The notes beneath the pieces were generated by a model. That model saw only the letters and a list, made by a program, of their open reading frames with translations. It searched no databases and was not told where the DNA came from. From Chlamydiota bacterium (GTDB lineage Bacteria > Auribacterota > JACPWU01), in the NCBI GenBank assembly GCA_016196885.1, contig JACPWU010000032.1, positions 1 to 32,000 of the forward strand: a stretch of 32,000 bases of DNA, in the 5' to 3' direction. Below, one piece after another: positions 1 to 32,000 of this stretch. Every line of letters starts with the position of its first letter. Position 1 is the first letter of the stretch. Both the position numbers and the translations under genes were made by a program.

Positions 1-2785
1 ATGGGTCTTGCACCTTGTATTTTAGAGCCAAGTAGGGATACTTGTTTAAATCAATCCACTGCGCTCCCCCTAAACGTCCTTCATCCCCTATCAACTCTGG
101 GCCAGGATTTAAATATTGAATCTTTACAAACTCATCTTCGGTACCATCAAAATATGCATGAATCTTCCAACTGCTACTCTTGACCACGCTACGATAAGAA
201 CACCTCATTGCCTGAACCTGCATTTTGCGAACCCCTTGTAGACCTTTATAAAAACGCCCCTTTTTCAAAAATGGAGCAAGATAAACCTTCACAAATTTCT
301 CTCCTGTTTTCTTAAAAGTTTCTTTCCTGGAAAACTGCCCCATCAAATCATAAGACTGATCGCAGCGTAAGGCTATATCAAAGGACTGGATTCCTTGCTT
401 CTCCTGGGGACAAAAAAGATAGCTGATATCTTTTCCTTTTAATTTCTGAGCCAGCTCTTCAAACCTTTCTCTCGGACAAAACACAACCTCATATTCTCCC
501 TGCCTACACATTTTAACGTAATGCCCAAGAACTCCCTTGCACACTTGATGTCCTCCCTTTTCTAGCCTCACCTCACCCGATTTCTGCCACCCCATCCTAT
601 TTTTAGCATCCATTTGTTCCAAGATGACAGAGTCCACTTGAATCAGATTCCAATCAGTATCTTTGGAACCCTCCTTCGAACGAATCCAAACTTCATAAAT
701 ACCCGATTTCTTCACCTCAAAATACTCACTTTCTAAATCACTCAATGTAAGAGCGCAAACCCCGTGTGTCCCTATTGCCTCAATCCCAACCTTTCTTTGA
801 GACGTTTCAAAGAGAGCCTCCCCTTTTAACCCCTCCAGCACCCAGTCATTGAACCGACGATTCACCAACAAAATCTGACTCCATTTTTCCGAAAGAATAT
901 CCTTCCACCCTTCATGCAAAACTTCTTGATTTTGCCACTCAGGAAACACCCATGCGACAGGCTGCTCAAATAAGGGACTTTGAGCCAAGGGAAGCAAAAA
1001 AGCGAGAGAACCCTCGATCCAAAAGCCATGGACAGCACCATAAATATGGGGAAGAACATACTCATCTTTTAAATCATACAATGATATCGCCCCTGAAATT
1101 GTTTGATCCTTGCTATAAATTTGAGAGTTGTTAAAAATATCTTCCATTTCCTGAAGGGTTTCTTTCTCCAAAAATCCAAATCGAGGATAAAGGTCTTTGT
1201 TAATCATAACTTGATTAATGTGGTACAAAGACAACAAACGATGAAAAAAAGGTTTGGAAATACTTCTAAATAAAACGTCAAAATTGAGGTTGAAAAGTCT
1301 TGAATAGGCTGCAACAAAGCCCTTGTTGAGGGCGTAGAGAATCGGATCCATCCCCTGATAATATTTATTTTCGTGGTTGAGCAAGGTAACTCCATAATTA
1401 TGACTCCCGGGCAAACTCAGGACACGGCCCTCTCCAGGGACTTCATTGATCTTGCGAACAGCCGCCTGATATTCCGGTTTGTACACAAATTTGCTGGAGA
1501 CGTATTTCCCATCTGTGATTTCAGAGTCTGGCATAAAATTTAAAGTCCAATAGGGAAGGCTACAAACAACCAAGTAAAGGATCAAGGGCATTGACATCCA
1601 TCCTTTGCGATCCCCCTTCAAAAGCAACCCCAGATAAAGAGCTAGAAGAAAAATCAGCAAAACCCCAAATTTTTCCAGGGGGCTTTTAAAAAGGGTAAAA
1701 AATGGAATGTGTTCCATCAAAAATATATACGCATCTTTGAAGGGATCATTGTACCCCTTGTTTAAAAATACGACTCCCAAGATGAAAAAGGCTATCCATG
1801 GAAGACTTTTCTTCCAACGCAAATTCCTTTGAAGAAGTCCGAAAGCCAGCAACATAAACGGAATGAGCAAAAAAATTCTTACCCCCGGATGGTAATAAAA
1901 GCGAGTAAAAAAATACTCATTGAAATGCCTAGACCAAAAATAAGGCACCAACGTGGTGAGACTGAACAACTTGTTCATCATGAGACCATCTCCAACAGCA
2001 TACTTGGCCCATTCCACAGCAGAGTCTGCGTGATAAAAGGAGGCAACACTTTGCAATTGAAATTGAACGAGAGGCAAAAACCACCACGCATTGAATAAGA
2101 CAAAGCTTACTTCTAGACAGATGAAGTTGACTATCATCCTTTTAAGATCAACCCTATTTCTTAAAATCATAGAAGCAATCCATAAGAAAATAAAAATGGA
2201 AATATGAAAAACACCCAGGTAGGGAATATTCGAAAAACAAAAACTCACCAAAAAAGAAAACAAGCCAAAATAAATAAAAAGCCTTCGAGAATCATCAAAA
2301 TACTTATAAATGAGACCAAAAGTAACAGGTAAGACGAAATTGGGTGCACAATTCCAAAACATCGCACTTGACAAGTGGTAGGTAGAAATCGGATTCAAAA
2401 GATAGAATAGCGCCCCTAAGCTGGCATGCAGCAAACGAATTTTTAACACCCTTCTCAAGACAAGATACATCGCCGCAAATGGCAAGAAATAGACTAAGAA
2501 AACGCTGATCAAATTGACTGTTTTTAGAGACAAAGAAAGTGATCTCAGAAATGAAAAGAGATCGAAAATACCAAAGAAAAAATGAGGGGTGGGCTGAATA
2601 CCCCCTGTCCCCATCATCAAACTGTTCCATGTATAGCAGCCGCTCTTGGCCGCCGTCGTAAAGTCCAAAAAATAATTCCCCTCACCTCCCAAAATTAGAT
2701 ACCCTCCCGCATACAAGGCAAGAAGAACGATTAAGATAAGACCGAAAAGAAAAAGAACTAGAAAATCAGCGCATTTTTGAGTCAT
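1..2785 (-). CDS. Large integral-membrane protein, GT-C-like glycosyltransferase candidate (AftD/DUF3367- or YfhO-like architecture). The 3' end runs off the window.
   Basis: Not in the supplied ORF track. Manual reverse-complement translation from ATG 2785..2783 (MTQKCADFLVLFLFGLILIVLLALYAGG...) stays open for 928 codons down to position 1. An in-frame TAA at 2818..2816 closes the frame upstream. The first ~470 aa have many hydrophobic segments (FLVYFLPFAAMYLVL, IYFGLFSFLVSFCF, VLLIFLLALYLGLLL). The rest is hydrophilic. The family assignment rests on architecture only. Confidence 0.85.
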   Translation of the reverse strand, partial: MTQKCADFLVLFLFGLILIVLLALYAGGYLILGGEGNYFLDFTTAAKSGCYTWNSLMMGTGGIQPTPHFFFGIFDLFSFLRSLSLSLKTVNLISVFLVYFLPFAAMYLVLRRVLKIRLLHASLGALFYLLNPISTYHLSSAMFWNCAPNFVLPVTFGLIYKYFDDSRRLFIYFGLFSFLVSFCFSNIPYLGVFHISIFIFLWIASMILRNRVDLKRMIVNFICLEVSFVLFNAWWFLPLVQFQLQSVASFYHADSAVEWAKYAVGDGLMMNKLFSLTTLVPYFWSRHFNEYFFTRFYYHPGVRIFLLIPFMLLAFGLLQRNLRWKKSLPWIAFFILGVVFLNKGYNDPFKDAYIFLMEHIPFFTLFKSPLEKFGVLLIFLLALYLGLLLKGDRKGWMSMPLILYLVVCSLPYWTLNFMPDSEITDGKYVSSKFVYKPEYQAAVRKINEVPGEGRVLSLPGSHNYGVTLLNHENKYYQGMDPILYALNKGFVAAYSRLFNLNFDVLFRSISKPFFHRLLSLYHINQVMINKDLYPRFGFLEKETLQEMEDIFNNSQIYSKDQTISGAISLYDLKDEYVLPHIYGAVHGFWIEGSLAFLLPLAQSPLFEQPVAWVFPEWQNQEVLHEGWKDILSEKWSQILLVNRRFNDWVLEGLKGEALFETSQRKVGIEAIGTHGVCALTLSDLESEYFEVKKSGIYEVWIRSKEGSKDTDWNLIQVDSVILEQMDAKNRMGWQKSGEVRLEKGGHQVCKGVLGHYVKMCRQGEYEVVFCPRERFEELAQKLKGKDISYLFCPQEKQGIQSFDIALRCDQSYDLMGQFSRKETFKKTGEKFVKVYLAPFLKKGRFYKGLQGVRKMQVQAMRCSYRSVVKSSSWKIHAYFDGTEDEFVKIQYLNPGPELIGDEGRLGGAQWIDLNKYPYLALKYKVQDP

Positions 2786-2896
2786 AGAAATTCTGAATTT
2801 CTGCCTCTTGCAATATTATATTCAAAATTTTTTGGCCTTATGATACCATGAAAAGCTCTTTTAATAAGGCAAATCCTACGAATACAGACTGGAAAC

Positions 2897-4171
2897 GTGA
2901 AAACCATGGATCGTAAAAAAATTAAGACGGATGCTAAAAAATATCTTTTGAAAAAGTGCCGAATCTGCGCGAGCGACCGACTGTATACCTTTGTCTCTTT
3001 GGGGGCCATGCCTATTCCCAATGGATTTTTATCCAAAGAAGAGCTGGGGAAGAAAGAACCTTATTATCCTCTTGAGACCTGTGTGTGTGAATCTTGCTGG
3101 CTTGTTCAACTGAGTCATGTGATCCCTCCAGAACTGATGTTCAAAAACTACCTTTATATCCCTTCCACCTCCATCACCATGCTCGATCATTTCAGAAACA
3201 TGGCGGAGGAGGCCATTCAAAGTTATCGACTCAAACCCGGTGATCGAGTCATGGATATTGGGAGCAATGACGGGTCTTTGCTATCCTTTTTTAAAGAGCA
3301 AGAAATGAAGGTGTTTGGGATTGACCCCGCCTCTAATTTAGCTCAACTGGCTAGACTGAAGGGGATTGACACCCTGGATGACTTTTTCACGGAGGAACTG
3401 GCTAAGCGTGTGGTCCCAGAAAAGGGACATGCCAAGGTGATCACAGCCACCAATGTCGTCGCCCATGTCAACAACTTGCATGACCTTTGCGAGGGCGTGC
3501 GTCTTCTTTTAGACAAAGAGGGTGTTTTTATCTGCGAATTTCCATACCTACCCGATCTCATCAGCAAAAATGAGTTTGACACGATCTACCATGAGCATCT
3601 GTCTTATTTTTCCATTCAACCCCTCATCACCCTTTTTAAAAAACACAACCTCCATATCATCAACATCAAAAAAACATCCGTCCATGGTGGATCCATTCGT
3701 ATCCACGTTGCCCCCCAAAACTCGTCCCATCAACCGACAAACAGGGTTCAAGAATTCATACGCGAAGAAGCTTTAAGAAAAATAAACAGCCGATCCCTTT
3801 ACGAAGACTTCGGTCGTCGGGTTAAAGTGATCAAACGAGACCTGATTAACTATCTCAAGAAATTGAAGAACCAAGGGAAAAAAATCGTAGGATATGGCGC
3901 TTCAGCCAAGGGGAACGTACTCCTAAACTACTGCAACATCGGAACGAATCTCATTGAATATATTGTAGATTCTATCCCCTACAAACAGGGACGCTACACA
4001 CCTGGGACACACATCCCTATTCATGCAGAAAATAAACTGGAAAAAGACATGCCAGATTATGCCCTGTTAATGGCCTGGAATTTCGCAGAAGAAATTTTAA
4101 GAAAACAGGTGAAATATAGAGAAAAAGGTGGACAGTTTATCATCACCATTCCCTATCTACGTGTTGAATAA
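2897..4171 (+). CDS. Class I SAM-dependent methyltransferase of the Zn-ribbon plus C-methyltransferase family (TylCIII/NDP-hexose C-methyltransferase-like)
   Basis: N-terminal 4-Cys pattern CRIC...CESC, SAM-binding VMDIGSNDG, and a C-terminal C-methyltransferase-like region (GYGASAKGNVLLNY). The track start is GTG 2897. ATG 2906 (MDRKKIK) is the more likely start. Confidence 0.8.
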   Translation: MKTMDRKKIKTDAKKYLLKKCRICASDRLYTFVSLGAMPIPNGFLSKEELGKKEPYYPLETCVCESCWLVQLSHVIPPELMFKNYLYIPSTSITMLDHFRNMAEEAIQSYRLKPGDRVMDIGSNDGSLLSFFKEQEMKVFGIDPASNLAQLARLKGIDTLDDFFTEELAKRVVPEKGHAKVITATNVVAHVNNLHDLCEGVRLLLDKEGVFICEFPYLPDLISKNEFDTIYHEHLSYFSIQPLITLFKKHNLHIINIKKTSVHGGSIRIHVAPQNSSHQPTNRVQEFIREEALRKINSRSLYEDFGRRVKVIKRDLINYLKKLKNQGKKIVGYGASAKGNVLLNYCNIGTNLIEYIVDSIPYKQGRYTPGTHIPIHAENKLEKDMPDYALLMAWNFAEEILRKQVKYREKGGQFIITIPYLRVE

Positions 4172-5206
4172 GGGAACTCCCGTCCCTTTCAACCTTCTGG
4201 CAAGGACACGATTTTTATATTCCTCCACCATCTTGATCAAAATTCTCCTAGGAATCACCAGAACTCCGAGAGAGAAAAACAAGAACTTGGGGCTGAATAC
4301 ATTGAGCCAGCGATAACGCAACAGGAAAAAAATTTCTCGAATCAGAATTTTAAATGTACTGTAGTTTTTAATTTGAATCAGTCCCTCATAATGGGTTGCA
4401 ATCTGCTCAATTCCCACCCGCTTCACCTCTTTATACGAGGCATCCGCGAAAACCGTTTCAAACATCTTGACCCAACTTGCCGTCGGAGAAATTTCGTAGA
4501 TACTCGATTTGAAACGGGTCTGACTGGAGCTGATCCTCACCGCTACCGTGTAATCCTTGAGGAAAACAATCTTGTATTTCTTACAAATCGAGGCAAAAGG
4601 ATAAATGTGTGTTGGAAAGATCTCGTCATGAAAAACTGTGTCTAAATATTTGATTCTGTATGCCAACCCAGATACTTGTCCTACAGATTCAAAAACCTTT
4701 TTGACCACTCTAGGCCCATCCAAGATGGAGATGACAGCATCCCTCCTCTCATCATAAGGGGTCACAGCTCGAACGGGTTTGAGAACATCCTCGTCGAACC
4801 AATAATAAGGACGGGTGACAACACCAATTTGAGAATCCTGGAGAAAGGCATGATAGGTCTTCTCCAAGGCACCCTTCAAAAGGATGTCGTCCTGACTCAT
4901 AAAAAAAAGGATATCATAATTCTCGCCTGCCAACTCCCTGAGCCTCTGAAGATTCCTCCCGCATCCCAAATTCTCTTTATTCTTGTGAATGATTTTAATC
5001 CTTGAATCCTTCACAGCTCGAATCACATCCAAGGTTGCATCTTTGGAGTTATCATCAGAGACAATGATTTCAAAATTTTTAAAACTCTGATTAAAAATAC
5101 TTTGAAGGGTCTCACCCATCCATGGAGCCCCATTGTAGGTTGGAATACAAATCGCTAACCTCAAAGATTCTGTCATAAAAGAACTCCCCTCTTTTCTGAT
5201 TCTCAA
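4157..5206 (-). CDS. GT2 family glycosyltransferase
   Basis: LAICIPTYNGAPWMGETLQSIFNQSFKNFEIIVSDDNSKD is a typical GT2 N-terminus, and an SQDD acidic motif is present. The track start is TTG 5206. ATG 5176 (MTESLRL) follows a strong SD (AGAGGGGAG) and is the likelier start. Confidence 0.85.
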   Translation of the reverse strand: MRIRKEGSSFMTESLRLAICIPTYNGAPWMGETLQSIFNQSFKNFEIIVSDDNSKDATLDVIRAVKDSRIKIIHKNKENLGCGRNLQRLRELAGENYDILFFMSQDDILLKGALEKTYHAFLQDSQIGVVTRPYYWFDEDVLKPVRAVTPYDERRDAVISILDGPRVVKKVFESVGQVSGLAYRIKYLDTVFHDEIFPTHIYPFASICKKYKIVFLKDYTVAVRISSSQTRFKSSIYEISPTASWVKMFETVFADASYKEVKRVGIEQIATHYEGLIQIKNYSTFKILIREIFFLLRYRWLNVFSPKFLFFSLGVLVIPRRILIKMVEEYKNRVLARRLKGTGVPLFNT

Positions 5207-6363
5207 GACCTCAAAGATGAAAACAAGCGAATGGTTTTTTCAACGGTAGATGACAAAGAGTATTGCTCCCTGACCAAGGTCGAAGCCCGACGCCCTAAGG
5301 ACTGAGCCAGCACAGGATCCGCAAGCAAACACTCTATGGCCTTTGCAATCTGTCCCGCCTCTGGGGAAACTAAAATAGCTTCTTCACCATTTTTTAACAT
5401 ATGCTGTATCTCTCCCATATTTGTCGTAATCACGGGCTTGCCCATAGCCATCGCCTCGAAGAGAGACCTAGAAGTGGTAACCGCATAAGTAAAAGGCAAC
5501 ACAATCAAATCTGAGGCAGCAATATACTGTGGGATCTCTGTAAAAGAAGTAAATGGCATAAATTCCACCTCATTTAAAACTTGTAAATCCTCGGCCAGCG
5601 CCTCAACCTCTTTTCGGCCCCAGCCAGATCCGAGCAACAGTTTGACTTTTATTTTTGGTTTTAGCAAAGCGATTGAACGAACCAAAAGCTTTGCCGATTC
5701 AGAATTGGGAAAATAAAGTGGCTTCGCAAAAACAATGAAAGGATGATTCGCAGCATACTTCTCTTTAATCTGGTCTCCTTTCACCCCGGGATGATAGACA
5801 TCCGTATTGATGCCCCCAGGAATGATCACCATTTTATCCTCGGACAAATTCCAAGACTTGATATGGCTGTTCCAATAATATTCCGACCAACAAATAACTC
5901 TATCGATTGGAACCTTTTTCATCAAGAAACGAACACACCGATAATGCAAACGGTCCAACCAAGATCCACTCTCGTTTAACATTTCAATGGTACAAACCAA
6001 AGGGACTCCGTAAATCCTCTTTAAATACCACCCTGCTAGAAGACCCCTGGGTCCAATAGAGTTGACCACATCCACATGATGCAATGGCCGAGAGAAAATG
6101 ACGCGGCACAAGGCAAAAAGCATAAAAAGTATATCCTCTACTAATCTGAAGGTAAAAAAGGGCACCCAGAAAATTTTCAAATTTTTCGGTTTTTCAAAAG
6201 GGGAGTTCGGAAAACGTGAAGCGATGAGAAAGACTTCCCGAACTGATCTAGACAGGCTACCCAGGAATTCCTGAAAATAAGAGCCCGACGGATACAGAGG
6301 ATACCTGAAATAAATGAATAGGACTTTGTTCACCGCCCTAGAAGCTGGCTTAACAAAATTCAC
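5203..6363 (-). CDS. GT4 (GT-B fold) glycosyltransferase
   Basis: C-terminal EAMAMGKPVITTNMGEIQHMLKNGEEAILV motif. The track start 6417 overlaps the upstream gene by 58 nt. GTG 6363..6361 forms a GTGA overlap with the upstream stop and is the likelier start. Confidence 0.8.
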   Translation of the reverse strand: MNFVKPASRAVNKVLFIYFRYPLYPSGSYFQEFLGSLSRSVREVFLIASRFPNSPFEKPKNLKIFWVPFFTFRLVEDILFMLFALCRVIFSRPLHHVDVVNSIGPRGLLAGWYLKRIYGVPLVCTIEMLNESGSWLDRLHYRCVRFLMKKVPIDRVICWSEYYWNSHIKSWNLSEDKMVIIPGGINTDVYHPGVKGDQIKEKYAANHPFIVFAKPLYFPNSESAKLLVRSIALLKPKIKVKLLLGSGWGRKEVEALAEDLQVLNEVEFMPFTSFTEIPQYIAASDLIVLPFTYAVTTSRSLFEAMAMGKPVITTNMGEIQHMLKNGEEAILVSPEAGQIAKAIECLLADPVLAQSLGRRASTLVREQYSLSSTVEKTIRLFSSLRS

Positions 6364-7508
6364 GATCGACCTCCTCCAGCTATCAATTCCAATTCCCTCT
6401 GTGCAATCTGGTCCCAATCATACCCTTCAACAACCTTGTTTGTCCCTTGAATAAGCTCTTCGCATAATTTTGGATTATCCAATAAACGTAACACGGCCCT
6501 TGAAAACTCAGGTTTGTCGCCAAGAGAAATTCTGACCATTCCTAAGGGAAACACCTCTCGGTAAACCGGTAAATCCCAAGCTACTATAGGCAATCCACAG
6601 GCCATGGCTTCCAAAATCGCCATCCCAAAACCCTCCTCGTAACTTGGAAAGACAAATACTTTACTAAATTTTACAATACGGAAAGCCTCTTCATCCTCTA
6701 AATAGCCCAGAACATGAATCTGATCTTCCAAACCCGCATCTTTTATTTTCTTTTTCAACTCTTTTCCAAACACGTTCTCCGCATCCCCAATCATCGCAAG
6801 CTTGGATTGGGACCTTGAGGCACAAACCTTTTTCCATATATCAACTAAATCAAAAATTCCTTTAGAAGGATGGAGCCTACCCAAAAAGACTGCATCATAG
6901 CTTTTTGGGTCTTCTCTCTCCAAAGATTTAAAGTAATTCACATCAATTCCTGGATAATTCACAAAAACTTTATTCGAATCAAAACCTCTCTGAAGCAATT
7001 CCTCCCTTAAAAATTTATTATCTACAATCACCCAATCAGCAAATCTCTTAATTAAGAAAAAACTAACCTTCTGAGCATAATGAGGGATCCAGCGCTGCGA
7101 GGGAATGAGATGAAAAATCCTTTGAACCCATCGAACGTCTCTCTTCCAGTGCAAAACTTTTCGATAGAAGGCGGGAAGAACATCGGGTAAAAAATCTGAA
7201 GTCGCGTATAAGATATCTTCCGATTCAATACTGATCTTTAACCTAAAAGATTTAATAATTCTTTGAAGATATGAAAAAATCACTCTTCTAAATAATTTTT
7301 CCCTTGTAGTGATTAGATATTCGGCCACCAATTTTTTAGACTTGCACGCCTCTTCGCCTAAGAGAGAAGTGACCACCACCTTGTCAAATGAATCCATTCT
7401 CTTCGCAATTTCAATAAAACATGCGTCTCCACCACTCATGCCTTTAGAAAATGAATTCATAAAAGCAATGAGCTTCTTATTTTTTTTAAAACACCCATGC
7501 GTTTTCAA
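6360..7508 (-). CDS. GT4 glycosyltransferase
   Basis: EGFGMAILEAMACGLPIVAWDLPVYREVF motif and N-terminal KKLIAFMNSFSKGMSGGD. A TTG start is inferred because no ATG precedes the conserved N-terminus. Confidence 0.8.
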   Translation of the reverse strand: MKTHGCFKKNKKLIAFMNSFSKGMSGGDACFIEIAKRMDSFDKVVVTSLLGEEACKSKKLVAEYLITTREKLFRRVIFSYLQRIIKSFRLKISIESEDILYATSDFLPDVLPAFYRKVLHWKRDVRWVQRIFHLIPSQRWIPHYAQKVSFFLIKRFADWVIVDNKFLREELLQRGFDSNKVFVNYPGIDVNYFKSLEREDPKSYDAVFLGRLHPSKGIFDLVDIWKKVCASRSQSKLAMIGDAENVFGKELKKKIKDAGLEDQIHVLGYLEDEEAFRIVKFSKVFVFPSYEEGFGMAILEAMACGLPIVAWDLPVYREVFPLGMVRISLGDKPEFSRAVLRLLDNPKLCEELIQGTNKVVEGYDWDQIAQRELELIAGGGRS

Positions 7509-7619
7509 AACCCTATTGTTTCCGATGGTATTTATTCAATCATCCGTGTTTCAAAAAAATTGAAGAAGAGATCGCGTAATTTGATCTTCATAGAAAAACT
7601 CGTATCCAAATCTATTTTC

Positions 7620-8274
7620 TCATGTTTTTAACAAATGTACTTCCCAATAATTTGAAAGATTTTTGAGAAGCCTAGGAACGCGGGTTAAAAATACACTGAA
7701 AGGTACATGAGGCACATTATGAATGCCAAAAACAAGAGAAATAATTTTAAAATCTGAGAAAGGGCTGAGTCCTATCAACCTTCTAAGATCTTGTTCCGTA
7801 TATTCTCTGACATGCTCCCACCATGGAAATTTCCTCTTTCCTGTAAAAAACTCAATCAATTGACGAGCCAATCTCTTACAATTAGGAGTGTTCAATATTG
7901 CACGCCCCCCCTTTCAAAACGGCATACAATTCGTGCAATGCCTTTAGATCATCTTGAACATGTTCGATGACATGAGAGCTAACAACAATATCGATACTTT
8001 CAGGTTTCACAACCTGTGTTAGATTCTGCCAGTCTCCAACGAGATATTCGACATTGCTAGAATTTTGGGGAACTCGGTCCGGAAAATACTCAATTCCTAT
8101 AAGCCGATGACAATGTTTCGCTAACTCTACAGTCCTTTCTCTAACAGATGCTCCTATTTCAAGAACAGTGAAAGTCTCCTTGACATAACTTTTGTAAGAC
8201 GCTTGAAAATGCTCCCAATCAAAAGGGTCCTTCTGCCCCAAGTACATCCTAAAAGGTAAGATAGTACGTGTCAT
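7620..8274 (-). pseudogene. Class I SAM-dependent methyltransferase (Methyltransf_11-like) split into two ORFs by a 1-nt frameshift in a G7 run
   Basis: ORF 7882..8274 carries VLEIGAS...IDIVVSSHVIEHVQD...LYAVLKGG and then stops. ORF 7620..7895 continues in the adjacent frame. Read with one G fewer, the junction becomes LKGGRAILNTPN, which is the canonical post-SAM-domain motif. Confidence 0.75.
7905..7911. repeat. C7 (G7 on the coding strand) homopolymer at the methyltransferase frameshift point
   Basis: Counted directly in cacgCCCCCCCtttc. The downstream-ORF frame is open back to a TGA at 7916..7914. Confidence 0.9.
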
Positions 8275-8314
8275 GAATAATACCTTTCAAATCACTTCTA
8301 CAATGATGTAGAGC

Positions 8315-9331
8315 TCACTGCTTCCAAAAAGTTCGTTCCAACTTACCACTCTTGCCACAAGAACTTGAAACAGTCCTCCAACCATACTCCCACAAAGTGA
8401 GCCAACAAGCAAGCGGATGGAAAAACCATGCTAAATCAGGCTTTTTGAAAAAACCCTTTAGGGCCTGAACCCATAAAGGAAGAACTGTAAGGCAAAAAAA
8501 CACAAATTTCACCAACTTTGTCGAATGGGTCGTTTTCCAAGGATATTTCCGAACCCCCAATCCCATATAATACAAATAATCCTTAATTCGACGCCTCTGC
8601 TTACGAATAAACTGTTTTACATTAGATCCACAAAAAAGATGAACAATACCCACCTTAACCTTTGCGAATTTAACCGGACCTTCATCAACCAAACACGCAA
8701 GAATATCAATGTCAAAAAAATAATCGTTTACCAAGACACTATCGTTAAAAATCTTGCGTCTAAAAAGAGTCCCATTCGCGCCAATGGTGGGAATTTTATT
8801 CGGAAGAAGCGTCAGTTTTATCCAATCACCCTGATCCTCTTCTTGAACAGGGAGGTCTGTCCATCTTCCTGTCAGGACGCTTTTCTTATCGTAATTTCCT
8901 AGAAAGAGACAAATGGGGTCATTCATTCCCAACAATGCGCAATAACGATCAATAAAACCGTCTCCCTTGCGATAAGTAAATTCCCAAGGCTCACTTCCGA
9001 CAACTTCAGAATCCTCAAAAGGCTTGACCATTTTCAAAAGCCAATCCTCGCTGGGCAAAATATTATCCGAGTCAATCAAAGCCACCAATTCGCTCACAGC
9101 CTGCTTAACACCGACGGCTTTGCCTGCTTCCCCTGTCTTTAAAGGATTTTGAAAGATTTTGGCCCTATATTTGTTTGCTATTTCCAAAGTGGAATCGCGG
9201 GACCCCCCATCTGCAACAATGATCTCAACCAAATGGTTAGGATAGTTCTGTTTTGAAATAGAATGGAGACACTGATCTAGAACACGCTCACTGTTCAAAG
9301 TAGGAATAACAATAGAAACGGAAGGAAGCAT
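8315..9331 (-). CDS. GT2 family glycosyltransferase
   Basis: VSIVIPTLNSERVLDQCLHSISKQNYPNHLVEIIVADGGSRDST and IDSDN motifs. Confidence 0.85.
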   Translation of the reverse strand: MLPSVSIVIPTLNSERVLDQCLHSISKQNYPNHLVEIIVADGGSRDSTLEIANKYRAKIFQNPLKTGEAGKAVGVKQAVSELVALIDSDNILPSEDWLLKMVKPFEDSEVVGSEPWEFTYRKGDGFIDRYCALLGMNDPICLFLGNYDKKSVLTGRWTDLPVQEEDQGDWIKLTLLPNKIPTIGANGTLFRRKIFNDSVLVNDYFFDIDILACLVDEGPVKFAKVKVGIVHLFCGSNVKQFIRKQRRRIKDYLYYMGLGVRKYPWKTTHSTKLVKFVFFCLTVLPLWVQALKGFFKKPDLAWFFHPLACWLTLWEYGWRTVSSSCGKSGKLERTFWKQ

Positions 9332-9336
9332 AGAGA

Positions 9337-10830
9337 TTACAAAAGAGCGACCGCTTTTTCAGCAACATTTTTCTTACGAAAATCCATCAAATGACCTACC
9401 AACTGCTTACCCCCCCGCCACAGAAATTTAATATCATCAAAGTCTCTCACACCCAAGATTTTTCTCGCGATAAATCGAGGCGTCATGAAGGATTTGTAAA
9501 TCCCTTGAGTGAGCGCCAAGATTTCCTCTTCGGGAACAAGCGTTTTCATCACAGGAGTGCGCATGTCATAATCATCCCAGTCTCGCGTCTTCAGCCAACC
9601 GTTTTCCTCACATTGACGGAAGAGCTCGGTGCCCGGATAAGGAATGACAATGGTCGCTTGCAAGGTATCAATCCAGCCCCTGCTAAATAGTTCATGCGTT
9701 AGATTGATGGTATTCTGAGCCTCTTGTTTCGTTTCCCAAGGATAGCCCACCATGCAAGTGACATGAGGTTCAAGCCCTGCCTTCTTCGCCATTCTGGCTG
9801 TTTCCCACATGTCATTTTCTTTCTGACCTTTGTTGATTTTCTGAAGCGTACTAAAATTGGCTGACTCCAACCCATAAAGAATAAAACGAAAATTGGCCTT
9901 TCCCATGAGATCATATTCCTCCTGATTCAACGCCCCGGGTCTCATGTTACATCCCATGGTAATCTTCTTATGCCATCCTCGACGAATGAACTCCTCACAA
10001 AACTCTTTAAGCCATTTTCCAAACATAAAAGTGCCCGTATCATCAAAAATCTCGCGAACCCCCAAGCGAATACAATTCTCAACCTCTTTCAACATTTGTT
10101 CTACGGTCCCGACACGGAACGTGGGGAAGGTATTTGTCCAAGAGCAAAAGGTACATCCCCCGTCCTTTCGCCACCAGCAATCCCGGCCAATCATGGTGTA
10201 GGTTCCCGGCGTGTACTTGAAATTTCCATTGTTGTAGGCGTAGAGTTCCCACTGGGTCAGCTCCCGATCAATGACAGGAAGTTTTTTTAAATCATCATTG
10301 GCCTGAAATTTACCAGTGTTGATGACCTGACCTTTTTCATCTCTAAAATAAAAACCCGGTTTTAATTTTTCACCTTTGCTAAAATGATTGCTTAAATTCA
10401 GCAACATAAAATCAAAATCACCACCCGTGATACAATAATCCACAGGGGAATGCTCAAACGATTCTTCAGGAAGGGCGGTAATATGATCGCCCATGAAAAC
10501 CAATTTAATCCTTTGAAGGCTTTTCTCACTCTTCAAGCGCTGAGCAAACTTCCAAAAACTTTTGACGGTCGGGGTCTTGGTTTCAATGGCAAGAATATCG
10601 GGCTGTTCTCTTTCTAAAATTTCAAGATATTGTTCCGTCGTCTGCTGTTCAGCAACACCATCCATCCATTTGACATCATAACCGTTGACCTTGAGAAGAC
10701 TGGCGGCATAGGCGGGAACGACAGGGTAGATATAGGTCGGGCTGTTAAAAAATTGGAACTGTCGATTCTGCGAAATAAGGGCCGCACCTTTTTTCGTTTC
10801 AACGGGTGGATAGCCAATACAGACCTTCAT
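9337..10830 (-). CDS. B12-binding-domain radical SAM enzyme (class B-like)
   Basis: N-terminal Rossmann-like region (DILAIETKTPTV), a single Cys cluster GRDCWWRKDGGCTFCSW, and a radical-SAM core (ILYGLESAN, VGYPWET). An ATGA overlap joins it to the upstream GT2, and a 5-nt gap separates it from the downstream GT2. Confidence 0.75.
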   Translation of the reverse strand: MKVCIGYPPVETKKGAALISQNRQFQFFNSPTYIYPVVPAYAASLLKVNGYDVKWMDGVAEQQTTEQYLEILEREQPDILAIETKTPTVKSFWKFAQRLKSEKSLQRIKLVFMGDHITALPEESFEHSPVDYCITGGDFDFMLLNLSNHFSKGEKLKPGFYFRDEKGQVINTGKFQANDDLKKLPVIDRELTQWELYAYNNGNFKYTPGTYTMIGRDCWWRKDGGCTFCSWTNTFPTFRVGTVEQMLKEVENCIRLGVREIFDDTGTFMFGKWLKEFCEEFIRRGWHKKITMGCNMRPGALNQEEYDLMGKANFRFILYGLESANFSTLQKINKGQKENDMWETARMAKKAGLEPHVTCMVGYPWETKQEAQNTINLTHELFSRGWIDTLQATIVIPYPGTELFRQCEENGWLKTRDWDDYDMRTPVMKTLVPEEEILALTQGIYKSFMTPRFIARKILGVRDFDDIKFLWRGGKQLVGHLMDFRKKNVAEKAVALL

Positions 10831-11810
10831 CGCTTAAGCTCCTTTTTCAACAATCCTAGCAAAAAACCAACACCATAGGTCACATGAGACAAGAAAAAAA
10901 CGAAAGGCAAAAGTAAACCCACTGCTACATTCTTAGACCTGATTGCTTCTATCAAAGAGGCTGCCAGGGTAAAGGCAAAATAGACATAGACAGGTGAACT
11001 ATACCAACTCACTGAAAGCCTGACAACACAAAACAAAGAGAAAGCGAGATAGAGAAAAGTGTAAATCGTAAAGAGGGAGGGAATAAAATAAGCAGGTTTC
11101 AAGGAGGTCTCCGGATATTTTTTGGCAAAAAAACCTCGATGCACTGCATATCTAGAAATCTGTAACAGATGTTTCTTAAAGGAATTACGTCGATGATGCC
11201 AGACAAAAATTTTTGGATCGTAAACGATTTTATAACCTTTTTTAATGATTTCTAGACACAGTTTTGTATCCTCCCCAGGCCAATAATGGGTGTCAAAACC
11301 GCCCACTTCTTTAAAAACGTTTTTTCTCACCCATAAATTAACGGATGGATAGTCCTCTACCTCTTTGATTTTTCTCCCAGGCCAATAGCGAAAACGCTCC
11401 ATTCCCGAACCCAATAACGAAGTGTAAAAAGCACCTGAAAGCTTGGCCCAAAAAGGATCTGAAAATGGAGTGACGGCAGGACCACAGACAGACGCAACCT
11501 CTCTTTGCTCAAAATGTTTAAGAGCCTTCGTAATCCAGTCCTGCTTCGGATAGGCATCATCATCCAAAAAGGCAAGAATCTCCCCTTGGGCATGTTCCAA
11601 GGCCATATCCCTTTTATAGGAAGGACTCACCGGGCCGGAGGAAATGACTTTGGTTTTGGGAAAAGAGACCGTTTCCAGATAATCTGTAAAAATAAGAATT
11701 TCAAAATCTTGAAAATCTAGATCTAGAATATGAGGAATGGATTCCCGAATATAGTCGTTGATGGCCTTCACGGGAATAATAATGGAAACTTTCACGACAA
11801 GCCCTTTCAA
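10827..11810 (-). CDS. GT2 glycosyltransferase with C-terminal transmembrane segments
   Basis: VSIIIPVKAINDYIRESIPHILDLDFQDFEILIFTD, LDDDAYP, and a hydrophobic C-terminus (FIPSLFTIYTFLYLAFSLFCVV...). Either a TTG (11810) or GTG (11795) start is possible. Confidence 0.8.
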   Translation of the reverse strand: MKGLVVKVSIIIPVKAINDYIRESIPHILDLDFQDFEILIFTDYLETVSFPKTKVISSGPVSPSYKRDMALEHAQGEILAFLDDDAYPKQDWITKALKHFEQREVASVCGPAVTPFSDPFWAKLSGAFYTSLLGSGMERFRYWPGRKIKEVEDYPSVNLWVRKNVFKEVGGFDTHYWPGEDTKLCLEIIKKGYKIVYDPKIFVWHHRRNSFKKHLLQISRYAVHRGFFAKKYPETSLKPAYFIPSLFTIYTFLYLAFSLFCVVRLSVSWYSSPVYVYFAFTLAASLIEAIRSKNVAVGLLLPFVFFLSHVTYGVGFLLGLLKKELKR

Positions 11811-11813
11811 AAA

Positions 11814-12617
11814 TTATTTAACTGGGTGGCAAGCTTTTTCCAATGCCTTCAAGTTAAGATCCTCAATCCATTCAGGGAAAAAGGCATGGATTTTATCAAT
11901 CACCCTGGCTCGCCGTGTTAAAATCGAATCCCCTTTCCCCTTCTCTATGATTTTTAATATTTCTTTTGCCACTTCCCCTGGCTGCATTATATTTGTAAAG
12001 CGATGTCGTCCACGATAATCAGAAGATCCTGCCTTCTCAAAAAAAGGTGTGTTTGTAGCAACAGGATAAACAAGGGATACTTGAACAGGACTCTTAACTC
12101 TCTTAAGCTCCTGTCGCAAGGCTTCAGAAAAACCCCTCAGAGCAAATTTTGACGCACAATAAGCGGCCACATCTGGGAAAGCCCTTCGTCCCGCCACTGA
12201 AATCACATTCACAATTTGACCCCGATCCTGCGAACGAAGGGAGGGCAAGACTTTTAGGGTTAAAAGCAGGGCTCCAAAAAAGTTCACATTCATCACCTTT
12301 TGATATTCGTCTAAAGACGTCTCCCAGCTAGAACGAAAAAGTCCAATCCCCGCATTGTTCACAAGAACGTCCACTTTTCCAAATTTCTCAATTGTCGCGT
12401 GAACAACTCTTGCGGAGTCCTCTTCTTTTGTTACATCGGCCGGACAAACCAAAATGTTTTCTGCGTGCAAGCCTGCTTCTTTTTTCAATACCTCCAATCC
12501 CTCTTTAGATCGAGCCACTGCACAAACTTTTCCACCCAATGTTAAAAATTGAAGGACACATGATTTACCAATCCCACTTGAGGCTCCAGTGATAATGAAG
12601 ACTTTATCAGAGATCAT
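11814..12617 (-). CDS. SDR family oxidoreductase
   Basis: TGASSGIGKS cofactor motif, NNAG, and the catalytic YCASKFAL (YxxxK). Confidence 0.85.
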   Translation of the reverse strand: MISDKVFIITGASSGIGKSCVLQFLTLGGKVCAVARSKEGLEVLKKEAGLHAENILVCPADVTKEEDSARVVHATIEKFGKVDVLVNNAGIGLFRSSWETSLDEYQKVMNVNFFGALLLTLKVLPSLRSQDRGQIVNVISVAGRRAFPDVAAYCASKFALRGFSEALRQELKRVKSPVQVSLVYPVATNTPFFEKAGSSDYRGRHRFTNIMQPGEVAKEILKIIEKGKGDSILTRRARVIDKIHAFFPEWIEDLNLKALEKACHPVK

Positions 12618-12625
12618 GAGCTACC

Positions 12626-13414
12626 TTATTCCTTTGCTCCTTCTTGATTCCTGCTGAACCGGGATCGCGATTTCAAATAAGTTTTCTTCCAATAAAGTCG
12701 GTAAAAAACAGCCAGGGTATCTTGCCACGTTCTTAAAATATCCCGAACCCTCACTCTTCCCATTCGGTGAGGACGATTAAAATCTAGCACCACGGGGGCA
12801 TCCACGATTTTATAACCCAAGTGATGGGCCACCATCAACAGCTCCACATCAAAGGCAAAACGTTTCACCAGAACCCGATGAAAAATATCATCCAAAACTT
12901 TTTTCTTAAAAAGCTTAAGACCTGTCTGAGTATCACTGATCTTGGAAGCGAAAAGAATACGCACGATAAGATTATAAAAATAACTGATAATTCTACGACG
13001 TTTAGGATACCTTTGAAGAACAGAGGCCGCATGACGTTTGGATCCAACAACAATATCGGCATCATTTTCCCTCATAATATCTAAAAGCAAACGGATTTGA
13101 CGCGGATGAAGATCCAAGTCTGAATCTAAGAAAACGACATGATCTCCTGTCGCAAACCTGAACCCATATCTTAACGCCCTTCCCTTTCCATGATTCTTTC
13201 TAGCTTTTTTCGCGAGCACCACCCCGTCTTTGGAAACTTTGAGTGCAGCCTCATACGTTCCGTCCTGGCTACCATCATCAATCACAATAATTTCATAATT
13301 TTTGACACCAATTTCTTCAAGAGACTTTTGTGTCTCCAGCACATTTTTCCCGATGTGGCCGGCCTCGTTATAGGCCGGCATTAAAATAGAAATCTTTTCT
13401 TGAAAGTCTTGCAT
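12626..13414 (-). CDS. GT2, polyprenyl-phosphate sugar synthase-like (DPM1/GtrB/ArnC-like)
   Basis: ISILMPAYNEAGHIGKNV...YEIIVIDDGSQDGT...GKGRALRYGF...VFLDSDLDLHP. The track start is TTG 13435. ATG 13414 (MQDFQEKISILMPAYNE) is likelier. Confidence 0.75.
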   Translation of the reverse strand: MQDFQEKISILMPAYNEAGHIGKNVLETQKSLEEIGVKNYEIIVIDDGSQDGTYEAALKVSKDGVVLAKKARKNHGKGRALRYGFRFATGDHVVFLDSDLDLHPRQIRLLLDIMRENDADIVVGSKRHAASVLQRYPKRRRIISYFYNLIVRILFASKISDTQTGLKLFKKKVLDDIFHRVLVKRFAFDVELLMVAHHLGYKIVDAPVVLDFNRPHRMGRVRVRDILRTWQDTLAVFYRLYWKKTYLKSRSRFSRNQEGAKE

Positions 13415-13435
13415 AAGATATTTTTTGATTCTCAA

Positions 13436-13771
13436 TCAACCTAAAATCTCGACCAAGTTATCACCCGATTCCAAGCAAGCAATCGCCCGCAACAAAGCTT
13501 TTTCAAAGATCACACGCAAACGATCATTTGAGGTATTCCCACATGTCAACCAAATCACTTTGGGAGGAGGTCCATGATGAGTCAGGAGGTGGACAAAGTC
13601 TATATCTTTTGTAATAACAGTTGCAACCGCTTCACGCGCCGCAAAGAAAATATCTCGATCAGACGCATCTCTAAGACCCAAATCTCTAATGGGGGTCACC
13701 CAAAGAGAAAATGTCTCGCTCATCCACTGGGAGATACTGGGAGAAAGCTGAGCATCTAGCCACAACTTCAT
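13436..13771 (-). CDS. DUF5615 (PIN-like / Mut7-C-like) putative toxin
   Basis: MKLWLDAQLSPSISQWM...DASDRDIFFAAREAVATVITKDIDF matches the DUF5615 pattern. ATG 13771 forms an ATGA overlap with the upstream DUF433 stop. The track start 13819 is an upstream extension. Confidence 0.75.
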   Translation of the reverse strand: MKLWLDAQLSPSISQWMSETFSLWVTPIRDLGLRDASDRDIFFAAREAVATVITKDIDFVHLLTHHGPPPKVIWLTCGNTSNDRLRVIFEKALLRAIACLESGDNLVEILG

Positions 13772-13989
13772 GCAACGATCACAGGGTGGTCCATCCATGA
13801 AGAGGCGTATTGCAAGCACGCCTTTAGATCTTCCTCTTCAAGATCAGGCATCTCTTGTATAATTTGACTCGCAGTTAATCCTGCCGCATATAAATCAAGA
13901 ACATCCATAACTCTGATGCGCATACCCCGTACACAAGGACGTCCGCCACATTGCTCTGGATTAACAGTAATTCTCCTCGAAAGCAGCAT
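13768..13989 (-). CDS. DUF433 putative antitoxin
   Basis: ITVNPEQCGGRPCVRGMRIRVMDVLDLYAAGLTASQIIQEMPDLEEEDLKACLQYA is the typical DUF433 signature. A GGAGGG SD lies upstream. Confidence 0.8.
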   Translation of the reverse strand: MLLSRRITVNPEQCGGRPCVRGMRIRVMDVLDLYAAGLTASQIIQEMPDLEEEDLKACLQYASSWMDHPVIVA

Positions 13990-14053
13990 AAAAACTACCC
14001 TCCGCGTGTCTTAAAGATACTGTTCGTCCACTCAAAAATCAAGGAAATTAAGT

Positions 14054-14449
14054 CTATTTGTGATCCCTCGTCTCACATGTCTTATCGTAAACTTGTTTTG
14101 CAATCTTGAGTGCTTCCTTTGCATGTTTTTCCCCGGGAAGCCCCGTTGGAAGCGTACCGACCACAGCATCAGGATACCGAGTGGGCCTGTAATACTGATC
14201 CAAATCAACCGCTTCGTATGAATGCGCCAAACGTGCAACTTCCACCAAACGATCGACAAACTTTTTTTTCGTTTTCTTAACAATCGCCAAATCTAAATCG
14301 CTCCATTCCCCCACTTGCCCAGAGACCAACGAACCGAGAAGAATCACCTTCTCCGGACGATATTTTTCAATGATAATCGGGAGAATTCTCTTCAGCTCTC
14401 GACGCAGCGCCTTTTTTCTCTTGTTGGCACAAACTTTGGCAAAACCCAT
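14054..14449 (-). CDS. Chimeric minimal nucleotidyltransferase (MNT) N-half fused to a HEPN C-terminal tail. Likely a degraded MNT-HEPN module.
   Basis: NTase motif VILLGSLVSGQVGEWSDLDLAIV is followed directly by the HEPN-type C-terminus YYRPTRYPDA...GEKHAKEALKIAKQVYD. At 131 aa it is too short to hold both complete domains. Confidence 0.6.
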   Translation of the reverse strand: MGFAKVCANKRKKALRRELKRILPIIIEKYRPEKVILLGSLVSGQVGEWSDLDLAIVKKTKKKFVDRLVEVARLAHSYEAVDLDQYYRPTRYPDAVVGTLPTGLPGEKHAKEALKIAKQVYDKTCETRDHK

Positions 14450-14463
14450 CTTTGAAGCCCCCC

Positions 14464-15729
14464 TTATTTACGAACCTGCTTCGAAAAACCCATCACCAGC
14501 AAAACACCCACCAAAAACCATTCAATCACATTTAAGATAATCAAAATGTCTCGAAATGATTTGTGAAAAATGGAGACGAAAACCCACTCTAAAAGACAGG
14601 CCCCAAGAATCATATAGATAAACCCATATTTCCTCAAGCCCAGATTAAATTGGACGAGAACATTGGAAAGAGCTAGCGGAAGCATCGAGAAGGCATAAAT
14701 GGGAAGAAGGCGTGAAGCCTGAGGGTACTGTTCACCAAAAAGAAAGCGAATGAGAAAGTCCGGGAAGGCAACGAAAAGAAGAAGCCCCCCCAAGGAAAGA
14801 ACCCCCGTCCAAAGAAGACATCTTTTGAGAAGGGCATGCGCATCTTTTTCAAGGGCATGTGCCTCATTCACCATGGGATACATGGCCATGGCAAGCGATC
14901 CCGGAAAATAGAAAATAGATCGTCCCAGAATGACCGCCGCTGCATATTGACCTGCCAGCTCCGGCAGGAAGAAATGTTTCACCAAAATCAAGTCCAGATT
15001 GACCAAGCCAGCACATCCCAAAAGAGTCAAGGTGACGGGGATTGAAAAAAGAAGAATTTCTCGGGTATGCCTCTCCACGGGACCTGAAGAAGCATGGGTT
15101 TTTAAAATTCTTTGGAGAGGTCCACAAAAAAATAAAATAGGTGGAAAGGCCGCTAGAAAATTGGCCAGAAGCCCGCCATTCACACCCAAACCCAACCCTA
15201 CCAGAAGAATTCCAAAAAGAAGACGCGAAATTCCACCTGCGACAAGCGTCCATCCCAAACGGACAAAGAGCTGCAAACCTTGAAGCAACGCTGTCCCCAC
15301 AGGAAGCACAAAACTCATAAAAACCATGACGGCGAGAATCAACAAAGGCAGAGCACTTTCCAAGACCAGAAAACGACCCATCCAAAGACGTGTGATAAAG
15401 ACAAGAATACCTAAGAACATTCCGAGAAGGGTGAGATTGCGCAATGAATTTAAAAGAAAGAGTCGAAGTTTCCCCCCTTCTTGGCGGGCCTGAAACTGAG
15501 AAATATATTTCACCATCACCATCCCAATCACCGCCACCGCCACCGTTTCCATTGCAAAAAGTGAGAGAAGACTGTTGAGGGCTCCAAAATCATGGGGGGC
15601 CATCAACCGAGACATCGTAAATTGATAAAAATAACTCGCCAGATTTGCGACAGAACTGGCCACAAAAAGGATGACACCGGATTGAAAAAATTTTTCTTTG
15701 AAAAATTTACTGCGAAACACTTGAATCAT
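14464..15729 (-). CDS. Wzx/MOP-family polysaccharide (oligosaccharide) flippase
   Basis: Multi-TM protein with the N-terminal motif FFQSGVILFVASSVANLASYFYQFTMSRLMAPHDFGALNS. The track start 15807 adds 26 non-hydrophobic residues, so ATG 15729 (MIQVFRSKFF) is likelier. Confidence 0.75.
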   Translation of the reverse strand: MIQVFRSKFFKEKFFQSGVILFVASSVANLASYFYQFTMSRLMAPHDFGALNSLLSLFAMETVAVAVIGMVMVKYISQFQARQEGGKLRLFLLNSLRNLTLLGMFLGILVFITRLWMGRFLVLESALPLLILAVMVFMSFVLPVGTALLQGLQLFVRLGWTLVAGGISRLLFGILLVGLGLGVNGGLLANFLAAFPPILFFCGPLQRILKTHASSGPVERHTREILLFSIPVTLTLLGCAGLVNLDLILVKHFFLPELAGQYAAAVILGRSIFYFPGSLAMAMYPMVNEAHALEKDAHALLKRCLLWTGVLSLGGLLLFVAFPDFLIRFLFGEQYPQASRLLPIYAFSMLPLALSNVLVQFNLGLRKYGFIYMILGACLLEWVFVSIFHKSFRDILIILNVIEWFLVGVLLVMGFSKQVRK

Positions 15730-15814
15730 CACTATCCCCTCTTCTGGCTTCCTTCTCGACGACGGGTCCGATGGATATAACACCCTGCGCTCGAAGCCGA
15801 GAACCAAACCATTT

Positions 15815-16999
15815 TTATCGTGCTATTCTTTTTTCAAAAGCAGTCGAAAACCGCTCCAAAACATCTTTCCATTTAAAATGATTGATCACATATTGCCGAC
15901 CGCTTCTTCCCATTTTTTCCCTCAAGCCACTGTCTTTGAGAAAAAATTGAAGGGCCTCTTCAAACTCAAAATAATTCTTAAAGACAAGTCCCCCGTTAGA
16001 ATGTTTCGCATGGTATGAGGTCACATCACATTTTTCATTCACCAAAACAGGGGTCCCAGCGAGCCAGGATTCCATTAAGACAATCGAAAAACTTTCGTTG
16101 AGAGAGGGCTGACACGTCACCAAGGCCTCTCGATAAGCTTGAATCTTTTCTTCTTCACTTACAAAGCCTAAATCTAAAATGTCTTTTGAGAGACGCGCCT
16201 TTTCAGGCAAATCCCCGCTCCCCAAAAGCACCAGTTTTAAATCACCCGAAGAATGCCTCCGATAGGTTAAAAAATAATCGATCAAAAGAGGTGTGTTTTT
16301 ACCGTTTTCACGTCTGCCGACATAGAGAAGGAAAGGACCCTCCCCTAGTTTAAACTTTTCTCGAAAGGAATGGTCTTTAAAAGAAGGAAACGGGTCGAAC
16401 CCCATTCCAACGATGGCACACTTTTTTTCTTGAATTCCAAAAATTTTCTTCGCTAATTCTTCTTCTGGAAATGAATTGAAGAAAAACCCGCTCACACCTT
16501 GAAACATTTTCTTAAAAAGATTCACATAGGCATAGGGTTCCGGATGAAGACAGGGAATCAAAAAAGATTTTTCTAAAACTTTTTGAATGCCCTGATAGAT
16601 CATCCCAAAAAGATAGGGGGCAAAGATAAATGCGTCTCTTTCATTTTTACATTTTTCAAGATAATCATATAAAGATTTAGAATGGACACTGCCCGCCATC
16701 CAGATCACTTCTTCTTTTGAATTTAATGGCCACCCACGTTCCAATCGCTGCTGAAGTTGAATAAACCTACCTAAATTGACTCTCGGATCGACTTCAAAGC
16801 GAAAGACTCGAACGTTTTTAACGGTGCTTTTGCCCGCGGGAAAATCATTTGTCCATCTGACATGATCTTCAGAACAAGTGGTCAGAACCTCAACATCATG
16901 GCCTACACTGGCCAATCGCTCAGCCAAATTTTGAACCAGAATTTCTGCACCCCCTGCACGAGCAATATCATAGCGAGGAACCACAAAGGTTAGCTTCAT
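15815..16999 (-). CDS. GT4-like glycosyltransferase, tandem paralog 1
   Basis: MKLTFVVPRYDIARAGGAE N-terminus and C-terminal NESFSIVLMESWLAGTPVLV. The ATG forms an ATGA overlap with the upstream paralog's stop. Confidence 0.8.
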   Translation of the reverse strand: MKLTFVVPRYDIARAGGAEILVQNLAERLASVGHDVEVLTTCSEDHVRWTNDFPAGKSTVKNVRVFRFEVDPRVNLGRFIQLQQRLERGWPLNSKEEVIWMAGSVHSKSLYDYLEKCKNERDAFIFAPYLFGMIYQGIQKVLEKSFLIPCLHPEPYAYVNLFKKMFQGVSGFFFNSFPEEELAKKIFGIQEKKCAIVGMGFDPFPSFKDHSFREKFKLGEGPFLLYVGRRENGKNTPLLIDYFLTYRRHSSGDLKLVLLGSGDLPEKARLSKDILDLGFVSEEEKIQAYREALVTCQPSLNESFSIVLMESWLAGTPVLVNEKCDVTSYHAKHSNGGLVFKNYFEFEEALQFFLKDSGLREKMGRSGRQYVINHFKWKDVLERFSTAFEKRIAR

Positions 17000-18273
17000 T
17001 TCGTCGTTCGTCTTTCGTCGTTTGTTGTTCGTTGTTCGTTGTTCGTTGTTCGTTGAAGAAGATATCGTTCAAACGCTTTTTCAAAACGTTCTATGACTTT
17101 CTCCCACGCATAATTCTCTCGAACATAACGATCCCCTCTCTCTCCCATTTCTAAACGTAAAGATTCGTTATTCATCAATAAGTTAAGTGCCTCTTCAAAT
17201 TCAAAATAATTTGAGAAATAAAGACCCCCCCCACTTTGAACACAGTGGTATTTCGTCACTGCACATCCGCCGTGCACCAGAACGGGTGTTTTGAGAGACC
17301 AGGCTTCCATGATCACGATCGATAAACTTTCATTTAAAGAAGGCTGACACAGGGCAAGAGCCCCTTTCACCGCAGCCCATTTATCTTCTAAAGGAATAAA
17401 CCCAAGAGGAACAATCACATCGCGAAAAGGCTCCGAGATTTCTATTTCTCCTGAGCCTAAAAGAATTAATTTAAGAGAGGTCCCTGTATTGATAAAATAT
17501 TTCTTAAAATATTCGATTAAGAGCGGAACGTTTTTCCCCTTTTCCCATCGACCCACAAAAATCAGGTAAGGGCCTTGAATGCCATATTTTTTACGAAAGG
17601 CATCTGAAGAAACCTCAGGCAAGGGATCAAACCCCAGAGCAACAAGATGAGAGGAGTCACCCTTGAGTCCATAGAGCGCATGGGCCAGTTCAGACTCGGG
17701 CTGAGTATTGAAAAAGAGAGAGAGCGCTCTTTGAAACAAATCTTTCGTGATGTTCAAGTGAGCATAGGGCTCATCATGAAGACATGGGATTAAAATAAAT
17801 CGATCAGGAACTCTACGGCTGCCCTCATAACTAATTCCAAAAAGATAGGGCATAAAAACAAAGGCATCAAAATCTTTCGAACGATTTTGAATCGCTTGAT
17901 AAAGGCCAGAGCTATGAACGCTATTCTTAAGCCAAGCGGCCTCTTCTTCAGAGGTCAGCGTCAGTCCCAAATGCATTTTTCTTTGAAGATGCAGAAAAAA
18001 CAAAATATCTTCTTTGGGTTCTGTGGGGAAGCGATGAACGAGCACTCCACCCACCACTTCCTCTCCCGCCTGAAACACATTGCCCCAACGGTGATGATCC
18101 TGTGCACACGTGGTGAAGACCTCGACTGTGTGCCCCCGCACCGCCAAGCGACTGGCCACTTGAGCTGCATGAATTTCAGCACCTCCCGCTTGACCTGTTT
18201 CATATCGAGGGACAACAAATGCGATTCGAAATTTCGTCGTGAGTGGTGAGTGGTGAGTGGTGAGTAAAGACAT
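16996..18273 (-). CDS. GT4-like glycosyltransferase, tandem paralog 2. Its N- and C-terminal extensions are encoded by heptanucleotide repeat arrays.
   Basis: FRIAFVVPRYETGQAGGAE and NESLSIVIMEAWSLKTPVLV align with the downstream paralog. The extra N-terminus MSLLTTHHSPLTTK and the extra C-terminus QRTTNNEQRTTNDERRTTK are repeat-encoded. Confidence 0.8.
   Translation of the reverse strand: MSLLTTHHSPLTTKFRIAFVVPRYETGQAGGAEIHAAQVASRLAVRGHTVEVFTTCAQDHHRWGNVFQAGEEVVGGVLVHRFPTEPKEDILFFLHLQRKMHLGLTLTSEEEAAWLKNSVHSSGLYQAIQNRSKDFDAFVFMPYLFGISYEGSRRVPDRFILIPCLHDEPYAHLNITKDLFQRALSLFFNTQPESELAHALYGLKGDSSHLVALGFDPLPEVSSDAFRKKYGIQGPYLIFVGRWEKGKNVPLLIEYFKKYFINTGTSLKLILLGSGEIEISEPFRDVIVPLGFIPLEDKWAAVKGALALCQPSLNESLSIVIMEAWSLKTPVLVHGGCAVTKYHCVQSGGGLYFSNYFEFEEALNLLMNNESLRLEMGERGDRYVRENYAWEKVIERFEKAFERYLLQRTTNNEQRTTNDERRTTK
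17001..17055. repeat. Two adjacent tandem heptanucleotide arrays on the plus strand: (TCGTCKT)x3 then (GTTGTTC)x4
   Basis: Read directly as tcgtcgt|tcgtctt|tcgtcgt|tt|gttgttc|gttgttc|gttgttc|gttgttc|gttg. They lie in the 3' end of the GT4 paralog at 16996..18273, immediately upstream of the next paralog's ATG. Confidence 0.9.
18234..18265. repeat. Tandem heptanucleotide array TCGTCGT + (GTGAGTG)x~4 on the plus strand
   Basis: Read as gtgagtg|gtgagtg|gtgagtg|gtgagt at 18239..18265, directly after the ATG (18273) of the GT4 gene on the coding strand. The 15-mer tcgtgagtggtgagt recurs at 26016..26030. Confidence 0.9.
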
Positions 18274-18275
18274 TT

Positions 18276-19340
18276 TTACCTCATCAAAGGGTCCAATAAT
18301 TTTCTAAATTCTTGCGCCCATTTTCCGCGGTCAAAATCTTTTAACCTATTTCTTTGTTTCTGGATCACGGCTTGACGAAAATTTGCATCTTGATGAAGCA
18401 TCATCATCATTTCAGCAATGGCAGGGTGATCTTTTTTATGAAAAAGAATACCCGATCCCGCCAAGGTACCGGGCACTCCCGCTGCATGATAAGCCATCAC
18501 GGGCACATCAAAATACATGGCTTCTAGTAATGGGATACAAAACCCTTCATGCTCACTCATGCATAAAAACACATCCGCTAACCGGTAGTAAGCCACCAAA
18601 TTACATTGAGCAATGTGATTTGTAAAGAAGACATCTTGGAGATCGAGTTCTATCGTCAGGGCCCTTAAGTACGCTAAATACAAATCCATTCCCGCATAAG
18701 CCCCTACAATAAAAAGGCGCGCCAAAGGCTCGTACAGTTTCTTGAAATAATAAAAACTCAAAATCACATCATCAATTTTTTTGTTCGGAGCCACACGTCC
18801 CACAAAAACTAAATTAAAAGGTGATTTTTGATGTTGTCTCAAAATTTTTTTTCTCGGCGGGGTATTAAGGTCGTCCAAATTCAACATCAGAGGAAAAACC
18901 TGAGGGTTACTAAAGCCTGCTTCTTTTAATTCCTGAGCGTTGTAAGGAGAAACAGCCAACGTTAGATCTGGAACAGACGCAAGCTCGAGAAGCTCTTCCC
19001 TCCCTTTTCGTAAAACCACTGCCTTTTCCTCTGAAATGGAATGAAAATATTTTGCAGGTGTAATGTTGTGATAAATCAAAACTCTTTTTTCGGAAAGACT
19101 CTTAAAAAAATCCGACATCTCGGATCCTACTGAAAAATGAAAAATAGCAATATTGCTGGGGTCTCTCTTGTAAGTCTTGACATCCAAACATCGTCCAGGG
19201 ACCAAGGTGTTCACGTGACGCCCGACGCCATAGATTTCAGAGCGCACACCCCAACTGCGAATCACTTTTTGAAGTTCAAGCGAGAAATTGCTGATGGCAT
19301 CGCCATCCATAAAACCTGAAACAAATTGGGAAATTTCCAT
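18276..19340 (-). CDS. GT4 glycosyltransferase
   Basis: FVGRVAPNKKIDDVI and EGFCIPLLEAMYFDVPVMAYHAAGVPGTLAGSGILF. Its TAA stop lies 2 nt before the next gene's ATG. Confidence 0.8.
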   Translation of the reverse strand: MEISQFVSGFMDGDAISNFSLELQKVIRSWGVRSEIYGVGRHVNTLVPGRCLDVKTYKRDPSNIAIFHFSVGSEMSDFFKSLSEKRVLIYHNITPAKYFHSISEEKAVVLRKGREELLELASVPDLTLAVSPYNAQELKEAGFSNPQVFPLMLNLDDLNTPPRKKILRQHQKSPFNLVFVGRVAPNKKIDDVILSFYYFKKLYEPLARLFIVGAYAGMDLYLAYLRALTIELDLQDVFFTNHIAQCNLVAYYRLADVFLCMSEHEGFCIPLLEAMYFDVPVMAYHAAGVPGTLAGSGILFHKKDHPAIAEMMMMLHQDANFRQAVIQKQRNRLKDFDRGKWAQEFRKLLDPLMR

Positions 19341-19350
19341 GGTAAAACCT

Positions 19351-19443
19351 CAGAAGACAGAAGTCAGAAGACAGAATGAACAAGGAAGAGATTGTTTTTT
19401 ATTCTGAATTCTGGATTCTGACTTCTGGATTCTGTCTCCTGTC
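19351..19443. repeat. Heptamer-arm hairpin element, copy 1
   Basis: Left arm cagaaga|cagaagt|cagaaga|cagaat (19351..19377), a 23-nt loop, and a right arm of attctga/attctgg-type units (19401..19443). A 31-nt block at 19383..19413 is identical to 21844..21874. Confidence 0.85.
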
Positions 19444-19878
19444 TTTCGTTAAAAAATCCAATCTTTCATGAATTTCTTTAAATCTTGTATCCATATGCTT
19501 TCGCAGGGACAGAAAGGCATTCGTGACCTGACAGTTAAATTCTTTTTGTTGGCTAAAGAGGCGATAGGTATAAAATTTTAGGAGTTTCCAGACAACTTTT
19601 TTCGCCAAAACTTCAAACGATCCCAGAATGCCACCCTCATTGATAATTTCAAAATCTCCAATGTTCACATCGCAAGTTCTTTGAAGGATTTCAATATAGT
19701 AATTAAGAAACTCTTCCTCGGTGGAAATATTCTCCACTTCTAATCGAGAAATTCCGGACAGATCATACTTTTCATAAACCCCTGCCTTCTTTTTTTCTTC
19801 GATATTTGCGCGTATCTTTCCCATAATCTTTTCAATATCTATGCCCTCTGCACCGATTTGAAACTCTTTATCTTGCAT
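19399..19878 (-). CDS. Hypothetical protein, probably helical or coiled-coil, glycan-cluster associated
   Basis: 159-aa ORF with no catalytic motif I recognise. The last ~14 codons (RRQNPEVRIQNSE) are encoded by the right arm of the hairpin repeat. Confidence 0.5.
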   Translation of the reverse strand: MQDKEFQIGAEGIDIEKIMGKIRANIEEKKKAGVYEKYDLSGISRLEVENISTEEEFLNYYIEILQRTCDVNIGDFEIINEGGILGSFEVLAKKVVWKLLKFYTYRLFSQQKEFNCQVTNAFLSLRKHMDTRFKEIHERLDFLTKDRRQNPEVRIQNSE

Positions 19879-19893
19879 ATAGTCTCCTATGGG

Positions 19894-20295
19894 CTATTCA
19901 ACCCAATCTTCAATAACAAGATGTCGAACTCTTCTGAACTCTTTGACATTGTGCGTTACTAAAATACCATCATGGGCCATCACGGTCGCCGCGATCATTA
20001 AATCATTGGGACCCATGGGAAGACCTCTCTCCTCTAAATCAGCGCGAATTTTTGAGTAAAATACGGCGGCCTCAGCCCCAAAGGGAATAATCTCATAGGG
20101 ATTCAGAAATTGATTAATCTCTTTGGCTTTCTCACGAGGATTTTCACTTTTCTCAACACCGACAAGAAGTTCAGCCATAACAACGGACGGAATCTTGACT
20201 CGGTCAGGAGCCATGCCTTGTAAGCACTCACACAGATTTAAGGAAAGTCCCTTTAGAAAAAATATGCAGGAGTCTGCATCCAGGCAATACTTCAT
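19894..20295 (-). CDS. vapC: PIN-domain toxin VapC
   Basis: MKYCLDADSCIFFLKG (N-terminal Asp), VVMAELLVGVEKS, and GPNDLMIAATVMAHDGILVTHNVKEF. An ATGA-type overlap joins it to the upstream small ORF. Confidence 0.85.
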   Translation of the reverse strand: MKYCLDADSCIFFLKGLSLNLCECLQGMAPDRVKIPSVVMAELLVGVEKSENPREKAKEINQFLNPYEIIPFGAEAAVFYSKIRADLEERGLPMGPNDLMIAATVMAHDGILVTHNVKEFRRVRHLVIEDWVE

Positions 20296-20522
20296 AATTT
20301 AGCTCTACGCACATCGAGGCTAAGATCCGGTTGGGGAGGTCGTTCAAATTTCTCATGACGTAAAACTCCAAAAAGATCAAAATATCCTTTCGGCCACTCA
20401 TGACAAAGCGCCTTTTCAAGCTTTAACTTCACCCACCTGGATAAGGATATTTTTTCCAGCTTGGCAGCTCTCTCAATTTTTTTTAACATCACTGGATCAA
20501 GATAAATGTTTAAATGAGACAT
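20292..20522 (-). CDS. VapB-type antitoxin, ribbon-helix-helix-like
   Basis: 76 aa. LNIYLDPVMLKKIERAAKLEKISLSRWVKLKLEKAL resembles an RHH/CopG fold. A strong SD (GGAAGGAGG) is present and the ORF overlaps vapC. Confidence 0.7.
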   Translation of the reverse strand: MSHLNIYLDPVMLKKIERAAKLEKISLSRWVKLKLEKALCHEWPKGYFDLFGVLRHEKFERPPQPDLSLDVRRAKL

Positions 20523-20576
20523 AAAAAATACCTCCTTCCCTCTTTCTTGAGCCTATCACAACCCTTCTCTAAAAGC

Positions 20577-20598
20577 AAGTATATCCACAAGTATACTT
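20577..20598. promoter_or_regulatory. Candidate operator upstream of the vapBC pair
   Basis: AAGTATACTT (20589..20598) is a perfect 10-bp palindrome, and a further AAGTATA half-site lies at 20577..20583. Both sit in the 80-nt gap just upstream of the antitoxin gene. Confidence 0.4.
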
Positions 20599-20602
20599 AT
20601 TT

Positions 20603-21790
20603 TTACCCTCCCAAACTCCAAACAACCGGAAACTCTACAAATCCCACTTCATTTCGTTGAGAACGCACCCTTAACACATGTGTATTTTCTTTGCGATGAA
20701 AATTAACCGCATGATCTTCCGTGTGCACTGAAAAAGAAAATAAGTATTTACCCCGTATCAGAGGAAGCTTGGGAATTTTCAAAGAAATAGAACCCTTGCC
20801 CTCGACAAAAGGAATGGGAAGCCCCTGTACTTGAGTGTTATTTCCAAAACAAATTTTACCATCTTCATCGGAAAAGGAAAAACCAAACACGGGCCGTTCG
20901 ATTTTCTGGTGGGCCTCATAAGCAATTTCTATCCTGAGATCCTCCCCATTTTTGAATTCAGACTGCTCTTGACCTGCTCGATCGAGAAACCGGATCTCGC
21001 CCAATTCTACTTCGCGCGTTCCCCATTGTTTTGGGACAACGGGAGCCTTGTCGCGATTCAACCCTAACCAAAGATAGTCATCAACCACTTTACCAGGCTC
21101 CCCCAATTGAATCTGCTTGCCCTTGTCAATCAAGAGGACACGATCGCTGATGGTTTTCACCGTCTCTAAATCATGAGATACGGCGAGCATCGCTTTACCC
21201 GCTCTTTTAAAATCAGAAATTTTCTTGAGACATTTCTTCCGAAAGGTTTCATCCCCTACCGCCAAAATTTCATCCAAAAGAAGAACATCGGGATTCACCT
21301 CAACCGCTACCGAAAAACCCAAGCGGACGTACATTCCGGAAGAATAATGTTTTACAGGTAAATGAATAAAATCTTTCAATTCCGCAAAATCTACAATGCT
21401 TTCATAGCGCTCATCCATTTGTTTCTTGGAAAGCCCCAAAATAGAACCGTTCAAATAAATATTCTCTCGGCCCGTTAATTCAGGATGAAAACCGGCACCC
21501 AATTCTAAAAGGCTAGAAACCCTTCCAGAAATCTGAACAGAACCTTCCGTGGGTCTCATGGTTTGAGCAATGAGGCAAAGAAGCGTGCTTTTGCCCGCTC
21601 CATTGGCCCCAATAATGCCTAAGGTTTCTCCTGGAGAAACTTCAAATGAAATATTGCGAAGCGCCCATAAGCTTTTTTCAAGATCCGAACGCCTGAAAAG
21701 CCCGAGTAAACTGGACTTCACCGATCGCCCGCGGTCTTGTTTCAGTCGAAAACGCTTTCCTAAATTTTCTACTTTAATGGAACTCATCAT
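20603..21790 (-). CDS. wzt: Polysaccharide ABC exporter ATP-binding protein Wzt (TagH-like) with a C-terminal extension resembling the Wzt_C glycan-binding domain
   Basis: Walker A GANGAGKST, signature YSSGMYVRLGF, and Walker B LLLDEILAVGD. A ~150-aa C-terminal beta-rich extension follows (EVELGEIRFLDRAGQEQSEFKNGEDLRIEIAYEA...). The track start is GTG 21796, and an ATG lies at 21790. Confidence 0.85.
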   Translation of the reverse strand: MMSSIKVENLGKRFRLKQDRGRSVKSSLLGLFRRSDLEKSLWALRNISFEVSPGETLGIIGANGAGKSTLLCLIAQTMRPTEGSVQISGRVSSLLELGAGFHPELTGRENIYLNGSILGLSKKQMDERYESIVDFAELKDFIHLPVKHYSSGMYVRLGFSVAVEVNPDVLLLDEILAVGDETFRKKCLKKISDFKRAGKAMLAVSHDLETVKTISDRVLLIDKGKQIQLGEPGKVVDDYLWLGLNRDKAPVVPKQWGTREVELGEIRFLDRAGQEQSEFKNGEDLRIEIAYEAHQKIERPVFGFSFSDEDGKICFGNNTQVQGLPIPFVEGKGSISLKIPKLPLIRGKYLFSFSVHTEDHAVNFHRKENTHVLRVRSQRNEVGFVEFPVVWSLGG

Positions 21791-21799
21791 TAACACCCC

Positions 21800-21895
21800 G
21801 AAGACAGAATCCAGAATTCAGAAGTCAGAAGACAGAATAAATGAGGAAGAGATTGTTTTTTATTCTGAATTCTGACTTCTGACTTCTGTTTTCTG
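21800..21895. repeat. Heptamer-arm hairpin element, copy 2 (between wzm and wzt)
   Basis: The arms are built of NCAGAAN heptamers. By my alignment 24 of the 28 arm positions nearest the loop are complementary. The loop shares the 31-nt block aggaagagattgttttttattctgaattctg with copy 1. Confidence 0.85.
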
Positions 21896-21899
21896 TTAT

Positions 21900-22664
21900 T
21901 TATAATTCATCCGCAAAATAGGGCTCAAGCTTCATAAAAACATAAAGTCCTAACGCAAAAACCACTCCACAAAGAATAAAAGACGAGGCAGTAGACCCTC
22001 CCCAGAAAAAGGGACCTTCCAAAAAACAATGTCGAAAACCCATTAAAATACCAGCCATGGGATTGAGAAGATAAAACTTGAGCAATCTTTCAGGAACCAA
22101 CTTCAAAGGATAAATCACAGGACTCAAGAAAAACCAGGACATGAGACCTACACTCACCAAATGCTGCGTATCCTGAAAATAAACCATGAGGCTTGAGAAA
22201 AGCAAAGAAAAACCGAGTGCAAGTAAAAATTCAAAGAAAATAAAGATGGGGAGATAAAAAAGATTTAAGCTCACATCCACCCCCAAAAAAAACAGAAAGC
22301 CTATCAAAATGAAAAGCGAGAGAAAAAAGTTGATGAGATTGGCAAGCACCATCGTTAAAGGGAGAATGATACGAGGGAAAAAAACTTTTTTAATTAAACT
22401 CGGGTTTCCCAAAATGGTATGAAAAGAATCTCCCATGCAAAGAGAAAGAAATTGCCAGGTTAAAACCCCCGTGACCAAGTAAGGTAAATCAACTTGAAAA
22501 CGTGTCAATTTTGCGAACATGAAATAGACCAACACCATAAAGAGGGGATCCATCAGAGACCAGAAAAAGCCTAAATAGGAGCCCTTGTAACGAATCTTGA
22601 GATTCCTAACAATGAGACTTCTAAGAAGATCTCGATGATTCAAAAGTTCACGGATTAAAGCCAT
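21900..22664 (-). CDS. wzm: ABC-2 type polysaccharide exporter permease Wzm (TagG-like)
   Basis: LLRSLIVRNLKIRYKGSYLGFFWSLMDPL is the ABC-2 signature, and about 6 TM segments are present. The track start is 22682. ATG 22664 (MALIRELL) is likelier. Confidence 0.85.
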   Translation of the reverse strand: MALIRELLNHRDLLRSLIVRNLKIRYKGSYLGFFWSLMDPLFMVLVYFMFAKLTRFQVDLPYLVTGVLTWQFLSLCMGDSFHTILGNPSLIKKVFFPRIILPLTMVLANLINFFLSLFILIGFLFFLGVDVSLNLFYLPIFIFFEFLLALGFSLLFSSLMVYFQDTQHLVSVGLMSWFFLSPVIYPLKLVPERLLKFYLLNPMAGILMGFRHCFLEGPFFWGGSTASSFILCGVVFALGLYVFMKLEPYFADEL

Positions 22665-23443
22665 TTTCTTTGGTCCTTCCATTCCTTCAACAGAACATAA
22701 TTGCCCCAGGTTTTCAATTTGAAGGAGACGGGGTTGTCATCCTTATAAAAAATGGCCGTGCGCTTCATCAAAAAAGGGTTGTGATTCGAAAATCTCTTCC
22801 CAGGCATCAAGGCACAGGCCCCATGATAACCACTTTCAAGCACCACCCTTTCCAAGGCTGGATTCACACCTCCCTGAGGATAGCTGAAAAAGTCAATGGG
22901 GAGTTCTAAATCCTTCTGAAGAGAGGTCCGCGATGAAAAGATTTCCCCATAGGCATCGGGAGCTCCCAGATGACTCAAATTGCGGCCTGTCTGACCATTG
23001 GAACCAAATTGAATTAATCCAGAGCGCGCCATTTTCAAAATTTGACCCTTGTTCAAATAGCCCGACTTGCCCACATTGGCAGATTGCAGAAAAACAGTGG
23101 CTGGGAATTTATATTTTTCAAGGATCGAGAGGGCATGCCTTTGAAAATCATCATAGCCTCCATCAAAGGTAATCGCCACCGTATGTTTTGGAATGGGATC
23201 CCCATGGCGGTAAAGTTGAACCCCATCCGATAAGCGAATCACATGAAAATGATCCTCTGCCAGGGCCTTCATTTGACGAACAAAGGCAAAGGGATGAACG
23301 TAATTTGGAGCTTTGGTCTCCGATTCTTCAATGTGTTCATAGCGCAAAATAGGTAAGACAGAAACAGATCCATAATCAATGTAAAAAAGAAGACCACTCA
23401 CGACCAGAACGATCAAAAGAAAAAGGGAAAGGAAAAGTTTCAT
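22655..23443 (-). CDS. CE4 (NodB-homology) polysaccharide deacetylase-like protein with an N-terminal TM anchor. The metal-ligand positions appear substituted.
   Basis: ITFDGGYDDFQRHALSILEKYKFPATVFL and FSYPQGG fit the CE4 fold. TFDGG replaces TFDDG, and FGSNGQTGRNL replaces the HxxxxH motif. Confidence 0.7.
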   Translation of the reverse strand: MKLFLSLFLLIVLVVSGLLFYIDYGSVSVLPILRYEHIEESETKAPNYVHPFAFVRQMKALAEDHFHVIRLSDGVQLYRHGDPIPKHTVAITFDGGYDDFQRHALSILEKYKFPATVFLQSANVGKSGYLNKGQILKMARSGLIQFGSNGQTGRNLSHLGAPDAYGEIFSSRTSLQKDLELPIDFFSYPQGGVNPALERVVLESGYHGACALMPGKRFSNHNPFLMKRTAIFYKDDNPVSFKLKTWGNYVLLKEWKDQRKWL

Positions 23444-24546
23444 GCTGCCATCCTTGTTTCGTCTAAGAGATTCCGATAAAGATTCATCACCTCACGCGCC
23501 ATACGATCCAGGCCGAATTGTTCCTTCACATGCTCCCGCCCCGCAAGCCCCATTTTACTAGCCAAGGGAGGATCGTCCAGCAAGCAAGCCAATGCCTTCT
23601 TCAAAGCCCCAGAATTTTGAGGAGGTACGAGCAATCCTGTTTGTCCCTCTATGACCACTTCTGAAATCCCTCCCACGTTGGAGGCCACAACAGGAATTCC
23701 AGAGGCTTGAGCTTCCAAAATAGACAGGCTTAAACCCTCCTGTAAAGAGGGCAGGACAAAAACATCCAAAATATTTAAAACGGCCTTGGGATCGTCCACC
23801 CAAGGAATCCATCGGATGATCTCTTTCAAACCCAGCCTTTCAACCTCACTCAAGAATTCTTGGCGGGTCGGGCCATCTCCGACAACCACACAACGAACAG
23901 GCCTTTCCTTGGAAAGCTCATGAAGCGCTCCCAGTAAAAAATGATGGCCCTTTACAGGAGAAAGTCTTGCCACAATACCAATTCTGGGAATCTCCTTCTT
24001 TAGTTTTAATTGAGAAAGAAGTTTCTCCTTCTCCCCCTCGGACGGAAGGCTTTGATATTTCCTAAGATCGGTCCCATTGTAAATCAAATGAATTTTTTGC
24101 GGCTTCACACGAAAATCCCTTTGCAAATGCTCCCTCACTTGCGTGCTGATCGCAATCACTGCCTTTCCCCAGCAAGGAAAAATCTTTCTCCCCAAATGAG
24201 GTCGAAAAAAACCGTGGGCCGTGGTCAAAAAAGGAATTTTTGTGCCCACCGTGGCAAGGAAGCTCGTAACGGCGGCCACGCGAGTTTGAGCATGGACGAG
24301 GGAGATCCCTTCATTCTCAATGAGCTTCTTCATCCGGTAAGCCCCCCGCCACACTGAAGGGCCGATTTCAAATTTGGTGTGTATCCCCAGATTAAAATGG
24401 GGCCAGGCAATCGTCTTTTCGAATTGGCCTCCGCCAGAGGCTAAAATAACCTGGCACCCTTGAGTCCCTAAAGCCTGGGCAAGCGTGAGGACATAAGAAG
24501 TGATTCCTCCAGCGTTAAGGTGGGAAGAGACTAATAGGACTTTCAA
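23440..24546 (-). CDS. GT4 glycosyltransferase, first gene of the minus-strand array
   Basis: MKVLLVSSHLNAGGITSYV and EGLSLSILEAQASGIPVVASNVGGISEVVIEGQTGLLV. It has a TTG start with a GGAG SD 8 nt upstream. Confidence 0.85.
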   Translation of the reverse strand: MKVLLVSSHLNAGGITSYVLTLAQALGTQGCQVILASGGGQFEKTIAWPHFNLGIHTKFEIGPSVWRGAYRMKKLIENEGISLVHAQTRVAAVTSFLATVGTKIPFLTTAHGFFRPHLGRKIFPCWGKAVIAISTQVREHLQRDFRVKPQKIHLIYNGTDLRKYQSLPSEGEKEKLLSQLKLKKEIPRIGIVARLSPVKGHHFLLGALHELSKERPVRCVVVGDGPTRQEFLSEVERLGLKEIIRWIPWVDDPKAVLNILDVFVLPSLQEGLSLSILEAQASGIPVVASNVGGISEVVIEGQTGLLVPPQNSGALKKALACLLDDPPLASKMGLAGREHVKEQFGLDRMAREVMNLYRNLLDETRMAA

Positions 24547-24632
24547 ATTTATGACTCCTTTGATAGAAATATCAATTTTAATGATCCTTCGAGATCATCG
24601 TGTGCGATGAAAGTTCTTCCCATCGTGTTTTT

Positions 24633-24704
24633 TTGTAGTCGCCCGATTCATCGGGCAATCCATGCAAGGGGCACACGGCAGCCCCATAAATGGGGAGACT
24701 ACAA
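24633..24704. repeat. About 70-nt three-stem palindromic repeat, copy A
   Basis: Closing stem TTGTAGTC...GACTACAA, inner hairpins GCCCGAttcaTCGGGC and CCCCATaaATGGGG. Its reverse complement aligns along its full length with 29233..29300. Confidence 0.85.
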
Positions 24705-24723
24705 AATGAGCTTCACTTTCATA

Positions 24724-24837
24724 GCAAAAATCAAAATGACAAAGCAAAATTTAAAATTTTTCTCTTGCAAGGGCGCTAGAAAATTTTTGAATTTTGACAT
24801 GTTATTTTGCATTTTGATTTTTGGACTTTGATTTTCG
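24724..24837. repeat. A/T-rich inverted repeat with 7-nt periodic arms. Possible diverged member of the heptamer-hairpin family.
   Basis: Left arm caaaaat|caaaatg|acaaagc|aaaat. Right arm attttgc|attttga|tttttgg|actttga|ttttcg. About 21 complementary positions with a 5-nt bulge, and the 53-nt loop contains a nested palindrome. Confidence 0.55.
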
Positions 24838-24863
24838 ATGTAGCATACCATTCAAACTTGCAG

Positions 24864-24892
24864 TTGACAAGCGCTGCAAGCCTGATTAAGAT
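24864..24892 (+). promoter_or_regulatory. Sigma70-like promoter for the MalK-like ATPase gene
   Basis: TTGACA (24864..24869), a 17-nt spacer, then TAAGAT (24887..24892). The predicted TSS is only ~7 nt before ATG 24907. Confidence 0.5.
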
Positions 24893-24906
24893 ACCCTCCA
24901 TTGTTT

Positions 24907-26010
24907 ATGGCCCAAGTTCAGCTGAAAAACCTCAATAAGCTCTATTCCGGAAACATTGTTGCAGTTAAAAATCTCAATCTTGAGATCAAAGACAAGGAAT
25001 TTGTCGTCCTGGTCGGCCCCTCAGGTTGTGGAAAATCTTCTACCCTGCGCATGGTGGCCGGACTGGAAGAGATTACCCTGGGCGAAATTACCATCGACGG
25101 CCAAAGAATCAATGAAATCCCTGCGAAGGACCGGGACATCGCCATGGTGTTTCAGAATTACGCCCTCTATCCTCACATGACCGTTTATAAAAACATGGCC
25201 TTTGGCCTCATGTTGAGAAAATTCCCGAAATCCGAAATTGAACGCCGCGTGCGGGAGGCCTCCGAAATTTTAGGGATTCAGAATCTCTTGGATCGAAAAC
25301 CAGCCGCCCTCTCCGGAGGTCAACGCCAACGCGTGGCCGTTGGACGTGCCATTGTCCGCAAGCCCAAGGCCTTTCTCTTTGATGAACCTCTTTCGAATCT
25401 GGATGCGAAATTGCGTGTTCAGATGAGGACGGAAATCAGCAAACTTCATATTCGACTGCAGTCCACCATGATTTATGTGACCCACGATCAAGTAGAGGCC
25501 ATGACCATGGGGGATCGCATCGTGGTGATGAAGGATGGAGAGATTCAGCAGGTGGGGGATCCTCTGACCATTTATAACAAGCCGGCGAATAAATTTGTCG
25601 CGGGCTTTATCGGCAGCCCCCCGATGAATTTTATTGAGGGAGTGGTTGCGAAACGCGAAGGTTATTTATTTTTTAAAGAAGATCAGTTCCAAGTCAAAAT
25701 TACAGAGGGCATGTCTTCACATTTGAGTGCCTACCTTGACAAGAAAGTGACACTGGGCATTCGTCCGGAAGACATTTATGATAAATTATTTTTGGGGGAT
25801 GCCTCTCCTGACAACACCACCAAGGCCACTGTGGAGGTGGTGGAACCGATGGGTGCTGAACTCTTTCTCTATCTAAAGAAGGGGAAATTGTCCTTTGTCG
25901 CCCGTGTGGATACGAACCAAAAAGCCGAGGTGAATCAAGATTTGGAAATGGTTCTCGACATGTCCAAGGCCCATTTCTTTGATCCTGTTACGGAAAAGAC
26001 CATCGCGTAA
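24907..26010 (+). CDS. Sugar-type ABC importer ATP-binding protein (MalK/UgpC/MsiK-like). No adjacent permease or binding protein.
   Basis: [25 protein letters not shown] and [12 protein letters not shown], plus a C-terminal TOBE-like regulatory domain. The track start is TTG 24901, with ATG at 24907. Confidence 0.85.
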
Positions 26011-26083
26011 AACAGTCGTGAGTGGTGAGTTTCAAAGGAATCATTTTGGGTGCCGGACTGTATTTTACAACCGTGCCTTTTCT

Positions 26084-27514
26084 ATGCCCACTCCCAACAA
26101 GATAAATCCCAAACTCCTCACCCGCCTCACGACCCTTCTTCTCATGATCGGCCTCTTGGCTCTTCAGCTTTTCACCAGCTGCCCCCGCCATCACTTCCCA
26201 AAGGAATGGGTTTCATTCTGCCCCATCCTTTATTTGAGCTGTATTTTGCTTGCAAGCCTGGGCTTTGGAGTTCTCGGTACTTTTATCACCTCTACGGTGA
26301 GCCTCGTCCTCACAAGTTTTACCTACTTTAGAGCCCATATGGCGAGCCCCCTGGGATGGATTTTTGTCTTCGCCTCTTTCTCTATTACCCTGTACTTCTA
26401 TCTCACACGACACGAGAAGGAATTGATTCAAAAAAGGATTACACTCTCCAACCTTGAAGCTGAATGGAACCATCTCTCAAAAAAATATTCCAAGGACAAA
26501 GGGGTTTTGCGCTCTTACAAAAATAAAATCCACCATTATCATACCTTGAGACAACTGGGAGAAAAACTCATCAACACCCTTTCTCTCGATGAGACAGCGA
26601 AGAGAATTTTGGAAATTGCCTGTCAACTCATCGGGAAAGGAGATCTTGCTACCTTGTTCCTCCTGGATGACAATTTAAAAACCTTGACGCTCCTTCATGA
26701 GATCGATCTCGCGAAGGAGGGACCCTCTTTCCTCATTCAACCTGCAGACCCTTTCAATCAATGGATCTTGAACAACCGTCAAAATCTGCTCATTGAAGAA
26801 TTAAAATCTGACTTTCGGTTTGAAGAAAATGCGAAGAAGGGTTTGACCTCTTCTCTCATCGAGGCGGCCCTCACGACAGAAAATAAGCTGATCGGCGCCT
26901 TGCGTCTGGAAAGCCGAGAGCCCCACGTTTTTCAATTGGACGACTTACGCATGCTGGCCAATTTGTCCAATGTCGCTTCCACTTCCCTCAAGAATGCCAA
27001 GCTCTACAGCGAAACCCTTGAGCTTTCGATCAAAGACGGACTCACGGGGCTTCACGTCCCAACTTATTTTCATCAGGAATTGCAAAAGGCCTTTCTCCAA
27101 GCCCACAAGAATCATGAATCTCTTTCGGTCCTGATGGCCGACATTGACAATTTCAAAAGCATCAATGACCGCTATGGACACACCGTAGGAGATGGAATCT
27201 TGAAAAAGATTTCCGAAGTCTTTCATGAGGTCCTTGAGAAAAACTTCATCCCGAGCCGATACGGCGGAGAAGAATTCTCAGCGTTTTTCCCAGGCTGGCC
27301 CCGCGAGAAAACGATCACACTGGCCGAAAACCTTCGAAGAAAAATCCAGACCATCTCCCTTGAAATCAGAAGAGAAATTCTCAATGTGACCGTCAGCATG
27401 GGTATCTCAGAAATAAAACCGACTGATTCGAATAAAGACGAACTCATTCAGCGGGCCGATCAAGCCCTTTACGAAGCCAAAAGAACCGGGAAAAACAAGG
27501 TGTGTTATCAATAG
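26084..27514 (+). CDS. Membrane-anchored GAF-GGDEF diguanylate cyclase (no RxxD I-site)
   Basis: N-terminal TM segments, a GAF-like region (ILEIACQLIGKGDLATLFLLD), and GGDEF-domain motifs DGLTGL, DIDNFKSINDRYGH and RYGGEEF. The track start 25979 overlaps the upstream gene and crosses a repeat remnant, so ATG 26084 is preferred. Confidence 0.8.
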   Translation: MPTPNKINPKLLTRLTTLLLMIGLLALQLFTSCPRHHFPKEWVSFCPILYLSCILLASLGFGVLGTFITSTVSLVLTSFTYFRAHMASPLGWIFVFASFSITLYFYLTRHEKELIQKRITLSNLEAEWNHLSKKYSKDKGVLRSYKNKIHHYHTLRQLGEKLINTLSLDETAKRILEIACQLIGKGDLATLFLLDDNLKTLTLLHEIDLAKEGPSFLIQPADPFNQWILNNRQNLLIEELKSDFRFEENAKKGLTSSLIEAALTTENKLIGALRLESREPHVFQLDDLRMLANLSNVASTSLKNAKLYSETLELSIKDGLTGLHVPTYFHQELQKAFLQAHKNHESLSVLMADIDNFKSINDRYGHTVGDGILKKISEVFHEVLEKNFIPSRYGGEEFSAFFPGWPREKTITLAENLRRKIQTISLEIRREILNVTVSMGISEIKPTDSNKDELIQRADQALYEAKRTGKNKVCYQ

Positions 27515-27518
27515 AACT

Positions 27519-27792
27519 TTAACCCCTCAAGCCCCTCTTACATAAGAGGGGAGTTTGGCTCCCTTGTATAGGGGGAGCTTTTTGCCCTCAGACTGTCCGA
27601 AAATTCCCTCCCCCTTGTGACCGAGCCGGGTGCCGCAAAGCGGCCGGCGAGGAAGTGGTTGGAGCCCGTCAGGGCGCAAACCATGGGGAGGGTTAGGGAG
27701 GGGGTGGATTTGAGCTCACCCTCCCCTAACCCCTCCCATCAAGGGAGGGGAAAACAAGAGTTTTTCGGCCCAGCCTGAGTTGGAGGGGTTAA
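27519..27792. repeat. GC-rich, multiply nested palindromic intergenic block
   Basis: Closing stem TTAACCCCTC / GAGGGGTTAA. Inner hairpins are CCCCTCTTA..TAAGAGGGG, GCCGG..CCGCaaaGCGG..CCGGC, a ~20-bp GGGGAGGGTTAGGGAGGGGGTG / CACCCTCCCCTAACCCCTCCC stem, and CCCCTCCCatcaaGGGAGGGG. Confidence 0.7.
27558..27583 (+). terminator. Candidate intrinsic terminator after the first cyclase gene
   Basis: GCTCCC ttgtatagg GGGAGC followed by TTTTT. Confidence 0.45.
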
Positions 27793-27833
27793 AAAAACTG
27801 AATCATACACTGTTCCATTGTCATTCTTAACCT

Positions 27834-29168
27834 ATGCAAAGCATCATCATTACCCTGATCTGGTGTCTCACGCTGGTGATTGAGCTGGGGAGGCTCAAGA
27901 AATGGATGTACCTCATCCCCCTGGCCCTCACCCTTCTGTGGTTTTCCCTTCAGAGAGGAAATTCAACCACATTCTCCCTGAAGACGATTGTGTTCAGCCT
28001 TATTTGGCTCGGCTCTTGGCTCTGCCTTCAATTCCTTAAAAAAATTCACACCACCGCTTTAAAAAAGCTAGACCAAGAAGTGCGTGCCACTCAAGACAAA
28101 ATCCAATCCTTGGAAATGAGCGATACCATTCTTCAAGAAGAGGCAAACACGCTCGAAGGCAGTCTTTCCGAGAAAGAGGCCCTTTATGGATCTCTTGAGG
28201 AATTGAATCAAACACTGGAGTTTTCAAAAACGGTCGAGGTGTTTTCACAACTCATTTCTCGGCTCACCCATTTTGAGGAAGGGTGGCTTCTGGTGGAGAA
28301 CCTTTCCGAAGAGACTGCGTATCGTCCGCTTTGCTATCAACTTTTTCGAAACGAGAAACCTCTCCTTAAGAAGGGAAAACTCGAGGACATCCTCAACAAG
28401 GCAGAAAAAGAAATCCTAGAATTATCCAAAAAATCAGGAACCCCTGTTTTCATCAGTGATCCCGACAACGATGCTCGGTTAACCCATCCCGTCACACCCC
28501 CTCTTCTCGCGAGCCTCACAGGCATTGGACTCTTTCACGAAGAAGGAGGGCTTGGATGTCTCATCTTAAGTGGCTGTAAAAAAAGAGACCTCGAGGTACT
28601 TGAAATCTTGGCCATTCAACTCGCCATGGAAATTGAGAAATCTCTTCTTTACGAAAAGGTCAGAAGGCTTTCGATCATTGATGGACTCACCCAAATTTAT
28701 TTGAGACGACATTTGATTTCCCTTTTGGAGGATGAATTGAATCGTTTAAAAAACCAAGGGAAGTCGTGCTCTCTTTTGATGATTGATATTGACCATTTTA
28801 AGCACTTCAATGATGGCTTCGGCCATTTGGCGGGCGATATTCTCTTGAAAGAACTGTCCAGCCGCCTGCAAATCAATTTGAGGGCCATGGACTTGGTCGG
28901 CCGCTTTGGCGGTGAAGAATTTCTGATCGCCCTCCCCGAGACAACGATAGATGAAGCGGCCACCATTGCCGAGCGTATCCGAAGAGATGTCGAGGCAATG
29001 GAATTTCGAATCTATGGAAAAATTCTCAAGCTCACCTTAAGCATGGGGCTCGCGAGCTACCCAGAAGATGCCAAAAACCTCAATAGCCTGATTGAAATGG
29101 CCGATTCAGCTCTTTATCAGGCTAAGAACTCAGGTCGCAACCAGATTCGGCGCTGCCAAAAGACCTAG
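27834..29168 (+). CDS. Membrane-anchored GGDEF diguanylate cyclase with a coiled-coil/GAF-like sensor region and an RxxD I-site
   Basis: N-terminal TM segments, then DGLTQI, DIDHFKHFNDGFGH and RFGGEEF. RAMD lies five residues upstream of GGEEF. Confidence 0.8.
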   Translation: MQSIIITLIWCLTLVIELGRLKKWMYLIPLALTLLWFSLQRGNSTTFSLKTIVFSLIWLGSWLCLQFLKKIHTTALKKLDQEVRATQDKIQSLEMSDTILQEEANTLEGSLSEKEALYGSLEELNQTLEFSKTVEVFSQLISRLTHFEEGWLLVENLSEETAYRPLCYQLFRNEKPLLKKGKLEDILNKAEKEILELSKKSGTPVFISDPDNDARLTHPVTPPLLASLTGIGLFHEEGGLGCLILSGCKKRDLEVLEILAIQLAMEIEKSLLYEKVRRLSIIDGLTQIYLRRHLISLLEDELNRLKNQGKSCSLLMIDIDHFKHFNDGFGHLAGDILLKELSSRLQINLRAMDLVGRFGGEEFLIALPETTIDEAATIAERIRRDVEAMEFRIYGKILKLTLSMGLASYPEDAKNLNSLIEMADSALYQAKNSGRNQIRRCQKT

Positions 29169-29184
29169 CCAAAAAATTGTTATT

Positions 29185-29322
29185 GGCATATGCACTTGAT
29201 TCCCCTTAGATAGCAAGCGCCATGGCAAGAAGTTGTAGCCGCCCCATTCATGGGGCTGTGCCCCTTGCATGGGTTTGCCCGATGAATCGGGCGACTACAA
29301 AGGGGAATCAAGTGCATATGCC
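29185..29322. mobile_element. MITE-like element: 138 bp with 23-bp perfect terminal inverted repeats. It carries copy B of the ~70-nt three-stem repeat.
   Basis: GGCATATGCACTTGATTCCCCTT (29185..29207) is the exact reverse complement of 29300..29322. The direct repeat AAATTGTTATT flanks it at 29174..29184 and 29324..29334. Confidence 0.7.
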
Positions 29323-29337
29323 TAAATTGTTATTTCC

Positions 29338-29366
29338 TTGACAATTGTAAGAGAATCCTTTATGAT
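29338..29366 (+). promoter_or_regulatory. Sigma70-type promoter of the cold-shock gene
   Basis: TTGACA (29338..29343), an exactly 17-nt spacer, then TATGAT (29361..29366). This predicts a 5' UTR of ~80-85 nt, long as is typical of csp genes. Confidence 0.7.
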
Positions 29367-29455
29367 GGTTCCCGAGTTAAAAAGTAGGCCCAAGAAAGTG
29401 TGAGAAACAACTCACCTTAGGTAGACCGAAAGCTTTACTCAGAAAGGATTTAATC

Positions 29456-29659
29456 ATGGCCAAAGGCACTGTTAAATGGTTTAACGACCAAAAAGGCTAC
29501 GGATTCATTACCCCTGAGGATAATGGCAAAGATCTTTTTGTCCATTATTCTTCCATCATGGGCGATGGCTTCAAAACACTTCGCGAAGGCGAATCAGTGG
29601 ATTTTGAAGTAACCCGTGGTCCCAAGGGAGAACAGGCAACCAACGTTACAAAGCGCTAA
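29456..29659 (+). CDS. csp: CspA-family cold-shock protein
   Basis: [15 protein letters not shown] (RNP1) and DLFVHYS (RNP2). 67 aa, with an AGGA SD upstream. Confidence 0.95.
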
Positions 29660-29690
29660 GAAGCGATCATAACGAAGGTTACATTCGAAA

Positions 29691-29721
29691 CACCCTCTCA
29701 AATTTGAGAGGGTGTTTTTTT
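29691..29721 (+). terminator. Rho-independent terminator of csp
   Basis: CACCCTCTCAAAtttGAGAGGGTG hairpin followed by TTTTTTT. Confidence 0.85.
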
Positions 29722-29740
29722 GTCTTGTATCTTTTCCCTT

Positions 29741-29768
29741 TTGAACTTTTGAACCTTTAAGGTAGAAT
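29741..29768 (+). promoter_or_regulatory. Candidate promoter of the hybrid kinase gene
   Basis: TTGAAC (29741..29746), a 16-nt spacer, then TAGAAT (29763..29768). Confidence 0.4.
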
Positions 29769-29780
29769 GGCTTTTTGTAA

Positions 29781-31835
29781 ATGGGATGTGCTATGCCATT
29801 TGAAAAATTACGTGTCGGCCTCTCTTTAAAATTCATTCTCTTAACCACCCTTTTGATTGTACTGACCTCCTTGACATTGGGCCTTTTCTTTTTAAGAAGC
29901 AAAGAAAGGGATTATCTTGAATTCCTCAAGTCTCAGGGGATTTCCCTTTCCCGCACCCTGGCCTTTAACAGCGAGTATGGCGTTCTGACAAGCAATCGAG
30001 AGGTGCTCTCGAAGCTTGCGCAGGGCGTTCTTCAGGAAGCGGATGTTTCTTACTGCATCATTCATGATGGATCGGGACAAATCCTCGTCGAACTTTACCG
30101 AAGCGGCCCTCTCAAATTAAATCCGCCCGACTGGATTCTCGGAAACGCCCTTCAACTCAAACTCCCCGGGGAAGAGGCTCGCTCGCAAGATATCCCGACA
30201 GAAAATGGAACTTTAAAGGGCTTTGACGCCGCCACCCTTGTTAAAACCCGCCGCCTGGCCAAGACCCATGAAAGGGTCGAACTTCTGCCCGGTTATCTCG
30301 GGATTTTGGAACAAATCAAAAGAAGGCTCAAAATCGAGGGCCAAATCATCGAGGAAAAAATCGGGACTGTGCGAGTCGGGGTATCCCTCATCAACATCAA
30401 CCACGCCATTTCTAAAATCAAAAAGGCCATGGGCATGATCACCCTCGTGGTCGCCGTCGTAGGAATGCTCATCACCATTCTCTTGGTTCAATTGATCATC
30501 CAACCCATCCGGAGATTGGTTTACGGCACCCGGCAAATCGCCCGGGGGGACTTGAGTTATGAAGTACATGTCAATTCTAGAGATGAGATCGGAGAACTGG
30601 CAACTTCTTTTAATCAAATGACCATTTTCCTGCGCCGCTCCCATCGCCAAGTGGAAGAATATCAAAAGAATTTGGAACAAATGGTGGAGGAGAGAACTCA
30701 CAAGTTAAAAGAGACAGAGGCCGAGCTGATCCGTTCAGAAAAATTTGCAGCCATTGGAGAATTGATCACCGGGATCACGCATGAACTCAACAATAAACTC
30801 ACCCCCATCCTGGGCTACGCCCAAATTTTTAAAACGATGAAGCTCGATGAAAAAATTGCCAGATACATGGACATCATTGAGGAATCGGCGCTGAATGCCA
30901 AAAGAATCGTTGAATCCCTTCTGAAATTCTCAAGGAACACCCCTCCTCAAAAAGCTTATTGTAATCTCAATGACAAAATGAAAGAGACGCTCTCTCTTAT
31001 CGAACCCCATGTGCACAAAAACAACATTCAACTCAAAGTAGAGTTGGATCCCCAACTGCCCAGGACCATGGCGGATCCTTCCTTGATCGGCCAGGCCTTT
31101 CTCAATATCCTAAACAATGGCTGGCAGGCCATGGAGGAAAAAGGCGGAGAATTAGGGGTCAAGTCTTACAGCAAGGATGGAAAAATATTTTTCTCTGTGC
31201 AAGACAAAGGCATTGGAATTGCGAAAGAACATTTAACTAAAATTTTTGATCCCTTTTTCTCGACCAAAGAAGTGGGAAAAGGCACTGGGCTTGGGCTTTC
31301 TATTTCCTATGGCATTCTTCAAGGTCATGAAGGAAATATTCATGTGGAAAGTGTCCTTCATCAGGGATCCATTTTTACCATCGAATTACCCATCAAGACC
31401 CTTGAACATACCTCCCCTGAATACGTTACTTCCAAACAGGAAGAGACCCCTGTTAAAAAGGGCAAAATTCTGATTATCGAAGATGAGCCTTCTGTGCAAA
31501 ATTTGTTGGTGGACGCACTGGAGAATCATCACGACATTGCAACCGCCATGGATGGAAGAGAAGGCCAAAGAATCATTCAAAGAGAACGATTTGACCTTTA
31601 TGTGATTGATTTAAGAATGCCCTACATGGACGGGAGAGAACTTTACGCCTGGATTGAGAAAGATTTTCCGAGAGAGGCCAAAAAGGTGATTTTTATCACG
31701 GGTGACACCTACGACAAAAAAATACAAAACTTTTTAAGTTCTGTCCAACAACCCCAACTCAACAAACCCTTCCAAATCGTAACTCTTCAAAGCTTGGTCT
31801 CGCAAATGTTGGAGAAGACAGCGGACAGAACCTAG
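29781..31835 (+). CDS. Hybrid sensor histidine kinase (TM - extracytoplasmic sensor - TM - HAMP - HisKA - HATPase_c - receiver)
   Basis: HAMP PIRRLVYGTRQIARGDLSYEV...EIGELATSFNQM, H-box ITHELNNKLTPILGY, N box/G boxes NILNNGWQA, DKGIGI and GKGTGLGLS. The receiver has ILIIEDEP, DLYVIDLRMPYMDG and KPF. ATG 29793 is an alternative start. Confidence 0.9.
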   Translation: MGCAMPFEKLRVGLSLKFILLTTLLIVLTSLTLGLFFLRSKERDYLEFLKSQGISLSRTLAFNSEYGVLTSNREVLSKLAQGVLQEADVSYCIIHDGSGQILVELYRSGPLKLNPPDWILGNALQLKLPGEEARSQDIPTENGTLKGFDAATLVKTRRLAKTHERVELLPGYLGILEQIKRRLKIEGQIIEEKIGTVRVGVSLININHAISKIKKAMGMITLVVAVVGMLITILLVQLIIQPIRRLVYGTRQIARGDLSYEVHVNSRDEIGELATSFNQMTIFLRRSHRQVEEYQKNLEQMVEERTHKLKETEAELIRSEKFAAIGELITGITHELNNKLTPILGYAQIFKTMKLDEKIARYMDIIEESALNAKRIVESLLKFSRNTPPQKAYCNLNDKMKETLSLIEPHVHKNNIQLKVELDPQLPRTMADPSLIGQAFLNILNNGWQAMEEKGGELGVKSYSKDGKIFFSVQDKGIGIAKEHLTKIFDPFFSTKEVGKGTGLGLSISYGILQGHEGNIHVESVLHQGSIFTIELPIKTLEHTSPEYVTSKQEETPVKKGKILIIEDEPSVQNLLVDALENHHDIATAMDGREGQRIIQRERFDLYVIDLRMPYMDGRELYAWIEKDFPREAKKVIFITGDTYDKKIQNFLSSVQQPQLNKPFQIVTLQSLVSQMLEKTADRT

Positions 31836-31917
31836 CGTACAGCGGTCAGCGGTCAGCGGATAGAAAAAAACTTCATTCTACTGAACGCTAAACGCTGTCC
31901 GCTGTACGCTATTTTTT
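31817..31917 (+). terminator. Terminator-like hairpin built from heptanucleotide repeats (NNCAGCG units), followed by T6
   Basis: gacagcg|gacagaa|cctagcg|tacagcg|gtcagcg|gtcagcg, a loop, then ctgaacg|ctaaacg|ctgtccg|ctgtacg. AGCGTACAGCGG (31834..31845) pairs perfectly with CCGCTGTACGCT (31899..31910), followed by ATTTTTTAT. Confidence 0.7.
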
Positions 31918-31919
31918 AT

Positions 31920-32000
31920 CTACCTTTGGAGTTTCTTTTTCTTTCTTAGCGGAAGACTTATAACTGTCACTGCGATAATCTGTCGTGTAAAAACCAGATC
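31920..32000 (-). CDS. Possible 3' end of a convergent minus-strand gene (only 26 codons visible)
   Basis: The frame is open from 32000 to TAG at 31922..31920 (…DLVFTRQIIAVTVISLPLRKKKKLQR*). This is too short to assess. Confidence 0.2.
   Translation of the reverse strand, partial: DLVFTRQIIAVTVISLPLRKKKKLQR

Follow-up and report, generated by a model that had tools for sequence, protein, structure and literature searches.

Heptanucleotide arrays encode both termini of a family-4 glycosyltransferase in a chlamydial polysaccharide locus

When a tandem repeat with a 7-nt unit lies within a glycosyltransferase gene, the question arises whether the repeat acts as a mutational switch for the enzyme or is a by-product of processes that affect gene junctions in general. 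The gene GT4a, located in a 32-kb stretch of a chlamydial genome (termed the window, meaning the whole stretch of DNA that was analysed), poses this question at both of its ends.

GT4a, its locus and its two arrays

The genes and junction elements under consideration are the following:

18276..19340, minus strand: upstream group-1 glycosyltransferase, 354 aa, the stop of which abuts the GT4a start
18278..18282, minus strand: Shine-Dalgarno sequence GAGGT, 4 nt 5' of ATG 18273, overlapping the TAA stop (18276-18278) of the upstream glycosyltransferase
16996..18273, minus strand: GT4a, family-4 (GT-B) glycosyltransferase, 425 aa (ORF and translation), with both termini encoded by heptanucleotide arrays
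18239..18265, minus strand: 5' heptanucleotide array (CTCACCA)x3.9, a perfect 27-nt run spanning GT4a codons 3-12 (TRF score 54, 100% matches)
18231..18240, minus strand: first copy of the 10-mer ACGACGAAAT, at the 3' edge of the 5' array, preceding the conserved N-terminus of GT4a
17000..17055, minus strand: 3' heptanucleotide array of 8 units (TRF 8.0 copies, 89% matches, score 77)
16998..17007, minus strand: second copy of ACGACGAAAT, preceding the conserved N-terminus of GT4b
16996..16999, minus strand: ATGA stop/start overlap coupling GT4a and GT4b (sequence and ORF calls)
15815..16999, minus strand: GT4b, a GT4 paralog of GT4a, 394-aa ORF, 47% identity to GT4a

GT4a is a member of the GT4 family (GT-B, retaining), in which a Glycos_transf_1 domain at the C-terminus is combined with an N-terminal domain of GT4 type. 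It matched the Pfam profiles Glycos_transf_1 (PF00534, 1.7e-15) and PF13692 (3.8e-10), N-terminal-domain models scored under the cut-off, and a sequence search against the PDB returned MshA, BshA and PimA. An AlphaFold2 model (mean pLDDT 87.6, pTM 0.86) has the GT-B layout with two Rossmann-like halves, pLDDT dropping below 50 for residues 1-9 and to about 61-66 in the tail. A GT4 protein from a Chlamydiae MAG (P0001) is 100% identical to GT4a; it is represented by two records, with the same sequence from two MAGs (NCBI accessions MBI1884582.1 and MBI3266524.1). The tandem paralogs proposed in the initial annotation are both present as ORFs, and the GT4a-GT4b tandem is kept in seven out of seven related loci. 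With genes for Wzm, Wzt, a deacetylase and many GT2 and GT4 enzymes, this is a Wzm/Wzt polysaccharide locus, a classic kind of target for phase variation, and its glycan is probably exposed on the cell surface.

For the 5' end of GT4a, a translated heptamer array, a start at ATG 18273 with translation through the repeat, and a frameshift upon gain or loss of a single unit had been postulated, and all three are borne out. The perfect run encodes the peptide LTTHHSPLT and is followed by a fourth, variant unit, CTCACGA, that extends the repeat to position 18237. ATG 18273 has a Shine-Dalgarno sequence, and the first in-frame ATG, GTG or TTG after it is codon 39, which already lies within the GT4a fold. 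The array is obligatorily coding because ATG 18273 is the sole usable start. Non-canonical internal starts at codons 12 and 13 (both ACG) or codon 17 (ATC) were judged unlikely because none of these candidates has a Shine-Dalgarno sequence. Seven is not a multiple of 3, and the array is located inside the ORF; gain or loss of a unit is predicted to abolish the full product, with no canonical start in front of the fold to bypass it. In silico, changes by 1 or 2 units led to products of 19-108 aa and a change by 3 units restored the frame. The RNA of the array is predicted to be single-stranded (region z = +1.29), and no inverted partner of the array was found in the window.

The proposal of a leader shared by the two paralogs stands insofar as ACGACGAAAT occurs in exactly two exact copies in the window, one in each paralog leader. 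The history attached to it, in which the ancestral GT4a start was lost by a change from ATG to ATT, does not: the distance from ACGACGAAAT to the conserved TTTGT is 11 nt in GT4a and 10 nt in GT4b, so that the leaders are 1 nt out of register, 'ATT' is not read as a codon of GT4a and a straightforward change from ATG to ATT is not supported as the history. The alignment with orthologs can be read in two ways. On one reading, the ancestral start would align with codon 13 (ACG); on the other, ATG TCT TTA would correspond to an ancestral ATG TCT TAT, and 36 nt would have been inserted in frame behind codon 3.

At the 3' end, an array of four GAACAAC units had been described. It is real and translated, but comprises 8 units, of which only the run at 17024-17055 is perfect (32 nt, AACAACG x4.6), followed by AACAACA, AACGACG, AAAGACG and AACGACG. 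The array encodes the last 19 residues of GT4a, QRTTNNEQRTTNDERRTTK, and doubles as the leader of GT4b, for which a scan for a Shine-Dalgarno sequence found none; it abuts the GT4b start, coupled by the ATGA overlap that had been correctly recognized. The predicted displacement of the stop was likewise reproduced in silico: a change by +1 or -2 units leads to an in-frame GT4a-GT4b fusion of 821 or 814 aa, respectively, and a change by -1 or +2 units places the GT4a stop 11 codons into GT4b. The RNA is predicted to be unstructured (z = +0.55), and no inverted partner of this array was found in the window either. Peptides of interest for array translation at this locus are MSLLTTHHSPLTTK and ...YLLQRTTNNEQR.

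Period-7 arrays and hairpins in the window and in related loci

The two arrays bracketing GT4a are indeed present above chance, but they are not special to this gene: in the window, which covers 32 kb of the genome at this locus, TRF detected 11 period-7 arrays where shuffles gave 1.05; in the related locus L001 (GCA_016178055.1, JACOUC010000042.1), 5 were detected and 0.65 expected. For periods other than 7, TRF counts in both loci were near the expectation from shuffles. Perfect arrays of at least 3 units had a period of 7 throughout, except for one short period-4 run, and perfect period-7 runs of at least 21 nt did not occur in any of 200 dinucleotide shuffles (longest 19 nt), compared with the 27 and 32 nt observed. 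Almost all of the 11 arrays lie at gene junctions, and the larger ones, found at six sites, are every one located at a gene border or in intergenic DNA.

Four of the arrays in the window are hairpins with heptamer-periodic arms of 30-45 nt (RNA fold z between -4.75 and -7.06). Two of them belong to one family, designated type A:

19350..19441, minus strand: hairpin with arms (CAGAAKY)n and (ATTCTGW)n at the ORF159-to-GT junction (fold -36.2 kcal/mol, z = -4.75)
21800..21896, minus strand: hairpin of the same family at the Wzm-to-Wzt junction (fold -43.5 kcal/mol, z = -7.06)

The type-A hairpins have a common 27-nt loop, and the loop sequence CAGAATAAAAAACAATCTCTT gave no match among species-representative genome contigs, a set that does not include the source genome. 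The 5' arm of the first hairpin encodes the tail of ORF159, which terminates in ...RRQNPEVRIQNSE. Type-B hairpins of the window have arm and loop sequence in common with two L001 sites that are not orthologous. A search of Rfam yielded no family at gathering thresholds, the hairpins giving sub-threshold noise only, and scans for promoters and terminators revealed neither an excess nor any association with the arrays. As dispersed imperfect palindromes between co-transcribed genes, these four hairpins, and they alone, resemble intercistronic palindromes of the REP/BIME type, from which they differ by the heptamer periodicity and length of their arms; no RAYT-like gene was seen, and the GT4a arrays form no hairpin.

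In related loci, period-7 arrays are also found at gene junctions. Heptamer elements occupy three consecutive junctions (ORF15x-GT, GT-GT4a and GT4a-GT4b) in both the window and L001, with unrelated units. The ORF15x tail is encoded by an array in the window, L001 and L002, and a hairpin is present there in L004. At the GT4a-GT4b junction, L001, L002 and L007 carry a heptamer-type inverted repeat, a full hairpin with a 5' arm that reaches into or abuts the 3' end of GT4a. The GT4a ortholog of L001 (64-65% identical) contains a perfect (AATCCGC)x4.6 array of 32 nt at the same N-terminal site (1819-1850) and has no start after the array until codon 67. In orthologs that lack arrays, the protein begins 3-4 residues ahead of RIAFV and finishes 4-10 residues past FExAFExY; the peptides that the arrays encode in GT4a are therefore additions.

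The comparison of orthologous loci thus located a heptamer array at the same N-terminal site in L001 and was uninformative on copy number: L002 and L003, both of which encode P0006 and stem from different sources, are identical across 15.5 kb and offer no 7-nt indels for comparison. The GT4a proteins of both species are intact, and each has two accessions that share one sequence; no variants of GT4a or its L001 ortholog were found in their 90% clusters. Scans of JGI metagenomes with variable-gap patterns over the 5' array of the window and over the L001 array gave 0 matches each. Together, these records and scans are much too limited a sample to rule out variation in unit number.

One AT-rich heptamer array type recurs in many phyla. 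In 119 unrelated loci sharing one heptamer 21-mer, 74% of the period-7 arrays are intergenic and a minority lies in ORF ends. A single mobile element was considered as the source of this cross-phylum 21-mer and rejected: its flanks have nothing but period 7 in common and it lacks unique element ends, and convergent AT-rich heptamer arrays are therefore more likely.

Origin of the arrays

The general picture that emerges is that the GT4a arrays are probably, though by no means certainly, heptanucleotide microsatellites that slippage has generated at compact operon junctions and that have been absorbed into tolerant protein termini. Replication slippage would generate the arrays in the compact junctions flanking GT4a, and they would be two of the many period-7 arrays and heptamer-armed hairpins that are spread across the lineage at the gene borders of this chlamydial clade, elements that appear to hold their positions while their unit sequences turn over. 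As the operon junctions measure 0-3 nt, the arrays fall inside reading frames. The 5' array would represent an in-frame N-terminal insertion read by every ribosome initiating at ATG 18273, and the 3' array would substitute for the normal short C-terminus of GT4a and act as the leader of the ATGA-coupled GT4b. Judging from the structural model, both array peptides are disordered or low-confidence appendages outside the GT-B fold, which would make them tolerable. Protein termini tolerate indels, and simple sequence repeats (SSRs) are known to accumulate in them for this reason (PMC3315296). We infer that the arrays arose by slippage and persist by tolerance, not by selection. As heptamer arrays occupy many gene junctions both here and in related genomes, no gene-specific explanation is needed, and the frameshift-proneness that the arrays in principle confer on GT4a would be a by-product unless variability is seen.

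The arrays also match a known class. Heptanucleotide repeats are the over-represented class of long SSRs in many bacteria, ascribed to polymerase slippage, and intergenic heptamer arrays, some of them inverted pairs, occur in Calothrix/Nostoc, Xanthomonas and Beggiatoaceae, with indels in 7-nt steps between strains (PMC4679880, PMC4692102). The arrays of Calothrix PCC 7601 and Nostoc, of Xanthomonas (GGGAATC) and of Beggiatoaceae (TAACTGA) resemble those of the window in their period, their large number, their location at gene borders, often just 5' of starts, their occasional inverted pairing and their turnover at conserved positions. They differ in being almost always non-coding and in having one or a few dominant units per genome, whereas the units in the window are diverse and two arrays are translated. 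Chlamydiota are not among the taxa named for intergenic heptanucleotide SSRs in the passages of these reports that were consulted.

Several observations speak against a mere by-product. All three of the purest arrays are located at GT4a termini, two of them in the window (27 and 32 nt) and one in L001 (32 nt), while the intergenic hairpin arms are only 65-95% matched. Array-encoded N-termini are present in just 2 of 120 homologs, GT4a and its L001 ortholog. Two lineages have independently acquired a perfect array of non-triplet units between the only start and the fold of this enzyme, which resembles selection for mutability more than it does drift. Moreover, simple slippage leaves the sharing of ACGACGAAAT by both leaders unexplained.

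One alternative is a selected contingency locus, which we regard as possible, albeit rather unlikely. The 5' array would then serve as a slipped-strand ON/OFF switch for one step in the synthesis of a Wzm/Wzt-exported surface glycan, and the 3' array would additionally determine the form in which GT4a and GT4b are made: separate but coupled, fused in frame, or with the stop of one overlapping the other. A perfect array of a non-triplet unit between the only start and the fold, truncated products upon 1- or 2-unit changes, fusions of 821 or 814 aa upon 3' changes by +1 or -2 units, the presence in L001 of another perfect heptamer at this site with no later start before codon 67, and a gene class and locus type typical of phase-variable genes are all compatible with such a switch, and there are heptanucleotide precedents. 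In Escherichia coli K1, neuO of the CUS-3 prophage encodes a polysialic-acid O-acetyltransferase and carries (AAGACTC)n in its 5' coding region, with 3-53 copies, 20 being the commonest (PMC13001214). Like GT4a, neuO combines a 5'-coding heptanucleotide repeat in a polysaccharide enzyme with a translated N-terminal appendage and full-length product in one of three frames (PMC13001214). Its switching has been measured and mixed populations are known, whereas GT4a has 3.9 units and yielded no variant alleles; furthermore, NeuO is an acetyltransferase and GT4a a chromosomally encoded GT4 enzyme of an environmental chlamydia. The pilin-glycan glycosyltransferase gene pglE of Neisseria, phase-variable via a heptanucleotide repeat (PMC7157529), is comparable by description; in that case, however, isolates from carriage of a host-adapted pathogen provided the demonstration of switching. 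Haemophilus influenzae has heptanucleotide SSRs in the hmw1A/hmw2A promoter (TGAAAGA) and near or within a TonB-dependent receptor gene (AACAACC); the latter unit is nearly that of the GT4a 3' array (AACAACG) and is likewise situated just 5' of or inside an ORF, but these tracts comprise 13-38 strain-variable units (PMC2651432). What weighs against a switch in GT4a is the low copy number of 3.9 and 4.6 perfect units, the intact proteins in both species, identical under two accessions each and with no variants in the 90% clusters, the 0 matches for copy-number variants in JGI metagenomes, similar arrays at many junctions where a switch is inconceivable and a selective scenario undocumented for an environmental chlamydia. 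The stricter version, a two-position device in an environmental, presumably protist-associated chlamydia, in which the 5' array sets ON or OFF and the 3' array a coupled, fused or uncoupled state with an overlapping stop, appears doubtful. If true, the different heptamer in the ortholog would mean selection for mutability of this glycan step, and heptanucleotide-based glycan phase variation would exist in Chlamydiota beyond the pathogenic genera.

We consider it similarly improbable that the arrays are translation-initiation elements, C/A-rich and G-poor stretches that keep the GT4a and GT4b starts unstructured, with selection acting on composition and incidental effects on the frame; (AACAACG)8 would then be a leader independent of a Shine-Dalgarno sequence, possibly bound by S1 or a cold-shock protein. 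CAA-rich and CA-repeat leaders are enhancers of translation. Both GT4a arrays are predicted to be fully single-stranded, unlike the hairpins, and GT4b lacks a Shine-Dalgarno sequence, with the array ending at its ATG. Beggiatoaceae TAACTGA arrays lie within a few nucleotides of starts without Shine-Dalgarno sequences and have been proposed as S1, Csp or CsrA sites (PMC4679880), and an (AACAACC)n tract of H. influenzae is located 13 bp upstream of a gene (PMC2651432). However, GT4a already has a good Shine-Dalgarno sequence, orthologs do without arrays, the units are wholly different between genomes (CTCACCA versus AATCCGC), and an unstructured leader needs no perfect tandem repeat.

Least likely of all, and very improbable, are remnants of mobile or copied hairpins, in which the GT4a arrays would be A/C-rich 5' arms that lost loop and 3' arm and were later re-homogenised, ACGACGAAAT marking the common source: dispersed families, the loop common to the type-A copies, the type-B arm and loop sequence found at non-orthologous sites, the full hairpins at the GT4a-GT4b junction of L001, L002 and L007, and ACGACGAAAT in both paralog leaders are in its favour, but a partner arm is without trace in the window, CTCACCA and AACAACG match no hairpin family in the loci examined, neither a transposase nor a target-site duplication was identified, and the widespread 21-mer has period-7 flanks without unique ends.

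Implications for chlamydial glycan genes

GT4a has the layout of a known on/off mutation switch, and selected phase variation of the NeuO/PglE type is a possibility of limited probability. If the 5' array varies, an uncultured environmental chlamydia would diversify a surface glycan stochastically. It would share this 7-base mechanism with neuO of E. coli K1 and pglE of Neisseria, where it is directed against phage and immunity, and comparable host or phage pressure in groundwater would be suggested. If the array is invariant, the locus would be an example of junction heptanucleotide microsatellites that have been written into protein termini and have moved start and stop positions. Such array-shifted starts and stops bear on gene calling in MAGs. 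The broader pattern, period-7 arrays and heptamer-armed hairpins at fixed junctions with turnover of their sequences, may merit more attention than GT4a alone.

Heptamer arrays at both ends of GT4a

The glycosyltransferase gene GT4a and its tandem paralog GT4b follow a third glycosyltransferase gene head to tail in a large glycan locus, which further encodes Wzm/Wzt ABC-transporter components, a polysaccharide deacetylase, several GT2, GT4, methyltransferase and radical-SAM enzymes, and three scattered toxin-antitoxin-like modules:

18276..19340, minus strand: group-1 glycosyltransferase
16996..18273, minus strand: GT4a, 425 aa
18239-18265, minus strand: 5' array of GT4a, 3.9 perfect copies (TRF)
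17000-17055, minus strand: 3' array of GT4a, 8 units, perfect portion 17024-17055
15815..16999, minus strand: GT4b, 394 aa
13436..13989: toxin-antitoxin-like, DUF433 plus DUF5615
14054..14449: toxin-antitoxin-like, nucleotidyltransferase/HEPN protein
19894..20295: toxin-antitoxin-like, PIN-domain protein, with small upstream ORF 20292..20522

The PIN module is absent from the corresponding position in the syntenic loci L002 and L004. The GT4a protein shares 100% identity with an entry annotated 'MAG: glycosyltransferase family 4 protein [Chlamydiae bacterium]', matches the GT4 enzymes MshA, BshA and PimA in the PDB and gave a confident AlphaFold2 model (mean pLDDT 87.6, pTM 0.86).

In sense direction, GT4a begins with ATG TCT TTA, three CTCACCA units and one CTCACGA, followed by CGAAATTTCGAATCGCATTTGTT. 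A Shine-Dalgarno sequence, GAGGT, lies 4 nt upstream of ATG 18273, the next in-frame ATG, GTG or TTG is codon 39, where initiation would cost the enzyme its first beta-strand (residues 16-20) along with the conserved GGAE region, and none of the near-cognate codons before it (ACG 12, ACG 13, ATC 17) has a Shine-Dalgarno sequence. Taken together, these features argue that the 5' array is almost certainly read by ribosomes starting at ATG 18273, as the initial annotation had proposed, and against a non-canonical internal start that would leave it non-coding. The 3' end reads CAACG, three times AACAACG, then AACAACA, AACGACG, AAAGACG, AACGACG and AAATGA; it codes for QRTTNNEQRTTNDERRTTK and finishes in an ATGA overlap with GT4b. 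Coding and overlap were thus correctly annotated, while the four units described extend to eight, perfect only in 17024-17055. Residues 1-9 have pLDDT values below 50 and the C-terminal tail values of about 61-66, and six of the seven closest orthologs begin 3-4 residues before RIAFV and stop shortly after FExAFExY. The array-encoded peptides are therefore additions beyond the fold.

When 200 dinucleotide-preserving shuffles of the window were scored for perfect period-7 runs, none reached 21 nt (longest 19 nt), so that the arrays at both ends are real and not due to chance. The frame consequences claimed for them were reproduced in silico: gain or loss of one or two units in the 5' array leads to products of 19-108 aa, and three units restore the frame. 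In the 3' array, +1 or -2 units yield an in-frame GT4a-GT4b fusion (821 or 814 aa) and -1 or +2 units place the GT4a stop 11 codons inside GT4b; GT4a itself is never inactivated. A G8 homopolymer (17225-17232, minus strand) in the codons of the conserved SGGGLYF motif is a potential second slippage site in GT4a; G7+ tracts are not in excess in the window (5 observed, 6.2 expected from shuffles).

The start of GT4a and its orthologs

The 10-mer ACGACGAAAT occurs exactly twice in the 32-kb window (18231-18240 and 16998-17007), once before the conserved N-terminus of each paralog. Its distance to the conserved TTTGT is 11 nt in GT4a versus 10 nt in GT4b, and this 1-nt register offset places the 'ATT' outside the GT4a frame, which rules out a simple ATG-to-ATT loss of the ancestral start within a shared leader, as had been suggested. 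Given 47% amino acid identity between the paralogs and the presence of the tandem pair in all seven related loci, retention of the 10-mer by descent from a paralog ancestor is implausible; perhaps it represents a common seed for units of the AACGACG type. The ortholog alignment allows two readings: the ancestral start may align with codon 13 (ACG), or the present ATG TCT TTA may equal an ancestral ATG TCT TAT, with 36 nt, mostly array, inserted in frame after codon 3. ATG TCT TAT is present in L002 and GTG TCT TAT in L007. In L001, QSFKIAF aligns to MSYKIAF with CAA, the final codon of the array region, in place of the old ATG; here the start was really replaced.

Six syntenic chlamydial loci with GT4a proteins 58-71% identical to that of the window were compared. 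L001 (GCA_016178055.1) carries a perfect (AATCCGC)x4.6 array at the corresponding N-terminal position of its GT4a, which has no canonical start before codon 67, and CAAAAAT/ATTTTGA hairpins at both neighbouring junctions; three consecutive junctions thus bear heptamer elements in both genomes, with unrelated units. No arrays were found at either GT4a junction of L005 (closest ortholog, 70-71%) or L006. In L004, an array was found solely at the junction of ORF15x, the ORF preceding the upstream glycosyltransferase gene. An array-encoded ORF15x tail occurs in the window, L001 and L002, with a hairpin there in L004, and heptamer-type inverted repeats occupy the GT4a-to-GT4b junction in L001, L002 and L007. 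Seven-residue-periodic N-termini were seen in 2 of 120 homologs (P0001, the identical MAG protein, and P0007). In these loci, the heptamer elements are conserved in position and turn over in sequence, which is microsatellite behaviour.

Period-7 arrays and hairpins in the window and in distant genomes

The window contains 11 period-7 TRF arrays versus 1.05 expected, other periods being close to expectation, and all larger ones lie at gene borders. Four border sites are hairpins with inverted heptamer arrays as arms (fold z from -4.75 to -7.06):

19350-19441: type A, ORF159-to-glycosyltransferase junction, -36 kcal/mol
21800-21896: type A, Wzm-to-Wzt junction, -44 kcal/mol
24725-24823: CAAAAAT-type
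31818-31920: (CAGCGGT)n versus (CGCTGWM)n arms, -45 kcal/mol, z = -5.95

The first encodes the C-terminal end of the ORF before it, RRQNPEVRIQNSE up to the stop, an effect like that of the array-derived GT4a tail. Both type-A hairpins are copies of one ~95-nt palindromic element between co-oriented glycan-operon genes, with a common loop, AATAAAAAACAATCTCTTCCT, and arms of CAGAAKY/ATTCTGW heptamers. They have no Rfam family, the loop had no match in contigs of species-representative genomes (source genome not among them), and they may be intercistronic RNA processing or attenuation elements. The hairpin at 31818-31920, directly after the stop of a hybrid histidine kinase gene (29781..31835) and trailed by TTTTTTAT, resembles a terminator. 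A perfect 23-nt inverted repeat (GGCATATGCACTTGATTCCCCTT versus AAGGGGAATCAAGTGCATATGCC, 92 nt apart, 29185-29322) occupies the spacer after a GGDEF gene, and nested G/C-rich palindromes with GGGAGGG/CCCTCCC motifs between both GGDEF genes (27683-27791) may represent a terminator or a region prone to G-quadruplex formation. Adjoining period-6 arrays, (TCACCA)x3.8 and (CACCGC)x2.8 (15510-15545, plus strand), are read in frame within the ORF of a membrane protein (14464..15807), where they code for VAVAVIGMVMV; the TCACCA hexamer is similar to the CTCACCA heptamer on the opposite strand.

The CAAAAAT-type hairpin (24725-24823; L001 595-716 and 3059-3179) contains the 21-mer CATTTTGCATTTTGATTTTTG in its 3' arm. 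An exact scan of species-representative genomes returned more than 119 stretches. Among the matches listed, hosts are Saccharibacteria, other Patescibacteria, Dehalococcoidia, Pirellulales, Phycisphaerae, Gammaproteobacteria, Nitrospirae, Acidobacteriota, Bacteroidota (including cultured Niastella populi) and a Micrarchaeia archaeon; an inverted partner lies no more than 200 nt away in about 42%, versus 1 of 116 shuffled controls. These listed loci hold 457 period-7 arrays (133 different units, 74% intergenic) versus 50-114 for periods 6 and 8-14, and their flanks show the period-7 pattern alone, without unique element ends. The recurrence may reflect convergence or some common cause, for example a binding protein.

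By-product or switch

Four readings of the GT4a arrays, which are not fully exclusive, were weighed. A by-product, with junction microsatellites taken into protein termini that tolerate them, appears somewhat favoured. SSR build-up at protein termini has been ascribed to tolerance of indels there, although a strong N-terminal bias has been taken as a phase-variation signature (PMC3315296). A selected phase-variation switch of GT4a is anatomically sound. Heptanucleotide repeats drive phase variation of neuO (5' coding region, 3-53 copies; PMC13001214) and pglE (PMC7157529), and those of H. influenzae include an AACAACC unit (PMC2651432), as against AACAACG in the 3' array. Perfect repetition speaks for a switch, as do the positions of the three purest arrays in these loci, all at ends of GT4a, the recurrence of the arrangement in an ortholog, and the fitting gene class. 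However, there are only about four units, the proteins of both species are intact, each under two accessions with identical sequence and without cluster variants, variant alleles were not found in public metagenome contigs, and similar arrays occur at many junctions where switching makes no sense. The switch thus stays unproven, is weakened by the wider heptamer-array context, and we regard it as rather unlikely. An unstructured translation leader is improbable; the arrays are indeed predicted to be unstructured (z = +1.29 and +0.55). Descent from a copied hairpin element is more doubtful still, and no inverted partner was found for either array.

The by-product reading places GT4a among described cases. 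Heptanucleotide SSRs are reported to be the class of long SSRs that is over-represented in many bacterial genomes, with polymerase slippage as the proposed cause, and intergenic heptamer arrays occur in Calothrix/Nostoc, Xanthomonas and Beggiatoaceae (PMC4679880, PMC4692102), some as inverted pairs and many just 5' of start codons lacking a Shine-Dalgarno sequence. The GT4a arrays belong to this already known kind of repeat, here probably absorbed into tolerant protein termini.

Follow-up and report, generated by a model that had tools for sequence, protein, structure and literature searches.

The palindrome hp1, located between ORF159 and GT4 in a sugar-polymer operon (glycosyltransferase/Wzm-Wzt), and its second copy hp2 are members of a class of extragenic palindromes that is widespread and already described in part. 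The arms of these palindromes are heptamer arrays of the STRR type, and the class occurs immediately past stop codons in many phyla of bacteria. The first-pass annotation had taken hp1 for the founding example of an unrecognised kind of element. This does not hold: inverted pairs of such arrays are described in Xanthomonas (PMC4692102), a Nostocales plasmid carries a hairpin, and at least 120 metagenome loci are found, so that hp1 does not found a new family. As to its role, hp1 is most likely a REP-like intercistronic stem-loop of the mRNA, serving either as a barrier in mRNA stability or as a site for RNase III, a reading to which we give a probability of about one half.

Anatomy and fold of the two hairpins

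All positions refer to the window, which is the whole stretch of 32,000 nucleotides (32 kb) that was analysed. The features of the two hairpins are the following.

19338-19351, minus strand: GT4 start region, with a Shine-Dalgarno-like GAGG (19351-19348), a 7-nt spacer and the ATG (19340-19338)
19351-19378, minus strand: hp1 arm nearest GT4, plus-strand units CAGAAGA CAGAAGT CAGAAGA CAGAATG
19379-19399, minus strand: hp1 loop, 21 nt, plus-strand sequence AACAAGGAAGAGATTGTTTTT
19400-19441, minus strand: hp1 5′ arm in the mRNA, plus-strand units TATTCTG AATTCTG GATTCTG ACTTCTG GATTCTG TCTCCTG
19383-19413 and 21844-21874, no strand assigned: maximal exact block between hp1 and hp2, 31 nt
21804-21896, minus strand: hp2, the second copy, arms at 21798-21839 and 21861-21895, loop AATGAGGAAGAGATTGTTTTT

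hp1 is an imperfect palindrome (19351-19441) giving a hairpin of about 95 bases with (CAGAAKN)4 and (NMTTCTG)6 arms. Its initial description as a pair of tandem heptanucleotide arrays is thus confirmed, with CAGAAKN units at 19351-19378 and six NMTTCTG-type units, read on the plus strand, at 19400-19441. The transcribed strand is the minus strand, and in the mRNA the arm at 19351-19378 is the 3′ arm (AUUCUGU CUUCUGA CUUCUGU CUUCUG). The UAA stop codon of ORF159 (19401-19399) sits at the 5′ edge of the loop in the RNA, and the 5′ arm encodes the final 14 codons of this gene (DRRQNPEVRIQNSE), in agreement with the roughly 14 codons first estimated; among ORF159 homologues, divergence begins exactly at this arm-encoded tail. 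On the other side, the stem ends at 19351, 10 nt upstream of the GT4 ATG, as had been noticed from the start, and both the GAGG and the ATG lie outside it, the first G of the GAGG excepted. The element does lie inside an operon of co-directional genes, and its host is indeed not a cyanobacterium: the proteins of the source (among them MBI1884584.1 and MBI3266526.1, with the locus tag HYS08_) bear the name ‘Chlamydiae bacterium’ MAG.

The second copy occupies the wzm-wzt spacer, which runs from the stop codon of wzm (21902-21900) to the start of wzt (ATG at 21787 or 21790, or GTG at 21796). It starts 4 nt past the wzm stop codon, so that here the stop precedes the hairpin instead of lying within it, unlike in hp1. 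The two hairpins are separated by 2.4 kb, have their loop in common and are 89% identical over 85 nt, which bears out a real hairpin element with at least two homologous copies; the 31-nt block said to be identical between them is exact, and it is also maximal. Their arms, 21 nt apart, count 4 and 6 units in hp1 and 6 and 5 units in hp2. When searched with at most one mismatch, CAGAAKNCAGAAK occurs 17 times in the 32-kb window versus 1.24 expected, and all 17 occurrences fall within hp1 and hp2.

On the minus-strand transcript both copies form stable hairpins, as anticipated, with -36.2 kcal/mol (z -3.3) for hp1 and -43.5 kcal/mol (z -7.3) for hp2, and 0 of 200 shuffles as stable in either case. 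The suggestion that such repeated arms can pair in several registers is right on paper, but one register dominates the computed ensemble of hp1 (about 23 pairs, versus 1.2-1.3 per register shifted by 7 or 10 nt), and the alternative registers computed for hp2 are minor as well. Compensatory changes are absent from all 31 pairs when hp1, hp2 and the orthologous hairpin of the relative L137 are compared (RNAalifold, three sequences only). Rfam returned no match at the gathering score and, at E ≤ 1, generic hairpins only (for instance MIR5998, 25 bits versus a gathering score of 180). An attC identity was rejected on anatomy.

A long stable stem immediately past a gene could also be an intrinsic (Rho-independent) terminator or an attenuator inside the operon. 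Among the matches listed, 26% of the class members are followed by a 3′ T-run, and another hairpin of the window, hp3, is followed by ATTTTTTAT. However, the 3′ sequence on the transcribed strand is AGGUUUUACCAUG for hp1 and CUUCGGGGUGUUAAUG for hp2, neither of which is a U-tract, the stems are A/U-rich with AGGUUUUACC and CUUCGGGGUG as 3′ flanks, and the genes downstream of hp1 and hp2 are part of the same conserved operon. Furthermore, the terminator scan of the window reports neither hairpin, yet it finds a canonical terminator at 29687-29718, and the organism therefore uses U-tract terminators. A simple terminator was rejected on anatomy for hp1 and hp2, and we regard any terminating or attenuating role of these two copies as highly improbable.

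The hairpin could instead be dedicated to gating the translation of GT4, by masking the ribosome-binding region until ribosomes that finish ORF159 melt the stem. Since the stop codon of ORF159 is at the hairpin apex, a ribosome that terminates there has to unfold the 5′ arm completely; the stem, in addition, ends just 10 nt before the GT4 ATG, and both features would suit such a gate. Against simple gating, the GAGG and the AUG lie outside the hp1 stem, and the stop codon upstream of hp2 lies before the hairpin. Moreover, many copies of the class, among the matches listed, stand between convergent genes and so have no cistron after them that could be gated, and relatives with an ORF159-GT4 spacer of 5-17 nt have no hairpin. 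A dedicated gate seems to us very unlikely, although somewhat less so than a terminator.

Other arrays of the window and turnover in related operons

The 32-kb window contains six tandem-heptamer array sites, of five unit families. Besides hp1 and hp2, they include the following.

17000-17055, minus strand: direct array of eight (CAACGAA)-type units, in the C-terminal tail of the glycosyltransferase gene 16996-18273
18236-18265, minus strand: direct array (CTCACCA)x4, in frame, right after the ATG (18273) of the same glycosyltransferase gene
24725-24835, no strand assigned: hp4, with CAAAATN and NATTTTG arms, architecture as in hp1, loop homologous to that of the related MAG L131 at another junction
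31829-31912, plus strand: hp3, with CAGCGGT and ACGCTGN arms, architecture as in hp1, starting at the stop of a histidine-kinase gene (29781-31835)

The hairpin hp3 reaches -42.6 kcal/mol on the plus strand, and the ATTTTTTAT directly after it gives it a terminator-like appearance. The homologue of the hp4 loop in L131 (3058-3205) is found at a non-orthologous junction, and hp4 itself is absent from the orthologous intergenic region in L132 and L135; TTTTGAA is the unit of positions 24785-24835. The direct array at 17000-17055 runs up to the start codon (ATG, 16999) of the glycosyltransferase that follows, and the site of the array at 18236-18265 has none in L132 and L135 and AATCCGC x4.5 in L131. 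Separate from hp1 and hp2, the window also holds a REPIN-like pair of GTAG-headed palindromes (24631-24706).

The related operons display empty sites and a turnover of the junctions. The wzm-wzt spacer is without a hairpin in three relatives, in which it measures 23 nt (L132), 29 nt (L135) and 14 nt (L142). In this one conserved operon, a single junction, that between ORF159 and GT4, carries across nine related operons hairpins of three unit families (CAGAAKN in L137, CAAAAAT in L131 and GTTGTAG in L135), direct or remnant arrays (L132 and L136), or almost nothing (L141, L142 and the P0098 contig). The hairpin is dispensable at this junction in three relatives, because a spacer of just 5-34 nt suffices there. 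The varied content of this junction, together with the empty wzm-wzt sites, favours inserted, dispersed repeats with a fast turnover, and in this lineage the hp1-type elements appear, from these comparisons, to behave as dispersed insertions in the short stretch that separates a stop codon from the ribosome-binding site after it.

[quoted passage not shown] In that case the arms would be the terminal inverted repeats, and a transposase from another locus of the genome would move the element in trans. This would agree with the two same-loop copies 2.4 kb apart, with the empty sites in relatives, with the multi-copy families that have common arms and loop on single contigs, and with the GTAG-headed REPIN-like pair, which shows that small mobile palindromes exist in this genome. 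Nevertheless, comparison with the empty sites reveals no target-site duplication at hp1 or hp2, the number of arm units varies between copies and between arms, so that the arm length is not fixed, non-inverted arrays of the same unit families are found at equivalent sites, and there is no transposase gene within the 32-kb window. We consider a MITE unlikely, if less so than a gate.

A cross-phylum class of hairpins past stop codons

The metagenomes were scanned for CAGAAKN-type arms around any loop of 15-45 nt. Hairpins with such arms were found at no fewer than 120 metagenome loci, in several phyla, and IMG/VR contributes 14 loci with the same arm design. Among the matches listed, the median arm of a metagenome hairpin counts 4 units and the median MFE is -57.6 kcal/mol, the host contigs range from 33% to 71% GC, and the carriers comprise Acidobacteriota, Lentisphaerota, Deltaproteobacteria, Gammaproteobacteria and CPR, and further Cand. 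Gottesmanbacteria, Pyrinomonadaceae and Thermoanaerobaculia. The Nostocales hairpin, on a Halotia plasmid, is of the CAGAAGT/CAGGAGT unit family (-49.3 kcal/mol, z -4.95), and long CAGAAGT arrays occur also in Galbibacter sp. EGI 63066 as well as in Moorena, Microcoleus, Bacteroidota, Verrucomicrobiota and Blastocatellia.

Loops vary across the class, and the arm cores, CAGAA/TTCTG, which were themselves part of the probe, are invariant. A search for an hp1-like loop among the 120 metagenome hairpins listed gave a best score of 17, versus 22 for shuffled loops, and there is therefore no class-wide loop consensus. The notion of a family with a conserved loop survives in part: there are sets of hairpins that have their loop in common (hp1 and hp2; hp4 and L131; several IMG/VR contigs with 4-5 copies alike in both arms and loop), but the conservation is not class-wide. 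Five proteins of the multi-copy IMG/VR contigs had no matches in a PHROG search. The loop 20-mer AGAGATTGTTTTTTATTCTG has four matches in 185,579 GTDB species-representative genomes, in unrelated organisms; as none of them has heptamer arms, they were dismissed as relatives and put down to chance.

These loop results would agree with a local duplication only, a pair of copies within a single operon that has no family beyond it, given that the 20-mer has just those four chance matches and that no similar loop appears among the metagenome matches listed. As to the arm architecture, this reading is already contradicted by the orthologous CAGAAKN hairpin in L137, by the metagenome and IMG/VR loci with the same arm design, and by the two more heptamer-armed hairpins of the window, hp3 and hp4. 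It is the least credible of the explanations that we considered.

Complementarity of the arms is kept across more than 90 hairpins, among the matches listed. At the two variable positions of the unit, complementarity is 0.71 within a hairpin versus 0.49 ± 0.02 when arms are swapped between hairpins, and this swapping is a stronger test than the mirror symmetry of the units. Strict mirror symmetry in the loop-anchored register amounts to 39.5% versus about 31% in shifted registers, a modest gain only (among the matches listed).

The position of the hairpins relative to genes is also biased. The hairpin-bearing spacers, among the matches listed, are co-directional in 46 cases, convergent in 24 and divergent in only 6 of 76, where 50.5, 13.0 and 12.5 were expected (p = 0.0015). 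The hairpin follows the stop codon at a median of 7 nt, and a 3′ T-run comes after it in 16 of 61 oriented cases (26%) versus an A-run in 2 of 61 (3%), again among the matches listed. Gene calling on the metagenome contigs was rough, using the longest ORF together with a GC3 weight, and for this reason 17 hairpins were scored as inside ORFs. On the contigs L149 and L153, each of which has 4-5 copies in a row of co-directional genes, all copies lie 7-25 nt past a stop codon.

STRR elements are defined as direct arrays, and inverted pairs fall outside that definition. They are the short tandemly repeated repetitive heptanucleotides of heterocystous cyanobacteria, reportedly described by Mazel et al. 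in 1990. Like them, the elements studied here have tandem 7-nt units of several families at gene boundaries; unlike them, hp1 has inverted arrays and a host that is not a cyanobacterium. In Nostoc PCC 7120, heptamer repeats are found near start codons (bioRxiv 10.1101/2022.06.06.494920), and TTTTGAA is among the Nostoc heptamers. The unit families shared with cyanobacteria are TTTTGAA, seen also in our window, and CAGAAGT/CAGGAGT, found on Nostocales plasmids and once there as a hairpin.

The closest precedent for inverted pairs comes from Xanthomonas campestris and X. axonopodis, in which GGGAATC heptamer arrays form 70-75 inverted pairs per genome (Rehm et al. 2015, PLoS One, PMC4692102). 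These pairs lie on average 28 nt past the upstream ORF, 7-8% of them are between divergent genes and most are transcribed; unit number and sequence differ between related species, while whether an array is single or part of an inverted pair is mostly conserved (PMC4692102). Our hairpins resemble them in having two convergent, adjacent tandem heptamer arrays of about 4 units each, able to form a stem-loop, and in being intergenic, nearer to the upstream ORF, mostly co-directional and rare between divergent genes. They differ in that hp1 and hp2 share a loop, in their Chlamydiota-labelled host MAG, in the overlap of hp1 with a coding end, and in their units: CAGAAGA, CAGAAGT and CAGAATG have no G-tract, in contrast to the G-rich GGGNATC of Xanthomonas, and the G-quadruplex reading proposed there therefore cannot apply to hp1. 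Inverted heptamer arrays are thus a cross-phylum class past stop codons rather than a G-quadruplex peculiarity of Xanthomonas or a cyanobacterial oddity. hp1 alone is one more intercistronic repeat hairpin, and its value lies in the wider class to which it leads.

The TAACTGA direct repeats of Beggiatoaceae, cyanobacteria and Bacteroidetes, too, are patchily distributed among phyla; they have one inverted case among 170 sets, and a role as binding sites for proteins, upstream of start codons, has been proposed for them (MacGregor 2015, PMC4679880). They resemble our elements in being heptamer arrays of spacers, many of which stop just a few nt short of a start codon and some of which overlap the 3′ end of the preceding ORF; unlike the inverted arms of hp1, they are direct arrays, and of a different unit. 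REP, BIME and REPIN elements are small, dispersed extragenic palindromes in co-directional or convergent spacers, downstream of coding regions (PMC3733652, PMC3116915), and REPs are transcribed, a role as RNA hairpins that stabilise mRNA or terminate transcription having been proposed for them (PMC3733652). The location bias of the hp1 class, downstream of genes, is the same. However, a REP is a single palindrome of 20-40 bp with a GTAG or CGTC tag, linked to RAYT transposases (PMC3733652, PMC3116915), whereas the arms of hp1 and hp2 are tandem heptamers without either tag, and no RAYT was seen in the window. In the hmw1A 5′-UTR of H. influenzae, a transcribed (ATCTTTC)n array is one arm of a long RNA hairpin, which is an RNase III substrate whose cleavage alters expression (Rapun-Araiz et al. 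2025, PMC12721329). Unlike hp1, hmw1A is a single locus in which one repeat arm pairs with a G-rich region, in a 5′-UTR and in the context of adhesin phase variation.

Candidate role and origin

Under the REP-like reading that we favour, hp1 and hp2 would be transcribed within the polycistronic mRNA of the glycosyltransferase/Wzm-Wzt operon, where an imperfectly paired stem of about 30-38 bp is predicted for each. This stem would start at or directly past the upstream stop codon and end 10-15 nt before the next start, and would therefore leave the Shine-Dalgarno sequence free. It may then act as REPs and BIMEs do, as a barrier to 3′-exonucleases, as an entry site for RNase III, or both, and could in this way uncouple the stability and dosage of the adjacent cistrons. 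Those heptamer-armed hairpins that have a 3′ U-tract, such as hp3, would probably terminate transcription too. Whereas the structure, the class membership, the location past stop codons, the empty sites of relatives and the turnover are established, transcription of the hp1/hp2 region and all these RNA-level effects are inferred.

A neutral or selfish by-product at the DNA level, devoid of RNA function, is a less probable but serious alternative. Polymerase slippage would create and expand the arrays, quasi-palindrome template switching or gene conversion would transfer the sequence of one arm to the other and carry unit families from junction to junction, and the products would persist only where they are harmless, in spacers just past stop codons. 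Several of our observations are compatible with this: the ORF159-GT4 junction is empty in three relatives and has unrelated unit families in others, direct arrays are tolerated in frame in coding ends (17000-17055 and 18236-18265), the three homologous copies show no compensatory changes, and the depletion between divergent genes may reflect selection against promoter disruption, as argued in PMC4692102. Nevertheless, among the matches listed the hairpins adjoin stop codons, at that median of 7 nt, instead of being spread over the spacers, and the enrichment in convergent spacers and the excess of T-runs over A-runs speak against mere by-products, as does the arm complementarity maintained in over 90 hairpins. 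In addition, slippage alone does not account for the recurrence of the same few unit families at separate junctions and in phyla that are far apart.

More speculatively, and in our view rather less probably than a by-product, the heptamer-armed palindromes might form a single pan-bacterial class, made and moved by a dedicated machinery that targets the bases after stop codons, few unit families (CAGAAKN, CAAAATN, CAACGAN and others) being copied between junctions and perhaps between phyla. If true, this would explain the presence of one unit family across 33-71% GC and at least six phyla, the replacement of unit families at one orthologous junction and the contigs with one copy per 3-4 kb, and it would suggest an answer to the old question of the over-representation of 7-nt repeats in bacteria. 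A shared origin or a shared RNA function, should either be true, would bear on this unexplained 7-nt repeat excess of bacterial genomes and on the punctuation of operon mRNAs in poorly studied phyla. In practice, heptamer elements break short-read assemblies, as seen with Logan contigs that end inside them, and they give predicted proteins spurious tails.

Repeat-armed hairpins in a polysaccharide operon

The first-pass annotation had described a repeat-armed hairpin at 19351, and its architecture was found as described, with four units, a 21-nt spacer and six complementary units. This hairpin (hp1) and its second copy (hp2) lie among minus-strand genes, in a polysaccharide operon that reads, in transcription order: GT4, deacetylase, Wzm, hp2, Wzt, a VapBC-like pair, a 159-aa ORF (ORF159), hp1, GT4, two further glycosyltransferases (GT) and a flippase-like gene. 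Among the tandem repeats of the window, those of period 7 dominate.

Heptamer arrays and hairpins of the window
19351-19441, plus strand, hp1: left arm CAGAAGA CAGAAGT CAGAAGA CAGAATG from 19351; 21-nt spacer; right arm TATTCTG AATTCTG GATTCTG ACTTCTG GATTCTG TCTCCTG to 19441
21798-21895, hp2: 89% identity to hp1 across 85 nt
17000-17055, direct array (CAACGAA)x8: encodes the tail QRTTNNEQRTTNDERRTTK of the GT 16996..18273, directly adjoining the ATG of the following gene
18236-18265, direct array (CTCACCA)x4: in frame just after the ATG of the GT 16996..18273, adding LTTHHSPLTT
24725-24835, hp4: hp1-type design, CAAAATN arms
31829-31912, hp3: hp1-type design, CAGCGGT / ACGCTGN arms

The 31-nt loop block already noticed in both copies (19383-19413 and 21844-21874) is exactly identical, and is the maximal identical run between them. 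Furthermore, the window has 17 matches to CAGAAKNCAGAAK at no more than one mismatch (1.24 expected), and every one falls within hp1 or hp2. The intercistronic placement proposed for hp1 was also borne out. Its stem, with GAGG at the foot, ends at 19351, and the ATG of GT4 follows 10 nt on, at 19340. On the other side the ORF159 stop codon lies at the loop edge, so that an arm of hp1 supplies the last 14 codons of this ORF (about 14 had been announced). Folded as minus-strand RNA, both copies are stable (hp1, -36.2 kcal/mol, z -3.3; hp2, -43.5 kcal/mol, z -7.3), and in neither case did any of 200 shuffles fold as well. The suggestion that the stem pairs in several registers is valid in principle, but in the computed ensemble almost all base-pair probability falls in a single register.

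The window proteins match an NCBI groundwater MAG named 'Chlamydiae bacterium' (locus tag HYS08_), and the host, as had been supposed, is therefore not a cyanobacterium. Because the window also holds direct arrays and other hairpins of the same design, hp1 would be one example of a habit of the source genome. The hp3 hairpin, which resembles a terminator, begins where a histidine-kinase gene (29781..31835) has its stop codon, and ATTTTTTAT comes after it.

Orthologous operons

Through the homologues of ORF159, eight more syntenic operons were located, so that nine were compared including the window.

Content of the ORF159-GT4 junction
Window: CAGAAKN hairpin (hp1)
L137: homologous CAGAAKN hairpin, different loop, -24.2 kcal/mol, z -3.0
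L136: left-arm remnant only
L131 (GCA_016178055.1): CAAAAAT-armed hairpin, -40.7 kcal/mol, z -6.1
L135: GTTGTAG-armed hairpin, -32.8 kcal/mol, z -3.3
L132: direct array of CCAACGA x4, its end 4 nt upstream of the ATG
L141: 5-nt spacer
P0098 contig: 17-nt spacer
L142: 34-nt spacer

The arrays start at the exact point where the tails of the ORF159 homologues diverge. At the next junction downstream, the window and L131 carry different arrays (CTCACCA x4 and AATCCGC x4.5, respectively) at the same in-frame point after the start codon, and L132 and L135 have none. The wzm-wzt spacer is 103 nt long in the window, where hp2 fills it, and only 23, 29 and 14 nt in L132, L135 and L142, where it is free of hairpins; hp2 is therefore an insertion. 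As for hp4, a homologue with the same loop, TTGCAAnnGCGnTAGAAA, is found at a different gene junction of L131 (3058-3205), a third copy with hp4-type CAAAATN arms and a partly different loop lies at 588-735 of the same contig, and the orthologous spacer of L132 and L135 lacks hp4. Taken together, the junction comparisons show inserted, dispersed elements with a quick turnover, of which a few unit families recur at different junctions, and they show that the hairpin is not indispensable at any single site.

Several other features of this region were noted. ORF159 itself (19399..19878) belongs to a conserved family of about 150 aa with no Pfam match; since it is placed between Wzt and GT4 in each of the eight relatives examined, it may be an uncharacterised component of the O-antigen/EPS export operon. 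Its homologue overlaps the wzt end in L132 and L142 and lies 13-39 nt beyond wzt in L135 and L141, so the VapBC-like pair of the wzt-ORF159 interval (19894-20522; a 76-aa ORF, 20292..20522, with a 4-nt overlap with a PIN-domain gene, 19894..20295) is a lineage-specific insertion. In 15815..18273 two adjacent GT genes, one of 394 and one of 425 aa, are paralogous and show repeats 1232-1235 nt apart; the related operons keep this tandem pair. Finally, a REPIN-like doublet lies at 24631-24706 (-40.2 kcal/mol, z -5.2). It consists of two inverted GTAG-headed palindromes, GTAGTCGCCCGATTCATCGGGC and, as its reverse complement, GCCCCATAAATGGGGAGACTAC. L132 and L135 lack the doublet in their orthologous intergenic region, and its presence suggests a RAYT-type system somewhere in the source genome.

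Distribution and properties of the class

The arm design is far from private to this genome. A scan of metagenomes for CAGAAKN arms around any 15-45 nt loop returned at least 120 loci, and a BLAST search of hp2 against 72,556 plasmids gave matches only in Nostocales. One of these, on a Halotia branconii plasmid, is a hairpin (-49.3 kcal/mol, z -4.95) whose arms are CAGGAGT/CAGAAGT and which shares the inner boundary CAGAATAAATGA with hp2. Hence hp1 cannot be regarded as the founding example of a family. Nor is the inverted arrangement itself new, although it had been called unrecognised: Xanthomonas genomes carry 70-75 convergent GGGAATC array pairs each, at a mean of 28 nt from the upstream ORF and with only 7-8% between divergent genes (PMC4692102). 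The element is real and of a known but little studied kind, and hp1 differs from the published cases in unit and in host phylum. The hp1 units are A/U-rich, so that the G-quadruplex explanation offered for Xanthomonas cannot be general.

Among the metagenome matches listed, the arrays reach beyond the probe at every locus, the medians are 4 units per arm, a 21-nt loop and an MFE of -57.6 kcal/mol, and the GC content of the host contigs spans 33% to 71%. The carriers that could be named among them, from exact or >=90%-identical proteins on the same contigs, are Lentisphaerota, Deltaproteobacteria, Gammaproteobacteria, Candidatus Gottesmanbacteria and, within Acidobacteriota, Pyrinomonadaceae and Thermoanaerobaculia. 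The hairpin-bearing contigs hold many more heptamer arrays, often as inverted pairs, including CCCTAGT/CCCCAGT units, which we take to be the classical STRR1 unit. A search with the (CAGAAGT)n-encoded peptide recovered small spurious ORFs across long arrays in Moorena, Microcoleus, Pleurocapsa, Galbibacter and other Bacteroidota, Verrucomicrobiota and Blastocatellia.

A conserved loop had also been proposed, and this does not hold across the class. Class loops are variable, and among the matches listed none resembles that of hp1/hp2 above shuffled-loop similarity; a scan of species-representative genomes with a loop 20-mer gave only four matches, all due to chance. Arms co-vary within the class: at the two variable unit positions, complementarity is 0.71 between a hairpin's own arms and 0.49 +/- 0.02 once arms are exchanged between hairpins. 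In a scan of IMG/VR, the contigs L153, L149, and L145 with L154 showed 4-5 CAGAAKN-armed hairpins within 15-21 kb. Arms and loop are common to each set, as in (GCAGAAT)n GAAAGACTTTTGA (ATTCTGC)n, so that genome-specific fixed-loop families like the hp1/hp2 pair exist elsewhere. In L149 and L153, those copies that were checked are found 7-25 nt past a stop codon in a co-directional gene row; five proteins of the multi-copy contigs gave no match in a PHROG search.

By crude ORF calls, the class favours gene 3' ends: of the spacers with a hairpin, 46 separate co-directional, 24 convergent and 6 divergent genes, against 50.5, 13.0 and 12.5 expected from the other spacers of the same contigs (p = 0.0015); the median distance from stop codon to hairpin is 7 nt; and among 61 oriented cases, 16 have a T-run on the 3' side and 2 an A-run. 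This placement hard against stop codons, the cross-phylum breadth, and the presence of array remnants and hairpins of three unit families at one orthologous junction are, in our view, the more interesting results.

A possible role in the operon mRNA

Both hp1 and hp2 are stable imperfect stems of ~30-38 bp, set between a stop codon and the ribosome-binding site that follows. A stable hairpin at most ~15 nt from a stop codon can also stall terminating ribosomes, as has been reported for E. coli REPs. We favour, at a probability of about 0.5, a reading in which the hairpin is transcribed within the operon mRNA and would act in the manner of REP/BIME palindromes, as a block to 3'-to-5' decay of the upstream segment, as a double-stranded RNase III site, or both; the dosage of neighbouring cistrons would thereby be uncoupled. 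In this reading, those copies that carry a U-tract on the 3' side, hp3 for one, would also end transcription. As precedents, REPs have the same location bias as the class (PMC3733652), the Xanthomonas arrays are mostly transcribed (PMC4692102), and RNase III cleaves a hairpin formed by a heptamer array in the hmw leader of H. influenzae (PMC12721329).

The main rival, which we consider less probable, is that the hairpins are neutral products of slippage and of copying on palindrome templates, tolerated nowhere but directly behind stop codons. The empty sites in three relatives and the lack of compensatory changes among the three homologous copies both count against a necessary function. The class-level results named above leave room for a dedicated process that makes or moves such hairpins, which seems to us improbable.

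The other readings share the remaining probability. As for a terminator, hp1 and hp2 have no U-tract on the transcribed strand and went unreported in a terminator scan that found a canonical terminator at 29687-29718. For a translational gate, the stem adjoins the next cistron, and the Shine-Dalgarno sequence and start codon lie outside it. A MITE would fit the insertion of hp2 and a purely local duplication the likeness of hp1 and hp2; the arm design recurs across phyla.

Heptamer elements also leave a mark on assembly: two Logan short-read contigs with the GT4 gene (L001, SRR12113416; L002, SRR12113387) have one end exactly within the hp1 block and the other within the CTCACCA array, so such elements fragment k-mer assemblies.
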